Positions 1-64,000 of a stretch of 64,000 nt of DNA are shown here, piece by piece. The position numbers and the translations under genes were made by a program. Under the pieces are notes generated by a model that saw nothing but the letters and a program-made list of their open reading frames with translations, did no database searches and had not been told where the DNA came from. Positions within the stretch are counted from its first letter, which is position 1. Every line of letters begins with the position of its first letter. The stretch comes from Podarcis vaucheri (Eukaryota): NCBI GenBank assembly GCA_965113315.1, contig OZ220370.1; one strand, given 5' to 3'.

Positions 1-435
1 TACCTTGTCACAACTTTGTAAGGTTTCGTAGTTAGGCATTGTTGGACCTTATGACGGGGGAGGGTAGGTGTGGCCATATCACCTGCCCCTCCAAGCTTAA
101 GGGTATTCCGTTAAAGGAATCCGGGGGTGTGGTCTTGTCCGAAGCCCAGGGCGGGGGTAGGGCCATGACACAACCCTGAGGGGAACATCTTGGGGAGCTT
201 GAGTTGGTCTGCATCAACGGGGCTCCCCTGTCTGGTGGTTTATCCTTACCCGACTTCCTGCGCAAAGGGCAGGACTCAGATATAATCAGGTCCATTCAGT
301 GCCTAAACCAATACCGCTCACAGTCTGTAATCAATAAAGTTGTGGCCAAAATTTGCCCAATAACATTAACATAATATCTGTGTCCTGGTGTCTTATTCTC
401 TATGAGGGGGTGGTTGCGGGGTCTTGACACGCAAA
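1..435 (+). mobile_element. LTR-like structured repeat, copy A (5' part outside the window)
   Basis: Shares ordered motifs with 11203-11979: CACAACTTTGTAAGG, TTAGGCATTG (32-41), TATTCCGTTAAAGGAATC, TAGGGCCATG, CAGTGCCTAA (297-306), AATAAAGTTGTGGCC (333-347), GT-rich tract, ends CACGCAA. Confidence 0.75.
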
Positions 436-1024
436 TGAGGAGTTAGGAGGATGGGGCTGAGCTGAGCTGACATTCACTGAAGCCTGAGCCACGCATAGTC
501 AGCGCCAGCCAGCATCAGGCCCAATCCAGGTCTGTTTGCTGTGCCAGCCTGGTTCTGAAAGTGTTGGTGTTCCAACTGGCACTCAAAGGTCTGATTCAAT
601 ATATGCTCAATATATATATATGCTGTGCACAGACAGCTGAGAAGAAGAATTTAATTTTATGTATTTATTTACTTTAAAAATATTTATATACTGCTGCATC
701 ATAAAAAATATATCACAGCGGTTTACAACCATATAAAAACACAAAATCATAAAACTCAGTGGAAACTCTCCCGGTTACAGCTATTTTAGGTTTGGCAATT
801 TTGAATGACTGCATTTAAAGAAACAGATTCAGGATGGATCACCCTTGCTCTGAAAGGTCATAATTTGCCTTAAATGTAGTTGAATTGTATTGGCTATGTA
901 GCCATGAAGCTACTTTGCAAATCCTGATTAGCTGGTATCACTATCCTTGCTTTTGGGTTCTGAAGATTCACAACTGTTTCAATAGCCTTTGTTCTAAATA
1001 ATGACAGAAACAGTAAGAAATGGA

Positions 1025-1169
1025 GCAGGGTAGTTCAGTCGGTAGAGCATGAAATTCTTCATCTCAGGGTTGTGGGTTTGAGCCCCATGTTTGGCAAAAT
1101 ATCCCTGCATTGCAGGGAGTTGGTCTAGATGACCATCGGATCCCTCCCAGCAATTATAAGATTCTGTGT
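1025..1169 (+). mobile_element. tRNA-Lys(CTT)-derived SINE with CR1-type 3' tail
   Basis: Degenerate tRNA-Lys head (TAGTTCAGTCGGTAGAGCATGA...TCTCAGGGTTGTGGGTTTGAGCCCCATGTTTGGC), then CCTGCATTGCAGG hairpin and CR1-like tail GGTCTAGATGACC...TCCC...ATTCT. Second copy at 23843-24223. Confidence 0.75.
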
Positions 1170-1202
1170 AGTAGTGACTGGAACAGGAGTGAGAATACCT
1201 TT

Positions 1203-1622
1203 AAAAGATAAAGGTAAAGGACCCCTGACAGTTAAGTCCAGTCGCGAACGACTCTGGGATTGCGGCGCTCATCTCGCTTTACTGGCCGAGGGAGCCAACG
1301 TTTGTCCGCAGACAGTTTGTCCACAGACAGTTTGTCCGCAGACAGTTTGTCCGCAGGCAGTTTGTCCGCAGACATGTTGCTAGCATGACTAAGCCACTTC
1401 TGGCAAAGCCAGAGCAGTGCATGGAAATTCTGCTTACCTTCCCACCGGAGCGGTACCTATTTATCTACTTGCACTTTGACTTGCTTTTGAATGCCTACTG
1501 TAGGTTGGCAGGAGCTGGGACCAAGCAATGGGAGCTCACCCCATTGCAGGGATTTGAACCGCCGACCTTCCGATCGGCAAGCCCTAGGCTCAGTGGTTTA
1601 GACCACAGCTCCAACTGTGTCC
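1203..1622 (-). mobile_element. Sauria SINE (Squam1)
   Basis: Reverse-complement hallmarks AAAGGTAAAGGACCCCTG, GCTCATCTCGCTTT, GGTACCTATTTATCTACTTGCAC; ATACCTT repeated at 1195-1201 and 1623-1629 (TSD). Confidence 0.9.
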
Positions 1623-2976
1623 ATACCTTACTTCCATCCTATATTTGGGCACATTATGGCAACTAATTCACTTGTTGCTGCTGTCAAGGAAAGTAGGAGC
1701 AGGAATAGCTAGTGCAAAAATTCATGAGAATAGCTAACCATCGGATATGAAACTGAGCAATTACCGCTAAGGATGTGTGCAACATGCAGTTCACACATTA
1801 AAACTGGATCTTCCACAATGAATTCTTTGCTTGCCCTTTGACAGGCTTAGGGTTTACTGTGCTTTTCCTATAGTGCATTAACCCTAAAAATAGACAAATT
1901 ACTCAAATTTTGCATACCTATGCTTGGATGTTCAACACCCTACAGCAGCCCCATTGCTTTCAGAGACATTGATTCTCTTGTGATTGGGATCACAAGTTTG
2001 CTCATTAGAAGATATCCCTCTTCAGTTGCAATACTGTGGGTAGGGGAGAAATGTAGGGATGTCAGTTACTGTGTGAATCAGCTAGATGGCACTCTAGCAT
2101 AATAACAAGTTGCCCACTTTGCAGACCACTGGATGGAAGTTCCATGTGTACTGGGGAATGATAATTAATAACGGCATGGAACTTTACACAAGTCTTCCCC
2201 TTCCCACTCCCAGCCATTTCAGCATATTCTGGGAATGCAATTTATAATTAATGGGTTAGAGGCTGCAGCAATTTGTTCCTTCCACGGCTCCCTGAGATGC
2301 ACCACTAATCCCTACCCCAATTCAATGTTCTTTCCTATTCTCCCTGGCCTCTATGCTGTGGCCATTTGTAGTGCAGTGCATATAGCTAGAATGCATGTGG
2401 TCATCTGCTGATACTACATGGTGTCACTAGTTGATGGGGCCACTGATGGCTACTGGTGGTTTCATGAAAATGGCTTCACTCAAAATGCAGGTAATCTCCC
2501 CTCTTCCTCATGAAATATATATTTAAAAACCATTCAAGTCACTTTAGGACACAGAAGCGGGACCACAGAAGTTCTTGGACTCCTGGCCACAGATGGTTTT
2601 AGTGTTCGGCTGAGTAGCTACATCATTTAGGATATAGTGTAAGTCCCCCACCCCAACCACTCCCTTGGAACACCCACTTTTTCAGAATTTACACTGACAT
2701 AAGAATCACCCATCTTAGCTCAGCTGGCTAAGACCCAGCTACACCAGTATGTCAGACTTACACCAGCATAGCCCAGAAACTGGCAATCGATCAGATAAAC
2801 CAGAGATTCACTGGGTCCTAATTTGTTCATCCTTGCCAATCTTGGGCTTGGGTTGCTCCCTTAACTGCCAATCTCCGGCCTGCACTGTCACTATGTCAGG
2901 GATGCACATCAAAGACAGTGCATCACAACAGATAACCAACTAAACAACTTTGGCACAAGCCTATAATACCTGGAAG

Positions 2977-3391
2977 CAGGGATGGACAAATCTGAAAATT
3001 TCAGGTTCGCTCCATTTCTCATTTTTCCAGTATTTGCTTCAATTTGCCCCATTTCTGCATCTGTCAGCATTTTTTTTTAAAAAAATGAAAATACAACAGA
3101 AACATTTGTCAGCATCTTCATGCACATTTCTCCTCATATACACATTTTTATATATGCATATTTTTAAGCAAACCATTCCCCCTACTTTATGTAATTCTGT
3201 GCACTTTTCCCACTAAGATACACTTTTTAGGATGAATTTTGTAATGAACCGGATTGCAAAATTCATAGAAGGCCACATTTTGAGGGTTTGCTGCATTTAG
3301 AGCCACATATTAATTTGGGAAACGTGAATTATGTAAGTGGAGCATGCGCGTATTAAAATGGGGAATCAAATGAAATTCTAAGCTATCCCTC
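2977..3391 (+). mobile_element. Non-autonomous hAT-type element (AGGGATG termini), older copy
   Basis: Homologous to 30101-30555; termini CAGGGATG / TATCCCTC; degenerate 8-bp TSD CCTGGAAG / TGTGGAAG. Confidence 0.65.
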
Positions 3392-4468
3392 TGTGGAAGT
3401 AACAGAATTTACTTCAAGAGTAGACATGTTTATGATTGCTGTTACATACAATCATATGCAATCATCTGGAAAAGACCTCAATTGCGTAAGCAGGAAATAA
3501 TATGTTAGAAATGTGGGTGAGATTATTTAAGTCTGCTGGGTCCTTAGAGGGTGGGGGTAGGTGTTATCTTGATGACTCTTGATATATCTTCCAGCTATGA
3601 TTCCATAGCTCAATGTTTACATTTTCATCGGTTATGAGATGTGCATTTCCCTACAGACTCATATTTCGCAGAGAGGTGAAATCTGAATTCCCCTCAGAGC
3701 GTGTATTTCATTTCTGACAAATATTTCCAGAGGACCTCGAATCAGGTCCCTGTTGCAAGGCGTGCGGGAGATGAGCGTTCTGATTTTTCTCATTAGAGTG
3801 TTTTCAGACTTTGATTCTCATTATCTGCCCAGCTCTATGAAGGGGCAAGCCCTTTAAATTACTCGTTGAGTATAAATAATGCAGTAATTAGTCTCATAAA
3901 CGCGCTCAACTTCCTATAAGAAAATAATTGTTCCTTCTCCTTATCTCTTTCACTCCTTTTTTTTTTTAAGATTACCCTAATGAATCCACGATAACACCAA
4001 GCATCCTGATTCCCCTAGACTACACACTAGCAAGGAACTTTATAAAGGAAAGCAGATACTTAAATCTTTAAAGCTAGATTATATTTGCTTCTCTAATTTA
4101 GCGGAGGAGGAGGAGGCAGAGTAGCAACACCTCAAGAGCTTAAATCGAAGCACTGCCTTGTCCACCTTCTTTGTGCCATCTTTTCACTCTGATGTCCACT
4201 GCATTGAAACTGAAACGAGAGAGTAGTCATTTTCCTTGACACTTTCTTTGAGAAACGACAGCTTCTTTGAAGTGCACCCACAACCATTCTGCAACATCTG
4301 GGTAGTGTTTTTTTGTCTGTCTGTCTGTTGTTGTTCCTCCCCTGTGCTCATTAGTTCTGAAGAGCGGCTCCATCGAGCTCAGGCTGGTCCAACCTCTCAG
4401 ACCAAGTGGACCGTGAGAGTACTTTGGCACAGAACCTGAGAGCCAGGCCTGAAGGTATAGGGCTATAT

Positions 4469-5143
4469 CTGCACTGGCTCCTGGTGGAGTATTGGGTAAG
4501 GTTTAAGGTGCTGGTTTTGACCTTTAAAGCCCTATGTGGCTTAGGGCCCTCATATTTACGGGACGGCCTCTCCTGGTATGCCCCGCAGAGGACCTTAAGG
4601 TCCATGAATAATCATAGTTTAGAGGTCCCAGGCCCTAAGGAAGTCAGATTATCCTCCACCAGGGCCAGGGCCTTCTCAGTGATGGCTCCGACCTGGTGGA
4701 ATGCTCTGTCCCATGAGACCAGGGCCCTGCAGGATTTGACTTCCTTCCACAGGGCCTGTAAAATAGAACAATTCCGTCTGGCTTTCAGTTTGAACTTAGC
4801 CTGATCTTTTATTCCCCTTCCTTCCCTCCCCCTCCCCTTTTTATGAAGATTACCCGCTCTGGAATCCCACACCTAATTCTCCCCTTGTCTCCTCGCTGGC
4901 CCAAATAGGACTGATTTAGCCAGCTAGCCCTGGAGATCATCTAATGTTTATTGGGTGGATTTCCCCCCTAAATTGATTTTTGAATTCTGAATTCATTGTT
5001 ATTCATGTTTTATACTGTATTTTATGCTGTTTTTTGTTGCATCAATTAAGTGTTTTAAATTTGTTGTTAGCCGCCCTCAGCCCGGTTTTCTGAACCGGGA
5101 AGGGCGGGGTATAAATAAAAAATTATATATTATTATTATTATA
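4469..5143 (+). mobile_element. L2-clade LINE 3' fragment (ORF2 C-terminus, 3' UTR, tail)
   Basis: Translation LHWL..RFKVLVLTFKALCGLGPSYLRD..RAFSVMAPTWWNAL is typical of the L2 ORF2 C-terminus; ends GTTAGCCGCCCT..GGGCGGGGTATAAATAAA plus TAT repeats. Confidence 0.85.
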
Positions 5144-6219
5144 TCTGAAAATGTTACACTGAATGCATGGAAGTCAGGGGGTGGGGTGGGGGGGCACACA
5201 TGACATCAGGGTCTGGTCCAGCAAGCATGATCCTGGATCCCCTCCACTCTTTAGTGTGCATACAGAGGATACCATCTGAAGAAATAAGCACTATCTGTTT
5301 GCATGAAGCAACGTGAGACAGATCTATGTTTTCTATCATTTAAAACTTTTTCTTGCCCTCTATTAAAAATCCTGTTCTTTTGCTTCAAGATGTTCAAACT
5401 TCTAAATGGCACACACAGATATGGACCCAATAAAATGTATAACCTAGCATTCTCTAATACTTTTTTCTGGTGTTTTGCTTACTGGTAGTTATAGTGCATA
5501 ACTTCATAAGGCACTCAGATGTCTTGACAAATGAAGCAGGGGCCTTTAATCTACCTGTTTCATCCCATTTCCAATGGGGAAGAAATTCCTGCTGTTTGTT
5601 TGCTTATGTACACAAATATAATGGGTAACGTACTGATCACACACTGTGCAAAATGTGTGTAATCATCTGCCAGTATGCCTCAATCTGAAAGCGGCTTTTG
5701 GATGTAATTTTAAACTTGGACCTCTTACGAATAGATGGTATGAACATATATCATTAATTATCCACAGTTGCTTTCAACAAAGGCCTATATTTGTTTCTCC
5801 CTGAGCTGCCATGCTGATATTCAGTGCAGGTAAAAGATGCAGGGAGTCATTTTTATGAATGTGTGGCTTAGGGTCATGCAAGATGAATCATTAGTGGGAA
5901 TATTTAAAGGCTGAAGAAATATTTTTGTGGCAGACGTGTAAGATGAGGGACGCTGCAGTCACACTCGCAATTATCGGCATATTCCCTGCTGAGTTGCAGG
6001 TGTCATGTGGAGTGCTCCTGCTAGCCTATGAGGTTACGAGTTCAAGAACCATAGCCCACTGCTGAAAGAAAGGAGATGGGCATGGCTAAAAAACAACAAC
6101 AATGTTCTTCCTTTCTCTTCCGTAATGTCACAAATTAGATTATAAACTCTTTGGGGCACCTCTGTTTTGCTTGCAAAACTCTGGAATGTTTCTTGAATAT
6201 TATCCTTAATTGGGTGTAG

Positions 6220-6342
6220 GGTTAGGGGATAAATTCAATTCAATTAAAGGTGAACCTGCCTAACAACATCTTCTGAAACAAAATGTGAACTAAGAACAGC
6301 CTTCCTTTGAAATTTGCACTTATTTGAATTTTGCAATGCATT
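6220..6342 (-). mobile_element. Fragment of the AGGGATG hAT-type family
   Basis: Matches the reverse complement of the 3' end of 30101-30555 and the start of 49940-50362. Confidence 0.5.
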
Positions 6343-6344
6343 CA

Positions 6345-6361
6345 TTCTCTCTCTCTCTCTC

Positions 6362-6405
<44 letters not shown>

Positions 6406-6428
6406 CTACCTACCTACCTACCTATCTA
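6345..6428. repeat. Compound (CT)n(CA)n(CTAC)n microsatellite
   Basis: Directly visible. Confidence 0.95.
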
Positions 6429-6529
6429 ATCTCACCTTTCCTCCAAGGAGCTCATGATGGTGTACATAGTTCTTGCCACTCCATTTTATCCAAAAGGAGG
6501 GTCCCTGCCTTAATGTATTTTTAATCTCC

Positions 6530-6605
6530 TGTTGGAAGCCACCCAGAGTGGTTGGGGAAACCCAGCCATATGGGCAGAGTATAAGTAATAAATTATTATT
6601 ATTAT
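6530..6605 (+). mobile_element. L2-type 3' terminal fragment
   Basis: TGTTGGAAGCCACCCAGAGTGGTTGGGGAAACCCAGCC plus (TAT)n, matching the tail of the L2 at 59478-59825. Confidence 0.7.
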
Positions 6606-6631
6606 GCCTTATGTTGATATTCTTCCATCCT

Positions 6632-6693
6632 AGGGGCTTGAACTAGATGATCTTTAGGGTCCCTTCTAGCTCTACAATTCTATGATTCTATGA
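6632..6693 (+). mobile_element. CR1 3' terminal fragment
   Basis: GAACTAGATGATCTT..GGTCCCTTCTAGCTCTACAATTCTATGATTCTATGA with the CR1 octamer (ATTCTATG)2. Confidence 0.8.
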
Positions 6694-6974
6694 AACTTGA
6701 CTAAAGCAACTGCTTCGCCAACCAGGGCCCTCCAGATGTTATCAGTCTCCAGTTCCCATTGTGCTCGTCCACTGCCTATGCTGACTGGAACTGATTGATG
6801 CCAACAATGTTTCAGTTTCTGTAGCTAGGGGATGAGGATGAGGATGAGACACTTGAAGGAGCCCAGCCGACTCCATGCCCTCTTAATCCTTGCCCTTCTT
6901 GGCTGCTAAGAGTTTCAGGCACACACCCAATTCAAAAGAAATAAACATTAGATGCTACCATAGAAAGTATAGGT

Positions 6975-7294
6975 CAGGGGTCAGCAACCTTTTTCAGCCA
7001 TGGGCTGATCCACCATCCCTCAGACCATGTGGTGGGCCGGACTATATGGGGGAGGGGAATGAATGAATTCCTATGCCCCACAAGTAACCCAGAGAGGCAT
7101 TTTAAATAAAAGCACACATTCTACTCATGTAAAAACACCAGGCAGGCCCCACAAATAACCCAGAGAGGCATTTTAAATAAAAGCACACCTTCTACTCATG
7201 TAAAAACCATGCTGATTCCCAGACCATCTACTGGCCAGATTGAGAAGGCAATTGGGCCTCATCCGGCCCACGGGCCTTAGTTTGCCTACCCCTG
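6975..7294 (+). mobile_element. hAT MITE (CAGGGGT termini)
   Basis: TIR CAGGGGTCAGCAA / TTGCCTACCCCTG; perfect 8-bp TSD GTATAGGT (6967-6974, 7295-7302); internal ~70-bp tandem duplication; inverted sibling at 41258-41513. Confidence 0.92.
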
Positions 7295-9069
7295 GTATAG
7301 GTGTTCTTCCCTTCTTCAGGAAAGAAATATATGTGCATTTTAACTCTCTCAGAGTAAAGGTAGCGAGTATAGCCTGTAATACCCCCGACTCGGGGCAGCC
7401 TGTCCCGTTTAACCACCTTGGGATTCTGCTGCCCAAGATGGCTGCCATCAATTGACCTCATTTTTGGGGCAGCCCTGCTCTTAGCACCACCATCACCAGC
7501 TTTCAGATGCTACCTTCTTCACCTTACGAACAAAATGGTTATGGGAAAAGCAGAGATAGCATGAAGAACACATACACAAACTTGCACAATGTATTTTCTT
7601 GGCTCATTTCAATATTCAGAAGTAGTATGTTAACATACAAACTGTTCTGCTAAAACAGGTCAGAGGTCAAACATCTCTGGCCTGCAAGCCTGTTCTTCTC
7701 TACTGTCAGTCAAGATTTTCTTTCCACACTCACATGAAGTATTTGTGAATGTGTCTTTCCTTCCAAAGAATTCTGCTGTTGAAAACTGTTGGCTTTTTGT
7801 TTTTAGATAGGCTGCTCCTAACAAAGTGACATTTTTTTTAGTAATAGCCAAAAGCTGTTAATCTCCCTGCGTCCAAATGAGGGTTTGCTTTCCTTTTGTG
7901 TGTTTCCTCCTCTCCCTTCCTCTCTCTTTTTGTCTCCTTTCAGAAGCGTTAGCAAAATTTAGAAGCAGTTGAATTGGTTGACGATGCCATTCTAGTTTAA
8001 CCATAATTAAGATTAATTTTTATTTAGCAAACAGCTATGCTGTGGAAGAGTTCAGACTACTGTTTGACATCATAAATCATGATTAGGAAGCAGTGAAATG
8101 CTTACGCCTCTCCCCCCCACACACAAAAAAGAGGTTATATAAATAAAATATAAAGAAAAGCATAACACATTAATAGCTACAGCAGGTAATTAATTGTGAA
8201 ATTGCAATCCCTTTTTGGATTTAGGAATCCAAAATCTCCCCCCCCCCCCAAAAAAAAAGCATCCTGGGAACTGTGGTTTGTTACTGGTGCTAGGAACTGT
8301 ACCTCTTTGAGAGGTACAGTCCCCAGCATTCTTTTTTTTTTGGGGGGGGGTGCTTTAAATGTGTGTATGAACTCATTAACACAGTTTGTGCATCCCCCAC
8401 CCTCCTATTCCCTTGCAAAATACAAAAGTGGATAAGGAGAGAACCAGGTAATATGGAATATTGTCTCTCACTAAGAGAAGCTAGTTTTAAGCTAAACCAA
8501 ATTTTGGCATAGCCTCTCCTCTTCCCGGAGGGGAGGGGCTGTGAGCGGGAATCACTTCCTGCACTCGCAGGGTGTGTACGGCTGGGCCCCCTGCGTCAAT
8601 GGAATCCTGGGCCCGTGTCATGCACCCCAGCCAGCCAATCTGGTTGGCTGGTGGGCGTGGCTTGGCCATTTTAAAATGGCCGTGGGCCCACGAGTCCTTC
8701 CTTGTTTCCAGGCTTCCTTGGATCACCCTCCCTCTAGGTTTTGCTTCTGCACTTGACCTTGCCATGGACCTTGGTTGGTCGCCTTGGTTGCCCAAGGGGC
8801 CTAGTAGCAATTTTTTCCACTTGGCAGATAGCAGATCGTCACAGCTTTGTAAGGTCTGGCGGTTAGGCATTGGAAATGTGTTGTGTGTTGGAGGGGAGGT
8901 TGTGACCATTGCCTACCCCTCCCCTTTAAGGGTATTCCATTAAAGGAATCTGGTGGTCGTGGTTCCTGTCCGATGCCCAGGTGGTGGCTAGGGCCATGTC
9001 TTGACCCTCCGGCGACTCTAGGGGAAAGCTTCCAGCTGATTCGCATCTACAAGCTCCCCCTTGTTGGGG

Positions 9070-9286
9070 GCCTGTGTGGTGTAGTGGTTAAGAGGGGTAG
9101 GCTCGTAATCCGGTGAACTGGGTTCGTGTCTCCGCTCCTCCACATGCAGCTGCTGGTTGACCTTGGGCCAGTCACACTTCTCTGAAGTCTCTCAGCCCCA
9201 CTCACCTCACAGAGTGTTTGTTGTGGGGGAGGAAGGGAAAGGAGAATGTTAGCCGCTTTGAGACTCCTTCAGGTAGTGAAAAAGCA
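9070..9286 (+). mobile_element. Squam3-type tRNA-derived SINE (3' end in gap)
   Basis: GTGTGGTGTAGTGGTTAAGAG..CGTAATC..GGTTCG head and GGAAGGGAAAGGAGAATGTTAGCCGCTTTGAGACTCC body, near-identical to 30841-31086. Confidence 0.9.
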
Positions 9287-9419
9287 NNNNNNNNNNNNNN
9301 NNNNNNNNNNNNNNNNNNNNNNNNNNNNNNNNNNNNNNNNNNNNNNNNNNNNNNNNNNNNNNNNNNNNNNNNNNNNNNNNNNNNNNNNNNNNNNNNNNNN
9401 NNNNNNNNNNNNNNNNNNN
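9287..9419. other. Assembly gap (N run)
   Basis: Ns in sequence. Confidence 1.
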
Positions 9420-9651
9420 ACCCTTGTGTGACTCCCTGCAGAGTGGGCAGGAGTCAAGTATAGTTTGTTCTCATCCAATGCCTAAGCCAATACCTCTCAC
9501 ATTCTGTAACCAATAAAGTTGTGGCCCTTTTTAGCCCATTAACCTAAAATACTTGTGTCCATGTGTCTTATTTCATCATGAAGCAGGGAGCGGGGCCTCA
9601 ACTCACCAACATTTTAGCTGCTCCAAAGTGAAGGGAGTTCATTTACAACAA

Positions 9652-9660
9652 ACACACACA

Positions 9661-9720
<60 letters not shown>
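9652..9720. repeat. (CA)n(GA)n microsatellite
   Basis: Directly visible. Confidence 0.95.
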
Positions 9721-9724
<4 letters not shown>

Positions 9725-10897
9725 TTCCAAGGTTTAGCACCATCTATTCTTTCAATTGGGTTTAAGTAAAAAGTGTTTATGGTGTTCTTACTTTATTTTA
9801 AAGTAATAACAGAAAATAAATTCTTAGAACTAAAGGGGGGGTGAATAAAATTAAAATCCCACTTCTTCAAAAAATTACAGTCCGTTGCCACACTTGCCTT
9901 GCAAAATAACTGCCCTACAACAAACAAGTCTTAATCCTAATAATAATAATAATGCTGGCAATTGTTGTACTTTTGCTGAAGAGGCCAGTGCTGTGGTAAG
10001 CCCTCTGACAGTAAGAGGCAATCTATTCATAAACGATTCTTCCTTTGTGTGTAATGAGTGGAAGCCATTTGCAGCACAGAAGTGATTGAGTAATGAACGG
10101 ATTTAACATGGAAAGATGAGGGGGAAGGAAATAAAAGTGTGCTTAGGTGTAACAAGAACGTTAAAGGGGGAAGATTGCTGTTGGAGGATGGCTGCTTACC
10201 TTAGAGGTTATAATAAAGGCAGGAAGTGCCTACTTTTAAAAAAAATAAAAACATTTATAAACGACCCTTTTCTTAGCAAGATGACTATATTTAAAGAAGC
10301 CTGAGGAGGATTTTCCTACAATTTGCCAGTGTACATACATATTACCAGCTTGAAACAGAGCCAGGTAATTCTCTTTTTTCTCTCAATTTGGACCAAAGCT
10401 GAGGGGGGCATGGGGGTGGGAAACAGGAGAATGCATGAAAACACAAGATGCAGGGTGCATACGGATTGTGGCTAATTTCATGTATACACCACTTCCTGAT
10501 CTGTATGTATAGCTAGCTCCTGAGTCAAGTGGAAACATTTGAAGAGGGAAGCTCCTGTAGAGGTGAATGGGAGGAGGAAGCTGGTGTGGGTCTGGAGGCC
10601 TAGGACAAAGGAAGGCATATTCTAATGACCATGCACTGGGTTGGGGGAAAAGCCATCATAAGAAAAGTGCATGTAGCAGGTTTTTTTTAAAATGTTTATT
10701 AAAGGTTTTCATGAATTACCCAAGAATGTGCAATGTCTCTTTTGTAGCCGTTTTGATGAAGCCGAAGCAGTTGCAAGGGAGATGTATGGAAAGTTTTGAA
10801 AAGGAAAACAAGGCACAGGATACCTAGTTAGCAATGGTGTGTGGTGAGGTGGGTTGTAAAGGTGACCTCACAGCATCCCAAACCATCTTTTGTAGGC

Positions 10898-11075
10898 AGG
10901 GCCTATAGCTCAGTGATCGAACAGGTGTATATAAGCAGAAGGCAGCATGTTCAATGCTTAGCATCTTGGGTTAGCAGAGTTGTGATAGAACATGGCCTGA
11001 GTTTCTGGAGAGGCACTGCCAGGCAGAGTACACAACACTGGTCCATATGCTCCAATAGCCCAGCTACATAGCTTA
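10898..11075 (+). mobile_element. Old tRNA-derived SINE (Squam2-like)
   Basis: GGGGCCTATAGCTCAGTG head, GCAGAAGG..GTTCAAT B-box region, CTGGAGAG..CTGCCAG body; related copies at 41560-41725 and 45365-45470. Confidence 0.55.
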
Positions 11076-11202
11076 CCTTTTCTATACTAGCTATAATGCA
11101 TGAACCTGGTGCCTTCCATATGTTGTCGGACTCCAACCCCAATCAGCACCAACCAGTGTTGATAATATGAACAAAGTGTGTTCTCCCTGAAATGAGAGCA
11201 CA

Positions 11203-11979
11203 TGTTGTGGTGTGGTCTGCCAGGCCAACCCTCTGTTGCCAGGCAGGTTAAAGGGTATTGCCTGGAGCAACGATTGGATGGCCGGGTTGCTGGGGCAAAT
11301 TGCATGTTGCAATTGGGTGGGTGGGACCAAAAGCTTTAAATATTGGGTCACTCCGCTTTTGCTTTCTCTTTCGTTGAGTGCATCGGATCACCCACCCGCC
11401 CTGAGTTCCGGTTGACCTTGCTATGCCTGTCATGGGGTCGCCTGCCATTGGGGCAGGGGCCTAGTAGGAATTTTGTCCATTTGGCTGATTGGCTGGTGCC
11501 ATTCGGTTTTTGCCTACTACCTAGCAATTCATCACAACTTGTAAGGTTGCGGTTAGGCATTGGTTATAAAAATTGATGGAGGAGGGGTAAGGATAGGCTG
11601 GGCCTGCCCCTCCAATGGTGGTGTGCAAGGGAATTCTGTTAAAGGAATCCTGGGGCTTGCCATGATTTCGTCCAGTCCCTGAAATGGGACCAGGGCCTGT
11701 AAGCCTTGGGGAGCAGGTTGGGTGAGCGGTGAGGGCCTGGGACCCAGCTCAACTGCTCCCCAATATTGTTTTCCCTTCACTGGCTTCCGAGGGAGTTTGG
11801 AAAGTCAGTTCTGTCCCAGGCGGGGGAACAGGTAGTCTTAACCAATGCCTAAGCAACCACTCACTGATTATGTATTTTAATAAAGTTGTGGCCAAAATTA
11901 TGCCAAAAACCTTAAACAAAAATTATGTGTGAATTGTGAATTATTTTGAGGGGTGGCTTGGGGACCTCAACACGCAACA
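11203..11979 (+). mobile_element. LTR-like structured repeat, copy C (uninterrupted, 777 bp)
   Basis: TG..CA termini with short inverted repeat TGTTGTG / CGCAACA; TATA-like TTTAAATA at ~11335; AATAAA 11879-11884; no clear 4-6 bp TSD. Confidence 0.8.
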
Positions 11980-12955
11980 TTTGGAGAGCACTAGCGTTGG
12001 GGAAAGCTCTTACAATGTGTCTTGTAACTGTGATATGTAGCAATTGCATTATGTTAAACTGCTCAGGCTTTATGATTCAAGGCAGGCTATCAGAGCTGAA
12101 GAATCATATCCCAAAACCGAAACGTTAAAAGTCTCTCTTCCTTGGGAGTTAATAAAATTCAACTCTCATTTCATAGTTGATGCTAATGATTTGGCACTTT
12201 TTATACTTAGAGGGATGCCTAATTCAAAGCAAATGTTTTCCAATTATTACTTGAAGGCTTCATTAGCTCCCCTAATTTCCTGTTGTCTTTGGAGGGATTT
12301 GCTCAGGTGAAAACTTCTATTTAGCTTTGCCTTGTTAGACACCCAGTGAAACTAGACTTTGGAAGAATGCTCCTTCTGAATGGACAAATGGCAGAGGAGC
12401 ACTTCGATGAATGAAAGCCACAGTGGTTTTGTTTCCTGTGGGAATGTTCTAGAACCATCTTTTAATAGAAAAAATATTTCTACATGTTCCACCACCACCA
12501 CCTCACTCTGCCATAAACTTACTGGTAGCATATTTGTCAAATCACTTGAGGAAAGAGCTAGAGCTGTCTAGAAAAACAAGGAAGTGCTAATTAAATTCCC
12601 TTCCATCTTCCCCAGTATTTCAGCAATGACTTCTGATAATGATTTGGATATCAGGAGGACATTGTCTATCACTAGGAATATTCAGAATTTCTCCCTGCAA
12701 GTAGCCTTGTGGATACTACTCTGTGTGATGTCAAGGGAAGAGAGCTTAAAATGTTTGTTCCCCTGTGGGAGGTTTGGCCATATTTCTGTCCCTTCAGGCT
12801 GGTCCTGAGTCAAAATGCATTATGCGCCCAGCATACCAGTCACTCTAACTCCCCATAATTCTAACTCCCCAAAAGCCTTGGAGAAGGGGAGAACACTCAC
12901 TTCCACACCAGAATGATGCCACAAGACCTCTCTTTTGCGAGGAAAGACATATGCT

Positions 12956-13380
12956 GCTGTTGTTTAGTCATTTAGTCATGTCCAACTCTTTGTGACCCCA
13001 TGGACCAGAGCATACCAGGCACTCCTGTCTTTCACTACCTCCCGCAGTTTGGTTAAACTCATGCTGGTAGCTTCAAGAACACTATCCAACCATCTCGTCC
13101 TCTGTCGTCCCCTTCTCCTTGTGCCCTCCATCTTTCCCAACATCAGGGTCTTTTCCAGGGAATCTTCTCTTCTCATGAGGTGGCCAAAGTATTGGAGCCT
13201 CAGCTTCAGGGTCTGTCCTTCCAGTGGGCACTCAGGGCTGATTTCCTTCAGAATGGATAGGTTTGATCTTCTTGCAGTCCATGGGACTTTCAAAAGTCTC
13301 CTCCAGCACCATAATTCAAAAGCATCAATTCTTCGGCGATCAACCTTCTTTATGGTCCAGCTCTCACTTCCATACATCAT
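12956..13380 (-). mobile_element. BovB (RTE-clade) LINE 3' fragment
   Basis: Minus-strand ORF YGSESWTIKK..RIDAFELWCWRRLL..EKTLMLGK..GRQRTRWLDS..W.ALVHGVTKS is BovB ORF C-terminus; 10-bp TSD GACATATGCT (12946-12955, 13381-13390). Confidence 0.95.
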
Positions 13381-14556
13381 GACATATGCTAATGTACCAT
13401 AATTCTCTGCTTCGAATCCAGGGACCTACAAACTTTATCCACAGGAAATTACACTCCCCAAGACATGTGTTAGGAGCAAGTGGAGGAAGAAGCTAGGAAT
13501 CGTTATGCAGTTCAGATTTTAAAATATTCTTTTCTTTGAGGTGAGCTTTAAGAGTCCCCAAAGCTGACATTCAAGTCCAAGCTCATTGAGCTTTCCTGGC
13601 ATCTTGAGTTATTAGTGACACTGTAATCTTTACTTCATCCAATAATTATCAAAGCTTCGCCTCTTATTTATATAGCTTTCTGCTACTTTCCCTGCACCGC
13701 TCACATACTTTATCAAACCTAGAGGGCTGGCATATTTCTCTGCATTTTGAAGAGGATTTTATTTGTATATTTTTTTGCCTTTAAAACCAATTAACAGAAG
13801 AGGAAGAAAAGTAGCTGTTTCATAATGTTGCCAACATAAAAGAACTGAAGCATTAGGCGATGACAGGGTCCTATGTTATTCTGGTGCATTAAATTGCTCC
13901 ACGTGATAGCTTTAGATGTGTGAAAAACAGAGTTACTAAAATTTTCATCCCATGGGCTGTGATTAGCCTTGCTGAAATTCCTCTACTAAACAGCATCATG
14001 ATGTTAGCCTTAGTGATGCAGCCAAAGAGCTATCTAATTAGAAAGTCAAACGAAGAGACATATCTACTGGATTAGTGCATCAGTATAGCAATATCTTTCC
14101 TAACCCAAACACAAGTAGCATTAAACCTTTTATGTTTTATATCCGTTACCTCCAGGTTCAGGACAAATGCCTCCAAATATCTATTATTTAAGTGGTGGCA
14201 AACAACAGAGAGGGGTATTGCCTCTTTAGCTTTCCAGAAGCTTCTAGTAGGCTACTGTTAGAAACAGGATTTGTTTTTATTTTAACAATTTGGCATACAG
14301 GAGACTCAATACAACGGATTTAAAAAGGAAATCAAATGCTGGATTAGAATCTTGGCAAGAAAGAAATCACACTTAACCACCCACCCCCCTATAAAATCTT
14401 AGTCACAGTTGTTCTATATAAAGATAATATTTTTTTCCTCTTTCTTTCGTATGCATTCACTTTGAACTTTGATCTTTGAAAAGTTTTTTTCATATTTTTG
14501 TTGTCAGATTTTTTAAAAAATATTTCTCAGTTACTGTGAAGTTGGAGAAGCAATTA

Positions 14557-14816
14557 CCGTGTTTTTTGCTCTATAAGACTCACTTTTTCCCTCCTATAAA
14601 GTAAGGGGAAATGTGTGTGCGTCTTATGGAGCGAATGCAGGCTGTGCAGCTATCCCAGAAGCCAGAACAGCAAGAGGAATTGCCGCTTTCACTGCGCAGC
14701 GATCCCTCTTGCTGTTCTGACTTCTGAGATTCAGAATATATTTTTTTCTTGTTTTCCTCCTCCAAAAACTAGGTGCGTCTTGTGGTCTGGTGCGTCTTAT
14801 AGAGCGGAAAATACGG
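14557..14816. mobile_element. Tc1/mariner-superfamily MITE
   Basis: ~27-bp TIR CCGTGTTTTTTGCTCTATAAGACTCAC / GTGCGTCTTATAGAGCGGAAAATACGG, TA on both flanks. Confidence 0.9.
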
Positions 14817-15308
14817 TAAGAGGATGGCTACTTCAGTTCTTGTGGAGAATATATCATTTTAAATATAAAAAAAACTTCTTGCCTGTGAAGCGATGAATTT
14901 GATTAATTTTCTGTAGAATTAAAAGAAATTCTCATTGAAAATATGCACATGAACTGCATTGCTTTCTGTTTTAGGTATCATTCTTATTTAGGATGACTTG
15001 CTTGTTTGAGCTATCCCCTGTAAGGAGTACATGGGATATAGTTTTTATTTATATCTTGGAAAGACAAAGGCCAATGTATACAAAACCCTGTTGTGCATTT
15101 GGCCATGAAGAGGTCTATCAAGATTACTGTGAAGAGGCTTATTAAGAATGTGCCTTTAACTAAGTGTTGCCAGCTTGGAGGCTGGGATCTGCCCCCAGAA
15201 CATAGCTACCTCCAAAACATTCATGCTCCTTAAATGCAGCAGATGTTTCCTGAATGTGAAGCTCACCTGCGAGGGTATGGTTTCAAGGCTACATGATGTT
15301 TTTCAAGC

Positions 15309-15309
<1 letters not shown>

Positions 15310-15353
<44 letters not shown>
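15310..15353. repeat. (ATT)n microsatellite
   Basis: Directly visible. Confidence 0.95.
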
Positions 15354-18022
15354 GAATTAACATTTGTGTTGGTGTTCTTTAAGTCACCACAGGCATACGC
15401 TAGGGCAGGAATCTGGATTGGAGTCAGGCATGAAGGTAAAGGGATCACCTCAGCATTTACTTTTAAAAATAAAAATAGAATAAGCATGCACTTGCTAATT
15501 GCATGAATAACATCATTTGTTTGTACCTCAGGCCACCATAAACAGTTTATGGGCTGGAATTAAAGTGCTCATCTTAATTTTAAAGCTGCATGTTGCTTAG
15601 AACCAGGATTTTTGTGGGTGATTTTTCTCTCACATGAGCTCCCAAAGAACTGTTGGCACGCAGAGGGTCGCAAGGCCAGCTGGCTAGCCCCAGCTGGGTC
15701 ATCTCCTTCCAGCCGTCCTGCTGTGAAGACCAATCGGCCTCTGCTCCAGTGTAAATCAGTGACCCAGGCTTCAAAGGCAGGGCACACTATATCAGCCGAG
15801 TGAACTGCGCACACAGAATAGGCATGAGGCTTGTGGAAGCATACTACAACTACAGATTTATTAATCATAAATCAGGACAAAGAAACATGTCGTCTCTCTC
15901 TTTGTCTTCTCAGAGAGGCAGAGAGAAGCAAAAGCTATACACACAACAGAAGTTCCCAGCAAGCTGTGCTGGTATGTAAACAGACATGTGACATGCAACA
16001 GTTCCATGTCTGCAACTAAAGGTGGAATAAAATTTTCCAACAGGAGCTGCAATCAGAACATGATGTCCTTCCTTGGTTTCCACCAGTTTCTGAGATAATA
16101 ATTGCTCTTATTAGACACAGAGTTTCCTCAGTGGTTTCTGCTTGGCCGTGGGATTCCCACCCCAACCCCGGTTGAAAGTGACCTACCAGATCTATGCTAA
16201 AATAGTGCTAATTGAAACCTTAAAATATTGTGGTAAACGGGGGGGGGGGAGCCAAGGAAGATATTTGCTTACATAATATTATGGAAAACAAAACTCAGCT
16301 TCATTTCTGATTGGCCAAGAGGTGGGAGAGGAGTGAATTTACCTGCATAGGTAAATCTAATTAGTGACTGGGAGGAGAGTTGGAATAATGATGGAGAAAG
16401 AGCTAAAAACCAGGAAAATGACATCAGTCTAGAAAGCTGCAGAGGACTCATGACCAGAGACAAAAGATGCTCAGCTGGCCAAGGGATTAGGATGAGCTGA
16501 AACTGCTTTAAGTAGAGAGAAAGTCTAGATTTAGGTATATATTGATGTGTCTTTACTGCTCTTATGTTTAATTGTTAAAGCTATTCTGAAATCTGCCCTT
16601 GCTCAAATTGCTGCCTTTCAAAAACCTTCAGTGAAAGTTAATTTTCTTCTGGGTTAACTTTGGTATGATGCCTTGTGTTTTACCCTGTGCCTAATTGTGT
16701 TACCACACAGCACAGTACAGTGAGTGGGCAAAGTCAGCCAGTTCCAGAAATTAAAGGGCTGTTTAATGAAAGCCAGGAAATATATATAAACCACTTGGGG
16801 ACAGCAGTGAGGACCAGAGAGGAGATTGGGTTCTCTGGTTTTCTCCCTTCCAGCAGTGTGGGCTGTAGCAATTCATGATGCATGTGAATAAACTATTTAT
16901 TTTTTTAATGCCAGTTGGCTCAAAATGTGTTAGGTCTGGTGTTGTATTAATTCATCCAGTACTCACCGCACTCTGCATCTATTCCAATGCATGTCTATGT
17001 TTCGTTTTTCCTAATATTCTTATTTGGAGAACTCTCCTCTTGTCTTACTACTGTGAAGCAAATGATAAATGAATACCAAGTGAGGAGATGCTCGAATCTC
17101 ATTGCTTCATGTTGTTTCATAGGTCTGGAAGCAAGTACAGTTCTTGGACAATGCACTGAAGGACATCCAGGACATGCTGCGGGAAAGGACCATTTAATTA
17201 AATATCACTGACCTATTTGTAGAGATTTGAGACATTTTTAGTTGCTCCAATATATTAGCTGAAATTCCTCTCACTGTATTTTTCGGCGGCATGCCTACAC
17301 ATTTTTGAAAGTGACCCTCGTTCCTCAGTGGTGTGTCACAGGAAAACAAATCGCAACTCTTTGCCATTCCCTTTCAATGTCAATATTGCCTTAGGGGCTG
17401 GCACTTGGCAGCTTGAGAGGGCTCGACACTTCTTGTGTCTGAGAAGAGCTTGTCAGCAAGATGGAAGACCTTCCCCGGCAAAAATCTTCGCTTCCAGGTA
17501 GAGGTAATGCAAACTCAAATTACCGTTTGGCCATGTCCAAACATGAATGCGTGAGGGGGAGAGGAGAAGGGGGGAAAGTACAAGTAGCCAGGATGAAACA
17601 TGTCCTTTGAGGAAACGTATTATTACCTCAGGACATGTTTGCTCAGATATGGACTAGCCTGAGGCAATGAGTTGTTCATAGCTATAGTCCAGAACCAAAG
17701 CTTTTGTGGCTCCAGTCTTTCTTATCTGTGCTGTTTCACCTTTGCAGGAGAATTAATAGATTTTCTTTCTACTGACACTCCATTCTTGAGACGAAGACAG
17801 GATTTGTACTGTTCCCCCTTTAGCTGCTTTCCCACAAATTGGATTATTTAGGTAATCTCAAATAGCTACATGGTTGATGCTACGCAGGCTGGCAGGAAAG
17901 CCGCCTGGTAAATTCTAAGCACAAGTGACGGTGCTGCTGAGATGAATACATGCCTGGCTACATTTCACAACACTAACTAGCACATTTCCCAGCAACATTG
18001 AATTCACCTGTAAGTATCATGG

Positions 18023-18299
18023 TGTCAGGAGCTGGGCAGAGGAGGAGGAGTGGTGGAGATCACGTTCCCATCCTGACCCCTCCGTGGAGGAGGAAGAGGA
18101 AGACAGTATAGATTACAACTGTGGTTTGCGGGAGGTCGCAGCTCAGAGGCAGATGAGGGGGAAAGTTGGGAAATCATGGGAGAGCCAGAACAACACCCAT
18201 CTGACATGTTGTCATTAGAAAGCATTCCAGACCCACCATCTCCCAGAACCCAGCAAACCTGAAAAGTAGGAGAGCAAAGAGCTCAAAGACAGAGGGCAC
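18023..18299 (+). mobile_element. LTR-like repeat (TGTCAGG start), truncated copy
   Basis: Begins TGTCAGG; aligns over ~280 bp with 18899-19165 (GGAGGAGGAAGAGGAAGACAGTATAG, TGTCATTAGAAAGCATTCCAGACCC, GGAGAGCAAAGAGCTCAAAGACAGAGGGCAC). Confidence 0.6.
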
Positions 18300-18898
18300 A
18301 TATTCCTGGATCCTTATCTTCTACTTCTTGGTTATTTTTTCAAATACAGAGAAAAACCTGCTATAGAGAAAGGAAATGTGGTTGTATGAATCAGTCCCAA
18401 AGGAAATGTGGTTGTATGAATACATCCCAAAGTCACACATAAACTCGATAATTTGATGGGTGCAGGGTTGTGAATGTATATCTATTGGCCTCAACTTGAT
18501 AGGTTACAAACTGACAAACCAATCTAAAACTTTCCCCCAATAGTAAAAGTTAATATATCCCCCCAAAAAAACTATTCATCACCTATTATGCAGATCCATC
18601 TTGACAGTGCTGAGATGCAGTCTGACTGTTACCTGTTTTGGACTTTACCAAGACTTAAAGCGTATCCTCTTTGTGACATCACACATGACATCAGAATGGC
18701 ATGTTTGCATTCAACCTAGACTATCTCCATGCCAACAGCAATGGCCAGTAAACTTCTGCAACCAGGTAACCATCAGCCTGACTACCCAGTTGTTTCTATC
18801 TAGACTATTGGATATTTATTTTTTGCTCTCATAATCAAAGCCTGAAGAAGAGCTGTGTATAATCTGAAAACCTGCTTCCACTGTTAAAGAAAACTAAT

Positions 18899-19510
18899 TG
18901 TCAGGGACTGGGCAGAGGGGAAATGGTGGAGACCTCCTCCCCATCCTGACCCTTTCAGGGAGGAGGAAGAGGAAGACAGTATAGCTTTACAACAAGGGCA
19001 TGAGGGGGGTAGCAGCTCATAGGTAGGTGAGGGGGAAATCATGGAAGAGCCAAAAACAACACCCAGCTGACACATTGTCATTAGAAAGCATTCCAGACCC
19101 TCCATCTCCCCGAACCTGGCAAGCCTTAACAGTAGGAGAGCAAAGAGCTCAAAGACAGAGGGCACTTAGCGGCACCCATAGAGGAGGTAATGATGATGAT
19201 GATGAAGAGGAAGTGGGAGAGATGGGGTGTGGAGATTCACTCAGGACTCTTGGCTCCCCACCAGCATGTCCATTGCTGGAACTGAGATAACCCCATATGC
19301 TACGAACTTGTACAAAAGGAGGCATCGTACTGGTGCTGGCGGGGAGCCAAGTTTGACTAGTCCTGCCTGCACCGCAATCGTAGCAATGCCGTAAGCTTGG
19401 GTCTCCACGCCAGTAATTTCCTCAATCTCCACTTGCTCTTGAACATATTTTTCCTTATGGTTTGATTTCCCCCTCCCCAGGCTTCCCTCCAAGGCTGGAT
19501 CTAGACACAT
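18899..19510 (+). mobile_element. LTR-like repeat (TGTCAGG start), longer copy
   Basis: Same start and homology as 18023-18299; continues in CpG-containing sequence; right boundary uncertain. Confidence 0.55.
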
Positions 19511-22315
19511 CAAAAAAAACATTTCAGGAAAATGCATTGTAAAGCAAATAATGGGAAATCACATTGGCAAAGGTTCAAACTCTACAGTGCCATCTAGAAT
19601 CACACACATTTATTTTTTACTGATGTAACTGAGTCCCTAAATTTCCTCTGTCAGCACCTGAACAAAGCACTAGTCCTTACATGTAAAGCTGTCACCTTTC
19701 TACTGATTTATCTATCTAGAACAGCATACAGAAATGTCCTCATAGATGGCCAACTGGGGTACACAGTATCCCACCCTTAACTTAATGAATATGTAACACC
19801 ATGAGACTTTGATGTATTTATTTGTTTCAGTGCACTGTACTTTTGGGGGGGGGATGATGTTTTCTCTCAGTTTTTGTTTTCAGTTATTAATTATGCTTAA
19901 TGTATGCTTTAGATATTATGTTTTCCCTTAATCACTTGTCATTCCTTCCCTTTGGCTATATCTCGCTGTGAATTAGATCACTGAGCAGTATATATATATT
20001 TTTGCCCCAACTAAAATATCTCATCTCTGTGATGCTGATAACAAGTGTTTTGTTTATTTAAATCATGACTGGACTAAATTTCTTCACACGCAAAACCCAC
20101 CCTCATTTAAAACCCACAGTCTCTGCTGCACACGATCCCTGCAGGCAAAGATTTATTGTGTTTAATATATTTTAAGGCTATCACACAACAAGTAATTCAT
20201 CTCTTTGGGGGTGGGTATGTTTACTTAAAATGAAAGGGAGGAAATACATTTATGTTTGTCTCAATGCTTCTTGCCTGTCCGCCCCTCCAGCAAAAGAAAC
20301 AGCTCAGTCTGTAAACAAATATCAGCCACACGATGCCTGAAATTCCATGGAGTTTCCTTAAGTAGATATTATTTGATATATATTATGGGCTAGACTCTCG
20401 TGTGACCAATAAACAAAACTCAGGCCATAAGTATGCAATAGGGTCGTGTCACTTCAGATTCCACTTCAGTGCTACAGACAGGAGCCTGATTCATTTTGGA
20501 CCATTTAAACATCCATTGCATTTCAGATTCTGAAAACTTGAGACTTTGGATATCTCCCTGTTGTCTATAATGGAGACATCAAAAACAGCTTGTGTGTTTT
20601 TTTAAAAAAATGTAAAAGTATACATTTGCAAAGAGAAAAGATTGCATTAAGTGAGAGGTTCCACTCTAGGTGAATGCGGAAGACTGGTGTTTTTCTATTT
20701 CAGAGGGTTTAGGCTACCTGATGATTCATCACTGGAAACCCAAGCAAATCTCTCATGAGCAGCAAACTGAAGCCTGAGAAACTCAGCATCTTTGTGGGAA
20801 GCCAGCAAAGATATTGCCAGCTAAGTGTGTTGGGGAAAGGAGCTTCTCAGAGAGAAGTTTTTGGACTGTGTTGTTGTTGTTTGTGGCATGTGGTCCACTT
20901 GCACAACAGAACTTTCCTCCCTCTGTGCCCCCCATGCCTTCTAAATATGCTCTGTGGGATAGGGAGAACCCCAGAACAGGTATAGGGAGGTGGAAGTCCC
21001 ATTTTATGAGCCAACACTTGTTCTCTGCACATATTCTTTTATTGCTACATCAAACTCCACTCTGACGCTATGCCGGCGAAGTGCTTTGAGTTCCCTAAAG
21101 CGCAAGATAAATCCGAAGTGTTCTCAACTACTGTAATACTGTTGAGCTCATACACTCCTTTTTGAGGATCATCGAGGCCTGTTCTTTTTAATCAAGCAGT
21201 TGCAAGAGAATCCGCAATCGCTGCTATCAGGCATGATTCTAAAAAGTTTGACTTCTTAATACACACTTCACTCTGCACTGCCATAATCAGTCTGGGATTC
21301 TTATCGTGATTTCTCCCCTCTATTGTTTTCAATATCAAAGAGAAAGCAATCACGGAAAGGCTTTTGTTCTACCAGAGAACTTTAAGCAGGCTGATTAAGT
21401 TGCAAAGGGCATTCTGGAGCCCCTTGTCTCCAGGAAGGAATTTGCAAAGGATGCTTCAATTATTTTGAGAGAAGTGTCCGTGCTTTCCTGACCATGTGTG
21501 TGTGTGTGTGTCCTTTTAAAAACATTGAATAAAAAAAGAACAAAAAGGACAAGAAACCGTCTAATCAAAATTCATGTGTTTGTGAAAGTGACTTTGATAA
21601 CAGAGTCAGAAAAGATGACTTCTCAGATGTGACCAACCTTTTGGAAACCTCATGCCGTCTGGCGTGTTCTTTAGCATGGTTTGTGTCTTATTTTCAGTCC
21701 CTCACTCCTCCGGTGCCAGGAAGAAGCTGGCGGGTGGTGGCTGAAGGCCTCATTGAAGATTGGCTTGACTCACAGGAATGCCACCTCCTGCTGGTTCATT
21801 TTCCTATTGGCTGGCTATTATTAAAGTTAACCAGGCAACAATAGCAAACCTATAGGAAAACCTTGCGGGAAGCTGATTTTTCGTTGTCAGCTCGGATTCC
21901 TCTGACTTAAGACACAGGAAATGATTGTGTTTCCCATACCTGCTGTTATTTCTTCCTCCTGCTACTAATTAATCCCTGCAAAGCAAGTGATGGCCATATT
22001 AATTGTTTTCTTGCCTGCATTCCAGGCTCAGTGTGCTTGTTTTGTGATGGAATGGGCTAGCTAAATTCTTTTTGCAGCTTTTGGTTATTATATATTGTTT
22101 ACAATGCCATCTCTAGAAGGGATTTCAGGTTTTAAAGAAATGCTATACTTTGATGAAGAAGATGACTTGAGTAGACACTTTGGGTAGTGATGTAATAGAG
22201 CTATACGAAAAGCACTGTTCTCACCTCATTTATTAATTTTTGGATTCTAGGTTGCAGAGGTTCTAAGGTTGGGTTCTAGGGGCAGAGACCTTTCTTGATT
22301 GTACCAAAAAGATCA

Positions 22316-22360
<45 letters not shown>
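22316..22360. repeat. (ATT)n microsatellite
   Basis: Directly visible. Confidence 0.95.
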
Positions 22361-22363
<3 letters not shown>

Positions 22364-22489
22364 TGACATGCTGTTTTCAAGTGTTCCAAACACTGTGGAT
22401 ACATTACTTCAGTAATTTTTCTGTCCAGTGCTTTTTTTCTAGAAAAACAGGTGACGGTACTCACCATGAAGTTGTTACAGTAATTTTTT

Positions 22490-22545
22490 TTATATTTGTT
22501 GGAAGCTGCCCAGAGTGGCTGGGGCAACCCAGTCAGATGGACAGG

Positions 22546-22589
<44 letters not shown>
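22490..22589 (+). mobile_element. L2-type 3' terminal fragment with (AAT)n tail
   Basis: TTGTTGGAAGCTGCCCAGAGTGGCTGGGGCAACCCAGTCAGATGG plus (AAT)n. Confidence 0.75.
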
Positions 22590-23439
22590 GAATTAGGATG
22601 TCCTTATTTTTATCAGAGAAATGATGGGTGGTATGCCATAGGTAAGGAATCTGACACTGGCACAAATGGCAGCTTCTCACCTAACAGAAATACCAGGTGT
22701 GAGTGTGCGGTTTTCCTCAGGCTTGCAGGGTGAGAGTAAATGTTACGCTGCCCTACCAACCCACTCACATCAGCTATTTAAAGTGGGAAGAAACCATGGA
22801 ATGATAAATTACAGATTTAACTTAATATGTAGTTGTTTTGCTCTGACAGGCTCATGGATTATGGTGAATGCTTCCTTCATGTTGGATTTATTTGTACGAC
22901 ATGGCACCCAGATACAAAAGTGATAAATGCCTTAGACGCTCAAAAACAAATAAATAAAACAATTAGGAGGCATTCTTTCGCTTCCCCCTTCCTCTTTTTC
23001 TCTTAATGATTCTTTGCTATACTTCATTAGTAGCGCTCATTACTCATCACTGTCTGCCATGCAAAAGGCAATTCCGCACAGCGTTGTGTATTTTTCCCGT
23101 AATAGTTCATGCTGAGTCAACATCTCATTCAGTGTCATTTATGTAGTTTTCATAATGAGCTCCTAAAATAAACACAAAAGACAATTAGCTTTATGCATAT
23201 GACAAATTATTCACACTCAGCGGATGAAGCAGTCAGGTAAAAAGGAAAGGGGCCCCACCAGGCCTTAGCAAACTAACGTCAGTCTCCAATTACTCCATCT
23301 GTACACAGCGGCTCAGGAGACTCAAGGTGGACTTTGATTAGACGCTCTTCTTTCTGTCAATTTGCTAGGATTTACGTTAATGCTCAGTGTTCCATCATAA
23401 AATGCCTAACACTTAATGGATCTGAAGACTGGTTTCTGG

Positions 23440-23598
23440 GAGGTAAATAAGCAGCAGGAGAGAGCTATTGCCTTCATCCATGTCTGCCAAGATGGTTGGG
23501 GGCTTCCCAGTAGCATCTGGCGAGCTGCTGTGAGAAGTAGGATGTTGAAATAGGTGAACCTTTGGTCTCACCCAGCAGGGCTGTTCTTCTGTTCTTAA
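23440..23598 (+). mobile_element. Old CR1-type 3' fragment
   Basis: GGCTTCCCAGTAGCATCTGG..CTGTGAGAA..GGATG..TTGGTCT..CCAGCAGGGCTGTTCTTCTGTTCTTA resembles an old reptilian CR1 3' end. Confidence 0.5.
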
Positions 23599-23842
23599 CT
23601 GAAAGGAAACAAATTTAAGTGAAGTGGGATTGTGGTGATTGCTGCTGCTAACCGTGTCTGTTCGCATAGTGTACTTTTATCCCAATATTCATCTGAAAAA
23701 GTCTCCCAGGGTGATTTGCAACAATCAGTAAGCTCAAGTAATCCATTTCCTCTGGCTGACAGACTCAAAGACGTGTGGCACAAAAGGAATGAGGACTGGG
23801 ATGAACAAGGAAAAAAGCAAACTCAGTCACTTGCAAGGTTCA

Positions 23843-24223
23843 TAGAACATGAGACTCTTAATCTCAGGGTTGTGAGTTCAAGCCCCATGTTGGGTGAAAG
23901 ATTCCTGGATTGCACGGGGTTAGATTAGATGACCCTCGTGGTCCCTTCTAAGTCTATGCAGTGGTACCTTGGGTTACATACACTTCAGGTTACAGACACT
24001 TCAGGTTACATACGCTTCAGGTTACAGACTCCGCTAACCCAGAAATAGTATCTCGGGTTAAGAACTTTGCTTGAGGATGAGAACAGAAATCGTGCAGCAG
24101 CGGGAGGCCCCATTAGCTAAAGTGGTGCTTCAGGTTAAGAACAGTTTCAGGTTAAGAACGGACCTCCGGAATGAATTAAGTACTTAACCCGAGGTACCAC
24201 TGTATTTCTATGATATATGATTC
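23843..24223 (+). mobile_element. tRNA-Lys(CTT)/CR1-tail SINE, split by a MITE
   Basis: CATGAGACTCTTAATCTCAGGGTTGTGAGTTCAAGCCCCATGTTGGGTG (CTT anticodon arm intact), then TAGATGACCCTCGTGGTCCCTTC; tail resumes at 24203 (TTTCTATGATATATGATTC). Confidence 0.8.
23959..24202. mobile_element. Tc1/mariner (Tigger-like) MITE, CAGTGGTACC TIR
   Basis: TIR CAGTGGTACCTTGGGTTA / TAACCCGAGGTACCACTG; near-identical to 33028-33269; internal CTTCAGGTTA repeats. Confidence 0.9.
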
Positions 24224-25084
24224 CTACCAGGGAGAGGGAAAGAAAACTCAATGAAGTTGCTCGGTCTTTGGATGGGGCCTGGGAAGCACATGATCAAAAG
24301 TAAATTGTTATATGACCATTACCAGAAAGTTGAATCCACATGATCATATATATTCAGGGGCATCAGACTGCTCCTATCAAGATCATAAAGGTGGCAAAGT
24401 ATTGCATTAGCAGCTAGTGAAATCCAGGAAGTACTCTTGCATTGAGGAATGTGAGCATTTTCCTAACCTTCTGTGAAAGTGATTGACAGACTAATTCTGC
24501 ATAAGGAAAAATTAATTTGTAGTTGCACTCACAACTCATTCCAACTTGTGAAAACCTTTCGTACCACTGCCAACCTCCCAGAGCTGAGACAAGGCCTGAT
24601 CAAATGGCAGCTTGCGATAACGGACCCGCAGACGGAGTTAATGGAATTCTCTTCGCTTCTGATCTCTGCCAGATTTTAACCTTGGCTCACCCCGTGAGAA
24701 TTTTCATTTGGACCATTTCTACAAGTTTGGAGAGGTTTGGGCAAAGCTCCCTGGAAGCCTGCTACTCATTATTGCAGGACCGCAGTGGTACCTTTATCTG
24801 TGCAAAACATTTTATTTTGCAGAGACTCACGCCATGTGATTCAAAAGTCCTGGAACAGAAGTGAATGGAGCAGAGAAAAACAAGTGTTTACATTCAAGAG
24901 CATTGGTCATGAAAGATAAACATTAGGAGAGAACAGTAAACATGCAGGCATGCAAACACAGAGCTGTGTTACCTGTCAATGATCCATAAAAGTAAAAATA
25001 ATCTATTACTTTATGACTGAATCATCTCTGTTATGAACTGTATAAACCCCTAAACAGTGTGGGTCATAGCCAGCAGACTTCTTT

Positions 25085-25640
25085 TGTTGTTGTTTAGTCA
25101 TTTAGTCATGTCCGACTCTTCGTGACCCCATGGACCAGAGAACACCAGGCACTCCTGTCTTCCACTGCCTCCAGCAGTTTGGTCAAACTCATGTTAGTGG
25201 CTTCAAGAACACTGTCCAACCATCTCGTCCTCTGTCGTCCCCTTCTCCTTGTGCCTTGTGCTGATTCTCCTCCAGCACCATAATTCAAAAACATCAATTC
25301 TTCGGTGATCAGCCTTCTTTATAGTCCAGCTCTCACTTCCATACATCTCTACAGGGAAAACCATAGCTTTAACTATATGGACCTTTGTCAGCAAGGTGAT
25401 GTCTCTGCTTTTTAAGATGCTGTCTAGGTTTGTCATTGCAGGTGTCTTTTAATTTTGTGACTGCTGTCACCATCTGCAGTGATCATGGCGCCCAAGAAAG
25501 TAAAATCTCTCACTGCCTCCATTTCTTCCCCTTCTATTTGCCAGGAGGTGATGGGCCCAGTGGCCATGATCTTCGGGTTTTTTTTTTATGTTGAGCTTCA
25601 GACCATATTTTGCACTCTCCTCTTTCACCCTCATTAAGAG
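25085..25640 (-). mobile_element. BovB LINE 3' fragment with internal deletion
   Basis: Minus-strand MTNLDSILKSRDITLLTKV..MYGSESWTIKKADHRRIDVFELWCWRR and (CAA)n tail; lacks a segment present in 12956-13380. Confidence 0.92.
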
Positions 25641-26021
25641 ATGCAATTAAACTTGCCCCTACACTCCTCTCCCCTGTAGTCTTAAGATGAGGTATGAGGC
25701 ACATGGCCATGTTTCATGGGGAATGGCCTCAGAAGCCAACTTAGTATCTCCATCAAGCCTAATTAAGGTTGTGGGTCAGAGTTTTCCCTCTTCGGCCTTT
25801 CCAAATGCCTTTCCTCTTATGACCTTCTCCGTATGGCAAGGTAAGGTTTGAATCTGAATGCTGACCATATTCAAGGTTAGACTGGCAGGCAGAAGAGAGG
25901 GGGCCTTCTCAGCGGTGCTGCCTGTAGTTTTGAATTCCCTCCCCATGGAATGACCTGCTCTGTTGCGCAGTTTAGAAGGATGATATACATCTTACACGGG
26001 CAAGCTTTGGGAAATAAAATA

Positions 26022-26209
26022 CAGTGGTACCTCTGGATACACACACCTCTGGTTGCGTATCCTTCAGGATGCAAACGCAACAAACCCGGAAGTATTTTTC
26101 TGGGGTTTGCCGCGCGCGCATGTGCAGAAGTGGCACCTCCAGTTGTGAATTCTTCGGGATCTGATCGGAGCTCCAGAACAGATCCCGTGCGCAACCGGAG
26201 GTACCACTG
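26022..26209. mobile_element. Tc1/mariner MITE, CAGTGGTACCTC TIR
   Basis: TIR CAGTGGTACCTC / GAGGTACCACTG with TA TSD. Confidence 0.9.
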
Positions 26210-28099
26210 TACACCAAATAGTGCTGGATTCCTTCCCACCCTCTGCCACTTGGAGGGATATGATTGGATGCTAAGATAGAATATATTTATTAGATATTAT
26301 ATTTCCTTCCTCACGTTTGTGGGTTCAGCAGAGTGCATCCCTTTGCAGATTAAAATGGAAGCCTAGATAGGCTAGTTTTAGCCTTTCAGTTTAAGTAATC
26401 CAAGCTGCTTTAAGGCAAACTGGATTCTCCTGGTATTCCCCCCCTTCCTCCCCCTTCAATCACACAAACAGTCTTGTAAAAGGTAAAAAAAAAAATTTAC
26501 TCAGAATACTAGTTGAAGAGTAACAGATACATCAGCTTTGTTCAGGCAGGCTTAAAATGGTAATTCGGTTACAAAGACATACTTTAGCCCAGCTTAAAAT
26601 GGAGTCTGAGCACTGGAGATGCTTTCTCCAGTGGGAAGTGATGAAAAAGAAGATGTGCCCAGGCAGGTAAGATAATATATATAGCTACACCATCCCCCTG
26701 GTAGGGCACAGTGGGAGATTCTCTCACAGAGTCCTCTCTAGCAAACTTACAGGAAAACTCTGTGAGCTTCAGCGCCTGTCATGTGCCTATCTAGCAAAAC
26801 ATGAATTGTTGGTTTGACTGCATTTTAAATATCCCACAACCCCTGCCACCTTGTTTATACACCTTAATCTTTTTGATCCTCCTGTCTTCAGTTAGTTCCC
26901 TTTTACAGGATTCGAACTGCTCTTTGAGCTGCAATACACGTAATATTGTGTATTATGTGCTGCTGACGGTCTTCAGGAGTATTGTGGGTTTCAATGCTGG
27001 AAGCTTCTACAAAGGTTCTATTGAGACTTGCCAGTAGGATATCAAATCTCAGAAGAAGCTTCTTTCAGAGATGTTGTTTACCAGCCCACCCTTCATTTCC
27101 CAGACAACTGTTTTCTGTGGGGCAGAAAAGGGGGCTATATAATAATGCACATACAGAGAGAGCCACAGAGAAGCATTCCAACTTCCCCAAGCATCAGGCT
27201 GCTGGTGTTTCTTAAAGATGCCAAGGCTTGGACTTGATTAAGTTTTCATGATGAGATCATGCCATGGGCCTTATCAGAGATGCACCAGTCTACCAAGTGT
27301 GCAGTCGTGTCTGCATTCAGTTGACATTCAAAGGAGGACTTGTTTATGTATCCCAGTCAGAGGTAAACATCACAGGAAGTCCTACCAGACAAATGCAATT
27401 CTGTCTGCTCACTCAGCTGGTACTGCTGCTTTAATAATGTCTGAACAATGTCTGAAGGCAATCATAGCTGTATGCAGCCATCAGTAGTGCCTTTCTAAAT
27501 GAGCCCTTAGTGTTCAAACTTGTATCATAAATGGTGTTGCTATCAGGGCACACTAGCGAAACACACATACAGGATGGGAGGGAATTATCTCTCTATTGCC
27601 ATTCTCTGCACATCCATGTCTTAAGCAAAACTCTGGAGGCCATATCATATTGCACATAGGCTGCTGCTTATGAAAGCTACAGACCTAGCAACACACGAAA
27701 CTGAACATGCCCGTTTGCTGTCTGTGATATTGTACCCCTGAATGCAAAGTCAGCTAGGATGACATGTGCATGGAAACTAAAGCAGTGCACACATTCCCTT
27801 TGTTGCTTCAGTAATCACATGCAGAGGCTGAACAAGTTGTAGCTGCAACAAAATGTTGCCGTATGGAATGCTCCATTCTTCCTCCTCTCCTCCTTTTCCA
27901 TATCTCCCAGTGTTTTGTTGCCACTCAGCATGCTCAATACTTATAGGCCTGGGAGGAGGGGTTCTCCCCTTAGAGTCCCCCCCTCCTCTAAACCATGGCT
28001 TTCTCCAGAACATACTGATACCTCCCTCTTCTTTCCCAGTGGCCATATTACAGCCACAATCCTCTCAGCAGTCACCTACTGAGTTTGCTGTTAAGAAAG

Positions 28100-29204
28100 G
28101 GTGATGGCGATGTCCTCTGGCTCTCCAGAGGTTGCCGAACTACAAATGGGATCCTCTTTAATGAGGGCCCTGGTTGTACACGAGCCCTTGAGACAACCTC
28201 CGCCAGGTTGAAGGTGCTGGGCATGGCCCAGGCCTTGTCTATATGGCCCCACAATCACACCAGGCCATTTGAGCCAATCAGTGCAGGTGGCGTGATTGGT
28301 GGGGGCCTATAAAAGCGGCAGTGCGACGTGGCTGAGGCACTTGCTTCACGCTGCCGAATACCCACCCTCCCATCCCTATTTGTAGGTTTTGCTCCTTTGG
28401 CCTTGCTTCAGATACTGGCTGGTCGCCTGTTTTGGAACAGGGGCCAGGTAGGAATTTTTCCATTTGGCAAATTGGCAGTGGCCGCTTGGTTTTCACCTAC
28501 CACCTTAGCAATCGTTATAACTTTGTAAGGTTTGGCAGTTATGCATTGGCTTAATGAAGTGTGTGTGTGTGGGGGGGGGTGATGCGGCCATCACCTGCTC
28601 CTCCAGAAATAGGGTATTCCAGTAAAGGAATCTGGAAGTTCTGGATCTCATCTGAAGTCCGCTTGAGGGGCTAGGGCCATGCCAGGACCACAGGAGCCCC
28701 GGGGTGAGCTTTGTTGGTCTTCATCGATGTTGCTCCCTCGTTTGGTGTTTACCCTTTCAGACTAGCACCCAGAGAGGCAGGAGTTAGTTATAGTCTGCTA
28801 CCAATGTCTAAGCCAATATCACTCACTTTGCTGTAATCAATAAAGTTGTGGCCTAAATTTTGCCCATTAACTTAAACCAAAATTATGTGTCAGTGTGAAG
28901 TTACAGTCATACCTCAGATTAAATGTGCTTCAGGTTGAGCACTTTCGGGTTGCGCTCCGTGGCAACCCAGAAGTAACAGAGCATGTTACTTCTGGGTTTC
29001 GCTGCTCGCACATGCGCAGACACTCAAAATGACATCATGCGCATGCGCGGAGGCGGGAAAACGCGGCCCGTGCACACGCAGATGCACCGTCACATCTTAC
29101 GTTCCATTCAGCATGCGAATGGGGCTCCGGAACGGATCCTGTTTGCATCCCGAGGTACCACTGTATTTACTTGAGGAAGGGTTTGGGGGCCTCAGGGCGC
29201 AACT
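28100..29204 (+). mobile_element. LTR-like structured repeat, copy D (MITE inserted near 3' end)
   Basis: CCAAT 28274-28278, ATTGG 28295-28299, TATAAAA 28308-28314, U-rich loop motif 28447-28501, AATAAA 28839-28844, ends GGGCGCAAC. Left boundary approximate. Confidence 0.8.
28904..29163. mobile_element. Tc1/mariner MITE nested in copy D
   Basis: TIR CAGTCATACCTC / GAGGTACCACTG, TA TSD, related to 26022-26209. Confidence 0.88.
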
Positions 29205-30100
29205 CCTCCCATCCCTACCTAGCATGGAAAATGGCCAGGGTTTAGCAACTTCTAAAATGCCAAAGGTTCCCCAGTCCTACTCTACACATTCAAATATGAC
29301 TCATTCAATATGGCTCCAATTGGCACTGTTAAAATGTTGATAGGATGTGTCTGCTTGTGGACTGCAATGTTTCATGGAATGGACATCTCCAGACATGGTC
29401 CCAGGTCACATGTGTGTTGTGCTGAACAAATCTATATTTGGAATTAGATCAGGGTCTATATAGGTGATTTTTTTATTATTATCTCCTCTTCCCTACTGAG
29501 AAGAGTTATTGTCAATTGACAAGTGCCTCACCTCACTTCCATTCCCCTCCCCACTTAGTGTGAGGCAAATCTGGTTTTGCATTAAGACTGCAGCCTTAAA
29601 AAAAAAAAATCAGTGGGGCTGAGCTCTTTATATAAATAGTTACCTTTGAAATATATGTAGTTTGGAAAGACTGAACATTTTTGACAGGCAACAAAATTGT
29701 TTATTTAAGATTCCCCCATGCATCTCCTCCTCAAGTTAATTTCCAGTAGGATAGTAGATGAAGCAGGCATACACTAATGCCAGAAGAAGGTTTAGATTGA
29801 AAAAGTTAGAGTTTTATTACCACAAACTGGAAATGCAAATAGCCAATCGCTTGTTTCAAACTGTGCAAAGTTAATTGATAAATCACACCTGCATTGGCCA
29901 TTTATTCTGTTCTAGTTGTGCATATAGCTGACATTTAAGGCTCATACATTACTTCTTTCATCTATAAATTTCTTAAATATTACAAATATGACACCACTCC
30001 TCTGCCACCAACTCCATGTGCTTCCAGAAGACTTCCTTGGTGCTATCTCTCTCTCTCTTTTCTTTCAAATTAATCCTTAAGACCCATTCTAGGTTATAAC

Positions 30101-30555
30101 TAGGGATGGGCAGATCTGTCAATTTCGACTTTTCTCAGTTTTTCATTTTTCCAATCTTAAATTTAACTCTCCACATTTCCACATCAGTTTGTGAAGCACT
30201 TTTTATTTTTTAAAGAATCCCCATGAAAATTCATCAGCATTTCAGTGCAAATTTCTCCCAATATAAACATTTTTATATGGAGAGTATTCCCCAATATAAA
30301 ATGATTTTTGATAATTTATTTTCATGAATGTATAAATTTTTATGAACATTTTACTCCAGCGTTCGTTCTTTCTTTTCTTTTCTTTTTTGTTTCACTTTGT
30401 ATTCATTACTTGGCTGGGGAATTGTACTGCAATATTCAGAGAAGTGCAAATTTCAGAGGATGCCTGTGTTTCGGTTTGCCACTTGTTTCAAAAAGTTCAG
30501 AATAGGTACATTTGCTTTTAAATGTGAACTGAATTGAATTTCTCCCCCATCCCTA
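30101..30555 (+). mobile_element. Non-autonomous hAT-type element (TAGGGATGGG TIR)
   Basis: TIR TAGGGATGGG / CCCATCCCTA; 8-bp TSD GTTATAAC (30093-30100) / GTTATAAT (30556-30563). Confidence 0.85.
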
Positions 30556-30840
30556 GTTATAATTGACTTGGTTTTGGAAAGAAGAAACCAGTTATTGCCC
30601 CCAAACTTAGCATTTTAAGTCATTTGTACAAAGGAAGGAGAATTGTATGTGTGCATAGGCCAAATATCCAATTGTTCCTCAGTACACTCATAAGCCTTCA
30701 TAAATGAATGGAGGATTTCTCCTCACTGAGCCAAAAATCTCTAGAAGTGCTGGCATCTGGACTCTGCAGTACGCAATTACTGCCAAAGCATGTGGCGAAG
30801 TGCTGGAAAGCTTGCAATTCAGCAAGCTGAACACCCCAGT

Positions 30841-31086
30841 GCCAGTATGGTGTAGTGGTTAAGAGCGGTAGTCTCGTAATCTGGGGAACCGGGTTTGTGT
30901 CTCCGCTCCTCCACATGCAGCTGCTGGGTGACCTTGGGCCAGTCACACTTCTTTGAAGTCTTTCAGCCCCACTCGCCTCACAGAGTGTTTGTTGTGGGGG
31001 AGGAAGGGAAAGGAGAATGTTAGCCGCTTTGAGACTCCTTAAAGGGAGTGAAAGGCGGGATATCAAATCCAAACTCTTCTTCTTCT
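30841..31086 (+). mobile_element. Squam3-type SINE, full length
   Basis: GCCAGTATGGTGTAGTGGTTAAGAGCGG head, ends AAATCCAAACTCTTCTTCTTCT; ACCCCA on both flanks. Confidence 0.92.
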
Positions 31087-32695
31087 ACCCCACACCACCA
31101 AGATATGGCAGTTCGTAGTGCTGGTGAGATGCATTTGACTTAGAGTGTCACAAGTTGAGCAGGCCTCAAATGGTGTGTGTTTGTGTGTGTGCATGAACAT
31201 ATTACAGTAGATTTGACAATGGGCTCTGTTCATGCGCTGAGAGTGGTGCTCTATGCATAAATTGTTGTTCTTGTGTACATACTGCCATGTTGAATTGGGA
31301 TCTGGGGTGGAGGATGCTGGGAATTTTGATGCACACCAATTCTAGAAGTGCTTGGATCATGGCCTTTTGTTACTGAGATAATCTGGCATGGCTCCACTTT
31401 GATAATTCCCATTTTTTCTTTGTTCATTGCATCTGAAACAGCTCAGCTGTTCAACTGGCGAACTGTGTGATCTTGAGAGCTTCAAGCTGTGTCGCAGGTG
31501 GGATCACCCAGCCTTCGGGTCTCAAAGTTTCAGCAGAATCAAATGGCACAGATTTTGCTGAACTCTACAAACTGTGTTTCCCTACCGCCTCTGGTAGACA
31601 GAAAAATAGCATCTCAATGAGAAGTTATCAAGCCTTCTTAATAGGCTATATTTCTACGTGTGGGAAGGTGGCAACCACCTGCTTATGGTTTATTGTCAAA
31701 CAAAAATGAACAGCAGCTGCCAAGGGGAAAGAAAGATTGATTAATGCAAATAGCCACCTATCAACAAATATTCTCTAAAAAGAATGACAGCACTAAAAAT
31801 TCAATATATAATACTTAATATTAACAATAAGCATGGACCACAATGGTGCTGATTCTATAGTTCAGTTCTCAAGTGCCATTTGGGCTCCTCTTGTTTATGA
31901 TACTTTATTACAAAGATTTTGTGTGTGTTTGTGTGCGTGCATACATGTGTGTGCATGAGGTAAAGACAAGACGAAAAACATGTTTTGCATGTCACAAGGG
32001 AGACAGCACAATAGATGTTTTGAAGTTTTACCACTCTTTGGGTACATAGATGCCTCTAAGTGAGTGGTTTTCCACTGGGCTTCAGAGCATACAAAACCTA
32101 GTTGATTGATATTTACAACTTCAAAAAGAAAAGAAAAAAAGTGAAAACTGTAGGGGATTGAACTGTGCATTACTGTCTCAAATGGCACCTGAGTAAGGAT
32201 AAAACGTTTGTGAGAGGAGAATGGCTTTGGTGGGGGGCAGGGAGTTAAGCTCTACTACAGGATGTCAAAGACGGAAAGAGATTATTCACAGGAAATGAAC
32301 AAAATCTATTTGTACCTCCAGGACATTTTTGTTATAGATTTAGTCCATTTGCACTTGTAAAAAGGGTGTTTTTAAAGCCTAATTAGCAACAGGAAATCAG
32401 AAGTCTGTGAACAGGAATCTATTGTTTTATTTAATATGGAAAGTGAGAAATCTTGCCGAAAGCATGCAAGTCACTAGTCAGGAAAGCAGCTTGCATCAAG
32501 TTTGTGTGTGCGTATGTATGTATGTCATGGAATTATATATAGCCTTCACTTTTACCCTTCCACAAAATGAAGCTAGAAAACTAATTTGTATGCCAAAGGA
32601 CTGGTTTTTATTGCCTTATGTTTTATTTGCTTTGTCCAAATATAGGAAGATGAAGGAGGCAAAATGGATGTGATGTTTCGCAAGCTAGAGTGATG

Positions 32696-32975
32696 ATTTG
32701 TACAACATATAAGACCCTATCCAGCTCAGAACCAGGCTATTTGAGAGGCCACCTTATCCATTATAGGCCTGCTAGGCCACTGTGTTCTGAAGGAGAGTTT
32801 CTCTCTAAAGTCCGCAGAATGACAGAAGCCCACTTTCCAGTAAGGCGGAGCAGGACTTGTAGTGTAGCTTCCCTTGTTTTGTGAAACAGCATCTCTGGTG
32901 AGATACAACAGTAACCCGCTATCTCAACTTTTCTAGAACAACTGAAGACATTTTGGTCTCAAAAAGCTTTTGTCC
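32696..32975 (+). mobile_element. Old L2 LINE ORF2 3' fragment
   Basis: Degenerate TYKTL..EPGYLRGHLIHYRPARPLCS..VASLVL, collinear with the L2 C-terminus at 4469-4804. Confidence 0.6.
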
Positions 32976-33027
32976 CAGCAAGCTTTTCTGGGTAGATGAA
33001 GAGGTCTCTGCCTTAGGTTTAGAAATA

Positions 33028-33269
33028 CAGTGGTACCTCAGGTTACATACGCTTCAGGTTACATACACTTCAGGTTACAGACTCCGCTAACCCAGAAATA
33101 GTGCTTCAGGTTAAGAACTCTGCTTCAGGATGAGAACAGAAATCATGCTCCAGTGGCGCGGCGGCAGCAGGAGGCCCCATTAGCTAAAGTGGTGCTTCAG
33201 GTTAAGAACAGTTTCAGGTTAAGTATGGACCTCTGGAACGAATTAAGTACTTAACCTGAGGCACCACTG
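33028..33269. mobile_element. Tc1/mariner (Tigger-like) MITE
   Basis: TIR CAGTGGTACCTCAGGTTA / TAACCTGAGGCACCACTG, TA TSD. Confidence 0.92.
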
Positions 33270-33330
33270 TAATACAAAACGAACGCCTACCTTTAGTTAT
33301 GTAACTTCATTCCAATGTAAAATGTATGTG

Positions 33331-33500
33331 TCAAAACGCTATAAAAGAGCCATGAATTACATATTATTACCAGACTTCTAAACAACAACAAAGCGAATGC
33401 AAATAGTCAAATGCATCAAAACGCTACAATAGAGCCATGAATTACATATTATCACCAGACTTCAAAACAACAACAAAGCGAATTCAAATAGTCATATGTG
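33331..33500. repeat. Tandem duplication, 85-bp unit x2
   Basis: TCAAAACGCTA..AGAGCCATGAATTACATATTAT..CCAGACTTC..AAACAACAACAAAGCGAAT..CAAATAGTCA starts at 33331 and 33416. Confidence 0.9.
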
Positions 33501-33652
33501 TTTGACTAGTTCTCATTTTTAGCCAAAGATGAACATGTGAGTTGAAACAACTTCTGCTTCCTTTGCTTCCTTGACTTTACTAGGCCAAGATTTAGCTTTC
33601 TTTGGTCCTTTACTTATAAGTTAATTAATTTAATTAATTTAATTTAATTTAA

Positions 33653-34017
33653 TTGTTGTTTAGTTGTTTAGTCATGTCCGACTCTTCGAGACCCCATGGA
33701 CCAGAGCACGCCAGGCACTCCTGTCTTCCACTGCCTTCCGCAGTTTGGACTCATGTTTGTAGCTTCGAGAACACTGTCCAACCACCTTGTCCTCTCTTGT
33801 CCCCTTCTCCTTGTGCCCTCCATCTTTCCCAACATCAGGGTCTTTTCCAGGGAGTATTCTCTTCTCATGATGTGGCCAAAGTACTGGAGCCTCAGCTTCA
33901 CGATCTGTCCTTCCAGTGAGCACTCAAGGCTAATTTCCTTAAGAATGGATGTGTTTGATCTTCTTGCAGTCCATGGGACTCTCAAGAGTCTCATCCAGCA
34001 CCATAATTCAAAAGCAT
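33653..34017 (-). mobile_element. BovB LINE 3' fragment
   Basis: Minus-strand RLLRVPWTARRSN.SILKEIS.ECSLEGQ..KLRLQYFGH.MRRE.SLEKTLMLGK; (CAA)n tail; sits in an AT-rich simple repeat. Confidence 0.93.
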
Positions 34018-35179
34018 TTAAATTAAAGCATTTAATTTAATTTAAAGCATTTAATTTAATTTAATTATAAAATTATAATTTGATATAATAAATTAATAAT
34101 GAATTATAATTTAATATAATAAAATATAATATATAAATTATAAAATAAAATAAATTGTATATCGCTCTTCGTATGAAGATCCCAAGATGGTTCGCAAGAT
34201 GAAAAATACGAAATGAGAACACAAAATACATTTCTGCAGTCCCAGTGCTGAGTGTTCATATGGGCTGTGTATGATCCAAAACAGCTGGAACGCACATTCA
34301 CAGGTGGAAAAGCGATTTGAACATTTTCTCTGGACAGCCATTAGACATGGTTGTGCCACTGACATCCTTAATTTTTTAGGGCCTAGATCTATCTATGCAT
34401 CTATATATCTATATATTTATAACGTGTAATCAAACATTTTACAGCAATTTGTATAAATGTGGTTCTCTGGAAAAATATTTACTCCCTATCTAGGGTTTAT
34501 AGTCTTAGATTTAAAAGCTTTGGTGCTGTGAGCTGGAATGCAATGGGCTGGATAATTAAACCAGTCTGGATTTTCAACAGGGGCTTTTGGGCCATTGATA
34601 ATTCATAACTCTTTCCCTAATTACAGTTTTAGAGATTTACCTCCTACAAGAACAACCAACAGCATACTTCCTCTTAGAAAACACACCCTAAAACATGGAG
34701 TGGGAATTGAGGACTTGGTAGCAGCACAGCAAAGATGGCTTCTTTAACATTTCATTGCTGTATTTATAATACAGTGTATTATAATGTTAACAATACAGTG
34801 TATGAACAGTGTGGTTTTCATACTCATTGTAGTTAATGAAACATGGAAAGTCCAGTGTAAATCTTCACTTACTACATTAGTGATGGCCCAGGGTTTAGAG
34901 TATATAAGGCAAAAAAAATGTCCTCATAATGACATTTAGCCCATCTCCACTGTACATAACTACTAACAACTACACATGAAATCAAGATGCACTGATTTAC
35001 ATAACATTATTCATGCATAATTCCTTGTCTCCTGCTGTTTTATATTTTCAATTGCTATTACTAATTTGTTGTGCTTATTATGAGTTATTGTTTTAATATA
35101 GTCTTTGTATTTAGATTTTTTTGGTATTAAAAAAACAGCAACAAAGTCTGGGTTTCATAATGTTGCATTCCCAGTTTTT

Positions 35180-35238
35180 CTTCTTCTTCTTCTTCTTCTT
35201 CTTCTTCTTCTTCTTCTTCTTCTTCTTCTTCTTCTTCA
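35180..35238. repeat. (CTT)n microsatellite
   Basis: Directly visible. Confidence 0.95.
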
Positions 35239-37969
35239 GTATGCTGAAGTTGTAGTGAAAATGCATGGCCACCTTGGGGATTATTTTTAAATCTGGGATT
35301 GGTCTTCAACATTTGGATCACTCTTATGAGTGATTGATTGATTCATTTCATTTAACAGATTTCTAAACTGCTTCCCAGCCAGAGTCCACCAAAGCCATCT
35401 ACAATATAAAAATAGGATAAAACACGGAACCCAATTTCTAAAAGCAATAGAATCGTTTTTAGAAAACTAAAAACAATAAAAGCGTAACTGCAAATATGCA
35501 ATCAATATTCCATAAGTGATGGGGTCCTCCATCACGGAAAGCCTTCTTGAATAATAATAAAAAAATGTCTTCAGTAGGTGCATACACATTGTGCTTGTCT
35601 AATTTTGGCTGATCCTTAATTCTAGACAGCTGGAGCTGAAACACCAAAAGCCCAGTTTCCAGTGCCAACTATGTGCACCTCTAGAGCACGAGGAACTCTC
35701 AGCAGTTTGAGGAGTGCAGTTGCTAGGCAGGGTAGCAACCTGGTTCTAAGATGCTTAGGTCTTCAAATGCTAAAAGCAGAACATTGAACTGTATCTGGCA
35801 GCGTTTTGGCAACAGTGCAGTTCCCTCTGCAGAGGTGTAATATCATGCCAAAGCTTAGAGCAAAAGTTATGTATTGCCCATTCCAAGAACATCTGAGCCT
35901 TGAAATTCCTCACCAACCATCCCAAGAGACCTTGTGGCTTGACCAAACATGATGGACTCTATTCAACCACTTGTTACTTAAGTATGGTTACATCCCAATT
36001 TCAATAATCACCAGGGCATTTCTCTTAATGCATTTCTCTTCCAGATTTCTCTGCCAGACCTCTCCTCCATCTTTGTTTTTCCATTAAAATGGTTGTCACT
36101 TATTTATCTCCAGATTACTTCTTCTCGGAGGCAGCTGAGCACTGTTTTTCATGCTTGTTGAACTCAATTACGAGCAGCACCTCTTCTGTGCTTCACTTCC
36201 CATGTCATGGCCTCATCCAAGTTCTATGATCTTCCATCAAGGCCTTGACCCTCCCACCCTCCAACCAGCTTCTTGAGTGGACTCAAATTTCAATTGCTAA
36301 TTCTTGTCTCGGGTCAATTGAACTTGTTTGTTTGATTTTATTCTAAGTTGCAAAATGGGGATACCTTTTAAGATTAATGTCTAGTTACATGCACAAACAC
36401 ATACACACTTGAACAAGCTGCATAACCTTGTTCCCCTGAGCAATAATGATTTACCCAGGGCCACCAAGTCACCTTGAGCACCCACTGCTGGTCTATTAAG
36501 AGATGCATATTACCTAATTGTATGCCTCACTTTGCGAGATCTGAAAGGCAAATATTTAACATGCCACCATCTCTCTGTAGATACAAAAGTATTTAATATA
36601 GCATCCTTTCAACTAGAGTGCTGCAGCACAAAAATGGCCAATGCATGCTCCAGCACAAAGCCGGTTCATTCAGCTTCTCAGCATTGCTAATAAATTGTAA
36701 TCAAAGAATTGTGGAAGTTTTATTGGAGTTTGTGAAAGGGAAAGAAGCAATGATGTCCCATTTGCCTTCCATTGCTTGGTTTTGTTCTTAATATGGTTTC
36801 ACGCCACTCCAATCTCTGAGAGGTGCAAGATTTCAGGGTTTCCAGGTGCTTACCTAGGGTTCATGTTTCCTTTTGGAATAAGGCACAGAGGAGACTGTAG
36901 TATCTTTGTCGTGTATGGTTTATTTAAACATATACACTGTACAACCGAAGCCTATGTTGAAGGGTTTCACAGCATTAAGATCCCAAGGGGGTCTTGTTTC
37001 TCCCATAACCACAGCCTTGGTTTCCAGCAGAAATCAGGCCCAGCTCTCTCTCTGCCTTTTCAACCCGGCACTTTTGCATCCTGCTTTTAGCTCACATCAC
37101 TCAGTTCCCGACTCTGGCCTTTTGTTCTTCTAACTAACCAGGGAGGGAGACCCACCTATTTTCCCTTTGTCACAGGGCTACTCGCTTTGTTCCCAAAAGG
37201 AAAGCCTCTCTCCTTTGTTCATATTTAGCAGGCCATTAACATGCTAACCTGGCTATTCCAGCAATTGAATCCATGCTGGAATAGTTACATAAGATGAAAT
37301 GTTTTGGGGGAGGGGGTGGGTCTGAAAATAAAGCAACTTACATAAGATGAAATTTAAAGCAACCTATAGCAATTGGGATAGGTTTGACTGAGAAGTGGTG
37401 AGTCTTATGGTGAAGTGACAACTATAACTCTGGTCTGCAGGCCTTAGTTCAACATTCCAACCACACAGGCTCTTGGGGGAACAAAACAAGAGATAATTCA
37501 AATCAAATATTACAGTGTTTTTCACCTTTCACTGTTTGGGAATCTTTTTTTCTTTGAATTTGCATGATGAGGGTGTGAAAACAGTATCCTAACAGTTGCT
37601 TAGAAAAACAACTTTCATTCCCCCCCTCCAAAAAAAAAAAAAAAACAACCCACAGGGGCATGCCTATTTATCTGTTCAGAAGCAGAAAATTAGCAACAGA
37701 GAGATGATGCCTCAAAGAAGGAAACAGCTAATTACAGACACATTTCATATATCCTCCAACTTTTGTCACTTTCGGTGACAGGATCAGAGATATCAATGTG
37801 GCTCCATGTTTGAATCTGTTTAGAAAGTGACATATTTCCCTGTACAAGTAGAACAAGTGTGCAGCACCTGAAGCCAAATTTAGTTTGTATCATCTCAGAT
37901 GAATTGATAATATTCTGGACATGTGGCAGATATGTTTGGAAAATTAACTTAAAAGCCAGGAGGCAAAGG

Positions 37970-38265
37970 CAGTGGCGGAGAAACCCTCTCCGACACCTGG
38001 GGTGGGACGTCGAGGGATGGGGCAAACTGCCTGGCGATGCACGCACGACGTCTGTGCGTGTGTGGCATTCCATATGGACGCCCGTATGGATGGTGCGTGC
38101 GAGTGGCAGCCTGTAAGGATGCCATGCGAGAGGCGCCCATACTGACTGTGTGCATGCCCTCGGGTGCTCTACAGCTGTGGGGAGGCAGCAGGCCATCTTG
38201 TCACACACCCCGGAGTGATGCCCAGGGTGGCCTGCCCCCTCCACCCCGCCCTTCGTACACCCCTG
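37970..38265. mobile_element. GC-rich hAT-type MITE
   Basis: Termini CAGTGGCG / CACCCCTG; perfect 8-bp TSD GGCAAAGG (37962-37969, 38266-38273). Confidence 0.85.
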
Positions 38266-39446
38266 GGCAAAGGAGTTCTTTTTCATGGATTTGGAAGCAA
38301 ACGTCAAGTGTTGAAAAAGTCTTAAAATGTTTTAAATAGCATGCAAATTATTCACAAGAATAGTAATAACATACCAACATGCAAGCATGTAATACAACAC
38401 CTTCACTCAGCTCCTGGGAGCACCAAGGATACAGCAGCAGAAAGGACCCCAATCTGGTCAATGGACCCCAAAGCACCCATGCCAGCTTCCAGCTCTGTGC
38501 CAAATCTCAGCTTAGATCAAATGCTAAAGCTTATCTCTATGAGGTGCATTTGCTAAATTACCTATACCTGACACCAGGGGGGACTCATGATCTGGGCCAG
38601 CAGGTAAGCAACGTAATTAATTTTGGGAGCCTCCCAATGTACTGCAGCTGTGTTATCTCAAAACAGGGAACACTCCCGTGAATTAGGAATTTTGGCTTGG
38701 AAGGCAGTCAAGTCAGCGTGATTTAGCATTAAACTACTGTCAGACTTAGGAGAACAGTGAAGCCCTTCTTCTCTGACAGGCCACATATAATGGTGACATG
38801 AAGGACCAATTATTGCCAGGCCAATATACCTCCTTGAGATACTTTATGTCTCCCAGTGTTTCCAATACACCTCTGGTTACAGTATTTATTTCAGTCTCAA
38901 AATATGCTTTGAACATTGCCAGTGGGAAAGTTGGGACTGATTTGGAATGGAGACACGGAGAAAGCATTAGGGACCCATTCTATTTCTCACTGCTTCTGTG
39001 CTCTAAGTTGATCCATTCAGCATGACTTTCCTTAAAAACCAAGTCCTGGAACTTGATGGCAATTTATGGATGTGTGCAATTATTTGTTTATTATTTATTA
39101 ATTACATTTATATACCACCCTTCATCTGAAGAACCACAAGGCGGTTCACCACATATAAATACAAAATGAGAACACAAAATACACAATAAAACAAACAAAC
39201 AAACACAATGGCCGACTGAGCTCTGACTCAAAGTGCCCCGCTACCCACAAAGGCCATGATTGGCCACTTAGAATTCAAGACTTTGGCTAGCTATCCCTCT
39301 TCCTTCTTTGCAATCAGCCAGGGCTGAAAATATAGCTGGCCTGTCACAGGAGATAAGGTGTCACTCTTTACAACTCTCAGGGCTGCATCAGACTGCTATC
39401 CTGGCTCCTCTTCAGAGGTATATGGTCTTTATCAGTCAGGTTGTTA

Positions 39447-39819
39447 CAGTGGTGCCCCGCAAGACGAATGCCTCAAAGACGGAAAACTCGCTAGACGAAA
39501 GAGTTTTCTGTTTTGGAGGTGCTTCGCAAAACGAATCTCCTATGGGCTTGCTTCGCAAGACGAAAATGTCTTGCGAGTTCCTGCGGGGTTTTTTCCCTCC
39601 CCCCCTTTTTCTAAGCCACTAAGCCACTTATCAGCTGATCCGATAAGCCGATAAGCCGCTAAAAGCCGCTAAAAGCCGCTAAAAGCCGCTAAAAGCCGCT
39701 AAAAGCCGCTAAAAGCGCTAATCCGCTAATCCGTCAATGGGCTTGCTTCGCAAGACGAAAAAACCGCTAGACGAAGAGAATCACAGAATGGATTCTTTTC
39801 GTCTTGCGAGGCACCACTG
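39447..39819. mobile_element. Tc1/mariner MITE with internal tandem array
   Basis: TIR CAGTGGTGCCCCGCAAGACGAA / TTCGTCTTGCGAGGCACCACTG, TA TSD; (AAAAGCCGCT)5 at 39661-39710. Confidence 0.92.
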
Positions 39820-41257
39820 TATTTGCTTAGAAATGTTCTATTTACCTAGGAGAGACTAATTGTTGCTAGCTGCAACTGGACTGAGGTCACTTTTCACTTC
39901 AGTCCTCTTGTATCTTTAATTGATTTGATTTGCCTAGCCATTTCATCTCTTTCTTAAATCATTTTAGTGAACTATCTAATGAATCACTATGCTGTAATTG
40001 GCAATAGCGTCATGGGTTTGTTTTTTCCCCTTTCCTTCCTTGCAAATGGATACATAGCATATCAAATGAGCTATTTGAAGTGTCAAATTTCAAGGGCAAT
40101 TTTATGATGCTTAATAGTCTTTCCAGTGGCTAACCACAGCATCCCTTTGTTAACAAACAAGCAATCATCATTTTCATCCCCCCCCCTTCTTCTTTTTTTG
40201 TCATTAAGATTGCAAATGAATTGAATGGCTTCTTAATGCTGGACTAGAGGGGCTTCTTGAGTCTGGTACATTATGAAAGGGACAGATTAAAGTGCTATCT
40301 TTGTATAGAAATGAGATACTTGATTCTAAGCAATGTGGTTTCATGCAGAACAAGCTACGCAGATAAAGAGAGAGGACTAAAAATAAAAACGCCTCCCTAA
40401 AGTGCCTTTGTATCTTAATAGAAAAAAGGGCATTTCACGGTATGGCCCAACTGTTCAAAATGTTGTAATGTATGTTTTGAAACAACAGGCAAAGGAAGGA
40501 AGCATTATCTGAGAATTATCTCTTTTATGATGGAATGATTCGCAGAATTGCACAAAGTCCTAAGCTTTGTTTGTTACTGTGGATCCTGCCAACCTTTCTG
40601 ACTCTTGGCAGATGAAAATAGGTGTGCGCTATTGTGTACTTTGTCACTCCTCTATTATCACACCGAAGATCGCTGCCTGCTTGGAAATCGCAAGCTGTGC
40701 ACTTTATTTGGCACGTTACCATTAATGCAGGTGCGTTAAAATGAAGAGCGCATCTATTATCCACTCAGAGATTTAACTTTTATGGGCAAACTAGATGCCA
40801 TTTCTGCAATTTTGTAAACAGCATTTTTGTAAAAAAGCAAATTGCTGTGGAGGCGGGGGGCTTTAAGGGGTCCTGATCCAGACTTCCTCTCCACATTGAG
40901 GGGGGGGGGAAGCTTACATGCAAATGGCAGGCATGCGGGGGGGGGGAGGCAGGCTGATCCAGACTGGGACTACAGTGAAGCTAAAAAGTCAAAGCCCTCC
41001 ATCCCCAATCCCGATATCATGGTTCCACTATGGATCCGTGCCTCACATTTACAATTTGCTTTTCAAAAAACATGCTAATTTTCTGAATGCAGTCTCATTT
41101 TTGGAGACAAAGGAGAAATAACTAAAACCTGAAGCATGGCAACATGAGGTAACATTATTTTAAAAACGCGTCCCTAAAGTCTTTCCCAAAATGTTGCTCG
41201 CTTAGAGTAACAAGAAAGGAGTGACTATAAGGACAGACCAAATCATAGATTTTACAC

Positions 41258-41513
41258 CAGGGGTAGGCAAACTAAGGCCTGTGGGCCGGATGCGGCCCAA
41301 TCACCTTCTCAATCCAGCCCGTGGACAGTCCAGAAACCAGCATGTTTTTACATGAGTAGAATGTGTCCTTTTATTTAAAATGCATCTCTGGGTTATTTGT
41401 GGGGCATAGGAATTCATTCATTCCCCCCCCCCAAAAAAATAAAGTCTGGCCCTCCACAAGGTCTGAGGGATGGTGGACTGGCCCACAGCTGAAAAAAAAA
41501 TTGCTGATCCCTG
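41258..41513 (-). mobile_element. hAT MITE, same family as 6975-7294
   Basis: TIR CAGGGGTAGGCAA / TTGCTGATCCCTG; perfect 8-bp TSD TTTTACAC (41250-41257, 41514-41521). Confidence 0.92.
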
Positions 41514-41559
41514 TTTTACACCATTCTATTATGGCTTCTCCCAAAGAATCCTAGGAATT

Positions 41560-41725
41560 ATAGTCACAGCTCAGGGATAGATCTCATGCCTTGCATGTGA
41601 AAGGTCTCAGTCCCTGGTGTCTACAGGTAGGGCCGGGGAGCATAACCCTGATGAGCTGCTGCCAGCCAGTACTGTGCTAGTTGGATCAATGGTCTGACTT
41701 TGTAGAAAGAAGCTTCCTATGTTCT
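41560..41725 (+). mobile_element. Old tRNA-derived SINE (Squam2-like)
   Basis: CAGCTCAG..TTGCATG..AAGGTCTCAG..CAGGTAGGGC..GCTGCCAG..GCTAG.TGGA.CAATGGTCTGACT..GCTTCCTATGTTC. Confidence 0.65.
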
Positions 41726-42023
41726 ACAGGGAAAATGTCAATGTTGGAAATTCTGATTGGCAAGCAGAAGCTGTCAGGTTGAGTTCCAACCATCTTCATA
41801 GAGAGCTGAGAGAGAGACACCCCAATCTGAAATTGGAGAGAGCTGTTACCTGTCCTTGCATGCAGTATTGTCCCCTGTGGTAGTCTGATGTGGATACAGA
41901 GAACTCTCAGTTACGGAGTTCAAATGCTGCTCCCCAAACTAAAGTTCCCAAGATTCCTTGGGGCAAAGGAATGCTTGTGAAACCAGCTTTGTCCTTAGTG
42001 AGGATGTGTCCCATATCTTAATA

Positions 42024-42411
42024 GGTAAAAAAAAAAGAGTAAAGGACCCCTGGATGGTTAAGTCCAGTCAAAGGTGACTTTGGAGGGTAGTACTCATCTT
42101 GCTTTCAGGCTGAGGAAGCCGGTGTTTGTCCACAGGCAGCTTTCCCGGACATTTGGCCAGCATGACTAAACCGCTCCTTGTGCAACAGAACACCGTGATG
42201 AGTCCCAGAGCACACAGAAATGCCATTTACCTTCCTGCTGCAGTGGTACCTATTTATCTACTTGCACTGGTGTGCTTTCGAACTGCTAGGTTGGCAGGAA
42301 CAGGAATGGAGCAACAGGAGCGCACCCCGACACGGGGATTCAAACCGCTGACCTTCTGATCAGCAAGCCCAAGAGGCTGAGTAGTTTGGACCACAGTGCC
42401 ACCCGCGTCCC
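42024..42411 (-). mobile_element. Sauria SINE (Squam1)
   Basis: Same hallmarks as 1203-1622, ends CCACCCGCGTCCC; TTAATA on both flanks. Confidence 0.92.
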
Positions 42412-45364
42412 TTAATAACCCCTTACCTAAAATAACCCCTTACCTAAAAGCAGCCTCCTGCTACAATATGAACATTTGGTTCTTCTGTAATGTTCTGTCC
42501 TGCTCTTTATGTAATCATGAAACGACCGCCATGTTCTAGGGTAAGCGAAAACATAGGGGAGGTGAAAGTCCTTTTGTCACAGGGGATGGGATCTCAGATG
42601 CTTTTTCACTTTCACACAGACCCCACTTGGGTTGGGACCTGACCCTGCAACATGCGTAGCTTAGGTGATGTCTCCTTGTGTTCTGAATCAGGCCTGTGTA
42701 ACCTCTGGCCCACCAAATGGAACACCTCACAAATGCCCTGTTTTAAGGCTTGCTCAGTTTTTATGACAGCTGTAGGTTTCTCGATTCAGTTGCAGATGTG
42801 TTGTCACAGTCCTAGCCTAAATCTCGATGCTGAATAAGTTCTGCACTGGAATGAAAACACAAGGATTAAAACACACATACCTTTGATAGAGGTGGTTTGG
42901 AAGCAGAACATGACCTGCCCTATTGCAGCGAAGAGATTACATTTCACGTTCAGGTTTGGGACAGCTCTTTTGCAATCCCCGCAGTGGGTTTTACTTCTGT
43001 TGTACACCTTGACCTTTATGTCGTTTGCCTCCGTATCGCCCTTCAGCATCAATCTCTCATATTATAGCCCCAGAGAGGTGGCACATATCTAGTCAGGTCA
43101 TGTGTACGCGATGCTACGAACAAGCTGCTTGGTCCACGCAGGCCTGCTTGCTGCTGAAAAGGAGTGAGCACCATCAACCCCTCTCCACATCCCTGTGGCC
43201 TCATGGGTGGTTTTGGAAAAGACAAGAAAAAGCACTTACGTGCTTTTGGGGGCTCCCATACATAATTCATCGGCTTGCCTCTCCTTCTGCTGTTATCTAG
43301 AGCTCTTGCAGAATGCCCTTTTTCATCAGTCTTGAATTATGTTTTGAAAAGGTGGAGGGAACGGGAAGAGCACAGCACTCTGTATTTGTCATAGTTCTGT
43401 CTTTCACCTACCCAAATCCTCTCTTAATCTTTCCAGCTCTTTTTTTGTGATATGGAAAAGTGTGTGTGTTATTGGTGTTATATTCTATCTCTCTCTCTCT
43501 CTCCCATCCCCCATATCACCTTTATATATAGCAAGAATGTTATTGGTAAGACCTTGATGCATTATTCCTGTTGTTTTAAAACTCATACTTCAACAGATCT
43601 TTTATTACTGCACTTCCTTCCATGCTAAATTCATCATGATTTTATTTTAGGTTCTTGTCTTTAAAAAGAAAGCCTGTGGTTTTTAACTTGTTCCTTCACC
43701 ACATGACTGCTCTGATTGGGGTGACTTTGTGTATTAAAAACAAAATCCATGTTGGTAGTTGCAATACCGTACCTGTAAATACTGATTTTTGTCTGAAAAA
43801 GAACTGTAGGTGATGGTAATATCACTGCTGCCATTAATATCTGTGGTTTATGATTTTTGCAGGTCAGTTCATGAGGACAGATGTGATATGCAATTTCATA
43901 GCGACCTGGGGAAATTGCCATGTAGAAATAATGCAAATGCAAGAGGATGTGTTCTTAATTCACTTTTTACCTCCTTTCCTTTCCATACCCTGCAGCAACC
44001 ATTTGGTGACCTGTGCCCACAACATTTTATCAAATTCCCACATGTAGCCACAGGCTCAAAAAGGTTGAGAACCCCAGATTTGTAAGATCAACTCCTTAGA
44101 CACCAGAGTTGATGAACTTTCTGAAAGAACCTTAACACTTGTCCACATTACTCAGCAGCAGTGTTTCATAATCTTTTGCTATCTGCAGAAAACACTCCCC
44201 CCCCCCCCGAATTAAAACTGTGAAACCATTCCTTCACTGGAAAAGCTTCAATTTTTGAGCAGCACTGGGGAACGTTTTTCCTTTAAAGGCTGCATTCCCT
44301 TGGGAGTAATTTATCTGCAGTGGGAAGAGCTGGAGGGAAAGTGGACATGATCAGCCCATGCATATTTTACCCCATCCATCCAGTAACAAACAGAAATGTA
44401 CCCTATTCATTTACCCATCATCCATCCATCCTTTTTCTTTTAAAAATAGTTTTATTGTATTTCTGAAGGCCTGGGCCACTCCCACTCTCAAAGTGATTGG
44501 CTGTCTAAACCCCCAAGCTGCAAATCGTAACTCAGAGCTTAAGAGCCAAGGCCAGCAGCACAAAACCTGATAATGCTATGTGATTGGATGTCATGCATTG
44601 AATTAGAACACAGAGGTTCAGAATCCTTAGTCCAGACTCAAGCTCAGGTGAACAGAGACCACCGAATACATAACACTCATGGAAAGGACTCCTTTTGCAA
44701 TTGGATGTGGTTGGGTGACCAAAGCTCTAGGGACCATATATAGGATATACTGGAAGATGGAGAGGATATCCTTTGTGAGAAGTAGGCTCCTTAGATTTTG
44801 CCCCTGCAGGGATTCCTTGCCTGAAGCCATTGCAATAGACATTGCAGGTTGGACAGTGCAGAGGTGAAGCAGTTAATTGTTCTTCAGATCGAATGGAAAT
44901 CTGAGCTAAAAACTACTTTGGGAGTTTAAAACTCACCTCTCCTTGTAGGTGGGCTGAAACAAGCCTGCTTAATTCTTTTCCAAGCCTGTGTCTGGAGAAC
45001 TTTTCCAGCATCTTGAAGCAGGAGGCTTGGAAAAACTGGATTGCACCCGATGTTGACACACGGCAAAATTACCGTACCTGCCCCTCTCCCCAATGGAGAA
45101 TGACTGTAAAGCAAGGGCAGAGCACTTAATCATGCAAAAAAAAAAAAAAAAAAAGCACCAGATAAATCTCTTTCCTAGGTGAGCACTTGGGCTTCCCAAG
45201 AGACTTATATCTTAAAACTAATTTATTTCTGACTAGTAGTTCTCTCACGGACACAGTTTGGGAATGACTGTGTTACACAAAGGATTTGAGAGCACATTAC
45301 AGTGTTTACCCTTTGATTGGTGTGACAAGAAATAGCTGTTGTATTTATTTCAAGCAACGCTTGG

Positions 45365-45470
45365 GGAGGCCCATAGCTCAGTGCTATAGTACATGTATTG
45401 CAAGCAAAAGGTCTCAGGTTCAGTTCTCGATACATCCAGGTAGGCTGTCTGAGATCCTGGAGAGCCACAT
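45365..45470 (+). mobile_element. tRNA-derived SINE fragment (Squam2-like)
   Basis: GGCCCATAGCTCAGTG..TTGCAAGCAAAAGGTCTCAGGTTCA..TCCAGGTAGG..CCTGGAGAGCC. Confidence 0.6.
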
Positions 45471-45642
45471 CTCCTACAGCAAAGGGTGGGTGGAAGATAG
45501 ATTGAGATCTGCTAGTAGATATCTGGACGGTTCACAAAGGATCAGTTTCTGACTGTCAACTGTTTAACAACAGCGACAACAAACAACACACAAACACCCC
45601 ACCTAAATTAGGTTGCTGAAATGAGGAAAGGTTATGAGGAGT

Positions 45643-46023
45643 AGGTAAAGGTAAAGAACCCCTGGACAGTTAAGTCCAGTCAAAGGCAACTATGGGGTTG
45701 TGGTGCTCATCTCGCTTTCAATCTGAGGGAGCCGGCATTTGTCCACAGTCAGCTTTCCAGGTCATGTGGCCAGCATGACTAAACCACTTCTGGTGCAAGA
45801 GGACACCGGGACAGAAGCCAGAGCACACGGAAACCCCATTTACCTTCCCACAACAATGGTACCTATTTATCTACTTGTACTGGCATGCTTTCAAACTGCT
45901 AGGTTGGCAGGAGCAGGGACAGAGCAACAGGAGCTCACCCTGTCGTGGGGATTCAAACTGCCAACCTTCCAATTGGCAACCTTCCAATAGACTCAGTGGT
46001 TTAGACCACAGCACCACCCACGT
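45643..46023 (-). mobile_element. Sauria SINE (Squam1)
   Basis: AGGTAAAGGTAAAG tail and GGTACCTATTTATCTACTTG core. Confidence 0.9.
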
Positions 46024-46095
46024 TTTGTATGAAGCACTGAATATTAAAAAAATAAATATTTAGGGATACTTTCATTTTCCTACTCATATTGAAAT

Positions 46096-46223
46096 TGTTG
46101 TTTAGTCGTTTAGTCATGTCCGACTCTTCGTGACCCCATGGACCAGAGCATGCCAGGCACTCCTGTCTTCCTCTGCTTCCCGCAGCTTGGTCAAACTCAT
46201 GTTGGTAGCTTTGGGAACACTGT
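46096..46223 (-). mobile_element. Short BovB 3' end inserted in a hAT-type MITE remnant
   Basis: TTGTTTAGTCGTTTAGTCATGTCCGACTCTTCGTGACCCCATGGACCAG; 11-bp TSD CATATTGAAAT / CATATGGAAAT; flanks match 55258-55436 (TTCACAAAATGTTTAGGGGTATGCATCC). Confidence 0.85.
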
Positions 46224-47749
46224 CATATGGAAATACTGCTCCTCAATGCCGCCAAACTAAGATTCACAAAATGTTTAGGGGTATGCATCCCCCTGAGGCC
46301 CCCCACCATGTTCTAATAACATTGAGTTGCAAAAAAAGGTGACTTGCAAGCCTCAAGTCTGGTCAATCAAAGCATGGACCATTCTGAGCTAGGTAGGCCA
46401 ACAGTATGACCACATGAGTGCTTCCTATACAACCAACCACCCAGGAACAGACCCTGTTTAACACACCACACCTTTTGATTCATTGATGCAGTTCACAGGC
46501 TACTAGCAAGGTTAAGACTGTGGCAGAAAGAGAAAGTGTTAAAATTATCTACCCCACCCATAGCCCCGAGGCTTCACTATGTTTGCTGTTTGTCTCTTTC
46601 TGTGTGTGTTTGTACATGAGTGAGTTATTGGCATTGTTCCAATTGGCATTGCCTTAAAATTGGCTATAAAATAGTTCATTCCAGGATCTGTTTTTTCACC
46701 TCCTCTGCCCTTCTTTTTGTGTAAATTAATGGCCAATAATCAGAAATAGGATTTTACTTAATGGACTCCACATCTGCAAAGTAACCAGAATCGGGGGAGA
46801 AGGGGAGAGAGAGAGATGGGGAGAGAGAGAGATTTGCCAGCTTATGGTGACGAGTTGCACAAACTTGAACTTCTGTATTTTTATATTTTGTTGTTGTTGT
46901 TGTTGTTGCTTTACTGGAAAGGTTTCACTGCAACCCTGTGACATGGCTTTTGCCAGGTTAATTCTGCTCCCTCTTCATCCACAGCACAGCTGTTTTATTA
47001 TGGTGATTCTTCTTTGACAGGGCAGGATGGACATGTCATATATCTTTGTTGAACTGGAATTAAACTTAACCTGGAAAGAATGAACGGCTGTCCCTTTGGT
47101 CCAAATGCACTTGCTATAAACTGCGGCTGCTAGTATGAAAACAGGTAATCGTTTGATCTGTAAGGCAGTGACTGGTGCACCAATACTAAATGCATTAACT
47201 TGGAAGTAAATCTCACAGAGGTCAATAGAAGTAGCCCGCTGAGTTCACTAACTTTTCAGACTCAGTAAGAATTACCTGGCAGACTATCACTTTATTGGCT
47301 GAATCTGTAAAAATAATGTCTGGGGCCTCCACCTGCCCTGTACATTTAAAGCAGTATTGTGTCACTTTGAACAGTCAAGATTTCCCCTAAAGAATTATGA
47401 GAAGTTTAGTTTGTTAAGGGTGCTGAGAGGCATTTGCAGTTATTAAGGGTGTTGCAAGTTCCCCTCACAGAGCTATAATTTTCAAAGTGATTTATTAATC
47501 AATTCCCTTTCCCAGGTAACTCTGGGAATTGTAGCCCTGTGAGTGGAATAGGGGGTGTCCTAACAACTTTTAGCACTTTCAGCAAGCTACATTTCCCAGA
47601 ATCCTTTGGGAGAAACCATGACTAGCTACAAAATGGCAAGTCCCACGAGTTCCTAAATGGTCAGTGGAGCTCACTTTACTTGTTAAAAGATGAGTTTTTG
47701 ATAATGCATAATGGTTTGTTAGAACTATTTGGGGAAGCTGGGTAGTAGG

Positions 47750-47808
<59 letters not shown>

Positions 47809-48616
47809 TTATTATTTATACTCCACCCATCTGGCTGGGCTTCCCCAGGCACTCTGGGCGGCTTCCAACAAAATATTAAAATACCGTAATGCATCAAACA
47901 TTAAAGGCTTCCCTAGCAATTTATAATGAACTTAAAAAAGTTTTTAAATATACTTTTCCCAAAAGACCTGAGGCCTTTTTGCTGGGAATTATGGGTAAGG
48001 AAATAAAAAATGAAGATAAAAAAATATTTCTCTATGCCACCACAGCCGCAAGAATTATGTTGGCACAAAACTGGAAAACAGAAACTATACCTAACGTAAG
48101 TGACTGGCAGGTCAAAATGATTAACTATGCCGAGTTAGATAGATTAACAGGCAGAATACGAGACCAAGACGACCAGAAATTTCAAAAAAAATGGAGTAAA
48201 TTTTGGAAATATATTGGAATGGATATATAGGAGGAACTGGCGGTATTAGAAAAACTTTATCAGCTAACAATTATAAACTTTAATAAACTAATTACGCAAT
48301 CCGGGATTTATTTGATACTTACCAAATGGGTGAAGGGAAGTCAAAGGCTAAGTAGAGCCTAATGTTTATATTATTATTTTTTGTATGATTGTACGCTTAC
48401 TTTTTGTATAGCATGAAAATAGGATGAATAATTTATGTTAATATGTCTATTTTTGTATCTGTTTGTCCTTCTTTTTCTTTTTCTTTTACAAATTCTGAAT
48501 AAAAATTTACTTGCAAAACATTAAAGGCTTCCCTAAACAGGGCTGCCTTCAGGTGTCTTCTAAAAGTCTGGTAGTTGTTTGTTCTCTTTGACATCTGGTG
48601 GGGGAGCGTTCCACAG
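47750..48616 (-). mobile_element. L2 LINE 3' fragment with (TAT)n tail, split by an L1 insertion
   Basis: Reverse complement of the 3' part of 59478-59825 in two pieces (47750-47915, 48516-48616). Confidence 0.85.
47916..48515 (+). mobile_element. L1-clade LINE 3' fragment
   Basis: ORF ..PEAFLLG..FLYATTAARIMLAQNWK..W..KMINYAELD..KKWSKF resembles L1 ORF2 C-terminus; AT-rich 3' UTR with AATAAA; 20-bp TSD AAACATTAAAGGCTTCCCTA (47896-47915, 48516-48535). Confidence 0.88.
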
Positions 48617-49939
48617 GATCTGTGTTAGGGAACTGCACTTTGGAGAAGTGAAACAGAGCAAGCAAGATGAAAGCTAGCTGTGAAGGCACCACCTTTGGGT
48701 GCTGGTACTTCACTCTGGGGTTCTGATGTGGAGCAAAGGGTATTCAGCCTGCAAGGAATGTGTATGCTGTTAGCCTCCACCTTTTCTCTACCTTTATAAA
48801 TCAAGGCTTCTCTTCTCCTAAGGAAGCCAAACGCATGCATTGCTACCCTGGATCTCCCTACTACGCAAGGAAGAGGGGAGCATGTAACAATGTGAAGAGT
48901 TATAGAATGGATGACCATCATCATTCTTAATAATAACCCCTCTGTTTCAGGAAACACACCTTTTCATAAGATTATTGCGCTGTGATGGGAGAACTAACAT
49001 TTTCTAGCTTCTTTCCCCCATGCATATTTTGGAGCCAGGAGCATGCAACCCACAGAGGATATGACATTGACAAAGCTCTGGCAGATCTTGGGAAGAAGAA
49101 GATTGGGTTTCGCTTCCTGTAGCTCACCCTTCCTTTTCTTTGGTGGAATAGAATCCTTTAGACTGCTCTAAATATTCACAGAAAATGAGAAGATCCTGTC
49201 CTCCTTCAAGGTTAATTGCTGCACGAAAACTTGAACGGAGCATGGTGCAATGTGTTTTGATTTGCGGGTGCATTCGATGCAAATGGTCACAGAAATGCCA
49301 AATCTTTTTCTCCAGCTCCCACATAATAAACTAGTCGCTTTCATTTGATGGAGATTTAGAACATCGTGAGCTATTTTATTTTTTATTTTTTTAAAAAAAT
49401 GGGTTCAAAATGTGGCTTCCTTATTTATTCTCCACACTCCTAGATGTGGCACAATATTCTGAGGATGAGATATCAAAGGAAGCCATTCACTTAGATCTTC
49501 CACGCGTGTGCTGTGACAGGCATGCAGCCGAGACATGAAAGGGCAAACTCCCTTCTCTTCACATTCTTTTTCTCTCTGTGTGTCTTTTAAACGAAAGCTT
49601 TACAAGGAGGATTGTAGTAATGATCAGTGGGATAGAATGTAATGCTTAAAGGTGCAAATGAATAAAAATTAGATGCTAATGCTAACGATGATGGGGGAAA
49701 TCTACTAGGAACTTCTGAGCAGGCATGAAGGGACAAACTACACATTACACAGAAATTCTATTAACAAAAGCAGCTCTGCGATGAGAGGATTAAGAGCAGG
49801 CATCCAACAGGAAGAGGGGTGCTTAACTCCATTTCTCCCCATCGTTCCCTAAATCCAGATCACCCCATGCAGCCAGATTTATCCACACTAGGTTGAACTT
49901 AGATTGGAAACTCCGCAGTGGGGAGGGACTGCTGAAAGT

Positions 49940-50362
49940 GGAGATGGAGGATAAATTTAATTGAATTTGCATTTTAAGCCAAATGTGTTGAATTCACACC
50001 TTCTGAAGCAATACACAAAACAAAGCACAGTGATCCTTTGAAATTCACACTTACCTGAATTTTGTGGTGCAGTTTTCCTGTCAAAAAATGTTTGCAAAAA
50101 TGCATATATTAGGGGAAAGTGTGCATAAAAATGAAGATATTAGTGGGAAATGCATACCAAAAGCATTATATTGAGTTCAGTTGCTTGCAAAAATGTATAC
50201 ATTACTCAAGACTGCTTATAAGAATATTATTTTTTAAAATGCACTGAAATGCTGGTGAATTTCCATAAGGATTTTTTAAAAAATGCAAAAAGTGGAAACA
50301 GAATGTTAAGCTTGAAAAAGAGAGAAACAGAGTACCAAAGTTGACAGATCCTCCCATCACTA
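49940..50362 (-). mobile_element. AGGGATG hAT-type family copy
   Basis: Reverse complement of 30101-30555; ends TTGACAGATCCTCCCATCACTA. Confidence 0.7.
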
Positions 50363-50973
50363 ACTGAGGTAATTATTTGGATGGCTTCATTTATTTTCTG
50401 AATGTCTATCTCACCTTTCCTTTCAAAGGAGCCCAGGGCCGCAAACACACTCACAATAGTTTTTTTCTTTCCTAAAATAGTCAAAACACTCTAAAAGCAA
50501 TTGTACTTTAAAGCGTCTAAAAACAGTTATAGTTAAAAACATAATTTCATCCAGTTATCTCAGGGGTGCCAGGAACAGCAGTGTAGAAGAGAGTTCAGTG
50601 GGAATATTTTGATTACACCATCTAATTTGTAAGAGGAACTGCAATAATTTCATAACCAGGCAGTCAAACAGGGTTGAGAATTTCATCAGAGCCAAGACCA
50701 GTCCTGGGCCTAGCTACCAACTTAAAATAACAGAAAAGAAAATGAAACTAAAGTAACTGCTTTTCCCCTAAGGCAACTGCCACCCCTGAGACCACAGCTC
50801 TCATCAACTCCAAATACTTTTTGAACCAAGCACATGCTGTGTGTAGAGTCACAAAAACTTTTTTCTTGACGTTTTGTGGCATTTTGGGAGGTTAAACTCT
50901 ACAGATACAGCTTTCCCTTTAGCTATTCCCTATCCATGCATTTACTCTTGCTTTTTTATTGTCAAGCAACGTA

Positions 50974-51349
50974 CAGTGGTACCTCGGTTTTCAAACAGCT
51001 TAATTCCCGAACAACTTGGAACTCGAATGCTGCAATCCCGGAAGTCAGTGTCCCGGTTTGCGAACTTTGCTTCGGAAGCTGAACATGCTCCTGAGCTTCC
51101 GTTTTCAATCTTGTGCTGCAAATTTGCCTCCCCCCATTGTAATCAAAGCTTTCCGTTTCCTATTGCATTGTTCCGAGGTGATATTTGGAGCTTATATTTG
51201 GTGCTTTTGTCTTTGTTGATTTTTGTGTTTTAGTTTGTGTGGCTTTTCTGTTTCTGTGACTTTGTTTTATGATTGATTGATTGATTGAGTGACTGCGGAA
51301 ATGGATAAAAGTCCCCCAACCAAACAATGACTATCATCAGTGCAGGTAA
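50974..51349 (+). mobile_element. Tc1/mariner (Tigger-like) element, left arm only
   Basis: TA|CAGTGGTACCTCGG terminus; no matching right TIR seen. Confidence 0.65.
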
Positions 51350-53257
51350 GCCACCCAGAGTGGGCGGGGTATAAATCATCATCATCATCATCTTTGTCTG
51401 ACCTCTGCCTTTGCATGATGCTTGATTCTGGACTGTTTTACTGAGTTTTGCCCTTTGATTTACCTATTGGCTGCTTTTTGGACTCCCTCCCCCCCCCAGC
51501 TGATGCTTTTGGGATTTAGATCCATTCCTACAGTTGCCCTTGTGTGAATTTTGCCTCAGCCAATACTCAAGAACCGAGGCTATACCAGGATGCTTTCTAG
51601 AATAGAAATGCAGCTTTTGCTAGAAATATCACAATTCCTATGGCCCAAATCTGTTTTCAGTACACATGCACACATGCACACTGTGGCAGTTCAATGATTC
51701 TTTTGCATCTCTAAAAATGTAAGGCTCCCCACTTCACTTTTTATGTGCTTCTACTGTTTTGTTTTTCTGTTTTTTAATACCCTAGGGTTGTTTTGCTCTT
51801 CTTTCTTTTTTTCTTTCTTTCTTTTAAGGAAGCTATTGATTACCGGGAACACGGAGAGGTCCAGAATTTTTTTTTTTTAACCGAAAAATAAAGTTAATTT
51901 GCTTGTGCTTTACAGGTAAAATGACTATGCTGCCTCTCTTAAAAATAACAACTTCAAGGGTTTGTTGCTAGTTCTCTTCCCACCCACCGTAGAAAGCCTG
52001 AGGACTTGGTGATAGGACTGGATTTGTAGCTTTAGTTTTCTACTTCTGGATTTTAATTCTCAGCAGAAGTTACATGTCTGATCAGCTCATTCTATTCCCC
52101 ACTTGGGGGGCACAACAAACTAGAGGGATCTCACCAAAAGACTTTAATGAGAGTCAGTTTTCTACGATAATCCTGCTTTGGCCTAGCAGGCATTTCAAAG
52201 GTCAACACTGCCATACAATGGCAGAACTATGTGGATAAAATTACACAGGGGTTTCCTCCGTTTCAGTGGTAAGCTGCCATTTCCCCCCTCCTCTTTGTGC
52301 AGGCATCTTTCTTCTGCCTACAGCCTACAACTTTTATAACGGGGCAAACGGTTAGCTAGATAAGATGTTTGCGAATACAATGCTCATAGCAATTTGTCCA
52401 CCTTCCGTGTCCCTGCAGGTTGGAAAGGCAATCTAGAGAGGAAACGTGAAATGTTGTGTCTGAATATTAGAAACTTATCTAGGTTCAAGTTCATGTTCAC
52501 ATAAGAAGACCCCAAATAGTATCTGTGTTGTATGTCTATAACTTTTCAACCAGGTATAAATATAAGGAATAGCAAAAAGTACCAACAGCTACAGATCACC
52601 CGTAAAACATCCATTTCAACAAAGCCTTTTTCATGTTCCTCTAAATGAATGATAGTGTCCAATACCTTGGGGAAATGTTCATAATCAGGTTCCAGCTTGA
52701 ATGATGAAAAGAGCCAGTCTTTCCAGCATAGTTGTTTTTTAGATGTAATTCAACCATTGCTGTGTTTTCCTTTTAAAAGCAATATATTTCTGGTTACCAA
52801 TTGTGCTTCGGTGAATACAAGCCATCTGAAGTAGTCGCCTCATTCCACTGGATTCTATTTTCTGTCGTATACAGTATTCTAAACAATAATGTGCATAATA
52901 TTGTTCCAAGAATCTTGTAGTGTGTGTGTTTATCAAATTCCTCTTCAGCTATGAAAGCTGTAATTGAGTGAATGGTGCTTCATTTGATATTTTTTATTTT
53001 CTTATAATGGAGATTAAGGCTGTTTTAGCCAGGGCTGGATTATCAAGCAGGTTAAAAATTCCCTGGCACAAGCCCTGTGGTTTACACACCACTGGTGTGG
53101 TCACATAGACCATTTATTTATCTCTTGCATGCATGCACGCACACACACACAAACAATCACCAGTTAAAGGAGCCCCTCTCAGTATCCTAAGGCCAATGAT
53201 TTTTATAATACGGCACTGGTTTAGCTGTCGTGTTTACTTCATTTTCTTTGCTTTTTT

Positions 53258-53258
53258 A

Positions 53259-53316
<58 letters not shown>

Positions 53317-53322
53317 TATTAT
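53258..53322. repeat. (TAT)n microsatellite
   Basis: Directly visible. Confidence 0.95.
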
Positions 53323-53324
53323 TA

Positions 53325-53685
53325 ACATATCACTTCCAACAGTCATTTAACATACATTACTATCTTATACGATATTTTAGACTTCTGTCAACTACCTCTG
53401 AAGATTTTCCATTCTTTATCACTTACTCTGCATTTCTTAATTTCTCTATTACTTTTAATTATCCTTAACTAATATTCTCTTCATAATCTTCCTTGCAATA
53501 TTTCGCATAATCCTCCTTACAAAACTTCTTGCAGTCCTACCAGCATAATCTGTTTATTACAATTGCTTTTCAGATAATTCAAATATTTACTCCAGTCCTC
53601 TAAGAATCTCTGGTCCCGCAGGTTTCGAATCCTTCCTGTCCATATGTCTAATTCTGCATAGTCCATTAATTTCATTTGCCACTGT
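53325..53685 (-). mobile_element. L1-clade LINE 3' fragment
   Basis: Minus strand reads WQMKLMDYAELDIWTGRIRNLRDQRFLEDWSKYLNYL, homologous to the end of ORF 47889-48230. Confidence 0.8.
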
Positions 53686-55257
53686 GTTTACTTAATTTTC
53701 AAGGTGGCCACAGAGTGTTTCTTTCATTCCACAAATCATCTCTCCAGTGGTCTGGACTCTGCTGCCTTCCTGGGTGTTTCCTGAAATTCTCATGATGCCC
53801 TCTCAGTAAGCCTGCACCTGTAAGGGGTGTGTTCTAGGCAGAGAGGATGCAGCGGCCGAGCATATGCTTGTGCTGCCCAGGGCAGGCATGCTCCCGAGGG
53901 GCACGGGGCATGAAGGGTGCCCTCCCAGGCGCAGGATAGTCACTTGGGTGCACAGAGTGGTGTGCGCCCTGCAGCTGGAGGTGGAGCAAGCCACCCACGG
54001 GGGTGGAGAGAGCCGCTCATGGGGGCAGAGTGAGCCGCCCATGGCGGATATTCGGCGTGCTGCCCGCCCACAACTCTGAAGCCTCCCCCAGCTGTCAAAA
54101 TAAAGAGGGAAGGGGGGAATGCCATTGGCAAAGCGTCACAGCTCCCTCCCTTACCCCGGCGGTTCAGGGTAGGCTTGGGAGTCATGGTCGGGTAGCACGC
54201 CAAATGTCACCCCCCTCAGCAAAAACATCCGGGGCGGATGGCCCCATCCACCCCTTCCTTTGCCACTGAGAGGATGTGGCCTCTAGGCAGTTCCGAGGGC
54301 CAAGTAAAGAGTCTGCAATTGCCCCCTAATCCTGATCTTCCGCACCCATGACTTAGATCCAAGACACTCTTTCAAGGCCAATCCAAGGCCTGCTGGCAAC
54401 TCATTCCCTGCTCCATTTCAGACTCCCTCACCTTTCCCAACCCACAAAATCTCCCCCCATGTGTCAATCTGGTTGCAGCAGTCCGCTTAGCTGCGTGGGG
54501 CCCCTGCTGAGCTCTGTCTTGCGTAGGTCTGTTACATTGCCTCTCCTTCTTTGGCAGGTAGGGCAAGGAGACCCTTGACTAGAATGAAACCTCTCCCGTG
54601 GAGAAATTCTGCTCTTGTCGAGTGGACGGTTAATATACATTCCATTTAACATTCAAAGCCAGCTCTCCACAGCCCTGTTTCTGCATCACAGCTGTCTGGT
54701 TCTTTCAAGGTATAAGTAATTCCACATTGTATCTTTTGCCCTTTGATGTCTGATTAGTCAAAGTGCTTTAATTATGCACTCTTTTTATAGCCAGGAGGGC
54801 TCTTGCCCTCATGCTCAAGAGACTTGATGTTTTCAACTGGGATGTATGTTGCTAATCTAGCCTAGGATGCCTTATTGCCACGATTCAGCACAGAATTGCT
54901 TGTGTACGTAAGCCCCATTGATCTCAATGGACGTCCAGATGCAAAGATTCATAATGTGACATAGAAGTTGCCAAGTCTTATAAAAACCCACTGGCCACAG
55001 CTTCTTCCTTCTGAGTCATTTGGGTACAAAGGGGACCACCAGAGACAGCCTTCCACCTATAGGAGTGATGGCAAAAGTTTTAGAGACCGAGTGCCCAAAC
55101 TGCAACCCCAAACCCACTGTATATCTCATTTTTTTCTGTGTGTTTCACGTTTCTTCTTTATGACTGCTATTGTAATGAATAGTCCTTTATAAAAGTTATT
55201 GCATTACATTCTTCATTAAATTATCTTTCCATTGATATATAATTTTATGGTATAACT

Positions 55258-55436
55258 CAGTGCTTTTTTCAAAAGAAATATTTAGGGGTGCTCTCATTTT
55301 GACACAAGGAAATCACTACTGGGGGAAAATAAATACAGATCAAATAGGGGAAAATACAGTGAATTTCTTCTCCTGTTAAATTCACAAAATGTTTAGGGGT
55401 ATGCATCCTCCTGCGTCCCCACAGAAAAAGGCACTG
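55258..55436. mobile_element. hAT-type MITE (CAGTGCTTTTT TIR)
   Basis: TIR CAGTGCTTTTTTC / GAAAAAGGCACTG; 8-bp TSD GTATAACT / GTATGACT. Confidence 0.85.
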
Positions 55437-56227
55437 GTATGACTCCAAAACAAAGCGGTGTTATGAACTATCAAACCTTGGAAATACATTTTTTCCAGAA
55501 GGTACCAGAATTTTGGCCACTAGTGTACACTGGAGGGCTGTACTAAGAGCCACCCTCTCCCGGTTTTTAATACGAGATAATAATGATTGTCTGTGAGCGC
55601 ACATACAAATAAATATAAATAAATAAACCCAGCCAGATGTGCGGGGTGTAAATAATGTTATTATTGTAGTCGTCGTCATCATCAGCAAATTTTGCTGCTT
55701 CTTTGACTGCTGTTTGATCGCAGCCTCCACAGAATGAATTTCTCTGCTGGCTTCCGTGGGAAAGCCCAGCAAACATGTAAACCCAGCAGCCCCTTCTTAG
55801 GTTGCCATCTTTATATGCTCACTGACCTGGGAGTTAAGCCCTGCTTAAACAAGGAGGCTTACTCCAGAGTAAGAAAAACAGACTGGCAGGAGGCCCTGGT
55901 GCATCGAAAGTCAATGCCTGCTCAGCCCCTTGCTCGCTCACCAGGCCCTGAAGCCTCAGGCTTTGGACGGCGCACATGAGTCCTCCTCTTCTACTCCTCC
56001 CCTACTCCCAGCACAGAAGCTACGACCCTGCTGGGGCGACGGCGCACATGCCCACAGAGGGGGCTCTCTGGCATGCTTGCCATAGGTTCGCCACCACTGA
56101 TCTATAGCAAGGAACTATGAGACTCTGGGTAGGAAGAGCCTTGCGGTGCAGGCGTGCGTTTTCTTTCCATCACTCCATCCTGTTGAAGGCCATGGCCCAG
56201 GAAGATAGGAAAAAAAAACTGGCTACA

Positions 56228-56290
56228 CAGGTGTTGAACTAGATGACTCTCTAGACCCCTTCCAGCTCTACAGGTCTATGATTCTATCAC
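56228..56290 (+). mobile_element. CR1 3' terminal fragment
   Basis: TTGAACTAGATGAC..CCCCTTCCAGCTCTA..TCTATGATTCTAT. Confidence 0.7.
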
Positions 56291-57169
56291 TGAAGAATAC
56301 TCTGGATAATCCTGAGTCATGGTGGACTCAGCTACATTACTCAAAAAACAACGTTTTGAATGCGTTATAGACATGCAACACCAGATGGTGCAGCAGAGCA
56401 AAAAAGATTTTCGATGTGATTTCTACATAGCATTTTTTCTTTGGTTATAAAGACTTAATTTCTGACTTATTTATAGTGTTTATTCCTTTGTGTAAGGAGA
56501 GTCCCACAAGCTGGATAGAAAAACCTAGAGGTCTGCATTTGTTCCCCAGGCCTCATGTTCAGATTGCTGCTGATGGTGATGTATTCATGTGATGGTGGTG
56601 CTCAGAAGGTCAGCTTCTACCCCGCTTTTACACAGGGACGTGGGCTGCCATTAATATCATCTGAGAAAACCTGGCCATATCTATATCTAGTAACTTAAGT
56701 AGCTAAGAAAAGAAAGCACTTTGCATTTTTTGCATAGTTTGATTCCCTCTCTCCAAGCTCTTATAGTACTTTAGAGAAGTGGGCAGCTATTATCATGCCT
56801 GAGGCACAATGAGGTTAAGAGACTTGCCTAAGGTCATTTGTCAAGGCAGGCGTAAAGCAAGGAAGGCATGTGGTCCCCTGATAGCCTCTGTGCTGTGCTA
56901 AGCATTGGACTAAAAAACGGAAGTAACCCTCAGAGCTCGCATACTATGTCCATCAAACTAGTCAGTCAAAAAGATGCCAGACTTACAGAGGTTTCTTCTT
57001 CTCTTTGCCCCAGGACACTTTCCATCTGCACACTTCAAATCTCCTTATGGTTCCCTGATTCAGCTTATAGCTCCTACGCACCCAAGTCATCAGTCAGCTT
57101 CTCAATCTCCTTAATTTCCTGCTCATTCTTGGCGGTGCCTGCAATGGTTGCCTGCAAAGATCTCTGCAG

Positions 57170-57259
57170 CATAGCTGTCAACTTTTCCCTTTTCTTGCGA
57201 GGAATCCTATTTGGAATAAGGGAATTTCCCTTAAAAAAAGGGAAACGTTGACAGCTATG
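57170..57259. mobile_element. 90-bp hAT-type MITE
   Basis: Perfect 13-bp TIR CATAGCTGTCAAC / GTTGACAGCTATG; 8-bp TSD CTCTGCAG / CTCTGAAG. Confidence 0.85.
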
Positions 57260-57558
57260 CTCTGAAGTTGGGCAGCGAATGGGAGTTTAAAGCTGTCAGA
57301 GAGTTGACCTCTTATGTGAGTTGAAAACTTCTGTGCTGGAACTTGAGAGGCTTCCAGCAACACATGAGGAGGGAACTCAGATTTCCCTAAAGCTATAAAG
57401 GCCTTGCTTATTAAGGATGTCTCTTAATAAGCCATTACCAAGACAAAATTAAGGTGTGAGATCCTTCAGGTGTTGCCTTTTTATTAATATATTGGCAATA
57501 TATTGTAATCGACAGGAGTGGGGGGAAAGAAGATAACAAGGCAGCTATTATTTAAAAC

Positions 57559-57749
57559 NNNNNNNNNNNNNNNNNNNNNNNNNNNNNNNNNNNNNNNNNN
57601 NNNNNNNNNNNNNNNNNNNNNNNNNNNNNNNNNNNNNNNNNNNNNNNNNNNNNNNNNNNNNNNNNNNNNNNNNNNNNNNNNNNNNNNNNNNNNNNNNNNN
57701 NNNNNNNNNNNNNNNNNNNNNNNNNNNNNNNNNNNNNNNNNNNNNNNNN
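57559..57749. other. Assembly gap (N run)
   Basis: Ns in sequence. Confidence 1.
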
Positions 57750-58432
57750 CCTCAATGCAGGGAGTTTTTTCAGCCAGAACTCATTGTAGCTCAGTTCCAG
57801 CACCTCTCAGGTGGGCACCATTGCCATTAAAGAGAACAAGGGAGGCATTCATGGTGAGTTCTGGCACCTCTTTTTCTAGAACTGTAGCATTGCCTCAATC
57901 CATTTCCTTCTTCTCTCATCAATTGGCATGCCGGCCTGCCAATCCAAACCAAAACTTTTATTCCCTGCAGGTTCATGTGCGCAGCCTGCTTCTCCTTTCC
58001 AACCTCTCCTCTTTCTTATCAAATGACTGGTTTACTCGCTCTCTCACTCATAGAAGCCATACCAAGGCCTTCACAAAGAGGGAGACGTAGAATTAGCCTT
58101 GAAGTATTATTGGTTGCAGTTGGTTCACTGCTGTATTAAGTTCCTGACAAGCTGGGTTCCAGGAAATATGATCACCCTTCTGCTTCAGGGGAGCTGACTT
58201 GGGCCCCATACTGTGGGTGCCCAACAGTGGAGTGGACCACACAACGTCATCATAATGTCGCGTGACATGGCATGGCATCAATGACATCACATCTGCTGTC
58301 ATGACGGTGTGGCGCACACCAGGTGTGACAACTTGAATAAGATATTGGGGGGACAGGTAAGCCCTACCCTGTACATATAATTGATCACATGACACAGTGC
58401 ACACATACCATTTGAATGGGAAAGCCCATAAA

Positions 58433-58677
58433 GAAGAAGAAGAGTTTGGATTTGATATCCTGCTTTATCACTACCTGAAGGAGTCACAAAGCGGCTAACA
58501 TTCTCCTTTCCCTTCCTCCCCCACAACAAACACTCTGTGAGGTGAGTGGGGCTGAGAGACTTCAGAGAAATATGACTAGCCCAAGGTCACCCAGCAGCTG
58601 CATGTGGAGGAGCGGAGACGCGAATCCGGTTCACCAGATTATGAGTCCACCGCTCTTAACCACTACACCACGCTGGC
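58433..58677 (-). mobile_element. Squam3-type SINE, full length
   Basis: Reverse complement of 30841-31086; CATAAA on both flanks. Confidence 0.92.
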
Positions 58678-59477
58678 CATAAACTCTATGGGGGCCCAGC
58701 CCTCTCAAATATTTAATTGTGGGGAGTTGAAGCTCCCACAGCCCTTAGGAATTGGCTCCTATAGCACACATGCTCTGGCACTGTGACGCCGACTAATCTG
58801 GGGCCTCTGTCTCCATGCACAGGAGGAGGAGGTGGGTGGCAGCAAAGGCAGGGGGCAGATGCCCGGCACCTGCAGCAAAACTTATGTGGGTACCCAGGGC
58901 CCTCTGGAGAGGGTGCCAGTGTTCTGCTTGCTGCCATAGCTGGATACAAGATGGTCAAACTAGCCATCTCGTTTGAGGTCCCTGACACAGCACTTAGATG
59001 CCACCCTGACCTAAAGTAGCTTTTGCAGCACAGTTCCTCCCTTTCATTGTATTTATGCAACTGCAGCCACAGTCTTTGCCAAATATGCTCTTGCATTTAT
59101 GTTAAGGAGGTGTTAGTAAAAACTGAATTAATACCCACTTCAGAAATGACTATGAACAAAAGTTATTTTGCAATTCAGCTTTCCCCAGCCTGGATAGCAA
59201 CTCCAGTTTGGCAACTCCAGCTTTCCCCAGTTTTGGAATGGCAACTCCTGTCAGCACCAAATAGCATGTCTAATGGCCAAGAGAGGTTGGAACTGCAGTC
59301 TGATATCCAATCCTCTGGAGGACAGACTTCATATAAACACTGTAATCCTATACCGACCTGAGTAGGCATGTATAGGATAGCTCCATGAAGCATTTGATCA
59401 GCTTATAAGATGCATAACAATCAATCTCTGGGAGATAGTATTAAGCACTTGATCAGTTTATTGAGTTTACTGGACAA

Positions 59478-59758
59478 TGAGATCCAGTGCCGAGGGCCTT
59501 CTGGTGGTTCCCTCACTGCGAGAAGCCAAGTTACGGGGAACCAGGCAGAGGGCCTTCTCGGTAGTGGCGCCCTCCCTGTGGAACGCCCTCCCACCAGATG
59601 TCAAAGAGAAAAACAACTACCAGACTTTTAGAAGACATCTGAAGGCAGCCCTGTTTAGGGAAGCTTTTAATGTTTAACAGACTATTGTATTTTAATATTT
59701 TGTTGGAAGCCGCCCAGAGTGGCTGGGGAAACCCAGCCAGATGTGTGGGGTATAAATA

Positions 59759-59807
<49 letters not shown>

Positions 59808-59825
59808 TATTATTATTATTATTAT
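59478..59825 (+). mobile_element. L2 LINE 3' fragment with (TAT)n tail
   Basis: RSSAEGLLVVPSLREAKLRGTRQRAFSVVAPSLWNALP..FRRHLKAALFREAF, then terminal stem-loop and ATT repeats. Confidence 0.9.
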
Positions 59826-60672
59826 TTTATAAGATTTGTCAGAATCTCTGGAACATAATATTAAGATACAAATGCGTGTATGTATGGTATATGCGTGTAT
59901 GTATGGGGGCAACAGTTTTCAAAGCCCAGATTTACTTCAAGGCAGCTGAGAGCATTTGCATTACCTCAAGCATAAGGTCCAGGGTGGATGGGATCATAAG
60001 CAGAAGGAAGTAAACAGCAGGAGAGCCAGAGGTTTGCATATTAACAGTGAGAGGGACTGGGCAGGAAAGAAAACCAAGTCACAAGTGTCAGAATATGGAT
60101 GGGATAATAAGGGTTGGCAACTTCATGCCAACTGTCCTTTCTGCTTTGAAATGCACTCCTCAGATGTCCTTTGTATATCCGGCCTTTGCCAGCAACTTGA
60201 TATTCAGCACTCCAATCCATCCTTATTACAAACCCAGCACACTTTATTTTCCCCCTCTATGAAGCTATTTTCTAAACGAATCAAAAAGAATATGATTTCT
60301 TTCATAAAGTCCAGAAATCAATAAGATAAGCGATGAGGAGGGAATGACTGAACATACAGCGCAGGGTGAGGAAATCACATTTGCAGGAAGAAGGAACCCT
60401 TAACAGAGCCCAGAATAGCCCTTGTCACTATGCACTGATCCACTTAGAAATTAGGTCTGTATTTGAGGGGCGAGGGAACCTGAGCATTTAGTAGGATGCT
60501 TGTGTAGAAAAATGCATGTGCTTTTTGTAGGGATGCAGAAAATACACAGAATTTTGAATTGGCTTCTAAATCCATATTCCAAAGGTATCTGCTTTCAATA
60601 TTTATTTATTTATTGTAAAAAAAGTTCTTCCGGGTGCAATGTGTGGACCCAGTTGTGAGAGTCAATTAAAAA

Positions 60673-60807
60673 GGGAGTGGGTGGTGCTGTGGTCTAAACC
60701 TCTTGGGCTTGCTGATTGGAAGGTCGGCAGTTTGAATCCCCATGACAGGATGACCCCCTGTCGTTCTCTCCCAGTTCCTGCCAACCTAGCAGTTCGAAAG
60801 CACATCA
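60673..60807 (+). mobile_element. Sauria SINE 5' part, cut off by the CR1
   Basis: GGGTGGTGCTGTGGTCTAAACC..GGGCTTGCTGAT..AAGGTCGGCAGTTTGAATCCCC..CTGCCAACCTAGCAGTTCGAAAGCAC. Confidence 0.85.
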
Positions 60808-61112
60808 GTGTGTAGGGCAGAGTTTGTAGGGCATCAGTTGAAGAAGGAGCAAAAAGGGTTTTCTTGTGTCTGTGTGTTTCTTTGAGGCTGATTAGCTGTT
60901 TTCCCTGTGTAAAGGTCAGAGGGGGCAGGGTTTCTGTTGAGGCAGGGGATTAGCTGTGGGAGGAGCTTATCAGAGTTTGTAGGGCATCAGTTGAAGAAGG
61001 AGCAAAAATCCATCTTTTAGATTTAGGGGAGCTAGTCTCAAACGTTTGTTGAGGGAGATCTAGGTGTTTTTTTTGTGTGAAGGAAGTTATTTGTCCTGTC
61101 TTCAAGCTTTTT

Positions 61113-62177
61113 ATGATGGAGGAGCTCTGTAGCCAACCCCAACGACACGATCTCAAGATGGAAGGGGAGGGAACAGCTGCAGTCGCCTGCAATTCCTGCG
61201 CAATGTTTGCCATCTTGCCAAAGGTTGCAGGCAGCTTTACCTGCAGCAATTGCATGTTGATTGCCCTCTTAAAAGACAAAGTCCAGCAACTGGAGGAACG
61301 TGTAGCTACGCTCCAAAGAATTAGAGAGCTGGAGCTCTTCTTGGAAGCAACAGAGCACACCGTCTCCACCAAGGAGGAGACAGGGGACTCCCCTGAGAAG
61401 GAGTCTAGTTCACCAACACAGGAGCCAGATATATGGAGAAACGTGACTCAAAGAAGTAGGAGGCCCAGGGTTCACTTAGAAATACACAATCGCTTTGAGG
61501 TCCTCTCCCCTAGCATGGAAGACGAAGAGCAGACTCCATTTGAGGATCTCTCCCTCATTACAGTCGATCAGGTATATGAAGACGAGCAGCAAAGTCAGTC
61601 CTCAGGGAATGTGCAGGCGACCTTGGAACGGACAGCTCACGGAAGAACCCCGACCAAACCCAAGAGGAGGCGTGTAGTGGTGATAGGGGATTCCCTACTG
61701 AGGGGAACAGAAGCAGTGATCTGTGGGCCTGACAAGATGTCTCGGGAAGTGTGCTGTCTCCCCGGGGCTAAGATCCAAGATGTAACTGAACGACTGCAAG
61801 GAATCATAAAACCCACTGACAAATACCCCTTCCTCTTGGTTCATGTGGGAACCAACGACACTGCAAGCAATAGCCTCCAGAAGATCAAAAGAGACTACGA
61901 GGCTCTCGGCAGGAAATTGAAGCAACTAAATGCACAAATTGTCATCTCATCTGTCCTCCCAGTTGAACGACGTGGCCCAGGGAGAGAGGGGAAAATAGTG
62001 GAAGTGAACAGCTGGCTTCGCAAATGGTGTAAACAGGAACGGTTTGGATTCTTAGATCACGGACTGCAGTTTCTTGAAGATGGACTTCTGGCAAGTGATG
62101 GGCTGCATCTCACAACGGTTGGGAGAAATGTTTTTGCAAAAAATCTCAGAAACCTCATCAGGAGGGCTTTAAACTGA
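61113..62177 (+). CDS. CR1 ORF1 protein (C4 Zn finger, coiled coil, SGNH/GDSL esterase-like domain)
   Basis: CNSC..CSNC, heptad LLKDKVQQLEERVATL, NRFEVL, VVVIGDSLLR, LPGA, VHVGTND, DGLHL, ends RALN*. First ATG 61113 (alternative 61158); track start 61077 is GTG. Confidence 0.93.
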   Translation: MMEELCSQPQRHDLKMEGEGTAAVACNSCAMFAILPKVAGSFTCSNCMLIALLKDKVQQLEERVATLQRIRELELFLEATEHTVSTKEETGDSPEKESSSPTQEPDIWRNVTQRSRRPRVHLEIHNRFEVLSPSMEDEEQTPFEDLSLITVDQVYEDEQQSQSSGNVQATLERTAHGRTPTKPKRRRVVVIGDSLLRGTEAVICGPDKMSREVCCLPGAKIQDVTERLQGIIKPTDKYPFLLVHVGTNDTASNSLQKIKRDYEALGRKLKQLNAQIVISSVLPVERRGPGREGKIVEVNSWLRKWCKQERFGFLDHGLQFLEDGLLASDGLHLTTVGRNVFAKNLRNLIRRALN

Positions 62178-64000
62178 CTAATGTGGGGGAGGGAGACAGT
62201 GCTCCTGAAGGTAGGAGTCTATCAATAAATGAAGATGATCATCCAAATGTCATAGACCAAATGGAGCAAACAGCACGCGGACCTAGTGGTGGGAGGAAAA
62301 AATCCTTAAATAAGAGACACGGGGGAATGATTAATGGACTTCAATGTCTGTACACTAATGCGCAAAGCATGGGAAATAAACAAGATGAGCTTGAGCTCTT
62401 GGTACAGCAAACTAAATATGACATAATAGGCATCACTGAAACCTGGTGGGATAAGCCCCACGATTGGAATGTAATAATGGGGGGATACAATCTATTTCAG
62501 AGAAACAGACCAGACAAGAAAGGAGGAGGAGTGGCGTTATATGTCAGGGATGTGTATACCTGTGAAGAGATCCAAGATTTAGATCCTCAAAGCCAAAGTG
62601 AGAGCATTTGGGTCAAAATTAAGGGAGAGAAGAATAACAGAGACCTCATTGTGGGAGTTTACTATAGATCCCCAAGCCAAACGGAGGACATAGATGATGC
62701 CTTCCTGGAACAGATGGCCAAGCATGCAAAAGGAAGGGAGATAGTAGTAATGGGGGACTTCAATTACCCAGATATTTGTTGGACGTCAAACTCAGCCAAG
62801 AGCATAAGGTCAAACAGATTCCTCACTGGCCTTGCAGACAACTTCATTGTCCAGAAAGTGGGAGAAGCAACAAGAGGAACAGCCATTTTAGATCTGGTCC
62901 TAACCAATGTTGATGACCTGGTTAGTGGGGTAGAAGTGGAAGGATCATTAGGCGCGAGTGATCATGCTCTTCTGAAGTTTACTATACAGCGGAAAGGAGC
63001 AGCCAAGCATACTAGGACTCAATTTCTTGACTTTAAGAAAGCCGACTTCATAAAACTTAGGGAAGTGCTGGGTGAGATCCCATGGACAACAATACTAAAA
63101 GGAAAGGGAGTTCATGATGGCTGGGAGTTTGTTAAGAGGGAGATACTAAAAGCACAACGTCAGGCAATACCAATGAGACGGAAACATGGAAGGTGCCTAA
63201 AGAAGCCAGGGTGGCTATCTAAAGAACTTTTAACTGAATTAAGATTAAAAAAGGATGTGTACAAAAAATGGAAAAGGGGGGAAACCACCAAAGAGGAATT
63301 CAAACAAATAGCCAGCACGTGTAGACACAAAGTCAGAAAAGCTAAAGCACAGAATGAACTCAGGCTTGCTAGAGAGGTTAAAAGCAACAAAAAAGGCTTT
63401 TATGGGTATGTTCGTAGCAAAAGGAAGAACAAAGAAACAATGGGGTCACTCAGAGGAGAAGATGGTGAAATGCAAACAGGGGACACAGAAAGGGCTGAAC
63501 TACTCAATGCCTTCTTTGCCTCAGTCTTCTCCGATAAAGAAAACAATGCCCGACCTGAAGAATTTGGAGCAAATGATTCAGCAAAGGAAACACAGCCCAG
63601 AATAACTAAGGAGATAGTACAAGAATATTTGGCTAGTTTAGATGTATTCAAGTCTCCAGGGCCAGATGAACTGCATCCAAGAGTATTAAAAGAACTGGCA
63701 GATGTGATCTCAGAACCACTGGCAGTCATCTTTGAGAATTCCTGGAGAACAGGCGAAGTCCCGGCAGACTGGAGGAGGGCAAATGTTGTCCCTATTTTCA
63801 AAAAGGGGAAAAGAGAGGACCCAAATAATTACCGCCCAGTCAGTCTGACATCAATAGCAGGGAAGATTCTGGAGCAGATCATTAAGCAAACAGTCTGTGA
63901 GCACCTAGAAAGGAATGCTATGATCACCAATAGTCAGCATGGATTTCTGAAAAATAAGTCATGTCAGACTAACCTGATCTCGTTTTTTGACAGAATTACA
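62168..64000 (+). CDS. CR1 ORF2 (APE endonuclease plus N-terminal RT region), partial
   Basis: Absent from the ORF track because it has no stop in the window. Hand translation: CLYTNAQSMGNKQDEL, IIGITETWWD, GGGVALYV, VGVYYRSP, VMGDFNYPDICW, LDLVL, SDH, KSPGPDELHPRVLKEL, WRRANVVPIFKKG, NYRPVSLTS, SQHGF. Frame open from 62099; first ATG 62261. Confidence 0.93.

Follow-up and report, generated by a model that had tools for sequence, protein, structure and literature searches.

The Ngaro class of tyrosine-recombinase retrotransposons and its solo AB units are already known. For instance, the Xenopus element DIRS-53_XT has been reported with split direct repeats in the order A1-ORFs-B1-A2-B2, overlapping gag-like, reverse transcriptase/RNase H (RT/RH), tyrosine recombinase (YR) and SGNH-hydrolase ORFs, and identical repeat pairs in young copies (PMC9210276), in a main text where the terms 'solo' and 'secondary structure' have 0 occurrences. 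Isolated AB units of Ngaro elements have been described in a protist, Cafeteria burkhardae, where they were compared to solo LTRs and explained by recombination between the repeats at the 5' and 3' ends, the account given of these units mentioning no RNA structure or 3'-end signal (PMC8547959). In another superfamily with other RNA processing, the SIRE of the Trypanosoma cruzi element VIPER is presented as a dispersed unit made of A2, a short internal region and B2 of a split-repeat YR element (PMC6681497). We found no description of RNA structure in Ngaro repeats in the freely accessible literature.

We present here the analysis of a 64,000-nt stretch of the Podarcis vaucheri contig OZ220370.1 (hereafter the window), which holds four copies, all on the + strand, of a repeat with long-range internal complementarity. 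An earlier note had read one of them, copy C, as a self-contained promoter, structured RNA and poly(A) unit spanning 11203-11979. Comparison with close relatives fetched from the genome moved these ends to 11173-11977, common to 30/30 of them, and the unit is almost certainly a solo A-spacer-B relic of a Ngaro tyrosine-recombinase retrotransposon, matching the A2-spacer-B2 part of full elements and carrying the full left end of A and the right end of B with no internal ORFs. It was likely left by recombination between the two A repeats of a Ngaro element. The four window copies, which had been treated as comparable, do form one family, with the restrictions that they represent four subfamilies and are unequally complete: copy A (1-434) is the 3' part of a solo unit that begins 344 nt before the window, copy B (8509-9609) is a solo from a third subfamily into which an unrelated repeat has inserted at ~9069-9419, and copy D (28144-28904), from a fourth, is truncated at its 3' end and lacks the last ~35 nt. 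Whole-genome searches returned 2650-3857 first-look candidates per window copy, 40 of which were scored each time; for copy C, 3857 candidates were found in the 1.6-Gb genome and the 40 scored ones showed 89-94% identity. With thousands of solo candidates, TATA-like boxes, ENE-like hairpins and AATAAA hexamers are spread across the host genome, and the window unit itself is an ordinary decayed relic. Two other repeats of the window deserve mention. A ~250 bp repeat is present in three copies with 91-93% identity (9069-9419, 30841-31086 and 58432-58678), the first of which sits within the H4 region of copy B. In addition, positions 61053-64000 (+ strand) contain an open 374-aa ORF1 with a GDSL esterase match (2e-9) and, after it, a frame that stays open over >600 aa as far as the last window position and resembles endonuclease-RT by eye, an element that we take to be a CR1-like LINE.

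The C-type loci are preceded on the left by AA (26 loci) or AT (4 loci), pointing to a recombinase that prefers a 2-nt target, and their right end is CAA (30/30). A 4-8 bp duplication was found at only 2/30 of them, with nine lenient boundary choices allowed, copy C being one of the two and its 4 bp overlapping the shared AA. No Ngaro ORF was detected within the window or within 1.5 kb of the 30 C-type loci. Because ends without duplication suggested a tyrosine-recombinase element, we looked for a right end directly abutting a left end, a junction that gave 91 exact genome matches against 0 for a reversed control. The layout A1 ... B1-A2-spacer-B2 was recovered in twenty 10-kb stretches with repeat pairs 98-100% identical; both the A and B pairs are visible in 19/20 (L068 has A1/A2 but a cut B2), and several stretches contain internal deletions or insertions. 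Full elements in the genome follow the order A1-gag-RT-YR-SGNH-B1-A2-spacer-B2, so that the earlier suggestion to look for paired copies around tyrosine-recombinase ORFs proved fruitful, and split repeats (A1 ... B1-A2-B2) were also found in three divergent elements. Among the ORFs of L065, RVT_1 (4.9e-14) was the sole family above its curated cut-off, with integrase-SAM (7.5e-5), phage integrase (1.1e-3), CCCH (1e-3) and Lipase_GDSL_2 (7.7e-4) below theirs; RNase H had no separate match, no methyltransferase family appeared at E<=0.01 and no DDE integrase was matched.

These parents combine split direct repeats, gag-like, RT and YR ORFs, an SGNH hydrolase with no methyltransferase, and a short overlap at the end junction with no integrase-type target-site duplication, the assignment to Ngaro being based on the split repeats and the hydrolase. 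A DIRS-like superfamily origin, with inverted terminal repeats and an internal complementary region, was rejected, the self-matches of the element ends being direct. If the unit were instead a solo LTR with a long R region, derived from a Gypsy element or an endogenous retrovirus, the promoter-to-AATAAA layout would be accounted for, and the coordinates first proposed happen to begin with TG and end with CA. This reading is nevertheless hardly credible: the genuine termini are A(A/T)-AG.. and ..CAA, the duplication rate is that given above, and the parents have split repeats and a YR-like ORF without DDE integrase match, none of this corresponding to the TG..CA ends, 4-6 bp duplication, paired LTRs and DDE integrase of an ERV/Gypsy solo LTR.

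The parents studied are sister subfamilies with ~70-85% identity to copy C, since an intact parent was found for none of the four subfamilies in the window. Junction patterns of the A- and B-type subfamilies gave 0 genome matches, the D-type pattern gave 1 match with a B1 of only 61 nt, and 0 C-type parents were found among the 30 fetched of the 91 junction loci. Two B copies were required for inclusion, and 40/120 loci were without them. In 36/40 loci (e.g. L143, L147), the hydrolase ORF has a single B after it and lacks an A2, an arrangement that B1xB2 recombination would yield and that makes these loci a second class of product. At L284:6869-8935, a tandem extra A-spacer-B unit, with three B copies of 99.5-99.8% identity, is consistent with unequal recombination between repeats. 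Most young junction-bearing elements (L062-L080) have imperfect repeats arrayed in tandem in gag (oriented ~2700-3600) and are devoid of long RT/YR frames, L065 having all four long ORFs and L068 nearly so. The B1|A2 junction (e.g. in L035) forms a short inverted repeat around AAA.

Within copy C (+ strand throughout), the A repeat, or promoter part, occupies 11173-11391 and ends in GGATCAC, as set by the A1/A2 boundary in 4 full elements, A1 and A2 being 99-100% identical in the 10-kb stretches. A TATA-like box (11335-11341), a putative promoter element on sequence grounds, lies ~50 nt 5' of the A end. The spacer (11392-11547), found in full elements only between A2 and B2, contains a predicted ENE-like hairpin with a U-rich internal loop between G-C-rich stems (11462-11519) and the 5' arm of an outer helix, P0 (11531-11540), which is hence specific to B2 and solo copies. 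The B repeat (11548-11977) has its 5' boundary at the 5' arm of a long closing stem, P1 (11545-11566), which shows U-A/C-G double changes in young lineages. P1 is followed by hairpin H1 (GGAGGGG..CCCCTCC, 11581-11613), by H2 with a conserved TAAA-containing loop and a U-A/G-C change in 9/30 rows (11630-11650), and by H3-H6, up to ~11832. Downstream of the P1 3' arm (11839-11858) come an ACTCAC segment, engaged in ORF-side pairing in B1 copies only, then a TGTA directly 5' of the AATAAA, a candidate poly(A) signal (11879-11884) invariant in a 39-row alignment, the P0 3' arm (11883-11892) and a GT-rich stretch near 11926. The distance from the TATA-like box to AATAAA is 544 nt in copy C and 531 nt in copy D. 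All the pairings described in the earlier note are present where it had placed them, with duplexes of -28.9 (C), -17.9 (B), -12.7 (A) and -14.2 kcal/mol (D), and -15.2 kcal/mol for the outer helix of copy A.

The B repeat is predicted to fold into a ~330-nt multibranch domain made of P1, H1, a junction holding H2-H4, H5 and H6. The fold of copy C between 11455 and 11900 had a z-score of -4.0, with 0/100 dinucleotide shuffles as good, while a wider stretch (11365-11920) gave -2.4 with 2/100. In young full-length elements (71 copies clustered at 96% into 18 representatives), the B core reached z -3.6 to -8.2 in 9/9 copies, every second representative being folded, against +0.5 to -1.9 for A plus spacer and -0.1 to -1.7 for the end of ORF4. 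The helices recur in the alignments of the C, A, D and B subfamilies, and the architecture recurs in lineages whose SGNH hydrolase is 49% identical. Rfam returned 0 hits for the window at gathering score and 0 for five loci at E<=1. Furthermore, the young full-length lineages display double (compensatory) changes in 9/74 pairs, a count reached by 0/500 shuffles and compared with 0-2 in slid controls, although it is inflated by the relatedness of the representatives and by structures derived from the same alignments. A second Watson-Crick type was found in 8/66 pair columns. Overall, the fold has very probably been selected in the active lineages, which upholds the earlier proposal that selection acted on RNA structure during the evolution of the family.

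The molecule on which this selection acted can be addressed by comparing strands. Complementarity could act in single-stranded cDNA, for circularisation or recombinase recognition: DIRS-1 is reported to make single-stranded cDNA (PMC7192593), antisense z-scores in young copies are as low as sense ones, and the end junction is itself an inverted repeat. By contrast, the sense MFE was below the antisense MFE in 9/9 young copies, GU pairs outnumbered AC mismatches in the young set (12 vs 3, from only 7 vs 3 columns and with pairs defined without GU), and invariant U-G pairs occur on the sense strand. The MFE difference and the GU excess weakly favour an RNA-level fold, and we regard the cDNA reading as very unlikely.

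The solo copies tell a different story from the young lineages. Private non-CpG substitutions in 83 solo copies fell equally on paired (0.0196 per site) and unpaired (0.0207 per site) positions (p=0.53), and each solo group showed 0-1 columns with a second Watson-Crick type and about as many GU as AC. Because young lineages compensate and solos do not, the fold is seen as maintained in replicating elements and decaying in solos, including copy C; because solos decay regardless of pairing, a selected stand-alone ncRNA is unlikely. On an alternative view, the solos themselves would constitute a non-autonomous element or ncRNA gene whose product is a stable structured RNA of ~0.5 kb. In its favour are the TATA-like box, ENE-like hairpin and AATAAA that solos keep in thousands of candidates, reads from such copies in RNA data, the mobility of the analogous SIRE, left open in its description (PMC6681497), and the tandem extra A-spacer-B unit at L284. 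Against it, besides the lack of stem protection and the near absence of compensatory columns, the transcript of a solo would be missing the greater part of A as well as the B end and would offer no B|A junction from which to rebuild them, and the spacer tracts stand before B1 in 0/74 loci. As for expression, four raw RNA runs from two studies yielded 110-152 and 52-107 reads matching the units, mostly partial and from both strands, out of 10.5-12.8 million reads per run (6-12% of each), in material whose species match and tissue are uncertain, the DNA runs under the same species label holding only about a third of the sequence words. Among the matches listed, reads did not accumulate at any start or end position, and none carried a poly(A) end. 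The self-contained ncRNA unit initially proposed is thus most improbable, even if individual co-opted solo copies could exist.

Other functions of a selected B domain were considered in the light of its shape and boundary. The domain may be a protein-binding platform for packaging or nuclear export, its outer helices merely insulating it. Retroviral response elements likewise have a long closing stem with a multibranch head, and the closed ~330-nt domain, with its conserved topology, divergent stems and few fixed loop bases (the H2 TAAA loop), would suit such a role, as would a gag-like ORF with a weak CCCH finger match. We consider this platform unlikely as the main function, since it would explain neither the two outer helices reaching the poly(A) region nor the B2-specific ENE-like loop. 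A second alternative is that the fold mainly serves as a reverse-transcription signal, the base of P1 marking where cDNA starts or stops and thereby setting the B boundary; variants involve fold-back self-priming at B2, or plus-strand priming at a hairpin conserved ahead of B1 (GAGC..GCTC). The beginning of B falls at (T)TGGCGG, which is the P1 5' arm, in 68/74 young loci and also in the divergent elements L270, L234 and L239; B1 and B2 show zero mismatches in 42/74 young loci; the small hairpin before B1 is present in all groups aligned; and a report on DIRS-1 gives its primer as unknown (PMC7192593). Such a signal alone explains neither the ENE-like hairpin nor a helix lying over UGUA/AAU in divergent groups (see below). 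We regard it as possible though somewhat doubtful, and it is compatible with, not exclusive of, a role in 3'-end formation.

This latter role stems from a property shared by full elements, in which the sequence upstream of B1 differs from that upstream of B2 and each of the two can pair with B. At B2, P0 (10-13 bp, predicted -11 to -14 kcal/mol) uses the spacer. Its 10/10 pairs never vary, giving no covariation evidence. The outer helix had been described as overlapping the poly(A) hexamer, which holds for a 13-bp form in A/B/D-type copies, whereas in copy C the first pair is lost and only the last two A of the hexamer are covered; in A-type solos, P0 buries five of the six hexamer bases (unpaired probability 0.00-0.09). 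Because the spacer precedes only B2, P0 cannot hide the B1 signal, and it was rejected as a device occluding the signal during read-through. The HIV-like gating of polyadenylation attributed to this helix consequently fails, P0 forming only at the copy that should be polyadenylated. Taken together, the earlier interpretation stands for selection on structure and for its pointer to YR ORFs, and falls for the self-contained ncRNA and for gating by P0.

The B1 repeat is preceded by the last SGNH codons and the small hairpin, which pair with the segment between P1 and AAUAAA. The arm first predicted on this ORF side for older subfamilies gave 0 matches, the real arm being different, and a looser pattern gave 103 matches, 29 loci of which were examined and revealed the actual arm. 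Among the ORF-side pattern matches listed, 11/100 lie on a single 41-Mb contig (C41 of G000), nearly all in divergent copies, this contig possibly being a low-recombination chromosome where old elements survive. The divergent copies were arranged in three groups (E, F and G), leaving out L242, L262, L273, L278 and L279, which have no PAS, an insertion or an altered arm; L262, the only A-type ORF-side copy, is devoid of the usual upstream arm. In 17 copies of these groups, the B1 extension of P1 is 97.8% paired. The ORF-side duplexes of the 9 copies shown range from -34 to -41 kcal/mol against shuffle means of -12 to -17, and mean energies are -34 to -38 kcal/mol within E/F/G against -11 to -18 with young-clade arms. 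In an arm-swap comparison, from which L178 was excluded because its B is deleted at the start, only 14/41 upstream arms had their best pairing within their own group. Double changes affect only 2/23 pairs of the B1 extension, whose 5' arm is also protein-coding, and the count for the whole E/F/G structure (3 pairs), reached by 178/500 shuffles, is not above chance.

The predicted accessibility of the poly(A) signal at B1 contrasts between lineages. In E/F/G, the unpaired probability at B1 is 0.00-0.02 for UGUA and 0.04-0.26 for AAU. In L270, for which both copies could be compared, AAU is unpaired at 0.01-0.11 at B1 versus 0.56-0.84 at B2, whereas in L234 and L239 a switch is not clearly apparent; the B2 values of L275, taken at wrong coordinates, were disregarded. 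The ORF-side helix of the youngest clade stops short of the poly(A) signal, and AAUAAA has in this clade the same mean unpaired probability (0.47) at B1 and B2, being higher at B1 in 10/18 representatives. A hexamer more paired in the skipped copy, as in HIV, is thus predicted for E/F/G and L270 and not for the 18 young representatives, L234 or L239. The ORF-side helix at B1 appears a better candidate than P0 for occlusion, and would bury the signal only in E/F/G. Suppression by U1 at a splice donor, of the foamy-virus type, was rejected, the donor-like hexamer before B1 being predicted paired (0.05 unpaired) and not conserved in E/F/G.

The spacer before B2 brings a second asymmetry. ENE-like U-tracts are found before B2 in 58/74 loci and before B1 in 0/74. 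The predicted hairpin is a stem-loop with a U-rich internal loop beside G-C pairs, in keeping with the secondary-structure definition of an ENE set out in PMC7583470. The pattern occurs in 18/18 young and 3/3 divergent full elements, and in 24/30 C, 14/20 A, 12/19 D and 8/15 B copies, i.e. 58/84 solo copies overall. The hairpin lies 10-11 nt 5' of P0 in most copies of every group and its lower-stem pair types vary between copies, but it is absent from some single-sequence MFE folds. With P0 and P1 formed, a tail added downstream of the AAUAAA in B2 would come to lie beside the ENE-like loop.

On these grounds, we tentatively propose, with a little less than even confidence, that the predicted fold acts as a 3'-end module favouring RNA that ends in the last B copy, B2. 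Transcription would start near the end of A1 and have to read through the identical AAUAAA of B1. There, the last SGNH codons would extend P1, and in the three divergent subfamilies would enclose UGUA, together with the 5' half of AAUAAA, within ~25 bp (-34 to -38 kcal/mol), suppressing cleavage; strengthening the HIV-1 polyA hairpin from -17.5 to -24.7 kcal/mol was reported to reduce polyadenylation (PMC2645353). At B2, only the weak P0 (10-13 bp, -11 to -14 kcal/mol) would touch the signal and cleavage would be allowed. P1 and P0 would then loop out ~330 nt and place the new poly(A) tail beside the ENE-like U-rich loop, which may slow deadenylation of genome-length RNA only, as the ENE of Evade is described to protect retrotransposon RNA (PMC12501189). 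Several observations weigh against this 3'-end module. The youngest clade has equal hexamer access at B1 and B2, yet its copies represent recent replication; L234 and L239 lack a clear switch; and P0 in A-type solos buries the hexamer, the opposite of what the model needs. Furthermore, the 10 pairs of P0 are invariant, double changes in the B1 extension are few, the swap test favoured the own group in a minority of cases and the first ORF-side pattern had no match, while antisense z-scores equal sense ones and the RNA reads revealed no transcript ends.

A more integrated version of this model is a Ngaro RNA switch, in which a ~330-nt domain starting exactly at the B boundary would take a different outer partner in each copy, the hydrolase codons hiding the poly(A) signal at B1, the spacer docking the tail on an ENE triple helix at B2, and the same stem base setting the start of reverse transcription. 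As a whole, we deem it rather unlikely. If true, it would represent the Ngaro solution to the problem of two identical 3' ends, and in any case the fold supplies concrete helices for mutation in short reporters.

Compared with the systems described so far, the lizard elements share the split-repeat layout and ORF content of DIRS-53_XT, and differ from its published description by a B repeat of ~420-440 nt versus 152 bp and by an A2-B2 spacer of ~180 nt (PMC9210276). Their solos are isolated AB units as in Cafeteria burkhardae, and, with regard to the SIRE, they decay neutrally where the mobility of the latter was left open. The HIV-1 polyA hairpin (PMC2645353) and foamy virus (PMC3694450) face, as presented in these reports, the same situation of two identical poly(A) signals distinguished by copy-unique flanks; in the Ngaro elements, by contrast, both copies lie at the 3' end, ~800 nt apart, and the helices are long-range (~330 nt), and the U1 mechanism of foamy virus (PMC3694450) does not fit, the splice-donor-like hexamer before B1 not being conserved. 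Finally, relative to the ENEs of KSHV PAN (PMC7583470) and Arabidopsis Evade (PMC12501189), the hairpin lies ~360 nt 5' of AAUAAA and would need P0/P1 to reach the tail, its U-tracts are of 3-7 nt and asymmetric, and its triplex is only putative; with the ENEs as portrayed there, it shares a U-rich internal loop flanked by G-C-containing stems and a location within the 3' non-coding portion of a retroelement RNA poor in introns.

What the first reader, a model, noticed from the sequence alone, without database searches (positions are those of the whole stretch)
28420..28501. ENE-like (poly(A) triple-helix) U-rich internal loop conserved in an LTR-like lizard repeat
Seen: copy D reads GGTAGG-AATTTTT-CCA...TGG-TTTTCA-CCTACC (28447-28501); copy C reads TAGTAGG-AATTTTGT-CC...GG-TTTTTG-CCTACTA (11462-11519). 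Both form an outer stem, two opposing U-tracts and an inner CC/GG stem, and the outer stem differs in sequence but stays paired. Directly 5' is a hairpin that covaries across three copies: CCTTGG/CCAAGG (8782-8797), CCTGCC/GGCAGG (11441-11457), CCTGTT/AACAGG (28426-28441). Established: a U-rich internal loop between short helices is the architecture of the KSHV PAN RNA and MALAT1/NEAT1 ENEs, which clamp an A-rich or poly(A) 3' end in a U-A.U triplex and block decay; ENEs are also described in plant and fungal transposons. Inference: this family carries an RNA-stabilising ENE ~340-360 nt upstream of its own AATAAA. I am not aware of it being described in a squamate repeat. I recall a similar GGAAGGAATTTT..GGTTTTT..GCCTTCC motif in 3' regions of some non-mammalian CR1s, which would suggest a module shared between retroelements, but that is unverified.
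Basis: partly seen in the sequence, partly recalled or inferred. Interest (0 to 1): 0.82.

Follow-up and report, generated by a model that had tools for sequence, protein, structure and literature searches.

The report
U-loop hairpin in lizard retroelement repeat
An abundant old lizard retroelement repeat keeps a small folded RNA module, one well-supported hairpin followed by a hairpin with two facing runs of U, but the evidence does not show that it is a poly(A)-tail-clamping "ENE".

Summary
Four same-strand copies of an LTR-like repeat lie in the window: A is cut by the window start, and B lacks the 3' half of the motif. The 5' hairpin (28421-28445) is well supported: three compensatory pairs in three copies, all cells paired.

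The ENE-like hairpin (28447-28501) is the RNAalifold consensus of copies C and D. Its support is one compensatory pair plus family-wide differences that are all neutral to the fold or improve it.

The bare architecture is common: 30 such motifs in this window, against 16 in shuffles. No Rfam family matched. The U tracts are short or interrupted (5 and 4 U in D; UUUUGU and 5 U in C). The lower G-C pairs are separated from the U tracts by AA and CA/G spacers. No transcript or poly(A) tail was shown.

New here: read depth shows thousands of copies of the module. A conserved long-range helix closes a ~270-nt domain and brings the AAUAAA close to the module.

My reading is a conserved cis-acting RNA module of a lacertid retroelement. 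I put an ENE function at about 0.15.

More copies could not be fetched.

The parts
28421..28445 (+). Hairpin 1 of copy D: outer GGUC/GGCC, bulged G, inner 6-bp stem CCUGUU/AACAGG, loop UUGG
   Evidence: Local and full-length folds keep it. Three pairs are compensated across B, C and D and 100% of cells are paired. The pattern occurs 3 times against 0.01 expected.
28447..28501 (+). Hairpin 2 of copy D, the ENE-like motif. Lower stem 28447-28452/28496-28501. 5' strand AAUUUUU 28453-28459. Upper stem 28460-28462/28487-28489 and 28465-28468/28481-28484. Apical loop 28469-28480. 3' strand UUUUCA 28490-28495.
   Evidence: Local minimum-free-energy fold, z -2.0. RNAalifold consensus with C. One compensatory pair, 28447/28500. 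The full-length fold does not keep it.
11436..11461 (+). Hairpin 1 of copy C (inner stem CCUGCC/GGCAGG)
11462..11519 (+). Hairpin 2 of copy C: 7-bp lower stem, 5' strand AAUUUUGU (G interrupts the U run), only CC/GG next to the loop, 3' strand UUUUUG
   Evidence: Its own minimum-free-energy fold pairs the inner part differently.
8777..8829 (+). Copy B: hairpin 1 (8777-8801, inner stem CCUUGG/CCAAGG) and only the 5' half of hairpin 2. The 3' half is deleted.
   Evidence: Alignments; fold (z +0.4 for the remnant)
28529..28550 (+). 5' strand of a long-range helix (core UUAUGCAUUGG in D, UUAGGCAUUGG in A, B and C), about 30 nt after hairpin 2
   Evidence: Duplex energies are -31 to -34 kcal/mol in A, B and C against -15 to -18 in shuffles, and -20.9 in D. 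It is in the RNAalifold consensus with one compensatory pair, and in the minimum-free-energy and centroid folds of C.
28800..28822 (+). 3' strand of the long-range helix (CCAAUGUCUAAGCCAA), ending about 20 nt before AAUAAA. Together the two strands close a ~270-nt multi-hairpin domain.
28839..28844 (+). AATAAA of copy D, in the block AATAAAGTTGTGGCC shared exactly by all four copies. A GT-rich stretch follows at 28886-28897.
   Evidence: It is the highest read-depth block.
28274..28315 (+). CCAAT (28274-28278) and TATAAAAG (28308-28315) upstream of copy D. This is promoter-like but lies in a part that is only 31-45% alike between copies.
   Evidence: No transcript start was shown.
1..433 (+). 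Copy A, cut by the window start just inside the 3' strand of hairpin 2. It keeps the long-range helix and AATAAA (333-338).
28903..29168 (-). SINE-like insertion that splits the last ~50 nt of copy D from the rest. The unit resumes at about 29169 and ends near 29212.
   Evidence: (families D7, D10)

Best explanation
The 82 bases are the 5' part of a conserved, + strand RNA module (about 28421-28550) in the terminal repeat of a very abundant, old lacertid retroelement family.

The module has three parts:
- hairpin 1, well supported by covariation;
- hairpin 2, which has a U-rich internal loop;
- the 5' strand of a long-range helix, whose partner lies just before AAUAAA. The helix closes off a ~270-nt multi-hairpin domain and places the poly(A) signal next to the module.

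The module and the poly(A) block stay 71-81% alike between copies whose other parts are barely alignable, and the module is present in thousands of copies. I therefore read it as a cis-acting RNA signal that the family needed while it was spreading. Most likely it is a docking site in the 3' terminal RNA for the element's own replication or packaging machinery, with the open U-rich loop as the accessible surface.

Shown: the folds, the covariation in hairpin 1 and in the long-range helix, and the conservation and copy number.
Inferred: that it acts as RNA in a polyadenylated transcript, and what binds it.

A poly(A) clamp is a minority possibility and is treated as a rival.
For: - Hairpin 1 has 3 compensatory pairs and 100% pairing. 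Only 1 of 500 shuffles reaches the observed score, and slid controls fall to 31-53% paired.
- A G.U pair in hairpin 1 is kept in all three copies, and the folds are better on the + strand than on the - strand (z -1.9 and -2.9 against -0.8 and -1.6).
- RNAalifold on C+D returns hairpin 2.
- All six well-supported family-wide differences from D inside the module are harmless to the fold or improve it. 28446 A>T adds a U-A pair with 28502. 28463 is in an internal loop. 28478 and 28479 are in the apical loop. 28484 G>A turns U.G into U-A. 28495 is in the spacer.
- Read depth at 80% likeness is 290,000-600,000 over 28422-28483, against about 3,000 over 28205-28390 and about 100 for single-copy flank.
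- Block identities are 71-81% for the module and 72% for the poly(A) block, against 31-45% upstream.
- The long-range helix is supported.
Against: - Only two complete copies of hairpin 2 could be read.
- Hairpin 2 is lost in full-length minimum-free-energy folds of both copies.
- Copy B lacks half of it.
- Depth over the 3' half of hairpin 2 is 5- to 20-fold lower than over the 5' half. This could mean many copies lack it or have diverged there.
- RNA reads touch only the module, on both strands, at low depth, and 97% run on into unlike sequence. No defined transcript, start or end was seen.
- No coding remnant links the repeat to a retroelement class in this window.
Confidence: 0.55

Rival explanations
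1. Hairpin 2 is an ENE-type element. After cleavage downstream of AAUAAA, the poly(A) tail folds back, helped by the long-range helix. It pairs with one U tract by Watson-Crick bonds and with the other by Hoogsteen bonds, and the resulting U.A-U triplex slows deadenylation of the retroelement RNA.
For: - Two facing U tracts are kept in C and D, and the 5' tract is kept in B.
- A class of other copies reads GGTTTTTGCCTACC on the 3' side (loose ends).
- A C-G pair abuts both tracts at the top.
- G-C pairs are present in the lower stem.
- AATAAA lies downstream, and the long-range helix cuts the path from hairpin to cleavage site to roughly 85-90 nt.
- ENEs are known in LTR retrotransposons, including inside LTRs, and are predicted in fish retroviruses (PMC12501189, PMC13541005, PMC7583470).
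- Natural triplexes can have only 3-6 triples (PMC7583470).
Against: - No Rfam family matches at E up to 10.
- A strict descriptor, with U tracts flanked directly by G-C pairs on both sides, is met by neither copy.
- AA and CA/G spacers separate the tracts from the lower stem, although the adjacent G-C pairs are reported as essential (PMC12501189; definition in PMC7583470).
- D has only 4 U on the 3' side, and C has a G inside the 5' tract.
- The inner stem next to the loop is 2-3 bp.
- The loose architecture occurs 30 times in the window.
- No poly(A)+ transcript was shown.
Confidence: 0.15
2. Hairpin 2 is not a selected structure. The block is conserved for another reason, or only by shared descent, and the fold is incidental. 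One such reason would be DNA-level protein-binding sites, for example the inverted CCAAT box GATTGGCTG or the TTGGC half-sites in the apical part.
For: - The architecture is common by chance.
- Differences between C and D are not significantly rarer in paired columns (5 of 28) than in unpaired columns (9 of 30), counted on alignment A2.
- Only one compensatory pair supports the hairpin.
- Full-length folds drop the hairpin.
- The most conserved piece is the 5' half as sequence.
- ATTGG/TTGGC motifs sit in the apical part of C and D.
Against: - All six best-supported family-wide differences are compatible with the fold or improve it.
- Hairpin 1 beside it and the long-range helix after it both covary, so the region is under RNA-structure constraint.
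- The fold is specific to the + strand.
Confidence: 0.2

Closest known systems
KSHV PAN RNA ENE (single-domain element for nuclear expression)
   Same: A hairpin with an internal loop whose two strands carry runs of U, a C-G pair closing the loop at the top, G-C pairs in the lower stem, and a position upstream of a poly(A) signal.
   Different: PAN forms five U.A-U triples and three A-minor triples with G-C pairs next to the loop (PMC7583470). Here there are at most 4 uninterrupted facing U's. AA and CA/G spacers lie between the tracts and the lower stem. The upper stem next to the loop is 2-3 bp. The motif is 340-360 nt from AAUAAA. There is no Rfam match and no binding data.
ENEs of plant and fungal transposable elements (double ENEs, TWIFB1, Arabidopsis Evade/Copia93) and predicted ENEs of stickleback retroviruses
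   Same: A retroelement context. Some of these ENEs are embedded in LTRs (PMC13541005). The Evade ENE also lies hundreds of nt from the poly(A) site and raises RNA stability and mobility (PMC12501189).
   Different: Those elements are mostly double-domain, with U tracts flanked by G-C pairs that are essential in mutational tests (PMC12501189). The lizard motif is single-domain and lacks the lower adjacency, and nothing functional is known about it. The primary paper (Tycowski 2016) was not held, so its search descriptor could not be applied.
MALAT1-like triple-helix plus mascRNA loci, reported in dozens of anole lizard transcripts (Zhang 2017, as cited in PMC10869381)
   Same: A triple-helix-type stability element multiplied in a lizard genome.
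   Different: Those loci end in a genomically encoded A-rich tract and a tRNA-like RNA cut by RNase P. Here there is an AATAAA and no consistent A-rich tract, and no tRNA-like or mascRNA match at Rfam gathering score.
Structured R / 3'-UTR signals of retroelements (retroviral R-region hairpins, LINE/SINE shared 3' stem-loops recognised by reverse transcriptase; from general knowledge)
   Same: Short covarying hairpins in the transcribed terminal part. They are the best-conserved block across diverged sub-families and non-coding copies, and they sit next to the poly(A) signal.
   Different: No sequence or model match to any described signal. The class of the element and the binding partner are unknown.

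Membership tests
ENE (poly(A)-binding triple-helix stability element) | Stem-loop with an internal loop whose two strands are mainly U and can form about five U.A-U triples | tested here: inconclusive
   D has AAUUUUU facing UUUUCA, which gives 4 facing U-U positions. C has AAUUUUGU facing UUUUUG, with the run broken by G. B has six U on the 5' side and no 3' side. Other copies read UUUUUG on the 3' side.
ENE (poly(A)-binding triple-helix stability element) | G-C pairs directly adjacent to the U-rich loop (A-minor platform; essential in Evade mutants) | tested here: not met
   At the top, a C-G pair abuts both tracts. At the bottom, AA (5') and CA or G (3') lie between the tracts and the first G-C pair. 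A strict descriptor finds neither copy. Definition from PMC7583470 and PMC12501189.
ENE (poly(A)-binding triple-helix stability element) | Lies in the 3' region of an RNA that ends in poly(A) or an A-rich tract | tested here: inconclusive
   AATAAA is 338 and 360 nt downstream, and a long-range helix shortens the path. No transcript end or tail was seen in the reads.
ENE (poly(A)-binding triple-helix stability element) | Match to a curated ENE covariance model | tested here: not met
   No Rfam 15 family at gathering score in the window. Nothing ENE-like at E up to 10 around D or C. I could not check which ENE families Rfam holds.
ENE (poly(A)-binding triple-helix stability element) | Both flanking helices supported by covariation | tested here: inconclusive
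   Lower stem: 1 compensatory pair in 2 sequences. Upper stem: none, 1 one-sided change, 1 broken cell. More copies could not be fetched.
ENE (poly(A)-binding triple-helix stability element) | Binds oligo(A) and stabilises a reporter RNA | not testable with these tools
   Needs gel shift or melting with A-tracts, and an intronless reporter assay.
MALAT1-like triple helix with mascRNA | tRNA-like RNase P substrate and genomically encoded A-rich tract downstream of the U-rich hairpin | tested here: not met
   No mascRNA-menRNA or tRNA-like match at Rfam gathering score. The sequences after the motif are not A-rich.
LTR of a retrovirus or LTR retrotransposon | TATA-like promoter and AATAAA within one repeat; TG...CA ends with target duplication; paired copies around gag-pol | tested here: inconclusive
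   CCAAT/TATA-like motifs and AATAAA are present in each copy. The 3' end reads ...CA in B and C. The 5' end and target duplications could not be fixed because the upstream parts are only 31-45% alike. No Pfam domain was found in 100 ORFs of 64 aa or more between the copies.
Ngaro-type (tyrosine recombinase) retrotransposon split direct repeat | A1 ... B1-A2-B2 repeat layout around gag / RT / recombinase genes | not tested
   This is a lead from earlier notes of the scan only. No such genes are in this window.

The most novel reading that the evidence does not exclude
The U-loop hairpin is a working, non-canonical poly(A) clamp: a single domain with spacer nucleotides at its base. It would be carried by thousands of copies of a squamate retroelement repeat and brought next to the poly(A) site by a conserved long-range helix. 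That would be the first ENE-type element of an amniote transposable element, and one that depends on a higher-order fold for proximity.
Probability: 0.15. Interest if true: 0.7.

Novelty: new member of a known kind. Interest (0 to 1): 0.35.

Why it matters
If the module is a replication or stability signal, it marks what a very successful lacertid retroelement family needed in cis. It would also give a handle for identifying that family's autonomous partner.

If it did bind poly(A), it would extend triple-helix RNA protection to amniote transposons and loosen the structural definition of an ENE.

As it stands, this is a cautionary case. The loose pattern of stem, U run, stem, U run, stem occurs dozens of times in 64 kb of lizard DNA, so it cannot carry an ENE call on its own.

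Tried and rejected
Attempts to get more copies, which is the decisive test:
- Exact-pattern scans of viral contigs gave 0 hits.
- A metagenome-contig scan gave 6 hits, all chance matches in bacterial coding sequence.
- A protein word search with the spurious ORF that spans the module in C found no candidate.
- Read laying is capped at one call. It gives per-site letters, not linked pairs, so covariation across the family could not be counted.
- The search of earlier findings by sequence was blank.

Readings considered and dropped:
- Sm site. AAUUUUU is followed by CC, not by G-purine.
- MALAT1-like module. There is no tRNA-like part.
- Hammerhead or other ribozyme of Penelope-like repeats. There is no Rfam hit.
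- NFI palindrome. The spacing is 12, not 5.
- Provirus pairs A-B and C-D. No coding remnants were found, and the compensated differences between C and D argue against one integration event.
- The SGNH hydrolase ORF as evidence for a Ngaro element. It is ORF1 of a LINE.

Other limits:
- Papers by Tycowski (2012, 2016) and Mitton-Fry (2010) are not held, so ENE criteria come from reviews and the Evade paper.
- The N runs at 9287-9419 and 57559-57749 were left as they are.

Full report
**What is there**

The window holds four + strand copies of a repeat that ends in the exact block AATAAAGTTGTGGCC:
- A, 1 to about 433, cut by the window start.
- B, about 8510-9611. It carries a SINE insertion and an N run, which I left untouched.
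- C, about 11110-11981.
- D, about 28105-28902, resuming after a SINE-like insertion at about 29169-29212.

The copies are 70-78% alike where BLAST can align them. A block-by-block count shows the likeness is concentrated. Hairpin 1 is 72-81% alike, hairpin 2 is 76% (C-D), the next 48 nt are 71%, and the poly(A) block is 72%. Everything upstream of 28420 is only 31-45% alike. Each copy has CCAAT- and TATA-like motifs upstream, but they are not alignable, so the transcript start is not established.

A LINE ORF1 elsewhere in the window is 94% identical to a Podarcis muralis protein. The genome is therefore a lacertid lizard.

**The observation**

The quoted letters and coordinates are correct.

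Hairpin 1 (GGUC, bulged G, 6-bp stem, loop, then the return strands) occurs in B, C and D. Its inner three pairs read UGG/CCA, GCC/GGC and GUU/AAC. Three pairs are changed on both sides, every cell is paired, only 1 of 500 shuffles reaches the score, and slid controls fall to 31-53% paired. This is sound covariation even with three sequences.

Hairpin 2, the ENE-like motif, is complete only in C and D. B has lost its 3' half through a deletion.
- In D the proposed fold is the local minimum-free-energy structure (z -2.0).
- In C the outer stem is kept but the inner part pairs differently.
- RNAalifold on C+D returns the proposed architecture.
- Support from the two copies is one compensatory pair (G-C in D, A-U in C), one U.G to U-A change, and two unpaired cells.
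- Differences between C and D are not clearly rarer in paired than in unpaired columns: 5 of 28 against 9 of 30.
- In folds of the whole 540-556-nt stretch up to the poly(A) site, hairpin 2 is not retained in either copy. Hairpin 1 is retained in D.
- The folds are better on the + strand and use G.U pairs, so the RNA sense is that of the AATAAA.

**Is the architecture more than chance?**

No, not by itself. I wrote a descriptor that fits both copies: lower stem of 5 bp or more, a run of 4 or more U in each loop strand of up to 8 nt, and an inner stem of 2 bp or more. It finds 30 places in the window on both strands, against 16.3 +/- 3.7 in dinucleotide shuffles. A tighter descriptor that only D meets finds 5 against 3.1. 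A strict descriptor, with U tracts directly flanked by G-C pairs on both sides, finds nothing, including C and D.

**Family-wide evidence from reads**

I laid Logan contigs of two DNA runs on 28050-28950 at 80% likeness.
- Summed depth is about 100-230 on single-copy flank and about 3,000 over 28205-28390.
- It is 290,000-600,000 over 28422-28483, and again 75,000-770,000 over 28639-28700 and 28825-28886.
- The module and the poly(A) block therefore exist in thousands of copies that stay within 20% of D. D's upstream part is shared by only tens of copies.

Six well-supported family-wide differences from D fall inside the module, and all are neutral to the fold or improve it:
- 28446 A>T (78% of depth) adds a U-A pair with 28502.
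- 28463 T>C lies in the 2x2 internal loop.
- 28478 and 28479 lie in the apical loop.
- 28484 G>A (91%) turns U.G into U-A.
- 28495 lies in the spacer.

None of the 40 listed differences lies in a U tract or in the six lower-stem pairs. However, 217 further rows were not shown, so this is only suggestive.

Loose ends show a class of copies reading GGTTTTTGCCTACC on the 3' side, and a class with GGAAGG in place of GGTAGG on the 5' side.

Depth over the 3' half of hairpin 2 is 5- to 20-fold lower than over the 5' half. This may reflect short islands that seed alignments poorly, or real loss. The B-type deletion is not among the listed joints.

**RNA**

One bulk RNA-seq run of a related species put about 20 + 12 reads per position on the module, on both strands. 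Of these, 97% run on into unlike sequence, there are none on D's upstream part, and there are no clustered starts or ends. So other copies are present in RNA at a low level, probably inside other transcripts. D itself is silent there. No poly(A)+ transcript of the repeat was shown. The "RNA?" run X17 covers the flanks evenly and is probably DNA.

**A new piece of anatomy**

About 30 nt after hairpin 2 lies UUAGGCAUUGG (UUAUGCAUUGG in D). Its complement CCAAUGCCUAA lies about 20-25 nt before AAUAAA.
- Duplex energies are -31 to -34 kcal/mol in A, B and C, against -15 to -18 +/- 3 for shuffled partners. None of 300 shuffles reaches them. D gives -20.9.
- The helix is in the RNAalifold consensus of A, C and D with one compensatory pair. 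It is also in the minimum-free-energy and centroid folds of C.
- The adjoining short helix differs between copies while staying paired: UGGC/GCCA in B, GGUUGC/GCAACC in C, GGUUU/AAACC in A.
- The helix closes a ~270-nt multi-hairpin domain and puts the module and the poly(A) signal on either side of one junction.

This agrees with the first-stage note on this window (s1-855024). It also agrees with notes from other windows that describe a ~290-nt folded domain just before the poly(A) signal of an abundant lizard repeat. Those notes assign the repeat to Ngaro-type elements, which I could not test. One hundred ORFs of 64 aa or more between the copies have no Pfam match. The only SGNH hydrolase ORF here is ORF1 of a LINE whose ORF2 has endonuclease and RT domains.

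**Comparison with ENEs**

[quoted passage not shown] PAN forms five U.A-U and three A-minor triples (PMC7583470). In Evade the G-C pairs next to the U tracts are essential (PMC12501189).

Against an ENE here:
- The top of the loop fits, with a C-G pair next to both tracts. The bottom does not: AA and CA/G intervene.
- The tracts give at most four uninterrupted facing U's.
- The helix next to the loop is 2-3 bp.
- No Rfam family matches, even at E 10.

For an ENE:
- The retroelement context. ENEs occur in and near LTRs in plants and fungi and are predicted in stickleback retroviruses (PMC13541005, PMC7583470).
- The distance to the poly(A) site is not disqualifying given Evade.
- The long-range helix brings the tail close.
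- Individual copies are old and decayed, so single defects in C or D do not settle the state of the family founder.

I put the ENE reading at about 0.15.

**Verdict**

- Hairpin 1 and the long-range helix are real conserved RNA structures.
- Hairpin 2 is probably real, at about two in three.
- The ENE label is not earned.

My best reading (0.55) is a cis-acting RNA module of the retroelement's terminal transcript. It is conserved because the family's machinery needed it, and the U-rich loop is its open docking surface.

The scan met the same kind of hairpin in other windows of this genome. Follow-ups there reached a similar conclusion, which I treat as agreement, not as evidence.

The decisive test is covariation and U-tract decay across the thousands of copies. 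It could not be run.

Noticed in passing
window 61077-64000 (+): A LINE of CR1/L2 type. ORF1 (366 aa) has an SGNH/GDSL esterase domain. It is followed directly by an ORF2 with endonuclease and the start of a reverse transcriptase, running off the window end. ORF1 is 94% identical to a Podarcis muralis protein and 82% to one of Zootoca vivipara, which places the genome in Lacertidae.
   Followed up: partly
window 28903-29168 (-); also 23954-24207, 26017-26214, 33023-33274, 50969-51046: A SINE-like family with ends ACAGTGGTACCTC... / ...GAGGTACCACTGT. One copy is inserted in the last part of copy D. It is very abundant in DNA and RNA reads (depth 200,000-380,000).
   Followed up: no
window 9070-9269 and 30841-31040: Two 200-bp copies, 94% alike, of another SINE-like repeat. 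The first is inserted in copy B next to the N run at 9287-9419.
   Followed up: no
RNA run X23 laid on window 28439-28514: Eighteen RNA reads agree (0.91) on an expressed copy elsewhere in which GGTCACC-GTCA is followed directly by GGGGCC. That is hairpin 1 reduced to its outer stem. A sub-family with a shortened hairpin 1 is therefore transcribed in a related species.
   Followed up: no
window 28612-28632 (D), 11642-11662 (C), 8929-8949 (B), 102-122 (A): A small hairpin is kept in all four copies: AUUCC, a 6-nt loop (AUUAAA or similar), then GGAAU. It lies inside the closed domain and is in the RNAalifold consensus.
   Followed up: partly
window 33326-33495: A tandem duplication of an 85-bp unit, 91% alike.
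   Followed up: no
window 11098-11135 and 28118-28150: C and D share an upstream stretch (..TTCCATATGTTGTCGGACTCCAA.. / ..CTCCAGAGGTTGCCGAACTACAA..) that B lacks. In C it follows a tRNA-like SINE head at about 10900. It may be a separate repeat and not part of the unit.
   Followed up: no
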